In this document: in pieces, positions 1 to 64,000 of the stretch
How the letters are laid out: every line of letters starts with the position of its first letter
How positions within the stretch are numbered: position 1 is the stretch's first letter
Source of the DNA: Sphyrna mokarran
Lineage: Eukaryota
Length of the DNA: 64,000 nt
Assembly (NCBI GenBank): GCA_024679065.1
Contig: JAGIQG010000010.1
Location: 47,120,001 to 47,184,000 of the forward strand
Direction of reading: 5' to 3'
The notes under the pieces: generated by a model
What the model was told of the DNA's origin: nothing
The model's input: only the letters and a program-made list of their open reading frames with translations
Database searches by the model: none
Made by a program: the position numbers and the translations under genes

Positions 1-1689
1 TTATAACCTGAAACACTAAAGAATGGTTTGATTAGCTATCCAAGTTTACCTTTGCATATAGACTGATTACAAGCCAAAATTCTGTTGAAATATTATTTGA
101 ATCCTGTGATTTACTCATGATTCAGTTTTGATGTACTCATTGAATGTGGTTGGTTGTTGTTTATACCTGAATTAGTATTTTGCATAGCATAATAGTTGTG
201 TTGAAGTGTCTTGGTTTTCCAGCATAAGTTCAGATGTGAATCCTTTCAAGAAGCTGGAGCAATTTTATTACATCTTTACAAGATTAGTCTATCATTTGTT
301 TAAACTTTGAATTGATTGAAATGTTAACTGTCCTTTGAAAGGCAGTGGAAGGCTTCAAATTGTATAGGTATCTTTATTGGTTTTGGTGGTACCTGAGACA
401 TCTTTTTATTGTCATATCTGAAATGGTCAATAATAGAAGCTTTTTGTTGCAATACTACAACATAAAAGCAATAGTCTGTATTTTGCACAGTTCTCAAGCT
501 CGTGCATTCAGTGGAGAGCTGTTGCCAAGATGTTGGTATTGCTACATCTTAGAGCCTACTTCAGTGTGAATGTTTGTAACTGTACAAGTGTCTGGGGAGA
601 AATAAACAACCCTCACATGAATTGGTGTGATTTTAAACCTACTTTTTATTTATCATCCATCACTTTCCTATTAATCAATTGCATTCCAGTTACAAGTCCT
701 TATCAGCTTTCTTGCTAGTTTGCATTCTCTTGTGCTGTCAAATAGATTTGCACTGGTTTACATAAGTTATTTCCCTATTTGAGTTTGTTTAATAGAATAC
801 TTGTCACAGGTTGGTACTTTCTCAAGTAATTTCTTGTTTTCCATAACATCTCATCTAAAATACAACTTTATTTTGAACTATTCTGTATTTCACACCCAAC
901 TTCATTACTGTTACAGTTATTTCTGATTTCATAGATTGTGTTTATGAAATTGATTTAACACATTTGTTTCCACAAAGGTCTTTGAGCTTGTGAGCTGTTT
1001 AGTTGGCCCTTTCAGTATGTGATATTTCTACATGTATCTTACTACTGAACCAAGATAGTGTGACAGTATTGTTAAACCTTGAAACCATTGTTGCCCATGA
1101 GAAATCACTTACTAGCCAAAGATGTAGCCATGGTGATGTATTTTTGACGATGTATTTATATCTATATTCTTGAGCAATATGGGTAAATTTAATAACCAAG
1201 GAAGTTCCACACCCCATTCAACTTTTCATTTCTTGTGGCTTTATTCTGTTAGCAATAGGATTTCAAACTTTGCCTACTTCAAACAAGAAGTTACTGAACC
1301 CTGGCCCGGACTGTAACAAAGACTTAGCGATTTGGTCTGGGACCATAACAGATTTCATCTGAACATGTACTTCCAATATGAAGATAAATAAATGAATTAT
1401 AAAATCCTCCAAATTGGAACCACAAGAAAAAAATCATGTTGAATAGGCTGCCATGATCTCTTCCACCCTCCCCCCCCCCCCGGCCAAGGAAACAATCAGT
1501 CTTTTGACTGATGGTAGGGGGAAACAGGAAAAATACAGCAATTCTCCTGGAACTTCTTTTATAAAGTGCCATGTTATCCAGAATGAAATTTTGTTTTATA
1601 GTTACTTGTTGGCAAATCTAGATGAAGAGTCAATGCCTCTAATTTGGGATTATTGAACTACTTTTTGTCTTGGTTAGTAGATCGGTATC

Positions 1690-2290
1690 TTTAAAAGAAC
1701 GATTTCATTCCCAAATTTGACGATGTCCAGGCATTCTGTGGTCAGCTTGCTCATTCTCCCTGCCATCCTTGCTCTTGTGCACGCAGGCTGGAAGGGCCTC
1801 TTACCTGTTGGGAAAGTGCAAGGACCGAGATTCCTCCAGTCTTACTCCCTGGATCTCATTACCTGCTTCACACATTGTAACATCCTCCTCTCCCTCATCA
1901 TAAACTAAATCTGAAGTGTTAACTTAGGAGTGTGACTGCCTCCTGGAACAAAGTGTTCAGACAACATTTCTATCCCTGATGCATTGAAGTGTCCCAAACC
2001 TAGGTTCCAGCTCATCAACTCTGAACTAAGGTTTCTTGAGCTGCAAACTTTATCACAGCTACGGTTGTTGTGGGGATTACATTATTATCCACCATACCCT
2101 ACATAATATAGCTGCAACATATTACCTGTCCTGCCATCACTATTGCAATCTCTTTAACTAATTGGATTTCAAGTTTTGAAATATGAGTTGTAATTGAATT
2201 TGTAGTTATGTTAAGTAATTTAACTAGTCCAGCTATGAATTTATCTGCCTAGTCCTAGTTTAAACTACCTTAAGGAATGTAAAGTTTCTA
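1690..2290 (-). mobile_element. Degenerate CR1-type LINE 5' region/ORF1 fragment (probably continues at ~3185-3500)
   Basis: Reverse complement (atggcaggacaggtaatatgttgcagc...ttccaggaggcagtcacac) matches the + strand copy at ~31080-31290. Confidence 0.6.
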
Positions 2291-2294
2291 AATT

Positions 2295-3180
2295 TGACAA
2301 TGAGACAAAAATAGTGGAAAGGCATATTGTGATGAGGATATTGTGATTTTGCAACAGGATATAGATAGATTGGGTGACCAGGTGAAAACCTAGCTAGTGG
2401 AGTTTAGCATGGGGAAGTGTGCGGTCGTGCACTTCGGTAGGAGGAATCAAAAGACAGATCATTCACCTGCAGTCTTGTTCCATTTAGGTAATAAGGTATC
2501 AAGGACCTCGGTGTTCTAGCGCATGAATCACAAAAACCTAGCAGCAAGTCCAGCAACTAGTTAAGAAGGCAAATGGCATTTTGGTCTTTATTGCAAAGGA
2601 GTTCGAGTTTAAAAATAGGGAGGCTTTGTTGCAATCATACAGGGTGTTGATGAGGCCTCACCTGGGATATTGTGTACAGTTCTGTCCCCTTACCCAAAAA
2701 GGATATAGTAACATTGGAGGCAGTCCAAAAGAGATATATCGGGCTAATTCTTGGGATGAGAAAGTTGTCCTATGAAGAGAGACTAAATAGCCTGGGCCTG
2801 TACTTTTTGGAGTTTAGAAGAGTGAGAAGTGACCTTATTCAAACATACACGATCCTGAGGGGACTTGACAGGTGGGTGGTGAGGTGTTTTCATTACTGGA
2901 AGAATGTCGAACAAGAGGACATAGCTAACAAGATAAAGAGCTGGTCGTTTCAAACTAAGGTATGCAGAAATTTCGCAACGGTGGTAAATCTCTGGGAATC
3001 TTTACTCCAAAGGGTAGTGAAGGCTGGATCATTAGAAATATTCAAAGTCAAGGTGGATAGATTGAAGAAATGGCACAGAAAGCAGTTGAGGCCAATGTAG
3101 ATAAGCCATGATTGAATTGAATGGTGGGGCAGACTTGAAGGGCCTGTAGTGGCCTACTCCTGGTTCTATTATGTTCTTGT
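2295..3180 (+). mobile_element. CR1 LINE 3' fragment (ORF2 C-terminus + tail)
   Basis: Broken ORFs LLQSYRVLMRPHLGYCVQF and LSYEERLNSLGLYFLEFRRVRSDLI; tail ggcctactcctggttctattatgttcttg. Confidence 0.9.
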
Positions 3181-4551
3181 GTGTATCACCCTAATTTTGA
3201 GGAATAAAAACCCATAAAACTCACCAACTAATTATCTACCCATTCAGCTATACAATAGTCTTGATCTCAGGTCTCTTGCTCCTTCTCTCAGACTACTCCT
3301 TGTCTATTAAAAGACCAGAGCAGCACACACTCTTTCTCACAGCACTGAATTCCCTCATTCAGTTCTGAATCAAGTACTGTGTCGAAGCTATACTCATTAA
3401 GCTGGCCTCCATGCTGCTTACTCAGAGCAATGGATAAAGCCTCCTGTTTCTATGAAGAGCAACTCAGCCCCAGCTGACCAGATAACCAGTTCTAACAAGT
3501 CATCTGATGAATTATGTAGCTTCCACTGGCAGGCAGCTTGTTTACCATCGGTTAACTATGAAATAAATCGCAAGTTAATGTTAAAGCTAAGTGCAAAACT
3601 TGACTATATTTTGGAAAAGAGAACCCTTAAATCACTTAGAATTTCATCACTCATCAAATTCCTGAGTTAAGTACTCTGATGAAGCTGTGTTCCATCGAAC
3701 TGGCTTTCATGCTGCCAACTCCCTCAGTTAGCCTGTCTTAAATGTGTTGGTCTTGCAATGCCAGGAGCTGTCCACGTCTGAATGTTGCAGATTCTCATTT
3801 CAAGGTCCAGGGCTACATGGTAAGAGATGCACTAAAGCTTGGGGCAGCTGCTGCCAGGGTCTAGTGCAGAAGTCCACAATCCAAGGCCCTTTTGCCATAG
3901 TACACTGAGTGGCTGGAACTCATGCAAAGTCCCTTGGGCTATATGTACCTGATAATATATGACTTGAAATGTAAACTATAAATCTAATCTGTATTTATAA
4001 ATGTAATGAGACACCACTACTAATATGTATTCTGTATCGAAAGAAATTGAACTGTATTGCATTCTCTGCAACATCACATTTAACTTATGCAATGTACTTT
4101 TACAAACTAAATTAAACAAGTAAAATTTCTAAATAAACTGTAAGATAGTACAGTGGCGGTTATGATTAATCTTGCTCTAAAGCTAAACCTTGCTGTAGGA
4201 ATCTTATGATATAATCCATTATAACAACACTATCAAATGTGGAGAGTAATGACAGATTGACCTAGGAGCAGCAAAAATTCTCCATGGCCTCAACTAATAT
4301 ACTTGGTTAAAATTGAAGAATTAAAATTCAAGGTAAGAAGATCTAGATTGGTTAACTAAAATATTGGGCTGACTAACACACTGTCCAAGGTTATATGGTA
4401 TATCAAAAGATTTAATATGTTAGTATTGGCTGGGATTAGAGAGATTTGAAATGAAAGCAGTGCTCATGGTGAATATTGAAGTTAAGAATACTGATTTCAG
4501 TACAGTATAGAATTGATCTTAGATTTTATTTTGGCAAGACAAACTTAAAGA

Positions 4552-4760
4552 GCGTATCTGCTTGGGTTCCCTTCCGGGTGCCCTGGTTTCCTCTCTGTCT
4601 AAAGATGTGTAGTTTAGGTTGTTTGGCCATGCCAAGTTGACTCTATTGTCAGGGGGATTAGCAGAGTAAATGTGTGGGGTTACATGAATAGGGCCTGCAC
4701 GGGATTTTGATCACTACAGACTTGTTGGGCCAAATAGCCTCCTCCTGTAGGGATTCTAGG
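4552..4760 (+). mobile_element. 5'-truncated HE1-like V-SINE
   Basis: V-domain-like tgcttgggttcccttccgggtgccctggtttcctc...ttggccatgc and tail gggccaaatagcctcctcctgtagggattcta, matching the copies at 46460 and 56400. Confidence 0.75.
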
Positions 4761-5589
4761 GGTCTAGTTCTAATTATGAAGATTCAAAATAACATAGACA
4801 GATCAATTTGGTAGAGTAAGAGAGAGAATTTTTGATGTTGAAGGTTGAAGTTGGAAAATTCATGGAATAAGATGAACAACAAGTTTGTTAAAATAAGCAC
4901 ACATGTATATTCTAACTAAGAAATGGATGTTGTAGTAGAAAAAATAAGAAGTGAATGAGCAGAAGTTATTACAAAAGTGAAGCTTAAATTTCATCTGGAT
5001 GGAATGACTCTAAATACAAAAGCATGTTGCATGATGCTAACAATATTAAATTCCAACGGAAGACAATAAGACTGAAATTTAACAAGAATATTGTAAATAT
5101 TTTCTGTACTTCAAAATATTGGGCCTAAATATTCAGAATTTCCTTTGATCCATCTCCTAGGTTGAGAAAAAGATCAACTAAACGGATTTCTTGACCACCT
5201 ACTTTGATTCTAATTCTCTCCTGATTTAGTTGAGTAAATGTGAGGCAGCAATTGCAATTTTGCAGTTAGCCTTCATGGACAGAAGAAGGTAAAAGTTACT
5301 TGACTAATTTGCTAGAAAGCATGTATTTGGACACTGGCCCAATTTTGATGTCCACTTCACTTCGAATCATAGTTTGTAGACACAAGCATGAAGAATGGCC
5401 ACTTGAGCAAGAGATTGAAAGGTGCCCCATGTTTGTGGAACTGTAACAAACAGGTCATATTTTATTGAGCAGAAATTACTCTATTTGCTTCTTTGTTAAG
5501 TTATAGTAAGTTTGATATCCTGTGTTGAGAGGGATCAGTTTTTGTGAAGTTACTTGGATCTTTTTAGGTTATTTCTCCCATTTTGATTT

Positions 5590-6360
5590 GCACAGTCAAC
5601 ATTTTTATCAGTCCATGTTGATCAGAAGAAAGTGATGGTGAGCTGCCTTTTTTGAATCATTTCAGTTAATGTATTGAACGTTTTCTCATAGCCCTGTTTG
5701 GAAGGGAGTTCTAGGATTTTGATCTTAATGTAGTGATTATAAAGCTGGTGAGTTAATGGTAGCTCCATTTACTACTGGCTTAGTCCATTTTTTTGAGTTT
5801 GTTAGTCATCAAAGCCTTGGTGAGTTGCATTCAGCAGATAGCACACATTGTAGTCATGGTGTACTGGTAGAGGGAGTGGCTGTACAAGCTAGTGAATAGA
5901 TTGCTGATCGGGTGGACTGCTTTGTCATAGTGTTGAACTTCTTGTATTGCAGCTGCACCAGCAAAGTAAATGGAGAGCATTTCATCATATTCTTAACTTG
6001 GGTCTTGTTAGTGGTGAGCAATTATAGACTCTGGAAATGAATATCGAATTCTATCATGTTCCTGTAGCCACAGTATTGTGTGGCTAGAGTTTCTGATCAT
6101 TGGTGCCCCTGTCTCTCTCCAGGAGGTTGGTGGGTAATTTTGCAATGGGAATGTCATTGAACATTGTGGGGAGGTCATTTGGAGATGGTCATTGGCACTT
6201 GTACGATACAAATGTCCGTTGATACTTATCAGCCTAAGCTTGTTAGTTACTAGATTCTATAATATGCAAGCCTGGATTGCTGCACTAACCAAGGAATTGC
6301 AGATAGAACTGAAGTCATCAGTAAACATCGTCATTTCTCACTTTTGGGACATTATAAGTA
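5590..6360 (-). mobile_element. Old degenerate non-LTR LINE (CR1/L2 group), 3' part; continues at 8788-9560
   Basis: Minus-strand RT C-terminal remnants (aagtgccaatgaccatctccaa; gatcagaaactctagccacacaatactgtggctacagg). The sequence resumes on the other side of the young CR1. Confidence 0.55.
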
Positions 6361-6363
6361 GAT

Positions 6364-8787
6364 CATAGAACATAGAACATTACAGCGCAGAATATGCCCT
6401 TCGGCCTTCGATGCTGCGCCGACCAATTAGGAACAAGCAGTGACCCTCTAACCTAAACCATTCCCCTTTCATCCATAAACTTATCTACTAACCTCTTAAA
6501 CGCCCCCAAACTTGGCGCATCTACAACTGACACAAGCAAGGCATTCCATACCCTTACCACCCTTTGGGTAAAGAACCTACCTCTGACATCTGTCCTAAAA
6601 CCACCACCCTTAATTTAAAGCTATGTCCCCTCGTGCTAGCTTTCTCCATCCTAGGAAAAAGGCTATCACTGTCCACCCTATCTAAACCTCTAATCATCTT
6701 ATATGTTTCAATAGGTCTCCTCTTAGCCGCCTTCTTTCTAACGAAAACAACCTCAAATCCCTCAGCCTCTCTTCATAAGACCTGCCCTCCATACCAGGCA
6801 ACATCCTGGTAAACCTCCTCTGTACCCTCTCAATGCCTCCACATCTTTCTTATAATGTGGGGACCAGAACTGCACACAATACTCCAAGTGCGGCCGCACT
6901 AGAGTTTTGTACAGTTGCAACATGACGTTGCGGCTCCGAAATTCAATCTCCCTACCAATAAAAGCTAAGACTCCATATGCCTTCTTAACAACCTTATTGA
7001 CTTGATTGCCAACTTTCAGAGATCTATGCACATATACACCAAGATCCCTCTGTTCATCAACACTATTAAGAGTCCTACCATTAGCCCTATACTCTACACA
7101 TTTGTTATTCCTGCCAAATTGAATTACCTCACACTTTTCCACATTAAACTCCATTTGCCACCTCTCGGCCCAGCTCTGCAACTTGTCCAAGTCTCTCTGC
7201 AAACTAGAACACCCCTATTCACTATCTACCACTCCTCCGACTTTGGTGTCATCCGCAAATTTACTAATCCATCCTTCAATACCCTCATCCAGATCATTTA
7301 TAAAAATTACAAACAACAGGGGCCCCAAAACAGACCCCTGAGGTACACCACTTGTCACCGAACTCCAAGATGAATATCTCCCATCAACCACCACCCTCTG
7401 TCTTCTATCTGCTAGCCAAGTCCTAACCCAATTAGCTAAATCACCCTCTATCCCATACATCTGCATTTTCTGCAGAAGTCTTCCATGGGCCACCTTATCA
7501 AACGCCTTACTAAAGTCCATATATAACACATCAACTGCCTTACCCCCATCCACCTCTTTGGTCACTTTTTCAAAAAACTCAATAAGGTTAGTAAGGCACG
7601 ACCTACCCTTCACAAAATCATGCTGACTATCCCCAATCAATTCATTTCTCTCTAAATAACTATAAATCCTATCCTAATAATTCTCTCCAATACTTTGCCC
7701 ACAACAGAAGTAAGACTCACTGGCCTATAATTCCCTGGAAAGTCTCTCTTCCCCTTCTTGAACAATGGGACCACATTCGCTATCCTCCAGTCTTCCGACA
7801 CTATACCCATAACCAACGACGACCTGAAGATCAGAGCCAGAGGCTCTGCAATCTCCTCTCTCGCCTCCCAGAGAATCCTAGGGTAAATCCCGTCCGGCCC
7901 AAGGGACTTATCTAACTTCAAACCCTCAAGAATATCTAGCACATCCTCCTTATCTACTTCAATACTTTGCAGTTTACAACCCTGTATCCCAGTGTTCTCC
8001 ACAACTACATTTACATCTCCCTGCGTGAATACCGAAGAGAAATATTTGTTCAGTGCCTCTCTAATCTCTTCAGGCTCCACGCACAACTCCCCACTGCTGT
8101 CCATAACTGGCCCTAACCTTGCCCTAACCAATCTTCTATTCTTAACATATCTAAAGAAAGCTTTAGGATTCTCCTTGATCCTATCAGCCAAAGTCTTCTC
8201 GTGCCCCCTTTTAGCTCTCCTCAACTCACTCTTTAGCTCCCTCCTGGCTAATCTATAGCTATCCAGTGCACTAACTGAGCCTTCAAGCCTCATCCTGACA
8301 TAAGCATCCTTTTTCCTTTTAACCAGCGAATTAACTTTTTTAGTACACTATGGTTCCCTTACTCGACCATTTCCTCCTGCCTGACAGGGACATACTTATC
8401 AAGGACTCGCAATAGCTGCTCCTTGAATAAGCTCCACATTTCAGATGTTCCCAGTCCCTGTAGTTTCCTAGTCCAACCTATGCACCCTAATTCTCTCCTT
8501 ATGGCCTCATAATTACCCTTCCCCCAGCCACAACTACTGCCCCCAGCTTCATGCCTATCCATATCCATCACTAAGGTGAACGTAACCGAATTGTGGTCAC
8601 TATCACCAAAATGTTCACCAACTTCCAAGCCTAACACCTGGTCTGGCTCATTGCCCAGCACCAAATCCAATGTAGCCTCACTCTAGTTGGCCTATCTACA
8701 TACTGAGTCAAAAAACCTTCCTGCACACTTTGTACAAAAACTGACCCCTCTAATGAGCTAGAGCTATTAGCTATTCCAATCAATATT
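6364..8787 (-). mobile_element. Young 5'-truncated CR1 LINE (endonuclease C-terminus + RT), frameshifted
   Basis: ORF pieces with [58 protein letters not shown]; (TTCTATG)2 tail at 6364-6380. Confidence 0.97.
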
Positions 8788-9560
8788 ACTGAACTTGCTC
8801 TTTGAAAATGGTTGGGCCTATGACACCATCTAATGTTCTAAGGTAATGGCCTCCAAGGAACATCTTTCTTTGTGTTTGGAATGGAATCCCCTGACCAGCA
8901 TTGACTTCAGTTTTACTGGTGGGGAATGGTTGTCCTTGGTTCCAAACTTGGTTGAATGCTACGTTGATCTTGGACTTTCAGCTCTACTGACCATGTCTGA
9001 GTCAAGGCTATAGTGACCTCTGAAGTGGAGTGATCCTGACAGAACTGAAAAGAGCTTCAGTGAGCAATTTAGTGGTGAGTGAATGCTACTTGATGGCACT
9101 GGTTTGACTCCTTCAGCTTTTACCTGATTAAGAATTGGTTTATTAGATGATAATAGACTAGATTGGATTTGTTCTACTTTCTGTGGGTTTGATATATATT
9201 TTCCACATTGGGTATATGGCACTGTTTCTGATGTATTATGACAGTCTGTTTAGAAGCACAGCTATTTTTGGCGTTTTAATTCTTTATCATTAGGGATGTC
9301 GTTAGGGGTTATAATCTTGCTAGGTCCTCTGTGACCAGCCCTTTCTTGATGTCACATGCAATTAATTAAATTGATTAACACTGGCTTCTGTAATGTTGGG
9401 GTCCTAAGGAGGAGACAAAGAAGGAATAAGAATTCAACACTTCTGAATGAAGGTGGTTGCCAATACCTTACCCTTATCTTTTACACACACATGCTGGGCA
9501 CTGCCATCATTGAAGATGAAAATGTTCATGGAACCTTCTATCCATTCATTGCTTAATTGC
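8788..9560 (-). mobile_element. Old degenerate LINE, upstream part of the 5590-6360 element
   Basis: Continues the interrupted sequence (gaaaatggttgggccta...gtcaagg...tgggcactgccatcattgaagatg). Confidence 0.5.
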
Positions 9561-9882
9561 CTCTGACCATTTGCTGCCAAATATGGAAGGATTGCAAACT
9601 TTTGATTGTTTGCTAAATAAATAAATTATGAATTGATGGTTATAGGTTTCCTTAGTGTTGTCTAATAGCATACTGCTTCTGATATTCAGCATGCACATAA
9701 TGTTGAGACAACTGATCATTGCTGGTCTATATCGAAAACAGTTACAATATACTGCAACAGGTTTATGTGCCATTGAATCAATGTCAGTTGTATCTGAGAT
9801 ATATTTTATACAAGTGAATACTATATGAATTTGGACACCTTTAGTATTGAGTACACTTTATTTTTGAACTTTCTTTCTACAG

Positions 9883-9979
9883 TACCTCCTCCTCTGTATC
9901 TGAGCAAACTGTGTACAAGACTACTGCAGTTCTATCTTCTGATTCTATTTGTCCTACAGATTTTTCCACAGATTTCAAG
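9883..9979 (+). CDS. MTMR2: MTMR2 coding exon (human exon 2 equivalent), N-terminal region
   Basis: Acceptor ttctttctacAG, donor AAG|GTAGGT. 1 nt + TSSSVSEQTVYKTTAVLSSDSICPTDFSTDFK, which resembles human [35 protein letters not shown]. Ends phase 0, compatible with the next exon. Confidence 0.85.
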
Positions 9980-11714
9980 GTAGGTAACCATATATTAAAA
10001 TGTGTTTTTTTTGTCATATTGATTGATAGATTCATGTACATGACAACAAACTCATTTTAAATGTTGGATTAACTGTTGTTTACAAATAGCCTAGCAATTA
10101 AATGATCACAATTCATTTGGAGCATTTAATAAAGGACCACAGAATTTATTATTGTTCAGTACTGTCTGCATGGTTAGTAGCAATTTAGATACTGTAACTG
10201 TCACCTAAGTATTGTACTAGATTTATGCCCAGAGTGCTTTTACATGTCTAGCAATTATTTTTTCTAGAAGCTGCATAGCTTGGTCCTCTTTTAAGCAGGC
10301 ATCAAAATATGTGCAAAATCCTCCTGTTTAAAGAATATTAACTAGGTGAGCAAAGTTGCAGTCTTAAATCAGACCTGTAATGGTTGATTGGGCTCTGAGA
10401 AATACAGGAATCCATGTGTATAAGTGGAGCTATGGAGAAAATTATATTAGAAAAATTTGAACAAAAAGTATTTTTAAATGTGATTTCAACTTAATTTAAC
10501 AAGTAAAGGTTGACATTTAGAACCACTCATTAATTGTGAAGTATTGTGGGAAATGTACAATAGATTTCTTCATCTTGCAGAAGTTAAAGGCTTTGGCATA
10601 AAGTATGTGCTGTTGCTACCAATTGTCAACTTCCTTTTGTCTTTTTATAGGAAAGAAACTATAATCCAAAGCTAGTGCAAGCACTGATTGTTCCTTTTAA
10701 ATTAAAGTACTTGTAAATTTGCTGGCTAAGAAATTGGATTGTACTTTCAATCTGCAGCTTCTGACAGCACATTCTTATTGTTAGCCTTGAAAGAAAAATG
10801 TAACATTTTCCTAGATAAATGTGATATTTTCCTATATAATTGTAATGGAAAACAACACATCCAGTTCTATTTAATTGGACTTTTATTACACAAACCACTG
10901 TGGGTGGTTTTTGATCACTTTCGAATTGCTTGCAAAATAGTGGCATTTGCCAAAGCTTTGAAGAAGACTTGGTTCTTATTGACAAATGTGCAATATAGAA
11001 CAGTGTGATTTTACTTGATGCCTGTTTCAGTTTACAGACTCATCTCTGTGTCCTAGATGCACGATAAAACTTTGAATGCATACTCTTTTTGATGAAGTGT
11101 TTGTACTTTCTATTTGCACTTGTAAAGACTCATTTTTAAAAAATAGAGGGGAAGTTGTCGTTATGGATGTATTATTGGCCCCAAATTTCCAATTGCTGGA
11201 TTGTTGGTGATCGGATATGGGAATGAAAATGCTCATTGGGTCTTTGCAGAAGTCTTGATGCCCTGACCTCTATATGAGAATTCCCTGGGAAGCTTGAACT
11301 TTCGGTGGGCAATGTATGCAAAAATTGAACTTCTATCAAGAGCTTATGAGAGTTGCAGATTAATTATTGAATTTCGAAAAGGGGATTATATATTTCATTA
11401 TGATATTACTGTATGTTAATTAGCCTTTTAGAATAAAACCAATTGCCTAAATTTGGTTTGAAATATATATAATACATAGCTTGTTATAGGAAAATTCAGA
11501 CAATGGCATGTAACTTACTCCAGAGTACAGAATAAGAAATCTATAGTGTGTCTAGACATTGGACAGAAAAGATTGTATGAATGATGAACTCTTCTTCTAG
11601 GAGTTATTTGTGAGGCTATAGCTAAGAAAATGATGGATTCTCCTGTTTCTTTGACAGATGAATGTTCAGCAAAAAAGCCTAGTTTACAAATTAGATTATT
11701 TTGCTTCATGTGAC

Positions 11715-11945
11715 ATTAGTTAAATCTTGATTTGCACAGCTGATTGCAGATGTTGTCTATGCAGTCAGTATTGGAGGGATGGCTGGAGGCGTTGGCTCTT
11801 CATTGCACTCACTTGTCATGAAGGGCTTGACTGTTCTCCACAAGTATCGAAATCACTAATGACAGCAACTTTTCTGTTTAAGTCACACCAGAGTTATTTT
11901 TTCCAATAGATTGCGATCCATTTTGCAAGCTGTGAGCTTTCAGAT
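11715..11945 (-). mobile_element. Probable 3' end of the RTE element at 13746-15850
   Basis: Minus-strand remnants resembling RTE ORF C-terminus; separated from the body by a CR1 insertion. Confidence 0.4.
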
Positions 11946-11964
11946 TAAGGGTGGGGCGGGGGAG

Positions 11965-13743
11965 GAGAAGATGAAATATGACGCTAAACAAGCTAGTAAT
12001 ATAAAAGAAAATAGGAAGTTTTTTTCAATATATGAAAGATGAGAGAGGCAAAAATAGTTATTGGACCACTGGAAAATGAAGCTGGAGAAATAATAGTAGG
12101 AAAGAAAGCAATGGCAGAGGAACTGAATAGTTACTTTGCATCAATCTTCACGATGGAAGACACCAATGGGATACCAGAACTCCAGGAAGTCAAGGGGCAC
12201 AGGTCAGTATAGTGACCATCACTAAGGAGAAGGTTCTGGGGAAACTGAAAGGTCCAAAGGTGGATAAATCACCTGAGCTGGATGGACTACACTCCAGGTT
12301 CTAATAGCAAAGGAAATTGTGGAGGTATTGGATCTTTCAGGAATCACTGGAGGACTGGAAACTAGCTAATGTAATACTGCTGTTTAAGAAGAGAGGGAAG
12401 CAGCAGGCAGAAAATCATAGGCTGTTTAGCTTGACCAGTCATTGGCAAGATTTTGAGAGTCTGTTATTATTTGGAAGTGCATGATAAAGTAGGACTGAGT
12501 CAGCATGTCTGACAAATCTGTTGGAGTTCTTTGAGGAGGTAAAAAGGAAATTTAGATAAAGGAGAAACAGTGGATGTGATTTATTTAGATTTCTGGAAGG
12601 CCTTTAACAAGGCACTGCATAGGAGACTGTTAAATAAATTAAGTGCCCATGGTGTTAAGGGTAAGATCCTGATATGGTAGAGGATTGGCTGACTGGCAGA
12701 AGGCAGAGAGAGCGATAAAGGGGTCTTTTTCAGGATGGCAACCGGTGACTAGTGGTGTGCTCAGGGACCAGTGCTGGGACTGCAACTTTTCACGATGTAC
12801 ATTAATGATTTGGAGGAAGGAACTGAAGGCACTGTTGCTAAGTTTGCAGGTTATATAAAGGGACAGGTAGTATTGATGAATGAGGTGGGGCTGAAGAAGG
12901 ACTTGGACACGTTAGGAAAGTGGGCCAAAAAGTGGCAGATGGAGTACAATGTGGAAAAGTACGAGATTATGCACTTTTGAAGGAGGAGTGGAGGTGTAGG
13001 TTATTTTCTAAATGGGAAAATGCTTAGGAAATCAGAAACACAAAGAGACTTGGGAGTCAGTGTTCAAGATTCTTTTAAGATTAACATGCAGGTTCAGTTG
13101 GCAGTTAGGAATACAAACGCAATGGTAGCATTCATGTCGAAAGGGTTAGAATACAAGAGCAGAAATGTACTTCTGAGGCTGTATAAGGCTCGGGTCAGAT
13201 CCCATTTGGAGTCTTGTGAGCAGTTATAGGCCTATATGTAAGGAAGGATGTGCTGTCCTTGGAAAGAGTCCAGAGGAAGTTCACAATAATGACCTCTGGA
13301 ATGAAGAACTTGTATATGAGGAACCGTTGAGGACTCTGTGTCTGTACTCGTTGGAGTTTAAAAGGATGATGGGGGAGTCTTGTTGAAACTTACAGGATAC
13401 TACAAAGCCTGGATAGAGTGGACATGGAGAGAATGTTTCCACTAGTAGGAAGAACTAGAATCATGGGGCATAACCTCAGGCTAAAGGGATGATGCTTTAA
13501 AACAGAGGTGACAAGGAATTTCTTCAGCCAAAGACCTATGGAACTCTTGGCCCCAGAAGACTATGGAGGCCAGGTCATTTCTTTAAAACAGAGATAGATA
13601 GGTTCTTGATTAATAAGGCAATCAGAGGTTATGGGGAACAGGCAGGAAAAGGGGATGAGGAAAATGTCAACCATAATTGAATGGCAGAGCAAACTCGATG
13701 GGCCAAGTTGCCTAATTCTGCTCCTATGTCTTATGGTCTTATG
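11965..13743 (+). mobile_element. CR1 LINE ORF2 remnant with 3' tail
   Basis: FTMYINDLEEG, KWQMEYNVEK, QRDLGV, LLRLYKARVRSHLE; tail ctaattctgctcctatgtcttatggtcttatg. Confidence 0.93.
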
Positions 13744-13745
13744 AT

Positions 13746-15850
13746 TGTCTTTAGGATGTTCTGTGTTGTGGATTACCATGCTCAGATAGCTGTAGAGTAC
13801 TCCCTTTGGTAGGTGAGAATCTTCCATGTGAACGAAACGATCAACTAGTGAAGCTGAGCTCTGATGAGCATGCTCTGTGTACAGATCTCAAACAGCAAAG
13901 ATGGACTGCTTCTTTATGATGCTGTTGATTAACCAAGTCCCATACTCATAAAGATGTGATGTAAGAACCACTGCCTGATAAAGTTTGGTCTTTGTTGTGA
14001 GACAAAATCTGTATTTTTTACGAAGTCTGAGAGTGAGCCTACCAAATGCTGAACTTTCCATTTCTAGGCAATGGATTGTTTCACATCCAGCATAGTGTTA
14101 TTGAAGAGGATACTCCCAAGATAGCAACACATCTATACCAAACAGAGGACTGTGTTGTTGATAGTGATTGTGGGTCTTTGAGTGTTTGGCCAGGGATGGG
14201 TTGATACAAGATCGCTGTCTTCGTCAGACCTATTAGCAAGCCAAAGTGTTCTGAGGCTAGGGCAAAGTGATCAATAAGCAGTTGAATGTCTTCAAGAGTT
14301 TGGCTGCAAGATCATATTTGTCAATGAACAAAAATTCACTAGTCACCTTTTGGTAACCTTTGTATAAGCCTTGATCCTCTGTGAGCTGAAGAAGTTGTCA
14401 TATGACCTGAATTGAATGTGCATTCTTGTGTGAAGATCTTTGAATGTAGAGGCCTAGAATTTTATGGAAAACAGAGTTGGAACTAATGAACAGCCTTGTT
14501 TGCTGCTACTGGTAATAGGAAAGACATCTGACGAGTTGTACCATATCACATAAAGCTGGCAAAAACCAGCAAATGATGTTGATCGTCTTTTCAGGACAGC
14601 CATATTTGTATAGAACTTTCCACAGGGCTTTCCAGTTTACTGTGTCAAAGGTCTTGGCCTGGTTAATGTACACCATATAGAGATTCTTATTCTGTTCTTA
14701 GGACCTTCTTGAATTTGACATGCAGTAAAGATCATATCCATTGTTCACCAAGCTGCTTGAAAGCCACACTGATTCTGAGTTCTGTCGTCTCAGCGCACAG
14801 TACCCTTATTCCAAATTAGACAAAATTGAGTTAACAAATCATGTAAGACCCTGGGTAGTTGAATACATTGATGGGGTACCATTTGATCCTGTTGACAACC
14901 ATAGAAAGCTGTTCTGTGGCTTTTGTGACTTCTATTTAAGGAGATCAAGAACAAACTCTTCCAAAGTCTGATGTTGTGAAAGTTACTCAGTGGTATCATT
15001 ATACACTGTGAATTATTGGTTTAGGAGATTGCTGAAGTGCTCTGCCTGAAAGAATTTCATGCCTATTTGTTAGAGGTGACTGTCGGTTTTGGGTCCATAG
15101 ACATGTGAAGTTTTCGGGTTTTTATCAGCAGCTGCTTGAAGCTCATCAGCCTTTTTTTCCCACCATTGGTTGTTCTCTTCTAGTTTGACTTGCAGGATGT
15201 ATTTTGTGAGGAGCATCTGGTGCTCCTTGCTGTTGACTTCTTGTCAAGTTTATATGTTCTGTGAACGTCACACATTTTGTCTAGAACCTTGTCTGTGTCT
15301 TGGTCACTGTTGTTAAATCTGTCTTGCTACTTCTGTTTGATGAATTCTAGACACTCAGATACCATGGTATAAGTACCTTCCTTTAACTTTGTCCAAGAGC
15401 CTTCAATGGCGATAATGTTCTGTGAAATATTAGCGTTTGCTGTGGCTAGTTTGTTTTCCAGTTTTTATCTCTTGGCCTTGCCTCATGTAACAGTCACATT
15501 ATGCTTTGTGGCTTCACTGTGCCAAAACCCTTGGATTTTATTTTCAAAGACAATACTCCTGACAAGCCAAAAGTCAGGCTAGCATTCAGCATCTCCAAGG
15601 GAACGGATGGGGCAAGTGTCCTTGAGATCTCTCTGTTATACAATATCATAGTTCATCATATGCCGTTGTTTGGATCTAGGCTACATCCATTTTGTTGGTT
15701 TACTGGAAAACTGTGATATTATGTTAAACTCACTGCACTTAAAGATGCTGGCCATCGAAGTTTGCCCTGCCAATACCGTGGTGTGCTTGCATTCCAGGGA
15801 AGTATCCAGCAGACAAACATGTTTCAGTAAAGTTGTTCTAATCTAGATAC
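13746..15850 (-). mobile_element. Degenerate RTE-clade LINE
   Basis: Minus-strand MLIRAQL..., MEDSHLPKGVLYS (RTE QLRW.GHV.RMED.RLPK..LY motif) and a DLTKAFD-like segment (aaccaggccaagacctttgacacagtaaac). Confidence 0.75.
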
Positions 15851-16498
15851 AGGCTATGTAGAAATCCCACAAAATCTAGAACTTTCCAAATTGATATAGG
15901 GAAGCCATACAAATTATGTATCTGGGCTTCCAAAAGATCTTAAATTCAAATCTATATACTTCATGCCCCACCCAATCTTTGGTGAGCTACAGTTATGTCT
16001 AGATAAATATTGGTGAGATCATTGTTTCTGGCTTCTGCTTTAAACCCCCTATCCTGGTTAATTGAAGTTCTCTGGTTAAGATTATGATTCATTCTCCTAT
16101 TTTTATAGTTTTTTAAACCAGGACTTACCATAATACTCAGTAATTACCATCTTCCCGATGCTATCGAAGATTTTTGGCTGAAACTGTGTATGCCAGACAC
16201 CTAATTATTTCTTTCTGAGAGTGCTTTGACTCTCTAGCTTATGTTGTGGCTCTACCTTATACTCTTTACTTGTTTTTCATCTTGAATTTGTATCCTGGTA
16301 ATTTAATATTATGATTTAACATCACATTTTTCATTCGATATATGTGTTTCTAGTTCATTTTGGTGTTCGAGCAATAATATAAAATGCTTTTCATTTTAGA
16401 AAAGTTGGATATGTAGGTTATGAAATTTGTGCTGATATTAAGAAGCAAAAATATTCTTTCTATTCTGTCACCTCATTTGTTTGCTTGTTCTCTTTAAG

Positions 16499-16574
16499 GT
16501 TTTAAGGGATGGCAATAAGCTGGCTCAAATGGAAGAACCACCATTGCTACCAGGAGAATCCATGAAAGATATGG
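16499..16574 (+). CDS. MTMR2: MTMR2 coding exon 3
   Basis: Acceptor ttgttctctttaAG, donor G|[31 protein letters not shown] + 1 nt (76 nt). Confidence 0.95.
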
Positions 16575-17024
16575 GTACGTCTGAACAATTCCGATATATA
16601 GCCCAATAATGCAAACTGAACGTGTTTCTTAAGCACACCATTGTGGAAAGGAGAATTGAGTTAGGTTAGAGCTTTTCTTAAACTTATTAATGTTGAAATT
16701 AACCAGCAGGAAGATAATTGATATATTTAATTACAGAGCTCTTAAAAAATTTAAAGAACAAAAAACTTGATAAAAGGTTTGAAAAAGAAGTATATAGATA
16801 TGATTGTTGCAAAAAGATTGAATATATTTAGCCTTTGATATTTGGGACATGATGTCTCAACCCCACAAAGTCTTAAATCATTTTTTGCCAAATTTATCTA
16901 ACTCTGATTCACAATATTTAAAGTTGATGCAGTGTTATAAAATAACAAGATTGCAGAGTTTTTCAACCAAATCCAAGACAAAAAATCCTGCCTGTGCCTT
17001 TCATTCATATTTATTCTTATAAAC

Positions 17025-17370
17025 AGGTAAGTAGTGGCATAGTTGTTAGTTGCTGGGCTAAAAGCTTTGACAAATGATCTGGACACCAATGCAAACCCCA
17101 CTGTGGAAGCTCATAAAAAAAAATCTAATACGATCGGGAATAAGAAACTAATAAGAGTAATGGTGACATGGAGCTACCAGAATGAACTAAAGACGCGTTT
17201 GAGTCACTAATGTCCTTTCTGGAAGGAAATTGTTGTCCTTAACTAGTCTAATGCATGACTCCACTTCCATATGTGTTGGCTCTAAATTGTTTTGTTCTAA
17301 TTAAGAAGGTGGTACATTTTCCAGGGCATTTGCCAGTGACACACTCATCCTGTGGACTAACAAAATAAAA
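17025..17370 (+). mobile_element. Degenerate tRNA-headed SINE-like repeat (family also at ~39960-40560, 43575-43905, 45310-45440)
   Basis: Shared block cactaatgtccttt..ggaaggaaat..gccatccttacctgg.ctgg in all copies. Confidence 0.6.
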
Positions 17371-17588
17371 CATTTATATGCTAATCAAGTTGACGTGGAA
17401 GCTAGTGTAATAGTGAATAGAGATTGATAACTTGAATGAATGGATGTCAACAGTGAAGTACATTCGCAATGACTTATAAAACAAACTGTTGATGGAAACT
17501 TAATAGAACAAAATTTAGAAACGTGAGTCGCATGGTCAAATGTTTGTCCGAATGTTAACTCAGAATATTGATGAGATATCATAGGTAT

Positions 17589-17940
17589 GGGGAATTAGTT
17601 GTGCAATTGGTTAAACACTGTCCACATCTGAAACCTGGGTTCAGATCCAATCTAAACAGACTGCATGAAAGCTTTCTCTATCTCTCAGTTATTTGGTTCC
17701 TATGAAATTAAAACAAAAAGTGCTGGAAAAACTGAGGAAGAGTTATGTTGGACTTGAAGTGTAAACTCTGTTTCTCTCTCCACTGAAGCTGCCAATTCTG
17801 CTGAGCTTTTCCAGCTCTTTCTGTTATTATTCCAGTTCTCCATCTGCAGTGGTTTGCTTTTATTTCAGGTTCTTATGTAAAATGAGCTTGGACGGTTTTA
17901 ATCTAGTTGTTTCTGACGTGGACCTACAACTCGAAACTTC
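17589..17940 (+). mobile_element. LF-SINE-like ancient SINE interrupted by a Penelope-terminus insertion
   Basis: tRNA-like head (ctgggttcagatccaa) and segment ttatgtaaaatgagcttggacggttttaatctagtt, which resemble the recalled LF-SINE consensus. Confidence 0.45.
17705..17867 (+). mobile_element. Penelope-like terminal repeat remnant with decayed hammerhead
   Basis: Partly self-complementary (gctggaaaa...ttttccagc); decayed core CTGAGGA..GAAG at 17732-17759; flanked by ggttc(c/t)tatg direct repeats (17695-17704, 17868-17877). Confidence 0.6.
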
Positions 17941-18019
17941 GCTTAATTCTGTACTTTTAAGCAATTTGAGCATGTGCAATTTCTCAAGGTTTATAAATTT
18001 AAGTAAAGAAATATAAAAA

Positions 18020-19845
18020 CACAGTAAGAGCTTCTATATGCATATAAAAAGGAAGAGGATAGTTAAAGTCAACATTGGGTATTTTAGAATTGGGTAATTA
18101 ACAATGGGAAACAGAAAATGAGAGGGACTATGAGCAAGTATTTCACAGAAGACAATCAAAATGTCCCAGTAATAGTAGAAAAGTGGAGGAACGTATAATA
18201 ATCATGACCACTAAAGAAAAAGTGTCAACTAATAATGAGACTAAATGCTGACAAGTCATCTGGGGCTGATGGCCTGCAGCCTAAGGTCAAAACAAGGGAC
18301 TATAGAGAAAGTGAGTTCATTGGTTATAACCTTTCAAAATTCCATAGATTGTGGCCTGATTCCAATGCATTGGGAAACCACTGGTGTAACTCTGCTATTC
18401 AAGGAAGGAGAATGTCAGAAAACAGGAAACTAAAGCTAATTAACCTAACATCTGGCATTGGAAAATGCTAGAATGAATTAAGGAGATAGCAGGCAGAACA
18501 TTAAGTCAGCATGGTTTTATGAAATGGAAATCATGTTAGTCAAATTTATTAAGTTATTTGAGGATATAACAAGCTGGTTAGATAAAAGGAAACTAGCAAT
18601 TGCAGTGTATTTGAAACTCCAGAAGGCTTTGGATAAGGTACCAGATGAAAGGTTACTTACTCATAATGTTGGGGATAATCTATTAGCATGGTAGAGAATT
18701 GGCTAACTAACAGAAAAGAGTTTGGATAAATTAATACTTTTCAAGTTGGCAAGCTATCACCAGTGGTGTGCCACAGATCTCAATGACAGGGCCTCAACTG
18801 TGTACAGTCTATATTGTGAGTGACTTTGTTGAAGAAGCTGGCTGAGTGCATTGTAGCTAAACTTCTTGTTATAAATTTAGATGGGAAAGCAAGTTTGACG
18901 AAGACACAGTCTGCAAAAAAGTAGATAAGTTGAGTGGGGAAAAATATTGGTAGATTGAGTTCAATGTCCATTTTGATAGGAAGAATAGAAAACAGCATAT
19001 TTAAATTGACATACTCTCCACATTTGAGGCTGTGATCTCTTGCAGAATTTGTAAGACATTCAATATTTTAAGGAATTTACTGAATAAAGGAATTGTGAAA
19101 AGGAACTGTACAGAGGGATCTGTATTATAAATAAAGTAGAAATTTGGATGCATGTACAGCAACTAATTAGAGAGACAAATGAATGTTGTCCTTTATTTTG
19201 AGAGGGTGGAATATTAAAGTAGGGTAATCTTGCTACAATGATGCAGAACATTGAGTATTATGTACAGTTTTTTGTCTTGTTTAAGAAGGGATTTTTTTTT
19301 AAGTTTCAATAGGCTTACGTTAACATTGCAATTTAGTGAAAGTTCATTAGGCTGATTCTTGGGATAAAGTGATGGCCTGTGAGCAAAGATGGAGTGGGTT
19401 TGGCTTTTACTTACTGGAGTTTAGAAGACTGAAAGATCATCGTATTGAAACATAAGTTCTGAGATGGCAGCTTAGTTACAGATTATAGGTACTGAGATGA
19501 CTTGGATAGATTAGATGTTGAGAGATGTTCGGGGAACCTGGAATTAGGGTTCATAATTTCAGGATGAGGTGTCTCTCATTACAGATGAAGATGAGGAATT
19601 TATTTCCTTGAGGGTAATAAGTCTTCGAAATCCTCTACCTGGAGGGCTGTGAAGGCTGAGTCATTGAATATATTCAAGGCTGAGATAGACACTTTTAGAT
19701 TGAGGGGAGTTAAGAGTTATAGAGATCAGACAAAAAACTGGAATTGAGGCCAAGATCAGATCAACTATGATCTTACCGAATACCCGTAGAGGCTGAGAAG
19801 CTGTGTGGTCGATTCCTGCTATTTTTCCATTCTTATGTCCTTAAT
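18020..19845 (+). mobile_element. Degenerate CR1 LINE ORF2 + tail
   Basis: ADKSSGADGLQP, VTLLFKEG, cagcatggttttatgaaatggaaatcatg, tail gattcctgctatttttccattcttatgtcctt. Confidence 0.85.
19001..19108 (+). repeat. 108-bp direct repeat, copy 1 (copy 2 at 20345-20452)
   Basis: Direct comparison: 105/108 identical. Confidence 0.95.
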
Positions 19846-20339
19846 GTTCAGTTAGCTGTACCAATGAAACATTTGTATTCTAATTGGTTTCTGTTTACTT
19901 TTTCCAAATTATTTGTAGAAGCAGTCAACAATTTTTAAAAGCCAAATTAAAACACTTTTGAAAGTGTGTGTATGTATATATCTGTTTAAATTTTTATTTG
20001 ACACTTTCATAATTTTTAGCTCACTTTCAACTTCCTAATATTTAATTGAAGACTACGTTGGAACTTACAGTACCAGAGAAGATCATCACATAAATGCTTA
20101 AGTGAAAACCTGAGGTTTTAGATTTGTTCATAAGCTTTGGCTGAATGGAATCTTTTCAAGCATTTCAGTGTAAACCAACTCCATCACCCTAGCAATTCAG
20201 CCAATTTATGCAGGTTGGGACTATTTAACCAGAAATATCACCCTGATATACCTTATCTGTCCTTCAATAATTTTTTTCAGTTTGCTTTTGGATTTGCTGA
20301 AATAAGCTGTCAATTCCATTCACTTAGCTCTCTGCATGA

Positions 20340-21010
20340 AGGAATTAAATTGGCATACTCTCCACATTTGAGGCTGTGATCTCTTGCAGAATTTGTAAGA
20401 CATTCAATATTTTAAGGAAATTACTGAATAAAGGAATTGTGAAAAGGGACTGGAAAGAGGAGAATGTGGTGCTATTTCTGAAGAAACAGGAAATAATCCT
20501 GAGATATGTTGAGCTGTTGGTTATGGATAAAATAAAAAGCACTCTGGAAGTGAATAAAGATAGAAAAAACACTACATTAATTGTTAACATGGCTTGATGA
20601 ATGGTTGATTTTGCTTGACAGATCTGTCAGAGTTCTTTGAAAGTATAACTGAGTCAGTTAATGGGGGAAATTTGGAAAATATATTCTAGATATATAAAGT
20701 ATTCAACATTATTTTTGGAATTTACTTCATACAGTTGTGTGACACAAATTAAAGAATGTGCTTTTCAAATAGCGGAAGTGTGTTAAGGGGTCAATGAAAG
20801 AGATGTTCAGCATGGAACACCAGAATTGGTTAGATATATAAATGAATAATTTGAAGGGATGTTAATAAAGCTTATGTTGGAGATGATATCCAACTTTGAT
20901 AGGTAATAAACAGTAGGAAGATATTGATTACTTTCAGGGTTCAGGGGAAGATGTTAAACATAACGCAGTCAAAATTCTTAAAAATGAGGAAAGGAAACAA
21001 ACTTTGAGAG
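20340..21010 (+). mobile_element. Highly decayed CR1 ORF2 fragment
   Basis: GIVKRDWKEENVVLFLKK resembles the CR1 G.VP.DW..ANV.PLFKK motif. Confidence 0.65.
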
Positions 21011-21539
21011 TACTCCATAAATAAGAAACAACTTAAGAGAAGCCACAATGGTTTTGGTGGAAAAGACAAATAGGAGACAATCTTACCAAAATATTCTTAG
21101 TACCAAGCAAGCTTGAATACGGGAGAGTTTTAGGCCCAATTTTTGGTGAGAGAAAAATTTAAATATTATCACACTTAGAAAACAGAATGAGGCAAAGTGT
21201 GATTCTGGCTGGTAGGGGAAGTGGATGGAATTTTTTCATGTCAGGAAGCCATTTGTGACAACTGGAGTGTGCCACTGTGCATGTGTCTAAAGCACCAACT
21301 GTGTACAAAAGTACATTGTCAGTGCACTGGGAAATTGTCACCCCCCCCACCCCACCTCCCCCCAATATCACCTCCCCTCATGTCTACCTGATCAATTGTG
21401 TCCCCTTTCCCCACTGCGCACTGCCAGGATCTGGAACTTCTGGGAAGGTTGAGTATACTTCTGGATACAACACCACAAGACATATTTCAGGCTCTGAGGA
21501 AGTCTGATCATTTGAGTTTGAATGGTTGAAAATGATCAT

Positions 21540-21965
21540 CCTTGAGATGAAACATCCCAAAGCTTTGTTTGTCATTGGCAGGAACTTCAATCAGGTGAAA
21601 CTCGAGCATCTTATCAAGATACCAACAATTCCTGTTCCGCCAGAGGCCCAAACTTCCTAGACCACTGCTACACAAATATCAAACATGCCTACTGCTCTAT
21701 TGCCCACCCACATTTTGGCAAATCAGACCACAAGGCTGTCTTCCTGCTCCCAGCTTACAAACAAAAATAGAAGTGGGAGAATCCATCAAAGAAAATTGTG
21801 TAATGTTGCTCTGAGGAATCGGATGATGTCCTATGGGACTGCTTAGAGTTAGTGGACTGTTCAGTTTTTAAAATCTCTGCAACCAACCTGAGCAAGTGTG
21901 CCACTACAGTAACTGACTTCATCAGTAAGTGTGTGGAAGACTGTGTGCCAAAAAGGCAATTTCAT
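21540..21965 (+). mobile_element. Rex1/Babar LINE endonuclease fragment
   Basis: HPKALFV..NFNQ, RGPNFLDHCYTNIKHAYCSIAHPHFGKSDHKAVFLLPAYKQK. Confidence 0.8.
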
Positions 21966-22328
21966 ATACATTCAAGCCAATGGCTGAACAACCACTGTAT
22001 AAGAATGGAATACTGAAAAGGCATTGTTAGTCATAAAGTTGAGGGCATGATTGCAACTCTCAGTTTGAAACAATGTTGCACAGTAAAATGTTGTCCTGCC
22101 CTATAACATAGTTTATGAATTTGCCAGCATAGTGTTAGACTAATTAATCCTGTGGTTTCATTTCGCTAGCTATCGGCAAATTTGTAATTTGAATTATAAT
22201 AAAATGAAGGTTACTTTATTGTGAATAGTTTGTGGTAATGCCTTGTGATGTACTATGCATAGTGAAAAGTAATCTACTGTGTTAATTTTTCAACGTAGTT
22301 ACATTTGCATGCAGTTTTTTAACAATAA

Positions 22329-22454
<126 letters not shown>

Positions 22455-22689
22455 TAAAAATATATTATGTTACACAAGTTGGGAATGATTAGTATTTCTT
22501 TCCAGGTTTTTTTAAACTGGGGGAATTGTCACTTTTTACAAAGGCTAAAGCTGGATGAAAAATATTCAGGAATAAAAAATAAAACTTAGAAGAGGAAATA
22601 TGATTTTTTTGTCAGAATGGAATTTCTGTTAATATGCATAAATTGAAAAGCTCCTTTGTTGTATAATGAAAGCTGATGAATTAATGTGG

Positions 22690-25600
22690 TAAAATTCCTT
22701 TCTAGGGAACTAATGCAGTCAGCTTATTACCAGTAGTAGGAAATATAATGGAATCTTAACTAAAAGAAAAAATAAGAAAACATCCAGAAATCGGAAATAT
22801 TTCATTAGTCATTGGCATGGGTTACAAGAGAAAAAGTCTAGTTTTACCAACCTCATGGAATTATTTGAAGAGGTTAGAGAGAAAGTAGGCAAGGATGATA
22901 CAGTAGATGTTAAATATCTAGATTTCCAAAAGACTTTTGATAAGTATGGCATAATAAATAAACTCAGCGGATGCAAAGTCCGAGAACAAGTAACAGAATG
23001 AATACCTAACTGGTTGTAAAACTGAGAATGGGGTAAAATGGTCAAAATTGGGATTCCAAAATGATAGTGTTGGGACCATTTTTCTTTACAATTTGTATTA
23101 ACAATAAAGATTTTGGAATCAAAATGTAAAAATTTTAAATAATATCAGATTGAGATTTGTAGTATGGGATAGTCAGTACAAGCCCATTAATAAGCTTGCA
23201 AAATGGGCATGTTAGTAAATCAATTTCAGTGCAGATAAATGAAATATTAACTTGTAGTAAGAAAAGTAAGGAGGTGTATGTAAAGACGTTGAGAAAAAAG
23301 GGTCTGTATTCTCCAGAGTTTTGAAGAACAATAGGTGATCTCATTGAAACCTATAAAGTACTTAAAGGGATGGACAGAATAAACACAGTAAAATGTTACC
23401 TCTAGTTGGGGAGTCGAGAACCAAGGGACACAATTTAAAAAAGGCGGGAAGCCATTTAGGACTAAGAGGAAGAGAATTTATTTTACTCAGAGTTGAGAGT
23501 CATTGAAATTCTCTATACCTGAGGGTTTTGGAAGGTTAGTCATTTTCACTTACGGATCTCTAACTATCAGTGACATAAAGGAATATGGGGATTGTGTGAA
23601 CGTAAAAGCATAAGAAATAGGGACAGGAGTAGGCCATCTAGCTCCTCGAGCCTGCCCTGCCATTCAATAAGATCCTTGCTGATCTGAAGTGGATCAGTTC
23701 CACTTATCTGCCTGCTCCCTATAACCCTTAATTCCCTTACTGAACAGAAATCTATCTACCCATGACTTAGACGTATTCAATGAGGTAGCTTCCACCACTT
23801 CAATGGGCAGAGAATTCCAGAGATTCACCACCGTCTGAGAGAAGAAGTTCCTCCTCAACCCTGCTCTAAACTGACCCGACCCCCCCCACCTTATTTTGAG
23901 GCTGCACACTCTGGTTCTGGTTTCTTTTCTAAGTGGAAAGAATCTGTCTACCTCTATCCTATCTAACCCTTTCATTATCTTATATGTCTCTATAAGATCA
24001 CCCCTCAGCCATCTAAACTCCAACGAGTACAGGCTCAATCTCTTCTCATAAGCTAACCCCCAACTCTGGTATCAACTTAGTGAACCTTCTCTGTACTCCC
24101 TCCAAGGCCAATATATCCTTTCACAAATAAGGGGACCAAAATTGCACACAGTACTCTAGTTATGGCCTCACCAGCGCCTTGTACAGTTGCAGCAAGACTT
24201 CCCTGCTTTTATATTCTATTCTATGATAAAGGCCAACATTCCATTCAACTTCTTGGTCACCTGCAGACTGAGTTTTTGCGACTCATGCACAAGGACTCCT
24301 AGGTTCCTCTGCACAGTAGCATGTTGTAATTTTTCACCATTTAAATAATATTCCATTTTATTATTATTTCTTCCAAAGTGGATAACCTCACATTTGCCAA
24401 CGAAGGAAAAGGCATTGAAGTAAATGACCAGCCATAATTGCATTGAATGATAGAATAAGCTCAGTGGGTTGAATAGCCTATTCCTCATCTTGTGCTCACA
24501 TAAGATGACAAGATGCGAAAGCAGAATTAGATCATTCGGACTATTGAGTCTTCTCCGCCATTCGATCATAGCTGATATCATTCTCATCCTCATTCCCCTG
24601 TCTTCTCCCCATAACTCTTGATCCTCTTGTTCATTAAGAATCTATCTATTTTTGTCTTAAAGACACTCAATGACCTGACCTCCAGATCCTTTGTGGTAAT
24701 GATTCCATCAGTATAGACTCAGGCTCCTCAATTGCTCTTCATATGACAAACCGTTCATTCCTGGGATCATTCTTATGAACTTCCTCTGGACACCTCTAAA
24801 GCCTGCACATTCTTAAGTAAGAGGCCCAAAATTGCTCATAATATTCAAAATGGGATCTGACCAGAGTCTTATAAGGTCTCAGCTGCAAAAGATTAGGGTG
24901 CACGGAGTTGGGGATAAGGTGTTAGTCTGGATAGAGGATTGGTTGTCTAATAGAAAGCAGAGAGTTGGAATCTGAGTGCTATTCTGGTTGGCAGTTGGTG
25001 ACTAGTGGGGTACCGCAGGGACTGATGCTGGGACCTTAACTGTTTACTATTTACATAGATGATCTGGAGGAGGGGGCTGAGTGTGGGGAATGAAATTTGC
25101 TGGGAATGAAAATTGCTTGGAAGATGCGGAAAGTCTGCAGAGAGATCTGGATAGGCTGAGTGAGTGGGCGAGGATTTGGTAGATGGAGTATAATGTTAAC
25201 AAATGTGAAGTTATCCAGTTTGATAGAAATAATAGTAGGAGGGATTATTATTTAAAGGGCGAAAAGCTGCAGCATGCTACGGTGCAGAGGGACTTGGCGT
25301 TCCTTGTGCACGAATCGCAAAAACCCAGCCTGCAGGTGCAGCAGGTGATCAAGAAGGTGAATGTAATGTTGGCCTTTATAGGTAGGGGGATAGAATATAA
25401 AAGCAGGGAGGCCTTGCCTTAACTGTAAGGGTACTGGTGAGGCAGCAACTGGAGTACTGTGTGCAGTTTTGGTCGCCACATATATTGGCCTTGGAGAGAG
25501 TGCAGAGAAGGTTCACTAGGCTGATACCGGAGATGAGGTGGTTAGCCTATGAGGAGAGATTGAATAGACTGGGTCTGAACATTGGAGTTTAGAAGGCTGA

Positions 25601-26890
25601 GAAGGGATCTTATACAGTCATATAAGATAATGAAGGGGATAAATAAGGTAGAGGTAGAGAGATTCTTCCTACTTAGAAAGAATAGCAGAACTGGAGGGCA
25701 CAGCCTCGAAATAAGGGGAGGGGGCAGAGCAGTTTAGATCGGAGTTGAGTAAGAACTTCTTCACTTAAAGGGTGGTGAGTCTCTGGAATTCTCTACCCAT
25801 TGAAGTGTTGGAGGCTACCTCGCTGAATATATTTAAGTCACAAGTAGATAGGTTTCTGATAGACAAGGAAATTAAGGGTTATGGGGAGAAAGCGGGAAAG
25901 TGGAACTGATCCACTTCAGATCAGCCATGATCTTGTTGAATGGCAGGATAGGCTCGAAGGGCGAGATGGACTACTACTCCTTCTATTTCTAATGTTCTTA
26001 TGTTCTTGGCAGTACACCCCTACTCTTGATGTCTAGCCCTCCAGAAAGGAATGCTAATATTGATTTTGTCTTCCTAACTGCCAACTGAATCTGCATGTTA
26101 ATCTTGAGAGTCCTAAATCAGGACTCCTAAGTCCTTTTAGGCTTCAGATTTCTGAAGACTTTCCCCATTTGGAAAACAGTATATATATCTATTCTCCTAC
26201 CAAAATGCATAATCTCACACTTTCCCACGTTGTATTCCATTTGCCACTTCTTTGCCCATTCTCCTCATGTGTCCAAGTCATTCTGCAGACTCTCCACTGT
26301 CCTCCTCATATGTCATATATTACTTAGAAAATAATCTAAAGGGAATGAAGGAGCAAACAGAGATAGGAAAACAATTAGACAGATTACAAGTTGCAAGACT
26401 GTTCTGCAGGCCATAATGAAAGCATGAGGCTTCACTTCTAGAAGGATAGAATTGAAAAATTGACATGTTGTACTAAACCTGTAATGGGCCTTTGTTGGTC
26501 AGATCATGAATTCTGTGTAACAATTTTGTTCAACATGTTATAGAAAAGATATAAACATATAAAGGATATTAAAAGGATTTACAAGGATGATACTAAAACT
26601 GGAGATATTTATAGTTATGAAAGGAATTTGATACAGTAGACAGTGTTTCAATTGTGGGGAAGAACAAAATGAGAGGCCAATTATATAAAGTAGTTAGCAA
26701 AAAAAATGTGGAATTCCAGAGAAACTTCTTCATCCAGAGAGTGATGAAGTGATTGAGTCAAATGGTATAGATGTATTTAAGGAAAAACTAGTAAGCATGT
26801 GATAGAGAGCGAAATGGGAAGGGTTATACTGATAGTTGAATGAGGAAGGATGTGAGGAGGCACAAGGGGATGGAATGACCTGTGTGTGGT
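22690..26890. mobile_element. Nested cluster of about five CR1 insertions in both orientations
   Basis: A (+; ~22690-23280 and ~26310-26890), B (+; ~23283-23600 and ~24402-24500), C (-; ~23605-24400), D (-; ~24505-24885 and ~26008-26305), E (+; ~24886-26006). Each has ORF2 motifs and/or a tail. Confidence 0.85.
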
Positions 26891-29599
26891 GCAAAATATG
26901 CAGGTACAATACCTTAAAACGGGCAACTTCAATACTGAGGCCATGCCAGATTTTGAATCTTGCCTGATTTTAGGTCAGTTGGTTGGTGCCAAGCTGAGTT
27001 GGGTGGGATGAAGGGTTGCTTGGAGCACAGGAATAGTATGGTGAACAGATAAGTAGTGCTGTGCCTCACCACGCCAATGTAACATGTAGCTGCATCATCC
27101 AGAAAAATGTGCATGACACGTTCTTAAAATGTCTGGTTTTCAAAAAAGCTCTGGTTTTTGGACAGCTGGATTTGAGATGCTGTATCTAAATTCCATGTAA
27201 AATATATAAGTCAGACGTGACAATTACAAATTAAATTAATCGTTGCTGAAAAAAGAGAGATGCTGTCAAAGCTTTTCATTTTACATTCATCAATATAGAA
27301 GCAAAATTTATGGGCAAATGGACTCTGGTGAAGATATCTACTTAGAATCACACAATCATAGAAAGGTTATGGTGCAGAAAGAGGCCATTGTGTCTGAGCT
27401 GGCCAAAAAAGAGAAAAAAAAATGGAACCAGCCACTTATTTTAAACTTGCTTTCCAGCACCCAGCCCAATGTCTTGCTGGTTACAATTTCAGATGCAGAT
27501 CCAGGGACCTTTTAAATTAGTGAGAAAGAAAGTGTCTCACTACACGGCCTTGTTGTTTGCAAACGGAGTATGTCCACACATTGCATCTTTCTCATCTAAA
27601 CAGGGCAGCCATTTTCAGGTTCAATTCTAGTTAATTCCTCAAGACAATGCCTATGTAATTATCCTCTTGCTTGGTTTAAATTTAACCAAAAGCTTGGCAA
27701 TGAACAGTTCCCTGGTATGTTCTCTATGGCAAAGTCTCCAGCAATCAGGGAATACTTGCCAACCAATCTTGCTCTTCTTCCCTCTTTTTGTGCAGTTTCA
27801 ATTTTTGTTCCCTTTAAGAATTGATATTTTTGTGTTTGTCCTGATGTAGGCAAGATGAAAGGCTTTGAAAACCATATTTTCAACCGTACTCCAATTCTGT
27901 AATACCAAGTGACTAAAAATGCTTTATCATCGAAGAAAGATAAGGTACAAATATAGAAGAAACTCACTCTTCCCTTAACTTTAATTCAGGATTATGTAAC
28001 TTAAATAGGTGCTTTATTAGTACATGCATGCCCATTTTAAAGTGTGGTACCCAAAATTGTACATAGTACTCTGTGTAGTCTAATTACAGTTTTAAAAATC
28101 CTCAGCATAACTCTGTCTTGGCTACAAATTCCAACATTCTTGTGCTTTGTCCGATTGCTTCTTGACATTGGCTTGGTATTGAGAGCGACATATTTGGCTT
28201 TGCTCCCAGCTCATCTATATTTTTCACCCAATATAGAATATCTTACATTTTTCAGTATTGCATTTAAAATGTTCATCCAGTTGTCTCACAGATCTCAGAC
28301 ATGTCCAACTCATTAACTACGTCCTACCTTCTTACTCCGAGATTTGTGGGTACTGTCAGTTTTAACTGAGGCAAGAAAGCATCACTGAATTTTTACAATG
28401 ACATCAGTGTACATAATGGTTTCCATTATTGCTAATGATATTCTGACGTAGTTGCTCTAGGCAGTGTTCCCAGTTTATTGGAAACTGACTTATGTGGTGC
28501 CTATTCTCAAAGTGGCAAAGTTGGTGTAGGCATCTACAGTCATTTAGTCTTGCACACTGGTAAAATAATGACTTATATTGTAAGGAATGAACTTTGATAT
28601 TACCTGTCCAATATCCCAGTAATCACCCTTTTAGAAAAGGAATGTTCTGCCTGACCAATCTTCCTGCAGTTCTTTTGAGGAAGTGGCATCACATGAATTA
28701 CAGAAAATCCTACAGACACTGTATGCTAAAGTTTTAAAAATGCAAGTTTGGTTCAAGATTCTAGCTGGAGCTAGACTTTGAACTACTTTGTATTACGAGT
28801 GGTTTAAAGGGACAGCCACCAAGTTGAAATTTAGCTGTTGCAATCTGAAGTCGAAATAATAGACTATGCTTTACTGTAATATGGTCATACATCTGAAATT
28901 TGGAAACAATTGTTTTTCACCTTGGCACAAAATCTTTGTGTATAGCAGGTTGTAAGGAAACTGAGCTGCTTACCTTGCCCACCCACAGTTGATAAGCCAT
29001 AATAGGTTCTATTAATTGTTATTCTAATCATAGCATGGTTACAGCACAGATGGAGGCCAATCAGTCTATCATGTCTCATGGAGATGGTATTCCGATTAAA
29101 GACATTTCTTTATTTCCCAAGCTTCGTTCACACACGGGAGAGAAATTTTGGGCAGTCCAAATCTACTGTGAAATTACATCACACACAGTATTACAATTAT
29201 AAATTTTCAGAGGCCATTTTTCCACCCTTTTGCTCACACCAACTCGTTTCGAACCAATCATTATTAGTATGGATTATTTATCATGGCCAAGTACATTTAC
29301 CCTCTGACAGCGTAGGACCACATGAGTTTGTGAAATTTGGAAGTCTTTTTCACAGTTACCTGATGCTTTCCTATTGGGTGAAATGTATATTCTATTCATT
29401 AACTGTCTGAGACCTCTAACGCTGGAGCCTATGCTGATAAGAGGTTTTATCCCTTCGCTCAACAGCCGCACTGTTCTGAGGAATGTGGTTCTTTTTACTT
29501 AATTACATCCCATCGTACTTTAGATGTGTGCCATTAGCCAGGATGTATGTTTTTAATACAGAATATAATTTGTTTTCAAAAATACATGTTTAAATTACC

Positions 29600-30320
29600 T
29601 AACAGTGATTATATGTGTTTCTATGCAGACCTTTGTAAAATATATTCCAGGCACTTCATGACTTCACTCTAAATTAATCTATCATGATCTGTTAATCATT
29701 TAGTCCCAGGCTCTTCTGAGTTCCCTCTTACAATGTCCGTGCTGGCTGTTAGCTAGACCAACTAGCTAAGGTTATTTTGTGGTTCAAGAAAAGCAATGCT
29801 TCTTTTACCAACTTCTGGAGAACCCCACTATATGCCTAGCTCTCTGAAAAAAAACAACTGTTTGTCAGCATTCTCTGTTTCCTGTGACTTAGCCAACTTC
29901 GGCAAATGCTGCCACTGCTCCCTTTACCCTCTGGGCTTCAGCTTTGCTGGAAAGTCTATTGCGTGGCATTTTATCAAATACTTTTTGAAAGTCCATATTT
30001 ATCTCATCAACCTCCTCTCTTACCTCATCAAAAAAATCTTTGGCAAAACATGATTTGACTTCTACAAATTTGCATTGGTTTTCCTTCATTAATTTTTCAG
30101 AGTAACAATGAATTTTGTCCCTGGCTGTCATTTCTAAAAGCTAGCCAAGAGCTGCAGGGCTTTATCCTTGCAGCCCTTTTGAATAACACTTGTAATTTTC
30201 CAGGCCTCTGTCACATTTTTGTTTCTAAGGAGGGTGAGAAGATTGTGATCAGTATCACCCTGTTTTCACCCTAACCTCTTGCAGCATCCTTGGAGATATC
30301 CTGTTCATTCCTGGTGAGAT
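29600..30320 (-). mobile_element. Decayed CR1 RT fragment
   Basis: KSCFAKDFFDEVREEVDEINMDFQKVFDKMP. Confidence 0.75.
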
Positions 30321-30779
30321 ATTAAGTTCATGAATGGCAATGGTTTTATGGATGATTGCAAGGATAATCAGTCTGTATGTTGGAGAATGCATTACCCAGA
30401 TGCTAATTTGCTATAAAATGAGCCTGAGCATAGCTTCTAAGAATCCAATCTAATGGTATTGTTTTAAATAACCTCTGAAATACATCTTTCAGAGTGGCAC
30501 AACAGTGCCACATTACTGTAGTCATTCTGAAGTGTTGATTACTGGCAGTTTTGGGTGAGCAAGGGAGTGCTAATCTATTTGTAAAAATCAAATCTTTGTT
30601 TGTATTTAGCATTTAACTGAAATTTGCTATCCAATTTCTAAATTTCCTAACTTTAAGTAAGATTTTCAGGACTGCACTACAAGAGGAGTTGAAGTTAGCT
30701 AATTTAAAAAAGCTGCTTACACCAGTTTTTTTTGTAACTGGGCCAGCTAACTGCTTGATCTCAGCAGGGTATATAAGCA

Positions 30780-31745
30780 GCCACTTATACGTGACTTTGA
30801 ATAGAGTGCTGAGAGTTGGATGATTAGGCAATTGGGAGAGAAAGGGAAACAGGTGCTGTTTTGCTTTTTGCTTTTGCCTTTTCTAGCTTTACCACTGTAG
30901 GAATTGGTTCTTGCTCAACCACAGTGGTAGAAGCTAACTATTTAGTGACTGTCTGACAAGGGTTAAGGTGTATTCTATTCTGAGGTTTTAAAAAAGTGGT
31001 GCAATTAACAAAATATGTGGTAAAAAGGAAAACAAATAAGTGAATAATATAACTAAGTAGTTAATTAAAATGCATTAAGGATGGCAAGACAGATGATGTG
31101 TCACAGTCTCAGCATGTGGGAGCTCCGGGATGCCTGTGTGATCCAGGACAAATGTCTGCAGGAAGTGTTTGTGGCTTGAGGAGCTTTGACTCAGAGTCAA
31201 TGAACTGGAGGCTGAGTTGTAGATGCTGCGATGCATCAGGAAGGAGGAAAGTTAACTGGATGCTTTGTACCAGGAGGCAGTCATGCCACTTAGGAGAGAG
31301 TCTTCTGATGTGGTTATTGATCAGGAGCAGGTGTGACTGCAACTGAGGCAGGTAAGGGGACCCAGACGGTAAGAATGCCAAAGCCTCAGCAACAGATTGT
31401 TTGGATAAAAGGTGGGGATAGCAGGATGGATGAACAAACTAACCATGGCACAGAAAAGGATTTATGTGGCAGAGGAGTGCAAAAGGGAATATAGTTGTAA
31501 TAGAGGATGGTATACTAAGGTGGATTGCCGTTTCTCTGCAGTAAGGAGTAAGAGTCCAAACAGCTGTGATACCTTCCAGATTCAGAACATCTGTTCAGGA
31601 CTGGCAAGGAATTTGCTGAGGGTAGGGGTGCAGTTGCCATGGTCATGCAGATATCAATAACATAGGTAGAACTAGGAAAGATAATCTGTGTGAGGAGCTA
31701 GGCATTATATTAAAAAGCAGAACCTCAAGGGATGATATGTGAGTG
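30780..31745 (+). mobile_element. CR1-type LINE 5' UTR/ORF1 remnant
   Basis: MARQMMCHS.SMWEL...CRKC Cys-rich start, coiled-coil-like stretch, esterase-like remnants. Confidence 0.65.
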
Positions 31746-32001
31746 ACCTACTCCTGTTTGTAGTTTATATATTTGTATGCATGTCCATATGCCATATTTA
31801 TTTTCGTGAGTAATTCGTATATCCTGAAAATGAAAAAAACAGTGTGGTGGTTTCATACTATTATTATATAATTGGTAGTTTATGTGAGGTAATTTATCTA
31901 AATGTTGCCCTTCAGTACTGCATAGTGTTTATATTCACTTGTTTATTAAAGTTGAAGTGGCTTTGTTCAAGTACTTTTGACTTTTTTTATAATTGATATA
32001 G

Positions 32002-32112
32002 GACCCACCTTTTGTTCTTGATGTTCCCCTGGGTGTGATCAGCCGTGTTGAAAAGATTGGTGGGGCATCCAGTCGAGGGGAAAACTCTTATGGTCTTGAA
32101 ATCTTCTGTAAG
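32002..32112 (+). CDS. MTMR2: MTMR2 coding exon 5 (PH-GRAM)
   Basis: Acceptor tgatatAG, donor AAG|[43 protein letters not shown] (111 nt). Confidence 0.97.
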
Positions 32113-33057
32113 GTTGGTACTTGTATTGATAATGTTGGCGAACATACAATTTTTTTTACATTTTCTGCTTTTATTCAGTGCTAATTCACTATGCCATAAT
32201 ATACATCATTCCACCACTTATTTCGTACCTCATCAGTGAGTGTATTTGGTACATAGTTTGTATCATTCTTGCTTCATAGTGCTGGTCTGAGAAATATTTG
32301 CAGTTTTATGAAATCATTTGCAAAAGCAAAAATAACAGATACTTGGGATTTAAATAGCTTCTTTGCTGTCATAGAACATATATTGATGCAATCTCTTTAT
32401 TAGTTCACTTAGTGGATTAGTTAATCTGAATTTTTTCTTCAGGCAAAATGTTTGATCAGTGGAAAGGCTCACATTATCATGACTTGTGTTTACATGAACT
32501 AAGAAAGTCGATATTCCATGTGTTTCCCCACATTCAGGTTAGCCTCACACTGACATGTTGTTGCATAAAATGTGCAAAACATCATTAAATGTCTAGATGA
32601 AAGCGGGAGCCTTTAGCTATAATGAACGACTTTTCCAGTTTTAAGGTGCATGTTTTGCACAGCATTAGTTCCACCCTTTACAATGATCATTAATGCTGAG
32701 TTTTTTGCAGAAGGAAGATAATAAAAAGGCAATGAAGGATTTTCTGTATTCACTAGAAGTTGGTTATTAATTGCTTATTAAAGCAACAGAATCATTGGGC
32801 CGGATTCTCCGGTCTCATCTGTGGCAGGACCCTTGCCAGTGAGAACAAAATATTTGGCATTCCAGCCAAAACTCCATTCACTTTCAGTGACACCAGGAAA
32901 TCCTAGCTGTAAATCAGGACTGAAGATTTTAGTCATTATCGCTGAATTGGGAAAGCAACTATAAAAATTTACAAATTTCAACAGAAACCAAGGGGGAATG
33001 GCAGCACCCCAAAGATGCACTGGGGGAATCTCCTTCAGAGATTAGAAGTTCACAGTT

Positions 33058-33350
33058 TTTAGTTTTAGTTTTATTTATTAGTGTCACAAGTAGCCTTGCA
33101 TTATCACTAAAATGAAGTTACTGTGAAAATCTCTTACTCGCCACACTCCAATGCCTGTTCAGGTACAGTGAGGGAGAATTTAGCATGGCCAATGCACCTG
33201 TCTTTTGGACTGAGGGAGAAACCAGAGCAACCAGAGAAATCCATGCAGACATGGGAAGAATGTGCAGACTTGTACAGACAGTGATCCAAACCAGCAATTG
33301 AACCTGGGTCCCTGGTGCTTTGAGGGAGCAGTGCTAATCACTCTACCATG
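33058..33350 (-). mobile_element. V-SINE (HE1-like head) with alternative AATAAAT tail
   Basis: Reverse complement matches the copy at 55530-55834. Confidence 0.85.
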
Positions 33351-34439
33351 ACAGGTGAAGCGTGCATGGCAGTTACCTGGAAGTGCACACTTTTACATGG
33401 CAGTCACCCTGCACTGGGAACTACCCAAAAATGTGATTTAAATCGCAAGCTTCAGATAGCTCTGACTGTCGTACATAAAAAGTTAGAGGAATTAAAGACT
33501 ATTATAATTTCTGGGTAAATATTGTATAGGCTTCCCTGATCCCATAGGTGTTGCCCCCTTTGACTTACGTGGTTTCCAGCAGCCAATGTTGTAGCATAAA
33601 GGCATGGCCTCCTTTGCATCCAACAGAGCTGTCCATTGACGCTCGGCCCTGGGGATGTGTTGCACTACTTGGATCTCACCCGGTTAGAGTCGGAAAGTGA
33701 TGCAAAACAGAAAATTAAGATAAAACAGGAGCAGAATGGCAGTCTGATTCTGATTTGCTTTTCCAGTGAAGTTCAGATGCATAGTTCCTCATTAGCTCAA
33801 AGTTCGTGAGCGTGTAACTTCAAGCTAGAATACAGCAATGATGACAGGTCAGTCGAAAAGCAGAAGCCCCATTATTTCTGACTCAAGTCTACATGCAGCT
33901 TCCCAGCACTTCCTTGCAGGTATACTAGATTTAATAAACAAAAACGAGGTTGAAAAGAGCCACCTCCAGCATGACTAAGCCAGACAGGAGAGCTTATTTT
34001 ACATTTTGAGCATAGCTCTGTCAAATTAACAATGTGAGCATTCATGATGGTTGCTCTCAGTGTACCTTAGATTCTATTTCAGTTAATAAATTTAGCATGA
34101 GTTAATTGGACATCGCAGTGCTAGCTAGCCTTACTATAAAGGCAAGGCTGACAGATTGATTATACCTTAGAATGTGCTTTGAACAGCTTCAAGTTATTCC
34201 ATAAATAGCATTATTTGCAGATTGAATCCCTTAGATAAGAAAGTATGTAAGCTGATCTCTGGCTAGCAGACTCAACTCTATACTTGCTCCTCAAAGGTTC
34301 ATCCAGTCTCCTTCATTCTTATTTTATTACATTTCTTGTGTGGCTGTACTTGTGCAGGTACTAAGAGCAAGTGGAATGAATGCAAATGTTGCAACCAGTG
34401 GTAGTACTTAAGAATGCCTCTGAATGTTGCATGATATCA

Positions 34440-35770
34440 CTTTGAGTAGTACTTGTGGAAGCAGAATCTTTGAATGTTTCAAAGGCAGAGATCGATAAAT
34501 TCTTGATGAGCAAGGTGGTTACCAGGGTATGCTCCCACTATAATACCTGCCATCTCATGAGGGAAACTAGAACTAAGGGCCAAGTTTAAAAGTAGTTTTA
34601 AAATATTTAAAGTTTTAAAATGATCCCATTTAAGACAGATGAGGAGAAATTTCTCCTCTGATGGACATTAGTCTTTGAATCCTCTTTCCCCAGTAAGCGG
34701 TGGCTGTGAGGGTTATTGAGTATGTTCAAGGTTGAGCTTGACAGACCTTTAATTGACATGGGTCTCAAAATATATGGAGGACAGATTGGAAAGTAGCTGC
34801 AATTAGATTACTCATGCTTGGTGCAAATGCGTACGGCATTGGTGAGACCGCACCTGGAGTATTGTGTACAGTTTTGTTCCTTACCTGCAGAAGGATGTGC
34901 TTGCCATAGAGGGACTGCAAAGAGGGATTCCAAATCCTTGGAATAGCGAGATTGACCTGGAGAGTTTGAAGAGACTGGGCCTGTATTTTCCAGAATTTAG
35001 AGTGAGAAGTGATCTCATTGAAACAAACAAAACTCTTTCAGAACTCAATAGAGTGGATGTAAGAAGGAAAGGGAGAGTAGGGGAAGTGGCTAGAACCAGA
35101 GGACAGTGTTTCAGAATAAGAATAAGAGAAAGGTCATTTAGGACTGAGATGAGAATTGATTTCTTCACCGAGAGCATGGTGAATCTTCTGGAATTTTCTA
35201 CCGTAAAGGGCTGCAGCTGCTCAGTCATTTGACAATATTTCAAGACAGGGATTGATAACTTTTGAAATGTTAAAAATATCAAAGGCACATGCAAATTGTG
35301 CATGAAAATGATATTGAGATAGATGATCAGCCATGATCTAGTTGAATGGTGGAGGAGGCTTGAGGGGCCATGTGGGTTACACCTGAATATAATTCCCAAT
35401 ATTTCTAACATTTTGTGATTAATGCACAAGAATACCAAGTCCCTCTAAACTGCAACATTCTGCTATACCTCTCTATTTTAATAATATTCTGCTTTTCTAT
35501 TCTTCCTGCCAAAATGGATTATCTCATATTTACCATATTATACTTGTCACATTTCTGCCTACTGCTTAGTCAGTCAATAACCCTCTGCTCTTTATATCCT
35601 CCTCACGACTTGCTTTCCTACTGATTTTTGTATTATCAAATGTGGTTGCAGTACAATCAGACTCCATGTCCAAGTTATTAATATAGATCGTAAATAGTGG
35701 TGCTCAGCACTGATCTCTGTCTTACTCCCAAAAGTCGTTTTGCCAATCTGAAAATCACCTGACTTTACTG
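34440..35770. mobile_element. CR1 3' fragments (+ to ~35410, then -)
   Basis: LVRPHLEYCVQF, LKRLGLYFPEFRVRSDLIE, multiple tails. Confidence 0.8.
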
Positions 35771-36979
35771 GCTGCATTTGTCATAAAGCCTGAAAATCCC
35801 ACATGAAGTCAACAGACTTTTGCATGGTACGATTCCCATGGCCAGCAAGATGGAAAAATTCCTCCTGACTCTCCGGTCTGGATTTTTATTCCCAAGGTGG
35901 GTGTAGAGTCAAATTCACACTCTGTGAACCTGCCTCAGCAGAATCAGCCCTGAGTGACCAGATTTTTATTTCATGAGGTGGGTGCATGCTTAAAGTCAGG
36001 CCTTCTATCCCTGGAAAAGGTGTGGAGGCAGCCAGAGAATACCAAGTGCCAAGGCAAGTTGCTTAAAAGGCCTGCCTCTCTGTCTGAGACTTTGTTCCCA
36101 TTGTAATAACAGTAATTGGGCTATTCAGCCCTCATGTCTCACATTTCTGTGCCCATTCATAGAACTATAGAAAAGATACATCATAGAAGGAGGTCATTTG
36201 GTCCATTTTGTTCATGCCAGCCTGAAGAGACAAGGTGCTCTTTCTAATCCCACCTTCTTGCACCCAGCCCATAGCCCTATGGCTTACAGCACTTGGTACA
36301 GATCTGAGTACTTTTTAAAAAGAGTTTTCGTGTTCCCTCAACACTTTCTACCTCTTATCTTGAATCTATGTCCCCTGGTTCTAGAATTCTCTGCGAAAGG
36401 AAACAATTTCATCTGTCCACTCTATCACTTCACCTCCATGTTAACTCCTGCCCTGAGTCACTTCCATGCCAACTTATGGTCTTCTACCCACACTCATTGC
36501 CCCTTATATCCTCCATGTCAACGTATGCACCATTCCACACACTCTCACACACACTCACACCCCCCTGCCCCCGTCCCCGCCCCTCCTGCCATTTGTTACC
36601 TAGAGGGATATAGGGGCCTGCAACACTGTCTGAAAGGTAGTAGAAGTGGAAACTCTAAAGTTTCAACTCAAGAGTGGAATCTCTTGTTTAAAAGCTATCT
36701 GAATATGCATCTGAAATGCTGCGTTCTACAGGGCTACAGACCGAATAATGGAAAGTGAGATTAGGTTGGGTAGCTCATTTTTTTTTTGTCCAGGGCAGAG
36801 ATACAATGAACCAAGTGGCTTCTTTCTGAACTGTAAACCTTCGATGTTGCTATGTGTGAATCACAGTCCATTCTTTTAGGCAAGTATAGATCTGTCAGAA
36901 ATAGAGCTGAATCTTTGGGATCCAGGGTCTTGGTGCTATTTTGGCTAAGATGTGGAATCTCACAACTCTGTATAAACAA

Positions 36980-38090
36980 GGCCTCTGTTTCCTGTTAGTT
37001 AGCCAATTCTCTACCCATTTACTATAACGTCCCGAACACCATGGGCTTTTCTCTTGTGCAGTAATAGTTTAAATGATGTTTTATCAACTGCCTCTTGGAA
37101 ATCTAAACACACCACATTGTTTGTGTCCTCTATTTCTATCCTGCTGCTGACATCTTTCAAGAACTCCATTAAATTTTGTCAGATACTATTTTCCTTTCAC
37201 AAAACCATTTAGATCCTGCCCGATATTATGATTTTCTAAATGTTCTGCTACTATCTCCTTTAACAATGGATTCTAGCATTTTCCCAATAACAGATATTAG
37301 GCTAATTGGCCCATAGTTTCCTCCTTTCTTTCTCTCTCTTTTCTCGAGTAGAGCTGCTACATTTGTGGTTTTCCGGTCTATCAGGCTTTTCAGAATCTAG
37401 GGAATTTTGGAAAATTGCAACCAATGTAGCCACTATCTTTGCAACCACTTCCTTTAAATCTCTAGGATGCAAGCAATCTGGTCCAGGGAGCTTAACAACT
37501 GTTAGTCCCAGTAGTTTTTCCAGTATCTTTTCTCTAGTGATCTTGGATGGTGCATCAAAGACTATTTCTTTCTCGATGAAATATCTTCTTGTTGAGAGTT
37601 TTGAAATATCTTTTTTAATGTCAGTCACTGTTGCTCTACATTATTGTCTTTTAATCAATTTCTCATTACATTTTAGCCAACTGTCTTGTTTCAGACCCAA
37701 ATTTCTCACCCTCAAACTGATTGTGAATTTCTATCACAGTTATGATCATTCTCATCTGGAGGATCCTTCACTACAATGTCATTTTGATGATACTAGATCT
37801 AAAATAATCTGTTTCTTGTTGGTTCCAGAATGTATTGTTTTAAGAAACTGTCCTGAATGTACCACATGAACTCATCCTCTACATTAGGTTTGCTAATTTG
37901 ATTTGCACATTCTATATGAAGAAGAATATCTCCCACCATTATTGTACTTCCATTCTTACAAACACAGATTATTTCTTTATTTGTACTCCTTTCAACTGTA
38001 TAACCACTGTCAGGCAACCTATAAATCTCCCTGACCTGTAATTTCTTTTGCTATTTCTTTAATCTTCACCAAACAGATTCTATGTTTTGA
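36980..38090 (-). mobile_element. Decayed CR1 ORF2 fragment
   Basis: KLPGPDCLHPRDLKEV..KIVATLVAIFQNSLDS; FLKQYILEPTR. Confidence 0.85.
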
Positions 38091-39747
38091 TTCTTTTGAG
38101 AAGTTCCAGTTAAGTTGTAAAGAATATTTTTTAAAATTATTTTTGAGCTGTGGGTAATGCTGATAAGGTTGCATTTAGTATTCGTCCTTCACTACCCTGG
38201 AACAGTCAAGAAAGACCATCTTGAACCTGCAGTCATGGCAACGATGTACCTCCTACAATGCTGGGTAGATCCAGTGAGCTGTTTTGGGACATTTAATTAC
38301 ATTAAAGGCACTTTATAATGCAAAGTATTATTGGATGGGTACTCCAGCACGATCTTGCCTGCTGAACAATCATAAAAGCTGCAATATTCTCTGAATGCTT
38401 TGTCTAAGTACTAATCGATATATAAGATTTTACAAAGAAACACTTTATGGCATGCATATTTTGTCCCATTATAAAACTACTAACTGGACAGAAAGAGGCC
38501 ACTTGACCCATCGTGTCTGCACTTGGCAAATTTATTGGGTTAGGAACTTTTTTTGTAGCTGTTCTTATTTCCTTTTTTTTAAACAGCATTGATTCTTTAC
38601 ACTATCACTTTCCAGAGCACTGCACCAGTCTATTTTGTTGACTATGTCTGAAATACTGAATTGCAGAAGCTACTTTTCATCTGCTTTTTTGAATTAGCAG
38701 CTGTATCCGTGAGGCAGTGTGATTTTATTGCAATGTGTCTATCAATTGTACAGAAAGGCTGGATAAAGTTTCACAGGGGAAAATATTCTACTGCTGCAGT
38801 TCTTGAAATTGCTGCAACAGCACCAAATATTTTGTTGCTCACTATGAGTTTTTAGCAGAAGGGGAATTGAACCCTGGGAACAGTGATCCAGAACTGGAAA
38901 CTGAAGAGGGAACAGCTACGTTCTTGCTATTATCATTCGTTTACAACAAGAAATTATTTATAATTTTAAAATATAGACAAATGCTTTGGCTAATCTATGA
39001 ATAATATTTCAAACTTCAGTTCTGTAAACTATCCATATTATTAGTTAATCTGATTTGAAATTCTAGTCTTTAGTCTAGCCAATTTGTATTGATCCAATAA
39101 AAGTGTTGGTAGGAGTGTACAGCTTTGATTTCAATTATTAACTCATCCACTGCTTTTGTAGTATGTTAAACAAGGTAATTAAGAAAAAGTGCTTACTTTA
39201 TGTATGGCATTGAATATCACGTTGTGATTCAAAGCAGTTACCCACAAGAAGATTTCGGCTTATGTAATTTTTAATATGGTGGCTCTCCTGTTCTTGGTCC
39301 CATTATCTTGGAGAGGCAAATAAAAGATGAGATGCATTTTCTGAAGTAAAAGAAATGCATGAGGAGCCATCTTGAGATATTTTCTGGATATATTTTTGAT
39401 AGATTCAAGGGTTTAATTGCATATAACGAGTTACTTAGAGAATGCTGTTTAATTTGGGAATAATAAACATTAAAATTATATAATAAATATGGATTGAAGA
39501 AAGAATACACTTATATCTATGGAGTGAGACTATGTTTTACATTATTGTTAGTGTGAATACATGCTTTATATAGTTAACAAAATACCTGTATTTTTGCTAA
39601 CAGTTTAAAAGTAAATACAATATTGGAGGAGAATATAGCTTTAATTTTTATTGAGTAAGAGGGAATGAATGTCCTTTTTTTTAAGAATCTTTCTACTGTT
39701 TTAAAAATAGTTTTCCAAAATCCAATAACCTGTTATTGTATTTGCAG

Positions 39748-39849
39748 GACGTTCGGGCCATCAGATTTGCTCATAAACAAGAAGGACACACAAGGCGATC
39801 TATCTTTGAGAACTTGATGAAATATGCATTTCCCATATCCAACAACTTG
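39748..39849 (+). CDS. MTMR2: MTMR2 coding exon 6
   Basis: Acceptor gtatttgcAG, donor TTG|[40 protein letters not shown] (102 nt). Confidence 0.97.
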
Positions 39850-40117
39850 GTATTGTCCCATATTTAACCTATGGTAGTCACTTAGCTTGCTTTAAAAAAC
39901 GTACGTGTGATCTACTGGAAAGGCGGTTTTGCTCTAAAATATTTTGATGTGTTCATCCATCTGATTCACTAATGTCTGTTAAGGAAGGAAATGTGCCATC
40001 CTTACCTGGACTGGTCTATCTGTTACTCTAGGTCCACAGCAATGTGGTTGATTCTTAAATGCCTAGCCAGATAATTGAAGGGCAATTAGGGATGTTCAAT
40101 AAATGCTGACCCAGTCA

Positions 40118-40540
40118 GCAGGTCTTATGAAGAGAAGCTGAGGGATTTGAGGTTGTTTTCGTTAGAAAGAAGGCGGCTAAGAGGAGACCTTATTGAAACT
40201 TATAAGATGATTAGAGGTTTAGATAGGGTGGACAGTGATAGCCTTTTTCCTAGGATGGAGAAAGCTAGCACGAGGGGACATAGCTTTAAATTAAGGGGTG
40301 GTGGTTTTAGGACAGATGTCAGAGGTAGGTTCTTTACCCAGAGGGTGGTAAGGGTATGGAATGCCCTGCCTGCTTCAGTTGTAGATGCGCCAAGTTTGGT
40401 GGCGTTTAAGAGGTTAGTAGATAAGTTTATGGATGAAAAGGGAATGGTCTAGGTTAGAGAGTCACTGCTTGTTCCTAATTGGTCGGCGCAACATCGAAGG
40501 CCGAAGGGCCTGTTCTGCGCTGTAATGTTCTATGTTCTAT
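40118..40540 (+). mobile_element. Young CR1 3' end, same subfamily as 6364-8787 and 49588-51865
   Basis: ORF 40147..40452 nearly identical to the end of 51385..51777; (TTCTATG) tail; inserted into a SINE-like repeat. Confidence 0.95.
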
Positions 40541-43215
40541 CCATGTCCAATAAATGAACTTTAAAAAGTAGCTAAGCATATCTCCAAATAAATTTTATGT
40601 GGTGATTATTTGTAGTATTAAAATAATATTGAAAGTATGACATGTATCAGCAGAATTACAGATTTCATTGTGCATTAAAGTTTGTACTGACTTGTTCTTT
40701 TGTTTCAGAATAGTAGCTACTAAGTGCAAAGGCCTTAGTATGTGACTTTAGCAGCACGAATATATTGCAGTTTGCATAGGCAAAAGTATATAACTAGTGA
40801 TGTATATTATGAGTGAAGGATGATGATTCAAAAGCCAATTTGGAAAGGTAATTCGTGAAACTTTGAGTTGATGTTTTTCCAGGAAAAATTTAAATCTGAC
40901 TTAAACCAACTTTGTTACTGTTTGTATATAAATGACAACATTAAATATTCATTACCAATAAATACAGCTAATAATGAAGACTACCTACAAATCAGAACTA
41001 ACGTTGTAATATCACTCAAACCGTAAATTTGGTCAAGTGAAAAATCCACAGTTGGTGCTCTTCTGGAATTGGAAATTGGAAACCAAATAAAGGAAGGTTT
41101 ACTTGCCTAAAATGGTGTGGAATGCTTGGAATTGAAAATAATACTTCAATATTGTCTCAACTTAAATTGATCAGCATACAAATTCGACTCACAAAAGTAA
41201 CATTGATTTAGGAGAAATGATCTACTTGTACAAATTAAGCTGAGTGTTTTTAATGTCAGACTGCACAAATCACACTCCGGCTAGAAAGAAATACAGATCC
41301 ACTATGTTAAATTAATATCTAAACCTACTGTTATTAATACTTAGATCTTTCAGGTCTTAAGTCTGAGATGTAGTGCTGTTGGACTAGCTTTTAGATTAAA
41401 ACAGTGTGATGAGAAATGAATTATTTTTGAAGTTGTATAAGCATTTTGTTTCCAATACCTTGCATTTTATTCCCTTTGTCAAAACATCAATGAGAAATCT
41501 TAGCCCACATGACGTCTAGTAACTTGAATCAGTCTCTCCTATTTAATAAAAAAGGATGCTGTAATACTTTTTCACCCCTCTGATGATAATAGCCCAGATT
41601 TTGTGTTAAGAATAACTGTGAAGCTGTCAGTGCTCAGCATTATGTAAGAGATCAGACAGCAACTTCTGGCATTCGTACATACAGTTAAATGTAGAGTCTG
41701 GAAATTGCTGTCTGATTTGCCCTACCACTTTAGAAGCTTCATTGTACCACTGCCTGCCGAGAAACTCAAGGCTGAATTTTCGCTAAGGAAGCAGGTCTGT
41801 TTCTCACACACACATCTGTTTATGATGGCAAGCTTGACTAAAGATCAGATTTTCATGGTGGAGTGAGTCATTAATTGATAAGAAGGGTTTCCTTTCTAAT
41901 TATTTTTATTTCTGTTCATGATTTTACAATGAATTAAATACTTGAGTTTGTATTTACTGCTTTAGATTCTGCATATCTTGTGAGGATTCACAAGACTGAC
42001 TGAAGAGTCAGACTTTTTTTTGTTCAGATTGCAGTCAGTAGAGATCACTGTAGAGGTTTATATACACAGACACCCAATGGCAACAAGTTGCCACTGAAAG
42101 GCTTGAAAAAAGTCTGTGGCTCTCTGTTAGCATAGTGAATGGAAATGCTGTCCCTTCACTGCTAATTGCAAAATCCAAGCCAATATTTGTTTGCATTGAG
42201 TCCAAATTTCCCTTTACACCCTAGCCAATTTTGTCTAATTTACGTTATGGCTTTTTATTTAGTTTTTAAGTATATAATTTTGAAAATTAGGTATGTAGAG
42301 CCATTAATTCTGCTGATTAAAATGCTCATCCATGCGACCACAACTTAATTTGTTTCCAATCCCATTCACCTTCAAAATCCTGCATTATTTTCTAATTTTT
42401 ATCACCTATCCCATCTTAACCTGATTTCAACTATTATCAGTGATCTTGTTGATCGTCAAGGAACATTCGCAACAATAAAATCTAGAGCTATTTCACAATG
42501 CAAAGTAACTGGTACGCAAGTTTTTATTTGACTTACAGGGAAAACATTTGGCAAAAATCTATGGTTAATTACAGCTTTGGGAGAATTTAATGAAATTCCC
42601 CCTCAAACCGAAAGGCTTCAGTTCACTTGCTGAACGAAGTTGATCATTGGTTTTTTTCCTCTTGGGTCCCTTTCCTTCTATTTGTCTGTCAACAGGATTC
42701 TTAACTGAAGCACTAGATTGCCTTGACTGTATATATCACCGCAGCCGCCAGTTAGTGTCATTTGTTCCCTGGAGAGGATGTGAAACAAAATTTTTTTCCA
42801 ATAATTTACTGACATGGAACTGCTGCTGCAGTGCTATGTCTGAAACCAGTGAACCACTATTCAATAAAAGATTAAACGATAGCAAACATAATTATTTGCC
42901 TGGCAATTCTCTGATTTAAAAACAAAATGTTGGAAACACTCGGATCTGATAGCACTTGTGAAGAGAGAAAAAGAATTTCAGGTGTTGACCTTTCATCTCT
43001 GATTTAACTGAGTACTTGGTCTTCAAGTATGAGCAGCCTGTGTTCAACAAAGATTCTGCAGAGTTCATATTGCAGGACAGTAAAACATAAGCAGACACTA
43101 CAAAACAGTAGTAATTTGTAGGCAAATTTAGTTTAATCAGTTTTCACATTAAAACTGTCAAGTCGAATTGTGATCACTGTTACTTTTTACTGAGATTTTT
43201 AAAAATGTTTTTCAG

Positions 43216-43299
43216 CCATTATTTGCCTATGACTACAGTGAAATATTTCCAGAGGATGGCTGGAAGGTTTATGACCCAGTTGCAGAATATAAGAGAATG
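43216..43299 (+). CDS. MTMR2: MTMR2 coding exon 7
   Basis: Acceptor gtttttcAG, donor ATG|[34 protein letters not shown] (84 nt). Confidence 0.96.
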
Positions 43300-43574
43300 G
43301 TAAGTGCCTTGTTCTGTTGAATTGCTTTCTTTACTCTGTTGTCTGTAAGTTGCTGAAGCTTTTATGACCTCTTTGAACCTAGGTCAAAACATGTATGTAT
43401 GTTTGTGATGGGATCTATAATTCCAAAGGCAATTTTTCTTGTCTCAGCTGTGGAACTGAATGTATTTTGGTGAATGTTTTAATCCATGTTACAATTACAG
43501 CATAACTTATATTCATTTAGTGCCTTTATATAATGAAGGTTATGTAAAGGAGCACTATCAGAAAGGCAAAGATA

Positions 43575-43905
43575 AAGTGGCATTGTCACTGGACTAGTAT
43601 TCCAGAGATCCAGGATAACACTCTTGGAACCCAGATTTGAATCCCACCGTTGCAAATGATGAAATTTGAATTCAATAAAAAAAAATTCATAAAACATCAA
43701 TAATGTCCTTTAGAGAAGAAAATCTGCCATCCTTACCTGGTCTGGTCTACCTGTGAGTCTAAACCCACAGAAATATAGTTGACTTTTAGTTTTAAACACT
43801 AAAATGGCCAAACAAGCCAATAAGTTCGAGGCCAATTAGGGATAGGTAATAAATGCTGGCCCAACCAGAATCGTCCTCATCTCCTGAAAGAGAGAATTTT
43901 AAAAA
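43575..43905 (+). mobile_element. tRNA-headed SINE-like repeat
   Basis: tggcattgtcactggactagt...gatttgaatcccacc head; tail ataaatgctggcccaaccag. A partial second head is present at ~43908-43965. Confidence 0.65.
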
Positions 43906-44059
43906 ATGTTCAGGGGATCCAATTTCAAATCCCACATGGCAGATGGTGAAATTTGAATTAATATCATTCAGGGAACGAAATAGAAGCATAGAACATTACA
44001 ATACAGAAGCAGGCCTTTTGGCCCTTCTTGGCTGTGCCGAACTATTTTTCTGCCACCAC

Positions 44060-45300
44060 ACACAACCTTTCCATTTGTGATTTTGCATGAACTATTAACA
44101 TCATTTATTTTCGCTCCCATTCCAGTATCTGCTCTGGTACTCGGGTTCCCATCCCCCTGCAAATCTAGTTTAAATCCTGCTCAATAACACTAGCAAATCT
44201 CCCTGCAAGTATGTTGGTCCCCTTGAAGTTCAGGTATAACCTGTCTCTCTTGTACAGGGCCACCTGCCCCAGAAGAGATCCCAATGGTCTAAAAATCTGA
44301 AACCCTGCCCCCTACACCTGTTCCAGGATGCCCGAGCATCCTACTCTTACCCTCACTGGCACATGGCACAGGTAGCAATCCTGAGAACACCACCCTGGGG
44401 GTCCTGATTTTTAACTTTCTACCAAGCTTTCTGTACTCACTCTTCAGGATCTTCTCGGTCTTCCTTTCTACACCATTGGTACTGATGTGTACCGTGCCGT
44501 CTGGCTGATCACCCTCCCACTTCAGAATGCTGTGTACACGATCAGAGATATCCCTGACCTTGGATCCCAGGAGGCAACAAACCATCTGAGAGTTTTTGTC
44601 ACAACCACAGAACCTCTTGTCTGTACCTCTGACTATCAAGTCTTCTATCACTACTGCTCTTCTCTTCTTTCACCCTTCCTTCTGCACTGCAGAACCAGAC
44701 TCAGTGCCAGAGATCCAGCTGCTGCATGTCCTAGGTAAGGCATCCTCCACAATAGTATCCAAATCGATATACCTGTTGTGGAGGGGAATGGCACAGGGCA
44801 ACCCTGCTCTGCCTGCCCTTTCCCCTTCCCTCGCCTGATGGTAACCCAATTACCTGTGTTCTGTGCCTTTGGCATAACTACCTCCCTGAAGCTACTATCT
44901 ATAAACTCTTCATTCTCCCGAATGATCCAGAGGTCATCCAGCTCCTGCTCCAGTTCCCTAACTCGGTTTGTTAGGAGCTGCAGCTGGATGCATCTCCTGC
45001 AGTGTCGCTGTCAGTGACACTGGAGATCTCCCTGACTTCCCACGTCCTGCAAGAGGAGCATTCCAACATCCTGCCTGCTATTCTTTCTACTCTGAAGAAA
45101 GAAACAAAAAACTTACCAGAAGCTACCTAGCCTCTGCCTGTTCATGCCTAAGCCTGTTTGAGCCAAAGCCGTTCCACTCGCCGCCTTCTCACGCCGCTGC
45201 CTGCTGGATAGAGCGGCTTGCTTTTTAAACCTTCTGCCCGCTACTGGCTGACGTCAGGTGTCTACGCAATCTCACGTTCCACTTGCTGCCTCCCTTGCTC
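44060..45300 (-). mobile_element. CR1 LINE 5' UTR + ORF1 (Cys-rich, SGNH esterase-like) remnant
   Basis: IEDLIVRGTDKRFCG..MVCCLLGSKVRDISDRV..GTVHISTN..RVVFSGLLPVP; WVTIRRGKG; CpG-rich 5' UTR. Confidence 0.88.
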
Positions 45301-45454
45301 CGACTCCTGCTATTGTTACCTAATCTGGTCTACATGTGCGTAGATCCACAGCAATATTGTTGACTCTTAAATGTCCCCTCAAGGGCAACTAGGAATGGAC
45401 AACAAATGTTGGCCCAGCAATGGCCACATCCTAAGAAAGCTTTTGTTTAAATTA

Positions 45455-45905
45455 TAAAAATATGACACTAAGCCACAAAAGTGATATCAGGTCAGATGAC
45501 TAAAATCATGGATGGAGAGGTAAATTTTGAGAGTGTTTTAAAGAAGGAAAGCAATTTAGAGCAGCAGAGAGGTGTAGGAAGAGAATTCCAGCACTTGGGG
45601 CTGAGACAACTGAAGGCACAGCCTCCAATCAAAACTGAATTATGATTGGCAAAGGACAGAAATCCAGAATTGGAGGCACTGAGATATCTTGGAGGGCTGT
45701 GAGGTTGGGGGAGCTTATGGGGATAGGAATTTTGAAATTACAACATTGCTTGACTGGGAGCCAACATAGGTAGCAGTTGCTTCTGAGAGGGAAAGGGGAC
45801 TTGCTGCAAGTTAGGACACAGCGTAGAGTTTTGAATGATCTCAAGTTTACAAAATGTAGGATGTGGGAAACCAGCCAGGCATGTGTTGGAATAATCAAGT
45901 CTAGA
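45455..45905 (-). mobile_element. L2 LINE 3' fragment
   Basis: Reverse complement encodes IGGCAFSCLSPKCWNSLP, like the L2 RAFS...P.LWNSLP C-terminus. Confidence 0.75.
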
Positions 45906-46459
45906 TATTTTAGTTATAAAATTGGCAAAAGAGCCTTATTTGAGTTTGAGTTTTATTGTGGTTGCTGAAAACCATGAAATGTTAAAATGTAATTATAATT
46001 TACTGTAAACTTGAAGTTATTTCTGCCAGCACATTACTACTTAACTTGTAACAGGCTAGTGGAAATTATTACATATCTACAATCCTACATTTGATGAATA
46101 TGGGGTGGATGGAAAGTAATGGATAAATACGAGCTGCAATATACAAGAAACTGCAGACGCTTCCAGGAACTCATGAAATAGAGAATCGTAAACATATTTC
46201 ATACTCACTGAACTGCTGCTGTTCTGCCTGCTATGTTTTACTTGTGTGGTTTTGTGCTGTCACAAAATCTATTTTTAGAAGGTTAATGCTGATATTTAAC
46301 AAAACTAAAACACTAAAGAGTGCTGGAAATCTAAAATAAGAAAACTTAAGTGCTTAAAGTATTCAGTAAGCCAGGCAATGTTTGTAGGGAAAAAAATAAT
46401 TCATGTGTATGTGACTAAATTTTAAAATTTTTCTTAGTCTTGCCACTTTTTTTTAACCA

Positions 46460-46773
46460 GTGGCACGATGGCACAGTGGTTAGCACAGCTGCCTCACAGT
46501 GCCAGAGACCCAGGTTCAATTGTGGCTTCAGGTCACTGTCTGTGTGGAGTTTGCACATTCTCCCTCTGGGTTTCATCCAGATGCTCCCATTTCCTCCTAC
46601 AATCCAAAAATTTGCAGGTTAGGTTGATTGGCCACACTAAATTGACTCTAATATTAGGGGGATTCACACAGTAAATACGTGGGTTACAGAAATAGGATCT
46701 GGGTGAGATTGTGGGGTCAGCGCAGACTTGATGGGCCAAATGGCCTCTTTCTGCAGTGTAAGGATTCTATGAT
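46460..46773 (+). mobile_element. Full-length HE1-like V-SINE
   Basis: A box tggcacagtgg, B-box-like ggttcaatt, V-domain gtctgtgtggagtttgcacattctccc, CR1-like tail ggattctatg. Confidence 0.9.
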
Positions 46774-46969
46774 ACAATCTTTTAGACATCCTATCTTCTT
46801 TGATTTGCTGATTTTTTTTATTATATGACACCTCAAACAACTTGGATATTTTTTATGTTAATGGAACTCTACAAATGGAACTTGATTAATGCATAACTAT
46901 GCAATAATAATGCATTTTATATTATATTTACTGAAAAGGATTATCTTTAATTTCTGACTGTTATTTCAG

Positions 46970-47119
46970 GGTCTACCCAATGAAAGCTGGAAATTAAGTA
47001 AGATAAATGATAATTATGAACTTTGTGATACTTATCCTGCTATATTAGTGGTGCCAGTGAATGTTCCGGATGATGACTTGAAGAAGGTAGCAGCATTCAG
47101 ATCCAGAAACCGTATACCA
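46970..47119 (+). CDS. MTMR2: MTMR2 coding exon 8
   Basis: Acceptor gttatttcAG, donor CCA|[56 protein letters not shown] (150 nt). Confidence 0.97.
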
Positions 47120-48234
47120 GTAAGTACAAACATTGTACCGATGAAAATGTTTGATGTTGGACAAGAGTCCCTGGAATAGGTTGTAAAGTTCTGGGGAATA
47201 GCCTTTTCCTTATGCCTTAGTCCTTTGTTTTATACAAGGACAGCTGTTTCCTTTTGTTTCTTCCATGTGTATAAATTATATGTATTATCTAACTATGATA
47301 TTGGTAGCCTGGTTGAACAGTACAACCCCTCTGAATCTGAATGCTATGCAAGCAATTTTTAATGGTGAGTTCTAACTCAGTTAAGCCAAGAAGAGTAGCT
47401 GAACTAAAGTGAGAGTCTTCCACAGAATGGAAGGAAGTAGCTCAATCTGCCTTTTACTAGCTGGTTAAGATAGCAAAATTAGAGCATCAAGTAGACTACT
47501 GATTCATTTTGATAAGTGATACTTGCCTCAGCAAAAGCTGAGGAGTTGGAAATATTAAAATGGTGAAGAAAGAAAATTATATAATAAAACTCCATGCTAT
47601 GCCATGTTTTTATTAACCGAGATTGTGGATTGAAGCTGATGAGATTAGACTGTAAAACTTTTGATATTGAACATGAAGTTGCCACAAGTTTGAGATTTTC
47701 CAATTGCTAGCAATTGATATCTGCTTTCATCTTTGAACTATTTGTGGAACATTATTCCCATTCTTTTACAACTGATCTCAAATCAACTGAATGTACCTTT
47801 GTGTATTCTGTCCATTTACAAGATTGGCACAAGTCTATAGTTGAATAATGAGCTGAATGTTCTTTTACAATAGCAGTTTGGAGTACAAGATATACTCCAT
47901 GGCCATGATATATTTTTTGCAATGAATTGAGTAACCAGATATGGTAATTCTCCCTATGAGAAAATGAGTTGATGGTGTGTTTCTTAGCAAATGTTGTATC
48001 TCTAGTGTGCTGTGGAGTTTATGTTTTAAGTTCTACTACTCTGAGAAATACTTCATTGTGAATGGAGGTGGTTATGATAGATGAGGCAATTGCTTTTGGA
48101 AATATTCAAATTGGACCCTTCCATAAAATTACTTGCTATAGATGATTTGTCTGTAGTGACTGACTGTCACTTCAGAAATAAATAAATTCAGATTTGAATC
48201 TATAAGATCTATAATCACTTCATCTTCCTTACAG

Positions 48235-48423
48235 GTAATATCATGGATACACCCAGAGAGCCAGGCAACAATCACTCGTTGCAGTCAACCGCTAGTCGGT
48301 ATGAGTGGCAAGCGCAGCAAAGATGATGAAAAATATCTACAAATTATTATGGATTCCAATGCACAATCTCATAAAATCCTAATCTTTGATGCAAGGCCTA
48401 GTGTTAATGCTGTGGCTAACAAG
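48235..48423 (+). CDS. MTMR2: MTMR2 coding exon 9 (phosphatase domain)
   Basis: Acceptor cttccttacAG, donor AAG|[69 protein letters not shown] (189 nt). Confidence 0.97.
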
Positions 48424-49587
48424 GTAATTTTAAACTTTAATTTTCTTCTGAACAGGTCTTATTAATTTGAGAATTGTTTGTATTTTTGGTTTTTTTTTGG
48501 CTGAGGCTCATGGTCTAACAGCTGATCTACTCAAAGACCCCAGGGTAAATACATAATAGATGTTGCCCAGTGTGATCCTTCACCATTGAATGTTTAACAC
48601 AAGTCTTTTTAAGAGATCCTTTAAATATTTTCAATCCCTTTCAAATGGATATAATAGTTCTCATCTTCTGGTGAATAATTTACTCTGAGCTGGATTAGAC
48701 CATTTTGGATGGTTAGATAAATATTCAATAGTTTTTAAAGGATGAAAAAAGTAATCTTTCTATGAGACAATAAAGTTTGAAATGAGTTGAAAGAGTAAAA
48801 AGGAAATACAAAGAAGCAAAAGCAAGATGAAACTAAATGGGAGAGTAAACTGATGACAAGGGCAAACATAAAACTTTAAACTCAAGGTGTTTTTTTTTAA
48901 GTTAAGGCAATGGAATTAAAGACATTTTTTGAAAAAAGTGAAGTTTCAAAGAGTAAGATGGGAAATAATACAAAGATTTATGTACCAAAGAGAAAAGCCC
49001 AAATAAAGAAAAATATTGTTAAAGTATGAAGAAGGGGAGAAAATTTTGGTAAGTCTAAATGTAGTAATATGTTCCATGGATTTTTGACAGAATGAAAGGA
49101 CATTGAAAACTAACACAGCAAGCTTAGGAAAGGTGACTGAGGGTAAGATCCAAGAAATATTTTGAGAATTTTGAAGATGGGAAGAGTTGGAGCAAGGCAG
49201 AGTGTCTAGTAGTAAAATTCTTTAAAAAAACACTTGATAGCTTAATGGCCTGGTACTGCATGAAGTTTAAGGAGAGTGATTGCAAAGAAGGAAAGGAGCA
49301 TAAGAATACGGAAGAGGCCATATGACTTGAAGAATCAGCACAGCCTTGTAGATAGACCAGGACAAAAATTTTCAAATTAGTACACAATGATAACAGAAGA
49401 TCAGTGTGGATGTTTGTTGGGAAAACTTAATTTTGGATAAATTAGATTTTAAACAGATTGAAACTAGGAAGCTTCAAGGAGACCATTGAAAAATTCAGAC
49501 TTAAAGGTGATGAAGAATTTAAGTGGCAGTGGGGATGAGCTTTGGCTCAAAAGACAATTGTTGTTGGTGTAAATGTGATGGTTAGGA

Positions 49588-51865
49588 AGGTGTTAGACTT
49601 GGAAGTTGGTGAACATTTTGGTGATAGTGACCACAATTCGGTTATGTTCACCCTAGTGATGGATAGGGATAGGCATGAAGCTGGGGGCAGTAGTTATAGC
49701 TGGGGGAATGGTAATTATGAGGCCATAAGGAGGGAATTAGGGTGCATAGGTTGGACTAGGAAACTACAGGGACTGGGAACATCTGAAATGTGGAGCTTCT
49801 TCAAGGAGCAGCTGCTGCGAGTCCTTGATAAGTATGTCCCTGTCAGGCAAGGAGGAAATGGTCGAGTAAGGGAACCTTGGTGTACGAAAAAAGTTGATTT
49901 GCTGGTTAAAAGGAAAAAGGAGGCTTATGTCAGAATGAGGCTTGAAGGCTCAGTTAGTGCAATGGATAGCTATAGATTAGCCAGGAGGGAGCTAAAGAGT
50001 GAGTTGAGTAGAGCTAAAAGGGGACACGAGAAGACTTTGGCTGATAGGATTCTCCTTGATCCTAAAGCTTTCTTTAGTTATGTTAAGAATAGAAGATTGG
50101 TTAGGGCAAGATTAGGGCCAGTCAGAGACAGCAGTGGGAAGTTGTGCATGGAGCCTGAAGAGATTGGAGAGGCACTGAATAAATATTTCTCTTCAGTATT
50201 CACGCAGGGAGATGTAAATGTAGTTGTGGAGAACACTGGGATACAGGGTTGCAAACTGCAAAGTATTGAAGTAGATAAGGAGGATGTGCTAGATATTCTT
50301 GAGGGTTTGAAGTTAGATAAGTCCCCTGGGCCGGACGGGATTTACCCTAGGATTCTCTGGAAGGCGAGAGAGGAGATTGCAGAGCCTCTGGCTCTGATCT
50401 TCAGGTCGTCGTTGGTTACGGGTATAGTTCCGGAAGACTGGAGGATAGCGAATGTGGTCCCGTTGTTCACGAAGGGGAAGAGAGACTTTCCAGGGAATTA
50501 TAGGCCAGTGAGTCTTACTTCTGTTGTGGGTAAAGTATTGGAGAGAATTATTAGGGAGAGGATTTATAGTTATTTAGAGAGAAATGAATTGATTGGGGAT
50601 AGTCAGCATGGTTTTGTGAAGGGTAGGTCATGCCTTACTAACCTTATTGAGTTTTTTGAAAAAGTGACCAAAGAGGTGGATGGGGTAAGGCAGTTGATGT
50701 GGTATATATGGACTTTAGTAAGGCGTTCGATAAGGTGGCCCATGGAAGGCTTCTGCAGAAAATGCAGATGTATGGGGTTGAGGGTGATTTAGCTAATTGG
50801 ATTAGGAATTGGCTAGCAGATAGAAGACAGAGGGTGGTGGTGGATGGGAGATATTCATTGTGGAGTTCGGTGACAAGTGGTGTACCTCAGGGGTCTGTTT
50901 TGGGGCCCTGCTGTTTGTAATTTTTATAAATGATCTGGATGAGGGTATTGAAGGATAGATTAGTAAATTTGCGGATGACACTAAAGTCGGAGGATGGTAG
51001 ATAGTGAAGAGGGGTGTTCTAGTTTGCAGAGAGACTTGGACAAGTTGCAGAGCTGGGCCGAGAGGTGGCAAATGGAGTTTAATGTGGAAAAGTGTGAGGT
51101 AATTCCCTTTGGCAGGAATAACAAATGTGTAGAGTATAGGGCTAATGGTAGGACTCTTATTAGTGTTGATGAACAGAGGGATCTTGGTGTATGTGTGCAT
51201 AGATCCCTGAAAGTTGGCAATCAAGTCGATAAGGTTGTTAAGAAGGCATACGGAGTCTTAGCTTTTATTGGTAGGGGGATTGAATTTCGGAGCCGCAACG
51301 TCATGTTGCAACTGTACAAAACTCTAGTGCGGCCGCACTTGGGAGTATTGTGTACAGTTCTGGTCCCCGCATTATAAGAAAGATGTGGAGGCATTGGAGA
51401 GGGTACAGAGGCGGTTTACCAGGATGTTGCCTGGTATGGAAGGCAGGTCTTATGAAGAGAGGCTGAGGTATTTGAGGTTGTTTTCGTTAGAAAGAAGGCG
51501 GCTAAGAGGAGACCTTATTGAAACATACAAGATGATTAGAGGTTTAGATAGGGTGGACAGTGATAGCTTTTTTCCTAGGATGGAGAAAGCTAGCACGAGG
51601 GGACACAGCTTTAAATTAAGGGGTGGTGGTTATAGGACAGATGTCAGAGGTAGGTTCTTTACCCAGAGGGTGGTAAGGGTATGGAATGCCTTGCCTGCGT
51701 CAGTTGTAGATGCGCCAAGTTTGGTGGCGTTTAAGAGGTTCGTAGATAAGTTTATGGATGAAAGGGGAATGGTTTAGGTTAGAGGGTCACTGCTTGTTCC
51801 TAATTGGTCGGCGCAACATCGAGGGCCGAAGGGCCTGTTCTGCGCTATAATGTTCTATGTTCTAT
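49588..51865 (+). mobile_element. Young 5'-truncated CR1 LINE, frameshifted ORF2
   Basis: ORFs 49542..50792, 50699..50920, 50994..51377, 51385..51777 carry CR1 EN/RT motifs; near-identical to 6364-8787 in inverse orientation; taatgttctatgttctat tail. Confidence 0.97.
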
Positions 51866-52144
51866 AAGCTTTGAAAATTAACTTGGGTAAAACAGCACAC
51901 CAGCAGGTTCACCTGAGCAAGTAACCGTGTTACTTGAAGTGAACTATGGAGTTATATTTTGGCTGGATATGGTATTGGTTTTACATATGTTAAAATAGAC
52001 AACAATCTGTTTTATCTTCCAATAGACTCCAACAATCTGAACTTCCAATCAGCTCAATATCAGCCAGTGGGCTAAATTTGGGTATTATCAGCATTCATTT
52101 AGAAGCTGACCTTGTCCTTTCAGATACCATTTGAGAAGAAGCAT

Positions 52145-53410
52145 TTAGAACCTAGAACACTACAAGTTGACTTGTAGTCGGCCCACAAGTTGCATTGATC
52201 ATATCCCTACTTACCAGGCCTAGCTATAACCCTCAACCCCATTAAATCCCATGTACTCATCCAGAAGTCTCTTAAAAGACCCCAACAAGTTCGCCTCCAC
52301 CACCGCTGACGGCAGCCAATTCCACTCACTCACCACCCTCTAAGTGAAAAACTTACCCCTGACATCACTCAGTACTACTCCCCAGCACCTTAAACCTGTG
52401 TCCTCTCGTAGCGACCATTTCAGCTCTGTGAAACAGCTTCTGAGAATCCACCTTATCTATATCTCTCAACATCTTACAAAACTCTATCAGGTCGTCTCTC
52501 ATTCTTTTTCTCTCCAGGGAGAAAAGACCTAGCTTCCTCAACTATCCTCATAAAGCATACCAAATCCAGGCAACATCCTTGTAAATCTCCTCTGCACTCT
52601 TTCAATAGCTTCCACATCCTTTTTGTAGTGAGGCAACCAGAACTGTGCACAGTACTCCAAGTGGAATCAGACAAGAGTCTTTTAAAGTTGCAGCATTATC
52701 TCCCAACTCCTAAACTCAGTCCCTCGATTAATGAAGGCTAGTACACCGTACGCCTTCTTAACCACATCCTCCACTTGTGAGCTGCTTTAAGTGTCCTGTG
52801 GACCCGGACCCCAAGGTCATTCTGATCCCCTACACTGCTCAGAGTCCTACCCTTAATATTATACTCCTTCATCTCATTGGACCTGCCAGTATGGACCAGT
52901 ACACATTTATCTGCGTTGAAGTCAATCTGCCACTTCTCCGCCCAGTCTTGCATTCTATCTGTGTCTCAATGCAACTTCTAACATCCCTCCAGACTATCCA
53001 CAACACCACCAACCTTCGTGTTGTTGGCAAACTTACCAACCCATCCCTCCACTTCCTCATCCAGGTCATTTATGAAAATGACAAAGGTCCTAGAACAAAT
53101 CCTTTGGGCACCCCACTGGTGACCAACCTCCATGCAGAAAAAGACCCATCCACAACGACTCTCTGCCTTCTGCAGCCAAGCTAGTTCTGGATCCACCAGG
53201 CAAAAGCCCCTTGGATTCTATGTCCTCTCAGATTTTCAATAAGTCTTGCATGGGGGACCCTATGAATGCCTTGCTGAAGTCCATATAAACTACGTCCATC
53301 GTTCTTCCTTCGTCAATGTGTTTCGTCACATTTTCAAAGAACTCAACTAGGCTCGTAAGGCATGACCTGCCTTTGACAAAGCCATACTGACTACTTCTGA
53401 TCATATATAC
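52145..53410 (-). mobile_element. CR1 LINE RT + 3' end
   Basis: [50 protein letters not shown]. Confidence 0.93.
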
Positions 53411-53412
53411 CA

Positions 53413-53604
53413 AGCTTTAAATTCAAGCTTCAAGGTTTTAACAAGCTTGATTATATTTGACAGGCCAAATTATATTTAGAGACATGGTTCATGTCATTTG
53501 GTTCACAGCTTTAAATTCAAGCTTCAAGATCTTAACAAGCTTGATTATATTTGACAGGCCAAATTATATTTAGAGATATGGTACATGTCATTTCGTTCGC
53601 AGCT
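53413..53604 (+). repeat. Tandem duplication, 94-bp unit x2
   Basis: Units 53413-53506 and 53507-53600 differ at 6 positions; AGCT at each junction. Confidence 0.95.
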
Positions 53605-54516
53605 GCAGTTGGAATACTTTGTGCAGCTTTGGACACACGGTTATACAAAGGATACAGAAGCAATTAGTGAATAACATAAATGTAGTAGAATGTTTCTTGC
53701 AATGAGTTTTCAAGACCTGAGAATTAGGATTTTTATTGCTAAAGTTTAAGAGATGAGCTAACATGATTAAGAAATTAGAATTAGATAGAGACAAGTGGTT
53801 TCTATTGGTAGATGAATGGCATAATGAAGTCAGGTTACGATAATCACAAAATGAAGAGTAGACTTAAAAACTGGTTGGAATGTAGAATTTTATTTTACAA
53901 ACTATCGTTGAATAAAGTCTTAAATTATTTTAAAAGGTAATTACTATTTCATGAGAAAAGTAATGTTGAAGGATATGCAAAGCTATTTCTATGGATGCTA
54001 CGTTGTGAAAACATCTTTTAGACAGCATAATTGATCAAAGATTATTGCTTAAAATAAAAATGTTTCTGAGTGGTACATAGTTTATTCAATGGTTGTGTTC
54101 AGTTTCCTGAGGGGATTATGTGGTTATATTTTATTTTTTCCATTTGAGATATTGCAATGCCCATATACTTCTAACGGCAGGGGGACCTATGTTATATGTT
54201 GAAGTGGTGTTCCTTTAAGAACTAGATTTCTTGTAAAAAGAAATTTGCTTCCAGTTACTGATTGTAAACAAGAAGTTATTTATAGGGAGGACTAGATTCT
54301 GTGTGCAGTTTAGTTTTTGAACAAGTCGGCTGTAGGGAAAATCTTTTCGGAACAGAATATAATTGAAATTTTGTGTAAATACTTGATAATTGAAAGATTC
54401 TACAAACCAAGTTGGACTGAGGAAAGACAGAGAGAGAGAGTTCCTAGATGCAAGACTCCAGAGTTCAAAAACATTAAAACCAGAGTTCTGAACCACCAGT
54501 GATGCCTGGGTTACTG

Positions 54517-55047
54517 AGAACTCAGTAAGAATCTAGCAACACCAATTTTAAATCCAACCGATTTATTTGATAGTAAATTTGCGAGCTTACGACACTCTGT
54601 GTCTTTGTCAGGCAAATGCAGCGTTCTGGTCTGCAATAGCACACAGGACAATAGGACGGTCTTAATAAGGATCTTGGCTTCATGACGCACTATCTGTAAC
54701 CCCCGTAACTTGCCTGGGTTAGCAAAAAACCTCACTTACTGTGCTGTCTGGAGAAAATACACAATTCTCTAACAATGCTCAGGATTCCCTTCACCCACAT
54801 TGTTAGCCACTTTAACACTTGAATAGCAGGTTAGATGTAAGGATTCGCATTCTAATCAGCAATCTGTGACTGTCTGTGTTGATATGTGTGCTATTGCAGA
54901 CCAGAACACTTCATTTGCCTGACGAAGACACAGAGTGTCGAAAGCTCGCAAATTTGCTATCAAATAAATCGGTTGGATTTAAAATTGGTGTTGCTAGATT
55001 CTTTCTGAGTTCTTACTACCCCAGTCCAACGCCGGCACCTCTACATC
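54517..55047 (+). mobile_element. Penelope-like element 3' end with inverted terminal repeat (arms 54517-54645 / 54885-55013) and target-site duplication
   Basis: TSD ATGCCTGGGTTACTG at 54502-54516 and 55048-55062. Arms 123/129 complementary. Spacer encodes DGLNKDLGFMTHYL* (54655-54699), like the C-terminus of PLE GIY-YIG ORFs. Hammerhead motif in the arms. Confidence 0.88.
54913..54953 (+). ncRNA. Minimal type I hammerhead ribozyme, intact core
   Basis: ATTTGC-CTGACGA-A-GACAC(AGA)GTGTC-GAAA-GC-TC-GCAAAT: helix I 6 bp, helix II 5 bp, palindromic AGCT helix III; predicted cleavage after C54947. Confidence 0.85.
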
Positions 55048-55529
55048 ATGCCTGGGTTACTGGGACTTTATAACTATGTGATGGTTGGAGAGATCCAAAG
55101 GAACAGGTTTCCTTAAGAGAGCAGAAATCTTAACTCTTATGAATCTTTGAAATAAGTGGTTAATCTTCCACTTCCTGATAAGTATATGACTTGAGTTTTT
55201 TGTGGGGATGTCAGTCAAATTGGTGTAGAAAAAAATTTGATTTAAGATGTTCACTTTAGAGCAACGATATTCATTATACTTTCTTTAACGGAACTGGCTG
55301 GTTGTCTAAGTTGAATGTAATTAGTGATATTCAAGTTCTTTGAATTTTCTGTAAAATTAGTTAGCTTTAAACACTGAAGTTTATGGCTTCAGTCTTCTAG
55401 TTCACCTTGTTTGATAACTGGTTCATGGGTTCAATTCTCGTACCTGCTGAGGTTATTTCTCAACCTTGCCCTGCAAATTATGCTGCTGAATGTTGCAGCG
55501 TCTGCATGTTTTTCACTTTGTTAAAGCTT

Positions 55530-55834
55530 GGGCAGCATGGTGGCACAGTGGTTAGCACTTCTGCCTCTCCATGCCAGGGACCTGGGTTTGATTCTTGATT
55601 TCGGTGACCATCTGTGTGGAGTCTGCACATTCTCCCTGTGTCTGCGTGGGTTTCCTCCGGTGCTCCGGTTTCCTCCCACAATCTGAAGGACGTGCAGATT
55701 AGATGCATTGGCCATGTTAAATTCTCCGTCTGTGTACCCGAACAGGTGCCGAAGTGTGATGACTAGGGAATAAAGTAACTTCATTGCAATGTTAATGTAA
55801 GTCTATTTGTGACACTAATAAATAAATTAAAAAA
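55530..55834 (+). mobile_element. V-SINE (HE1-like head) with alternative AATAAAT tail
   Basis: gggcagcatggtggcacagtggttagcac head, V-domain, tail cttcattgcaatgttaatgtaagtctatttgtgacactaataaataaa. Confidence 0.9.
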
Positions 55835-56100
55835 GAACTTTTTTGAGCCCTCAGTACAAAATAAAGATTGAGAGCAAGGGGCCTTTAATTAGCCTTCTTT
55901 CTGCTAGACGGCTTCTAATTGACCATCTAATGCTTGATTTGATAAGTTGACAGATGGGGAGGTGTTGGAAGTAGCAGACTTCTGTTTCCCCACCCTTTTG
56001 AAAAATGCAAAATCCAACCGCTAATGAGCTTTATCTTTTGACACTAATGGATATGGCCTCATTGGATGTTAAATGTAACCAATGTCATTGTTACTACACT

Positions 56101-56223
56101 CACCTGATGAAGTGGCAGTGCTCCGAAAGCTTGTGCTACCAAATAAACCTGTTGGATTTTAACCTGGTATTGTGAGATTTCTAATCATGCCTATCTCAAT
56201 CCAATGCCGTCATGTCCTCATCA
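56101..56223 (+). mobile_element. Solo Penelope-like terminal repeat with hammerhead motif (56101-56135)
   Basis: CAC-CTGATGA-A-GTGGC(AGT)GCTCC-GAAA-GC-TT-GTG, followed by caaataaacctgttggattttaacctggt...catcat, which is homologous to 54961-55049. Confidence 0.8.
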
Positions 56224-56399
56224 TGACTACTCTCCTCAGGGCAACAGCATTACTTGTGGCACTGGATTCTTGTGAGGACTGTAGGAACGATTCACAAGGA
56301 TTCCAGTTGTCCTTCAAACTGTTTAAGATGTTCCCTAGCATTTTGTTTTTTTTTAATGACATGCTTAATGTTAGAAGGTGACATCTGCATCATCATGAG

Positions 56400-56715
56400 A
56401 ATGGTGGCATAGTGGTTAGCACTACTGCCTCACAGTGCAGGACTTGGATTCAATTCTCACCTCCACTGTCTGTGGAGTTTGCACATTGTCACCATGTCTG
56501 CTTGGGTTTCTTCTAGGTACCCCAGTTTCCCCCGACAATCTAAAGATGTGCCGGTCAGGTTGATTGGCCATGCTAAATTTTCCTTTAGTGTCATGGAGAT
56601 TAGCGTGATTAATACATGGAATAATGGTGATAGGGCCAGGACGGGATTGTTGTCAGTGTAGGCACAATGCGCCAAATGGCCTCCTTGTACACTCTGTGGA
56701 TTCTATGATTCTATG
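56400..56715 (+). mobile_element. HE1-like V-SINE
   Basis: tRNA-like head, V-domain, (GATTCTAT)2 tail. Confidence 0.9.
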
Positions 56716-56803
56716 GCATCTCAAGCTGTAAAGCTTGAGATGCCAGTGCATTCATGTTAAGCTCCTGTTGTCAGTTGAAATTTAAAAATACTGTAATTTA
56801 TAA

Positions 56804-57034
<231 letters not shown>

Positions 57035-57818
57035 TGAGTTCTTCGCTGAGCTTGTGCATTATCAGTTTAACTGAACTAGTGACCAGGGTGGGAGATGCTA
57101 TTGAGGTCACCATTACAGAGCTTCTAACCATCTTAAGAAAGTTCTGGCTCACTCACTTCCAGCTTTATCCACTCAAATATGCCATCTTCAGGTGACACAA
57201 AGATGCTTTCAACAACAGTGTAAGAGCTTATTTGTTTTTAAAAGAAAGTGTGCATTTAGGCAATGTTTTTGTCATATATACACAGCAATGTTATTTTATT
57301 TTTGTCAGTTTTATTTAGTACCTTAAGTTAACACTTTATAGTATCAACATAACTTGGTCACAGTATGTTAACCACCTTCATTACATTTGCTATTCACAAA
57401 TTATTGCAATCAAGAATACTAAAGCTAAGTGCTATAAAGTGATCAAAAGTAGCTTTATTTTGGGCATTGACACTTTGTAAAAAGCAAATCGCAGTGCAGC
57501 TCTGCTCAGTTGTATAATGAAGGATGCATGCAAGAAATTTCTCTAAAAGTTTTCAGAAGGAACTCCATTGGCATAATGTCAAATTATATCATCAGTATGG
57601 AAGAGAACACCACTATTGATTCTTTCAAAAGATTTTCTTATTAAATAGAATGGAATGCTTTGAGAAAGAACTTTTAGCTTATAAGTTGAATTAGGTTTAT
57701 TATAATGATTTCTAATTCAAAACTTGTAAGTAATTTTTGTGACTATTAAATTACTTGAGGAACTTATTGTCACTGGATTCAAACTTATTCCATAAACTAT
57801 TATACTTGTGTTTTATAG

Positions 57819-58091
<273 letters not shown>

Positions 58092-58114
58092 TAATATTAT
58101 CTGCTCGTTCTGTT

Positions 58115-58325
58115 ACAGATCCATGTCGCTGTTTAGATGAGGAATAGGCATTCGGTGTCAAGGACAATAGTTATCCTTCAATAAGTACCATTAAAATGGA
58201 CTGGTTGTTATCACCTTGCTGTTTGGAATTTTGATGTATACAAATTGGCTGTCTCATTTCCTATATTACAGCAGTGACTGCAGTTTAAATGTTCTTCACT
58301 ATAAAGCAATATATGTCCCGAAGAA
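58115..58325 (+). mobile_element. DeuSINE-like (SacSINE1/AmnSINE1-related) 3' part
   Basis: ttgctgtttgg...acaaattggctgtctcatttcctatattacagcagtgactgca resembles the recalled Deu-domain. Confidence 0.7.
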
Positions 58326-58343
58326 TTATTTTTAAATCAATAT

Positions 58344-58652
58344 ATAGAGTCATAGAATCCCTACAGTGTAGAAGGAAGCCTTTTGGCCCATCAAACTTGC
58401 ACCAATGACAATCCCATCCAAGCATTATCTCTGTAATCTCACATATTCACCCTGCAAATCCCCCTGACCCTAAGGGGCACTTTAACATGGCCAATCAACT
58501 TAATCTGCACACCTTTGGACTGAGGGAGGAAGCAAAAGCACAGATATGACACCAGGAGTACATGCAAACTCCACATGGACAGTCACAAAATTGAACTTGA
58601 GTCCCTGTCATTGAGAAGCAGCAGTGCTAACCTCTGTGCCATGATGTTGTCC
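58344..58652 (-). mobile_element. HE1-like V-SINE
   Basis: Reverse complement of the 46460/56400 family (catagaatccctacagtgtagaagg...gcagtgctaacctctgtgcca). Confidence 0.88.
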
Positions 58653-59196
58653 ATCACTGTGCCACTATGCCAGCCATTTAGAAGAATTCATGTAATTTTT
58701 AAATGATGTTCTCAAGTATGCAAAGTTGATAACTGCTTTTTAATTTTTGTTTCACTTGCTCTTGATAACATTGGTGGAAATCTGAACTTTTGGTCCTGGA
58801 CTTATTTCAAAATATACAATCAATCTCACTTAAAAAAAAACTTGCAGCAAATATAGTGCAACATGAATTCTGACCAAAAAGCCTAATTGTGAGATACATC
58901 TTTGCAGAAATTTCTAGCCCAAAGTTTCAGTTGCAATAAACTTGCCTAAACATCGTCACAAGAACATTTTGCTTTGTACATAGTGGAAGCAAAAAGATGG
59001 CATCTTAACTGAGGTTGATTGTGGATGGTGATGTAAGTCCAGGACCAAAATCAGATTCCCAAAAATGTTATCAGATGCAAAGTAGCAAAAAACTTTTGAA
59101 ACATATCCAGTTATCAACTGTAAATAAATTGAAAGTATTATTTAAAATAACAAGAATTCCTCTCAATGGCTGCCATGTATATATTCATTTTTAAAA

Positions 59197-59430
59197 ATTG
59201 TATTTATTTAGTACCTTTCACCTTGAGAAATCCTAAACTGCTTCATAGTCAGTGAAGAATATTTGAATTGCAATTACTGTTCTAATATAGGAAATGAGAC
59301 GGCCAATTTGTATACATCAAGATCCCACAAACAGCAAGTTGATAATGACCAGTCAGTTCCAGTGATGCTGATTGAGGGATAATTATTGGCCCCCTGTTTC
59401 TCTTTAAAACAATGTCATGGATCCTTAACA
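59197..59430 (-). mobile_element. DeuSINE-like 3' part
   Basis: taggaaatgagacggccaatttgtatacatcaagatcccacaaacagcaa is complementary to the core of 58115-58325. Confidence 0.72.
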
Positions 59431-60471
59431 GGAATGAATAATGGAAGAACAGTGTTAAAGTTGCATCTGGAAGCTCATAACATCTGACCTCAATGATCTT
59501 GATCTATATCCTTAAGCAATGGCAAAAAAAGGTTGGAGAAAGAAAAAGTGAATGATGGAGGGTTAAAAAAAATGGGGTGAATTAGAATCTAATAAACAAC
59601 CAGAAGAGAAATAGATACCATTTTAACTGAGGTCATTTGTATGCTTTGAGATTAGCGTAGGACGAAAACAAAAGTTCAGATTCCTGTCAATGTTATCAAG
59701 TACAAGCTGAGAAAACACATTTAAAATAAATACAATTAACAATTTCTAAGATATTGCTAATTTCTGAATGTTTTTATGAATTGATATTAATGGGCATTAA
59801 TGTGTCATTTTTTACCTAGTTCCTGGTCCTCTATTTTCAATAAAGGCACAGAGCCTCGTGCGTTCAGTTGCCTAATTTTAAGTGTCACAAAAGGTTAGAA
59901 ATTTTGGTCCTCTTCTTAATTTATACTGATGCTAGTTTATCTTGCATGAGTACAATTGCTTGCTGTTGAAACCAAATGAATGCCAAGAAAATCCACTAAG
60001 TTGCAACTAAAACTTGAATGGAGAATTTTATCATGAAAAGTGTTGCCTCTTAGAATAAAAGCTGCTAAATCAAGCTAACAAGGCTTGGAGGCAAACGAGT
60101 TTATAACTAGGATTACAAACATGTCCCATTTTCTACACTTCATATAAAATGTTGTCCAATGATTTTGAAAATCTGTTCTTTTTCATATTTGTATTGTGAG
60201 CTTTAGCCAAGTGGCATTGTCCATTTAGGGCTTAAAAAAAACCTTTCCTATCATAAGGTTCATATTTAGTGAATACACAAGAGAAATAGCACAAGTTTTT
60301 GGTGCACCTCACCTGGCAGAATAAAGATTGTGCAATTGCTTACCACACAGTTATAAATAAGCAGTGACTATTCTTACTGACAGTTTAGTACTGAAGTGCT
60401 TCAATGCATTTGTGATACATTTCAAAATAAAAGTATTGACTTTACTGTATAAATTAGTGTAGCTTTAATCA

Positions 60472-63352
60472 AAGAACAAAGAACAAAACAGCACAGGAAA
60501 CAGGCCCTTCAGCCCAACGAGCCCGCGCCACCACCCCGATTTTCCCACCTCTACCCACGATCCCTGTCCATGTTTATAGATCTATGGATTAAAAACCAAA
60601 TTTGAGACAATTTAGGGAGAATTTGTTTTGCCAATTAGCCTAAGAGCACATCTTTGGGATGTGGGAGGAAACTGGAGCGCCCGGAGAAAACCCACAAGCA
60701 CGGGGAGAATGCGCAAACTCCCACAGACACAGGCCCAAACCCATGTATCTGCACAGCACAGAGATAGTCACTGAGCTGTCGTGTTGCCCATCAAATGGTC
60801 CAGGTCAAGCATACACTAACGACGTGAAGCAGTAGGGTACTCTCGAAAAAGATCCAAGAGCAGTCCTCTCACGACCCATCGCGTGCATGCCCCTCGTTAG
60901 ACAACAAGGTGGACCAAAGTACCTGTAGGGTAAAAACAAGTACATCAATATCATCATCTATTTACACACTTCCCAGGGACTCCCAAGGTTCATGATCCTT
61001 ATTTTAAATCAGTTTTCTATACCCCTCCATTTCCATTCTGTTCATGTGCCCATCTAAGTATTTCTTAAATAACTCCAGAGTACCTGCCTCCACCACTTTA
61101 CTTGGCAGTGCATTCCATACCCGCACCACCCTCTGTGTGAAAAAACTCCCTCTAGCATCCAAATTATACCTTACCCCCTCACCCTAAGCCCGTGACCCCT
61201 CGTGCTATTTGAGTCCATCCTAGGAAAAAGCTTAACCCTGTTTACTCTATCTATACCCCTCAAAATCTTGTACACCTCTATCAGATCTCCTCTAAGTCTA
61301 CGTCTTTCTAAGAAAACAGTCCCAATTTGCCTAATCTCTCCTCGTAACTCAGACCTTCCATACCAGGCAGCATCCTGGTAAACCTCCTCTGCACTCTCTC
61401 CAGAGTCTCCACGTCCTTCTGCAACCAGAACTGGACGCAGTGTTCCAAATGAGGTCTAACCAGCGTTTTATACAACTGCAACATTAAAGGCCAGCTCTTG
61501 TACTCTATACCCCTTCCTATAAAGGCTAACATACTGTATGCTTTCTTCACAACCTTCTCCACTTGCTCTGCCACCTTCAGAGACTTGTTCACCTGCACCC
61601 CCAGGTCCCTCTGCGTTTCTATACTCTTAATAGGTCTACCCTTTATCATATACCTCCCCCCTACATTCTTTCTGCCGAAATGCATCACCTCACATTTATC
61701 AGGATTGAATTCCATCTGCCATCTGTCTGCCCAAGCTACCAGCCTATCTATGTCCTGCTGCATCGTCTGATAATGCTCCTCACTATCCGCAAGTCCAGCC
61801 ATCTTTGTACCGTCTGCAAACTTGCTGATCACTCCACTTACTCCCTCTTCCAAGTCATTTATATATATTACAAATAGAAGAGGTCCCAGTACCGAGCCCT
61901 GCGGCACACCACTAGTGACCAACCTCCAGCTAGAGAAACACCCTTCCACTATTACTCTCTGTCTCCTATTACCAAGCCAGTTACTTATCCATTTAGCTAC
62001 CTGTCCTTGTATCCTATTTGTCTTGACCTTCTCGACTAACCTCCCATGAGGGACTTTGCCAAACACCTTACTAAAATCCAAATAGACAACATCAATGGCT
62101 TGCCCGTCGTCCACTGATTTCGTCACCTCCTCAAAAATTCTACCAGATTTGTAAGGCACGACCTCCCCTTAACAAATCCATGCTGCGTATCCCTAATCAG
62201 ATCGCAATGCTCTAAGTGCCTATACATCCTATCTCTAAGAATCCCCTCCAACAGCTTCCCTACCACCGACGTCAAACTCACCGGCCTATAATTTCCAGGG
62301 TTATCCCTACTACCCTTTTTAAACAACGGTACAACATTAGCTATTCTCCAGTCCTCTGGGACCTCACCTGTGTCCAAGGAAGAGACAAGGATTTGCGTCA
62401 TAGGCCCAGCAATTTCACTTCGCACCTCTCTAAGCAGTCTGGGATAAATGCCATCAGGCCCAGGAGATTTATCTGTTTTAATGCTACCTAGAAGCTCTAA
62501 CACTTCCTCCCTCGGTATGGATATTTCCCTCAATTGGTCCACAGCTCCCTCAGAGACAGGAGCTGTCAACAAGCCCCTCTCCTTTGTGAATACCGACGCA
62601 AAGTATTCATTCAGGATCTGCGCCATTCCCTCGGCCTCTAAGCACAGTTCCCTCCTCTGTCCCTAAGAGGTCCGATTTTTCCTCTAACCACCCTTTTATT
62701 CCTAACATAGGAGTAAAAAGCCTTTGGGTTTTCTTTAATCCTATCCGCCAAAATCATTTCATGCCCCCTTTTTGCCCTTCTAACTCCCTGTTTGAGCTCC
62801 CTCCTACTCTCTCTATATTCCTCCAATGCTGTCTCGGTTCCCAGCTGCTTCGACCTATCATACGCTCCTCTTTTCTTCCTAACCAAGTCCTCAATATCCC
62901 TAGAAATCCATGGCTCTCTAATCCTACCTTTCCCATCCTTACTCTTGGCCGGCACATACTTATCTTGCAACATTTTCAGTATTCCCTTGAAAGAGTCCCA
63001 CGTGCCTAGCGTGGACTTACCCTCAAACAACCGTTCCCAATCAGTTTCCCTAAGTTTCTGTCTAATTCGACCGTAGTTAGCCTTCCCCCGATTCAGCACC
63101 CTGCCCCTAGGGCAACAAGCATCCTTTTCCATCTGAATCCTAAAGTAGACAGAATTGTGGTCACTGTTGGCCACATGTTCCCCTACTACAACGTCAACCA
63201 CCTGTACTAGCTCATTACTCAGAACTAAATCCAATATAGCCCCTTCTCTAGTCGGGCTAGCCACATACTGTTCCAACGATCCTTCCAGTACACATTTTAC
63301 AAATTCCTGCCCATCCAAACCCCCAGCTCTAGGTACTTTCCAATCCACCCTA
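60472..63352 (-). mobile_element. Young CR1 LINE (EN C-terminus + RT, frameshifted) with long 3' region containing a V-SINE domain
   Basis: ORFs 62638..63369, 62123..62626, 61308..62159 with EN/RT motifs (FADDT altered to FADGT); ORF2 end ~61018; V-domain ~60620-60735; (TTCTTTG)n tail at ~60472-60490. Confidence 0.93.
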
Positions 63353-63644
63353 GGGAGATTTTGTTTCAATTTGCAATTTTTAAAAAATATTCCTAGCTTC
63401 GTGCATATGGTTGTCTAACAGTAAATAAATAGTTTTACATTCATTCTAAATCATCTGTTCTTGCAAACTATTTTTGGAGTATCTGTGAATGGCTTAATTA
63501 AGATTTTATGCCTATGTTCTATTTTCTTTAGTTTTTGTTACATAGCTGGGTGGGACTGTATTTGTCTGCTTCCGCTCCTGTCTATCCAGTTTTAATCAGT
63601 GAATATTTGGAATTGCTCCTCTTCCTACTTCTGCACTAAAATTT

Positions 63645-64000
63645 CATGTGTTCCCCAAGGATCAATTCATGGACCCCCTTCTATGTATTATTTGCATATT
63701 GTCCCTTGATGACATTCTGAAAACATAGCATGAGTTTCCATTTCTATGCTGAAGACGTCAGTTCTACTTTCCCTTCTGTCTTGATTCTGCTATTATACAT
63801 AGGTTACCACACTGCTTTCTGACCTCTAGAAATAAGATGAGGAGAAATTTCCTCCAACTAAATATTGGGAAAACCAAAGCCATTATCTTCAGTCCCCACA
63901 ACAAACTAAGATCTCTGGCCACTGACTACATTGTACTACCTTCAGCTTATGGCTGAACCAGACTATTTGCAGCCACGGTGTCATATTTGATACCAAGAAG
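63645..64000 (+). mobile_element. L2 LINE RT fragment (runs off window)
   Basis: VPQGSIHGPLLCII..LSLDDIL, SFHFYAEDV, FLQLNIGKTKAIIF. Confidence 0.8.

Follow-up and report, generated by a model that had tools for sequence, protein, structure and literature searches.

Canonical insertions of EN+ Penelope-like elements (PLEs), as described in the available parts of Arkhipova et al. 2013 (PMC3846280), Craig et al. 2021 (PMC8557442) and Schostak et al. 2008 (PMC2377424), typically consist of inverted arms placed head to head, with a tail of 30-40 nt at one end only, a short target-site duplication and a pseudo-LTR leading into the ORF start. The insertion studied here and its family have the same organisation. 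Duplications are 8-10 bp long in the rotifer cases covered and mostly 12-13 bp in the shark family, whose symmetric TG/CA frame we did not find for canonical EN+ PLEs in the accessible sections of these three papers. The proposals made for such insertions, in the parts of PMC3846280, PMC8557442 and PMC11167929 at hand, are self-priming, resolution by a nuclease, or two reverse transcriptase (RT) start sites unlinked to inversion.

Minimal hammerhead ribozymes (min-HHRs) of metazoan PLEs (Cervera and de la Pena 2014, PMC4209133, in part) are like the shark motif in the missing helix III, the palindromic positions 15.2/16.2, the extra nucleotide before helix II, the G10.1-C11.1 pair and the location in the pseudo-LTR; helices I and II have 6 and 5 bp in the shark insert versus 4-5 and 7-8 bp in Schistosoma families. 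Cleavage of single min-HHRs was undetectable and dimers cleaved little, according to the available part of that study. In PAc, the Poseidon element of Anolis (Frangieh et al. 2024, PMC11167929, in part), the protein cleaves and extends both strands, has two start sites one tail apart, prefers ATT sites and primes without homology; the hammerhead motif is cut only in the presence of the element's protein, and uncut RNA is the main template. Inversions are not discussed in the part of this paper that was available. The shark family appears to share with PAc the adjacent RT starts that define the tail, a cut of two strands followed by extension and the uncut RNA template; it differs in its Neptune-type linker, its TG/CA rather than ATT preference, its short primer-template matches and its RT starts at and upstream of the AUG, those of PAc lying inside the ORF.

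The insertion analysed here lies in a 64-kb window, the whole stretch of Sphyrna mokarran DNA under study, and is an ordinary member of this known kind, among thousands of truncated Penelope-like copies. We favour, with a probability of roughly 0.8, the reading that a Neptune-type PLE was inserted here in truncated, two-armed form, that its protein likely nicked both target strands about 13 bases apart and copied the RNA from both cut ends, and that the hairpin and a probably inactive ribozyme are by-products. The family-level data on mechanism are of more interest than the locus itself, the family statistics bearing on how PLEs come to have inverted arms and a tail on one side only.

The insertion and its family

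The exons flanking the host intron match the myotubularin domain and the downstream one scores 119 bits to MTMR2 versus 99 bits to MTMR1. Both the intron (48424-56842) and the motif lie on the forward strand, so that the hammerhead is sense to the MTMR2 transcript, as an earlier note made from the letters alone had it. We take the intron to be intron 9 in the human MTMR2 numbering. The same intron contains an older Penelope pseudo-LTR remnant (56098-56225, forward strand) with 69% identity to the young family over positions -93 to 0; its hammerhead (56098-56137), 1.2 kb downstream, has an intact core and one mismatch in helix II. Broken reverse transcriptase frames of non-LTR retrotransposon type, presumably CR1/L2-like LINEs, are found in the host intron (49539-53416, mixed strands) and in a later one (61171-63414, reverse strand). 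Two related short interspersed repeats with a tRNA-like start, which we assume to be a shark SINE, occupy 55534-55762 and 56398-56702, and a tandem pair of 94-bp copies with 94% identity is present at 53413-53600.

Table 1. Coordinates in the window of the insertion, its parts and the host intron
Feature	Position	Strand	Remarks
Intron of the host gene, myotubularin-related with MTMR2 as best match	48424..56842	+	
Left copy of the target-site duplication	54502..54516	+	repeat of 15 bp; the true duplication probably has 13 bp and starts at 54504
Inverted tail-less arm	54517..54645	-	element positions -165 to -37
Filler of 7 nt at the central junction	54646..54652	.	short stretches of both adjoining sequences recur in it
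Tailed arm, 3'-terminal ~398 nt of a probably Neptune-type Penelope-like element	54653..55050	+	97% identity to a long copy
End of the RT-GIY-YIG ORF, 14 codons plus stop	54655..54699	+	
Minimal type I hammerhead	54913..54953	+	core intact; 6 bp in helix I and 5 bp in helix II
PLE "tail", 37 nt	55014..55050	+	exclusive to the sense arm; from the arm ends and the available parts of PMC8557442 and PMC11167929
Right copy of the target-site duplication	55048..55062	+	first 3 nt are also the element end

Element positions are counted from 0 at 55050, the G of the ATG at 55048-55050 that ends the tailed arm and serves in tandem copies as start codon of the ORF. On this scale the insert is composed of a sense arm (-398 to 0) and an inverted arm (-165 to -37), joined through a filler whose pattern resembles microhomology-mediated end joining. 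The 129-bp arms reported previously (54517-54645 and 54885-55013, with 6 mismatches and 239 nt between them) were found again; a repeat finder extends them by 11 bp, to 140 nt at 94%, and the added 11 bp fall within the duplication and agree with the next 11 nt of the element at 8 Watson-Crick positions and one G-U. The spacer frame read in the earlier note, 54655-54699, does translate to DGLNKDLGFMTHYL*, which is the C-terminus of the GIY-YIG domain of the element.

The direct repeat is identical at 15/15 positions (54502-54516 and 55048-55062), and the suspicion that its start may be element-derived fits, the first ATG of the repeat being identical to the element's own end. TG at 54500-54501 is the left target half-site of the family, while the right one reads AC here, not CA; the family target motif suggests that the true duplication has 13 bp and starts at 54504. 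That the duplication is real is indicated by the duplication finder, positive in 56/63 other head-to-head insertions versus 1/248 swapped-flank controls. None of the contigs of four sequencing runs spans the insert, and family copies swamp the matches.

The proposed Penelope-like origin was confirmed by a search of the animal's own genome, which gave 4,245 candidates; the 40 that were scored cover mostly 54653-55050 at 94-97%. In the near-complete copy L031 the segment from -137 to 0 precedes the ORF and recurs at the 3' end as a pseudo-LTR, and the assignment of the hammerhead to this repeat is upheld. The window itself holds only the last 14 codons of the ORF, which in long copies encodes RT and then GIY-YIG (RVT_1, E 1.7e-9; GIY-YIG above cut-off, E 6.9e-5). 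Translations of L033 and L035-L038 carry a CX4CxxC linker between RT and endonuclease (EN). A CX2-5CxxC linker at this place defines the Neptune and Nematis clades (PMC8557442, in part), and Neptune is the vertebrate clade with such a linker (10.64898/2026.07.22.740005, in part); the element is classed as probably Neptune-type from the linker and this vertebrate range, not from an RT tree.

Exact 29-mer counts are at least 281 for the hammerhead variant of the insert, at least 3,388 for its subfamily and at least 16,159 for the wider family, which is present too in sequencing runs of three other organisms. An endonuclease search gave 66,909 first-look candidates; among the 150 matches scored, a single one is open over 906 aa, about the length of the whole ORF. 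Between sister subfamilies the 3' strand of helix I varies, and the sequence immediately downstream is shared. A non-LTR retrozyme, that is, a head-to-tail hammerhead tandem, was rejected as a description of the insert, which has one sense copy, a head-to-head partner and an ORF remnant.

The frequency of the two-armed shape was estimated from the first 100 subfamily matches along one contig, taken in genome order. An inverted partner adjoins the 5' end of 56 of these arms; 40 arms are solo, and for 4 the fetched DNA ends too early. By insertion, 44/88 are head-to-head (43/84 after merging four double entries), and the whole hammerhead is found in both arms of 17 of the 44.

The hammerhead motif and its antisense arm

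The earlier note announced a full minimal type I hammerhead. Helix I, CUGACGA, helix II, GAAA and CUC are placed as it said; "full" is overstated, as there is no helix III loop. A minimal hammerhead descriptor gives a single match in the 64-kb window, both strands included, and none in 40 Markov-resampled windows, whereas the proposed Rfam check yielded five chance matches and no hammerhead match at E<=10. Helix III is replaced by an AGCU palindrome, with the predicted cut after 54947; since GAAA-G-C-UC lacks the helix III loop, the junction is unable to close as a monomer, and the motif requires a partner. A canonical monomer-active hammerhead was rejected on these two grounds, a helix III that is not closable in one copy and the absence of an Rfam match at E<=10.

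Conservation of the motif is visible at the level of the family. Among 18 rows selected on core and partial pairing, 92% of the cells are paired and 8/11 pairs have two-sided changes, with 18-49% in slid controls; positions 15.2/16.2 are GC in 75/88 motif strings. The retention of the core and the covariation of the helices across subfamilies thus argue that the motif was selected in the element lineage. The core is intact in 75/141 copies (a count that leaves out 32/173 young arms found through the hammerhead pattern), post-insertion decay being mainly at CpG sites, so the intact core of the MTMR2 insert is unremarkable. A private A-to-G change is present at 54956, where the equivalent position is A in 136/141 copies; through this change the 3' strand of helix I comes to lie within a perfect 10-nt palindrome (54948-54957). 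By analogy with other min-HHRs, we predict that this single motif is inactive in the MTMR2 pre-mRNA, whether or not the arms are there. The intronic CPEB3 ribozyme (PMC10919898, in part) is likewise a ribozyme motif in a sense intron; it is monomer-active and its effect on the gene was tested, whereas the shark motif is one of thousands of decaying repeats.

The 5' ends of the copies bear on whether the ribozyme cut the RNA that was being copied. They lie at -130 to -165, upstream of the hammerhead, in 40/96 cases, with no pile-up at the cut site, which suggests that the copied RNA was mostly uncut and that the conserved ribozyme seldom cut it. Two copies start exactly at the cut site (-102) and prompted a genome-wide test. 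Nine of 3,388 matches have no upstream bases, 5 of the 9 being clean at -102, versus about 13 expected by a hand estimate from the neighbouring rate (9/96 ends over 27 nt). With no enrichment of 5' ends at the cut site, an in vivo cleavage footprint was rejected. A shifted control (2,304 matches) was set aside as mis-specified, its matches being mostly sister subfamilies.

The earlier note proposed that the upstream arm acts as a cis off-switch on an otherwise active ribozyme in the MTMR2 pre-mRNA, a role that we judge extremely unlikely. Its structural premise stands. The arms would pair in the pre-mRNA, in a duplex computed at -218.7 kcal/mol that is predicted to sequester the motif fully, the modelled pair probabilities of helices I and II being about 0.8-0.9 when the upstream sequence is omitted and 0.0 when the left arm is present. 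The sense core is intact whereas the antisense copy in the inverted arm is dead (G8 to A, A13 to U), the covarying helices mean that the motif was once functional in the element lineage, and the second, older motif lies on the same strand. The evidence does not support the function itself. Helix III cannot form in the monomer, so there is probably nothing to switch off, in line with the lack of cleavage by single min-HHRs (PMC4209133, in part) and the protein dependence of the anole PLE ribozyme (PMC11167929, in part). With the spacer present and the left arm absent, the helices are predicted to form with a probability of 0.2-0.3 only. Intact cores are the default in the family. The arms look neutral: their divergence, 3.5%, is the family median, and the private changes, 3 per arm in 129 bp, include none that is compensatory and give no sign of selection. 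Finally, the antisense arm comes first from either side in any head-to-head insertion, so that "caging" follows automatically from a geometry found in about half of the family's insertions.

A cis dimer with the older motif at 56098-56137 was rejected, its helix I cross-pairs numbering only 3 (two of them G-U) and 1, which is too weak. ViennaRNA dimer energies (-16.1 for a one-site dimer, -18.8 for two monomers) are unsuited to a double hammerhead and were not used. No caged intronic PLE ribozyme was found in the literature covered, outside which several older PLE papers fall. Hammerhead-bearing retrozymes are depleted in Xenopus introns (preprint 10.64898/2026.07.22.740005, in part), which indicates that tandem hammerhead motifs can be of consequence to their hosts.

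The insert is plausible as a putative substrate of ADAR or Dicer. If such hairpins are edited, they might by analogy be the shark counterpart of inverted Alu pairs.

Arm ends, duplications and target motif

The 3' ends of the 100 sampled arms are bimodal, with 50 at -4 to 0 and 50 at -27 to -56. One tailed and one tail-less arm are combined in 61 of 63 complete pairs, a set made of three samples of which two were selected for likeness to the query; 2/63 break the rule, and the unselected subset conforms in 34/34 pairs. In 25 held-out pairs, mostly of sister subfamilies, the rule is kept in 23 and broken in 2, L179 and L180 (likely one duplicated insertion) counting as two among the 25.

Exact duplications have 12 or 13 bp in 33/52 cases; 11/63 pairs have no exact duplication of >=8 bp, and 4 more of <10 bp were dropped before the motif count. 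A symmetric motif, TG-NN...NN-CA, frames the duplication from outside, at a distance of two bases on either side: TG occupies -4,-3 in 28/48 pairs and CA +3,+4 in 33/48, for a background of 7.7%. The held-out pairs give 14/19 for TG and 8/19 for CA. Matches of >=2 nt between duplication and element occur at 25/44 inner junctions (8/52 were not anchorable and were left out) and at 25/52 outer ones, 18% being expected; the excess consists of matches of 2-6 nt at both junction types.

The arms of a pair are related in length and in subfamily. Short arms tend to be found together (22, 5, 0, 7; Fisher p 1.5e-4 in the 34 unselected pairs) and arm lengths correlate (Spearman 0.49). Minority letters are shared between arms 77 times versus 11.6 on permutation (maximum 25), after dropping 7/63 pairs with <35 shared columns; these shared subfamily letters do not separate one RNA from two contemporaneous RNAs. 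The tail-less arm reaches >10 nt further upstream in 25/63 pairs and the tailed arm in 24/63, the tail-less one being >100 nt longer in 10/63. Central junctions overlap by 1-13 nt in 35/63 pairs. Among solo arms, 15/40 have an exact duplication of >=8 bp (3/17 of the tailed ones) and 23/40 are tail-less; their ends are imprecise, and the sequence downstream lacks a sharp CA peak.

Origin of the inverted arm

The pattern of ends, duplications and target motif would follow if an RT-endonuclease dimer nicked each strand 2 nt 5' of CA, two symmetric nicks that would leave 3' overhangs of 12-13 nt. One 3' end would prime at an outer RNA site near the AUG of the ORF, and the other at an inner site 33-47 nt upstream, both probably on one RNA. 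The template would be mostly uncut RNA, on which the cDNAs would halt early or run off the 5' end before end-joining. Stated in its strongest form, a two-fold symmetric enzyme would nick TG-N16/17-CA on both strands and prime both 3' overhangs on one RNA, one for each end of the tail; this single event would account for the 12-13 bp duplication, for a tail at one end only and for the inverted arm, and would seed shark introns with thousands of dsRNA hairpins. We give this strong form about even odds. The solo arms fit double priming poorly; also counting against it are the absent right half-site at the MTMR2 locus, the pairs that break the tail rule, and the ATT preference and homology-free priming of the anole protein (PMC11167929, in part). 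The two arms may stem from one RNA or from two.

Could the inverted arm instead arise by fold-back, that is, self-priming of one nascent cDNA, or from an antisense template as for rotifer PLEs? Self-priming on an antisense template was proposed in PMC3846280 (in part), and the frequent central overlaps, the correlated arm lengths and the subfamily letters common to both arms agree with such a route. Fold-back requires that the tailed arm contain the other, however, which is contradicted by the pairs with a much longer tail-less arm; as either arm may reach further upstream, neither was copied from the cDNA of the other as a general route. The existence of tail-less solo arms implies that the inner site primes by itself, and the target motif is symmetric. 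These observations make the explanation unlikely.

Very unlikely, in our view, is that both arms were copied with the tail and that the endonuclease or repair later trimmed one side during resolution. The tail was ascribed to EN-mediated resolution in PMC8557442 (in part), and the inner ends are scattered over about 15 nt (-32 to -47), as trimming might leave them. Against this, the excess of short matches is equal at inner and outer junctions, as priming predicts, and RT starts were mapped to both tail ends in the available part of PMC11167929.

Double priming would tie the two RT starts and the two-strand extension seen in vitro (PMC11167929, in part) to inverted insertions. The literature search found no symmetric PLE target motif and no PLE double priming in its coverage, which takes in the older PLE papers in part. 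The tail rule, the symmetric motif and the fixed stagger together provide the definition of a substrate for testing double priming. In L1 twin priming both 3' ends of the target prime reverse transcription, which yields an inversion; there a different, upstream part of the RNA is inverted, whereas in the shark family one and the same 3' end is copied into both arms, starting at two fixed sites.

Several copies depart from the simple two-armed shape. Three complex inserts (L002:1025-3542, L007 and L057) contain several short direct and inverted pseudo-LTR copies and show read-through into the ORF start, i.e. they are partial tandems. In L015, L017, L030, L132 and L143 the inverted partner derives from inside the ORF and not from the 3' end, which resembles L1-type 5' inversions or interrupted arms. 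The pairs L179 and L180, and L065 and L066, have the same insert boundaries and are probably segmental duplications.
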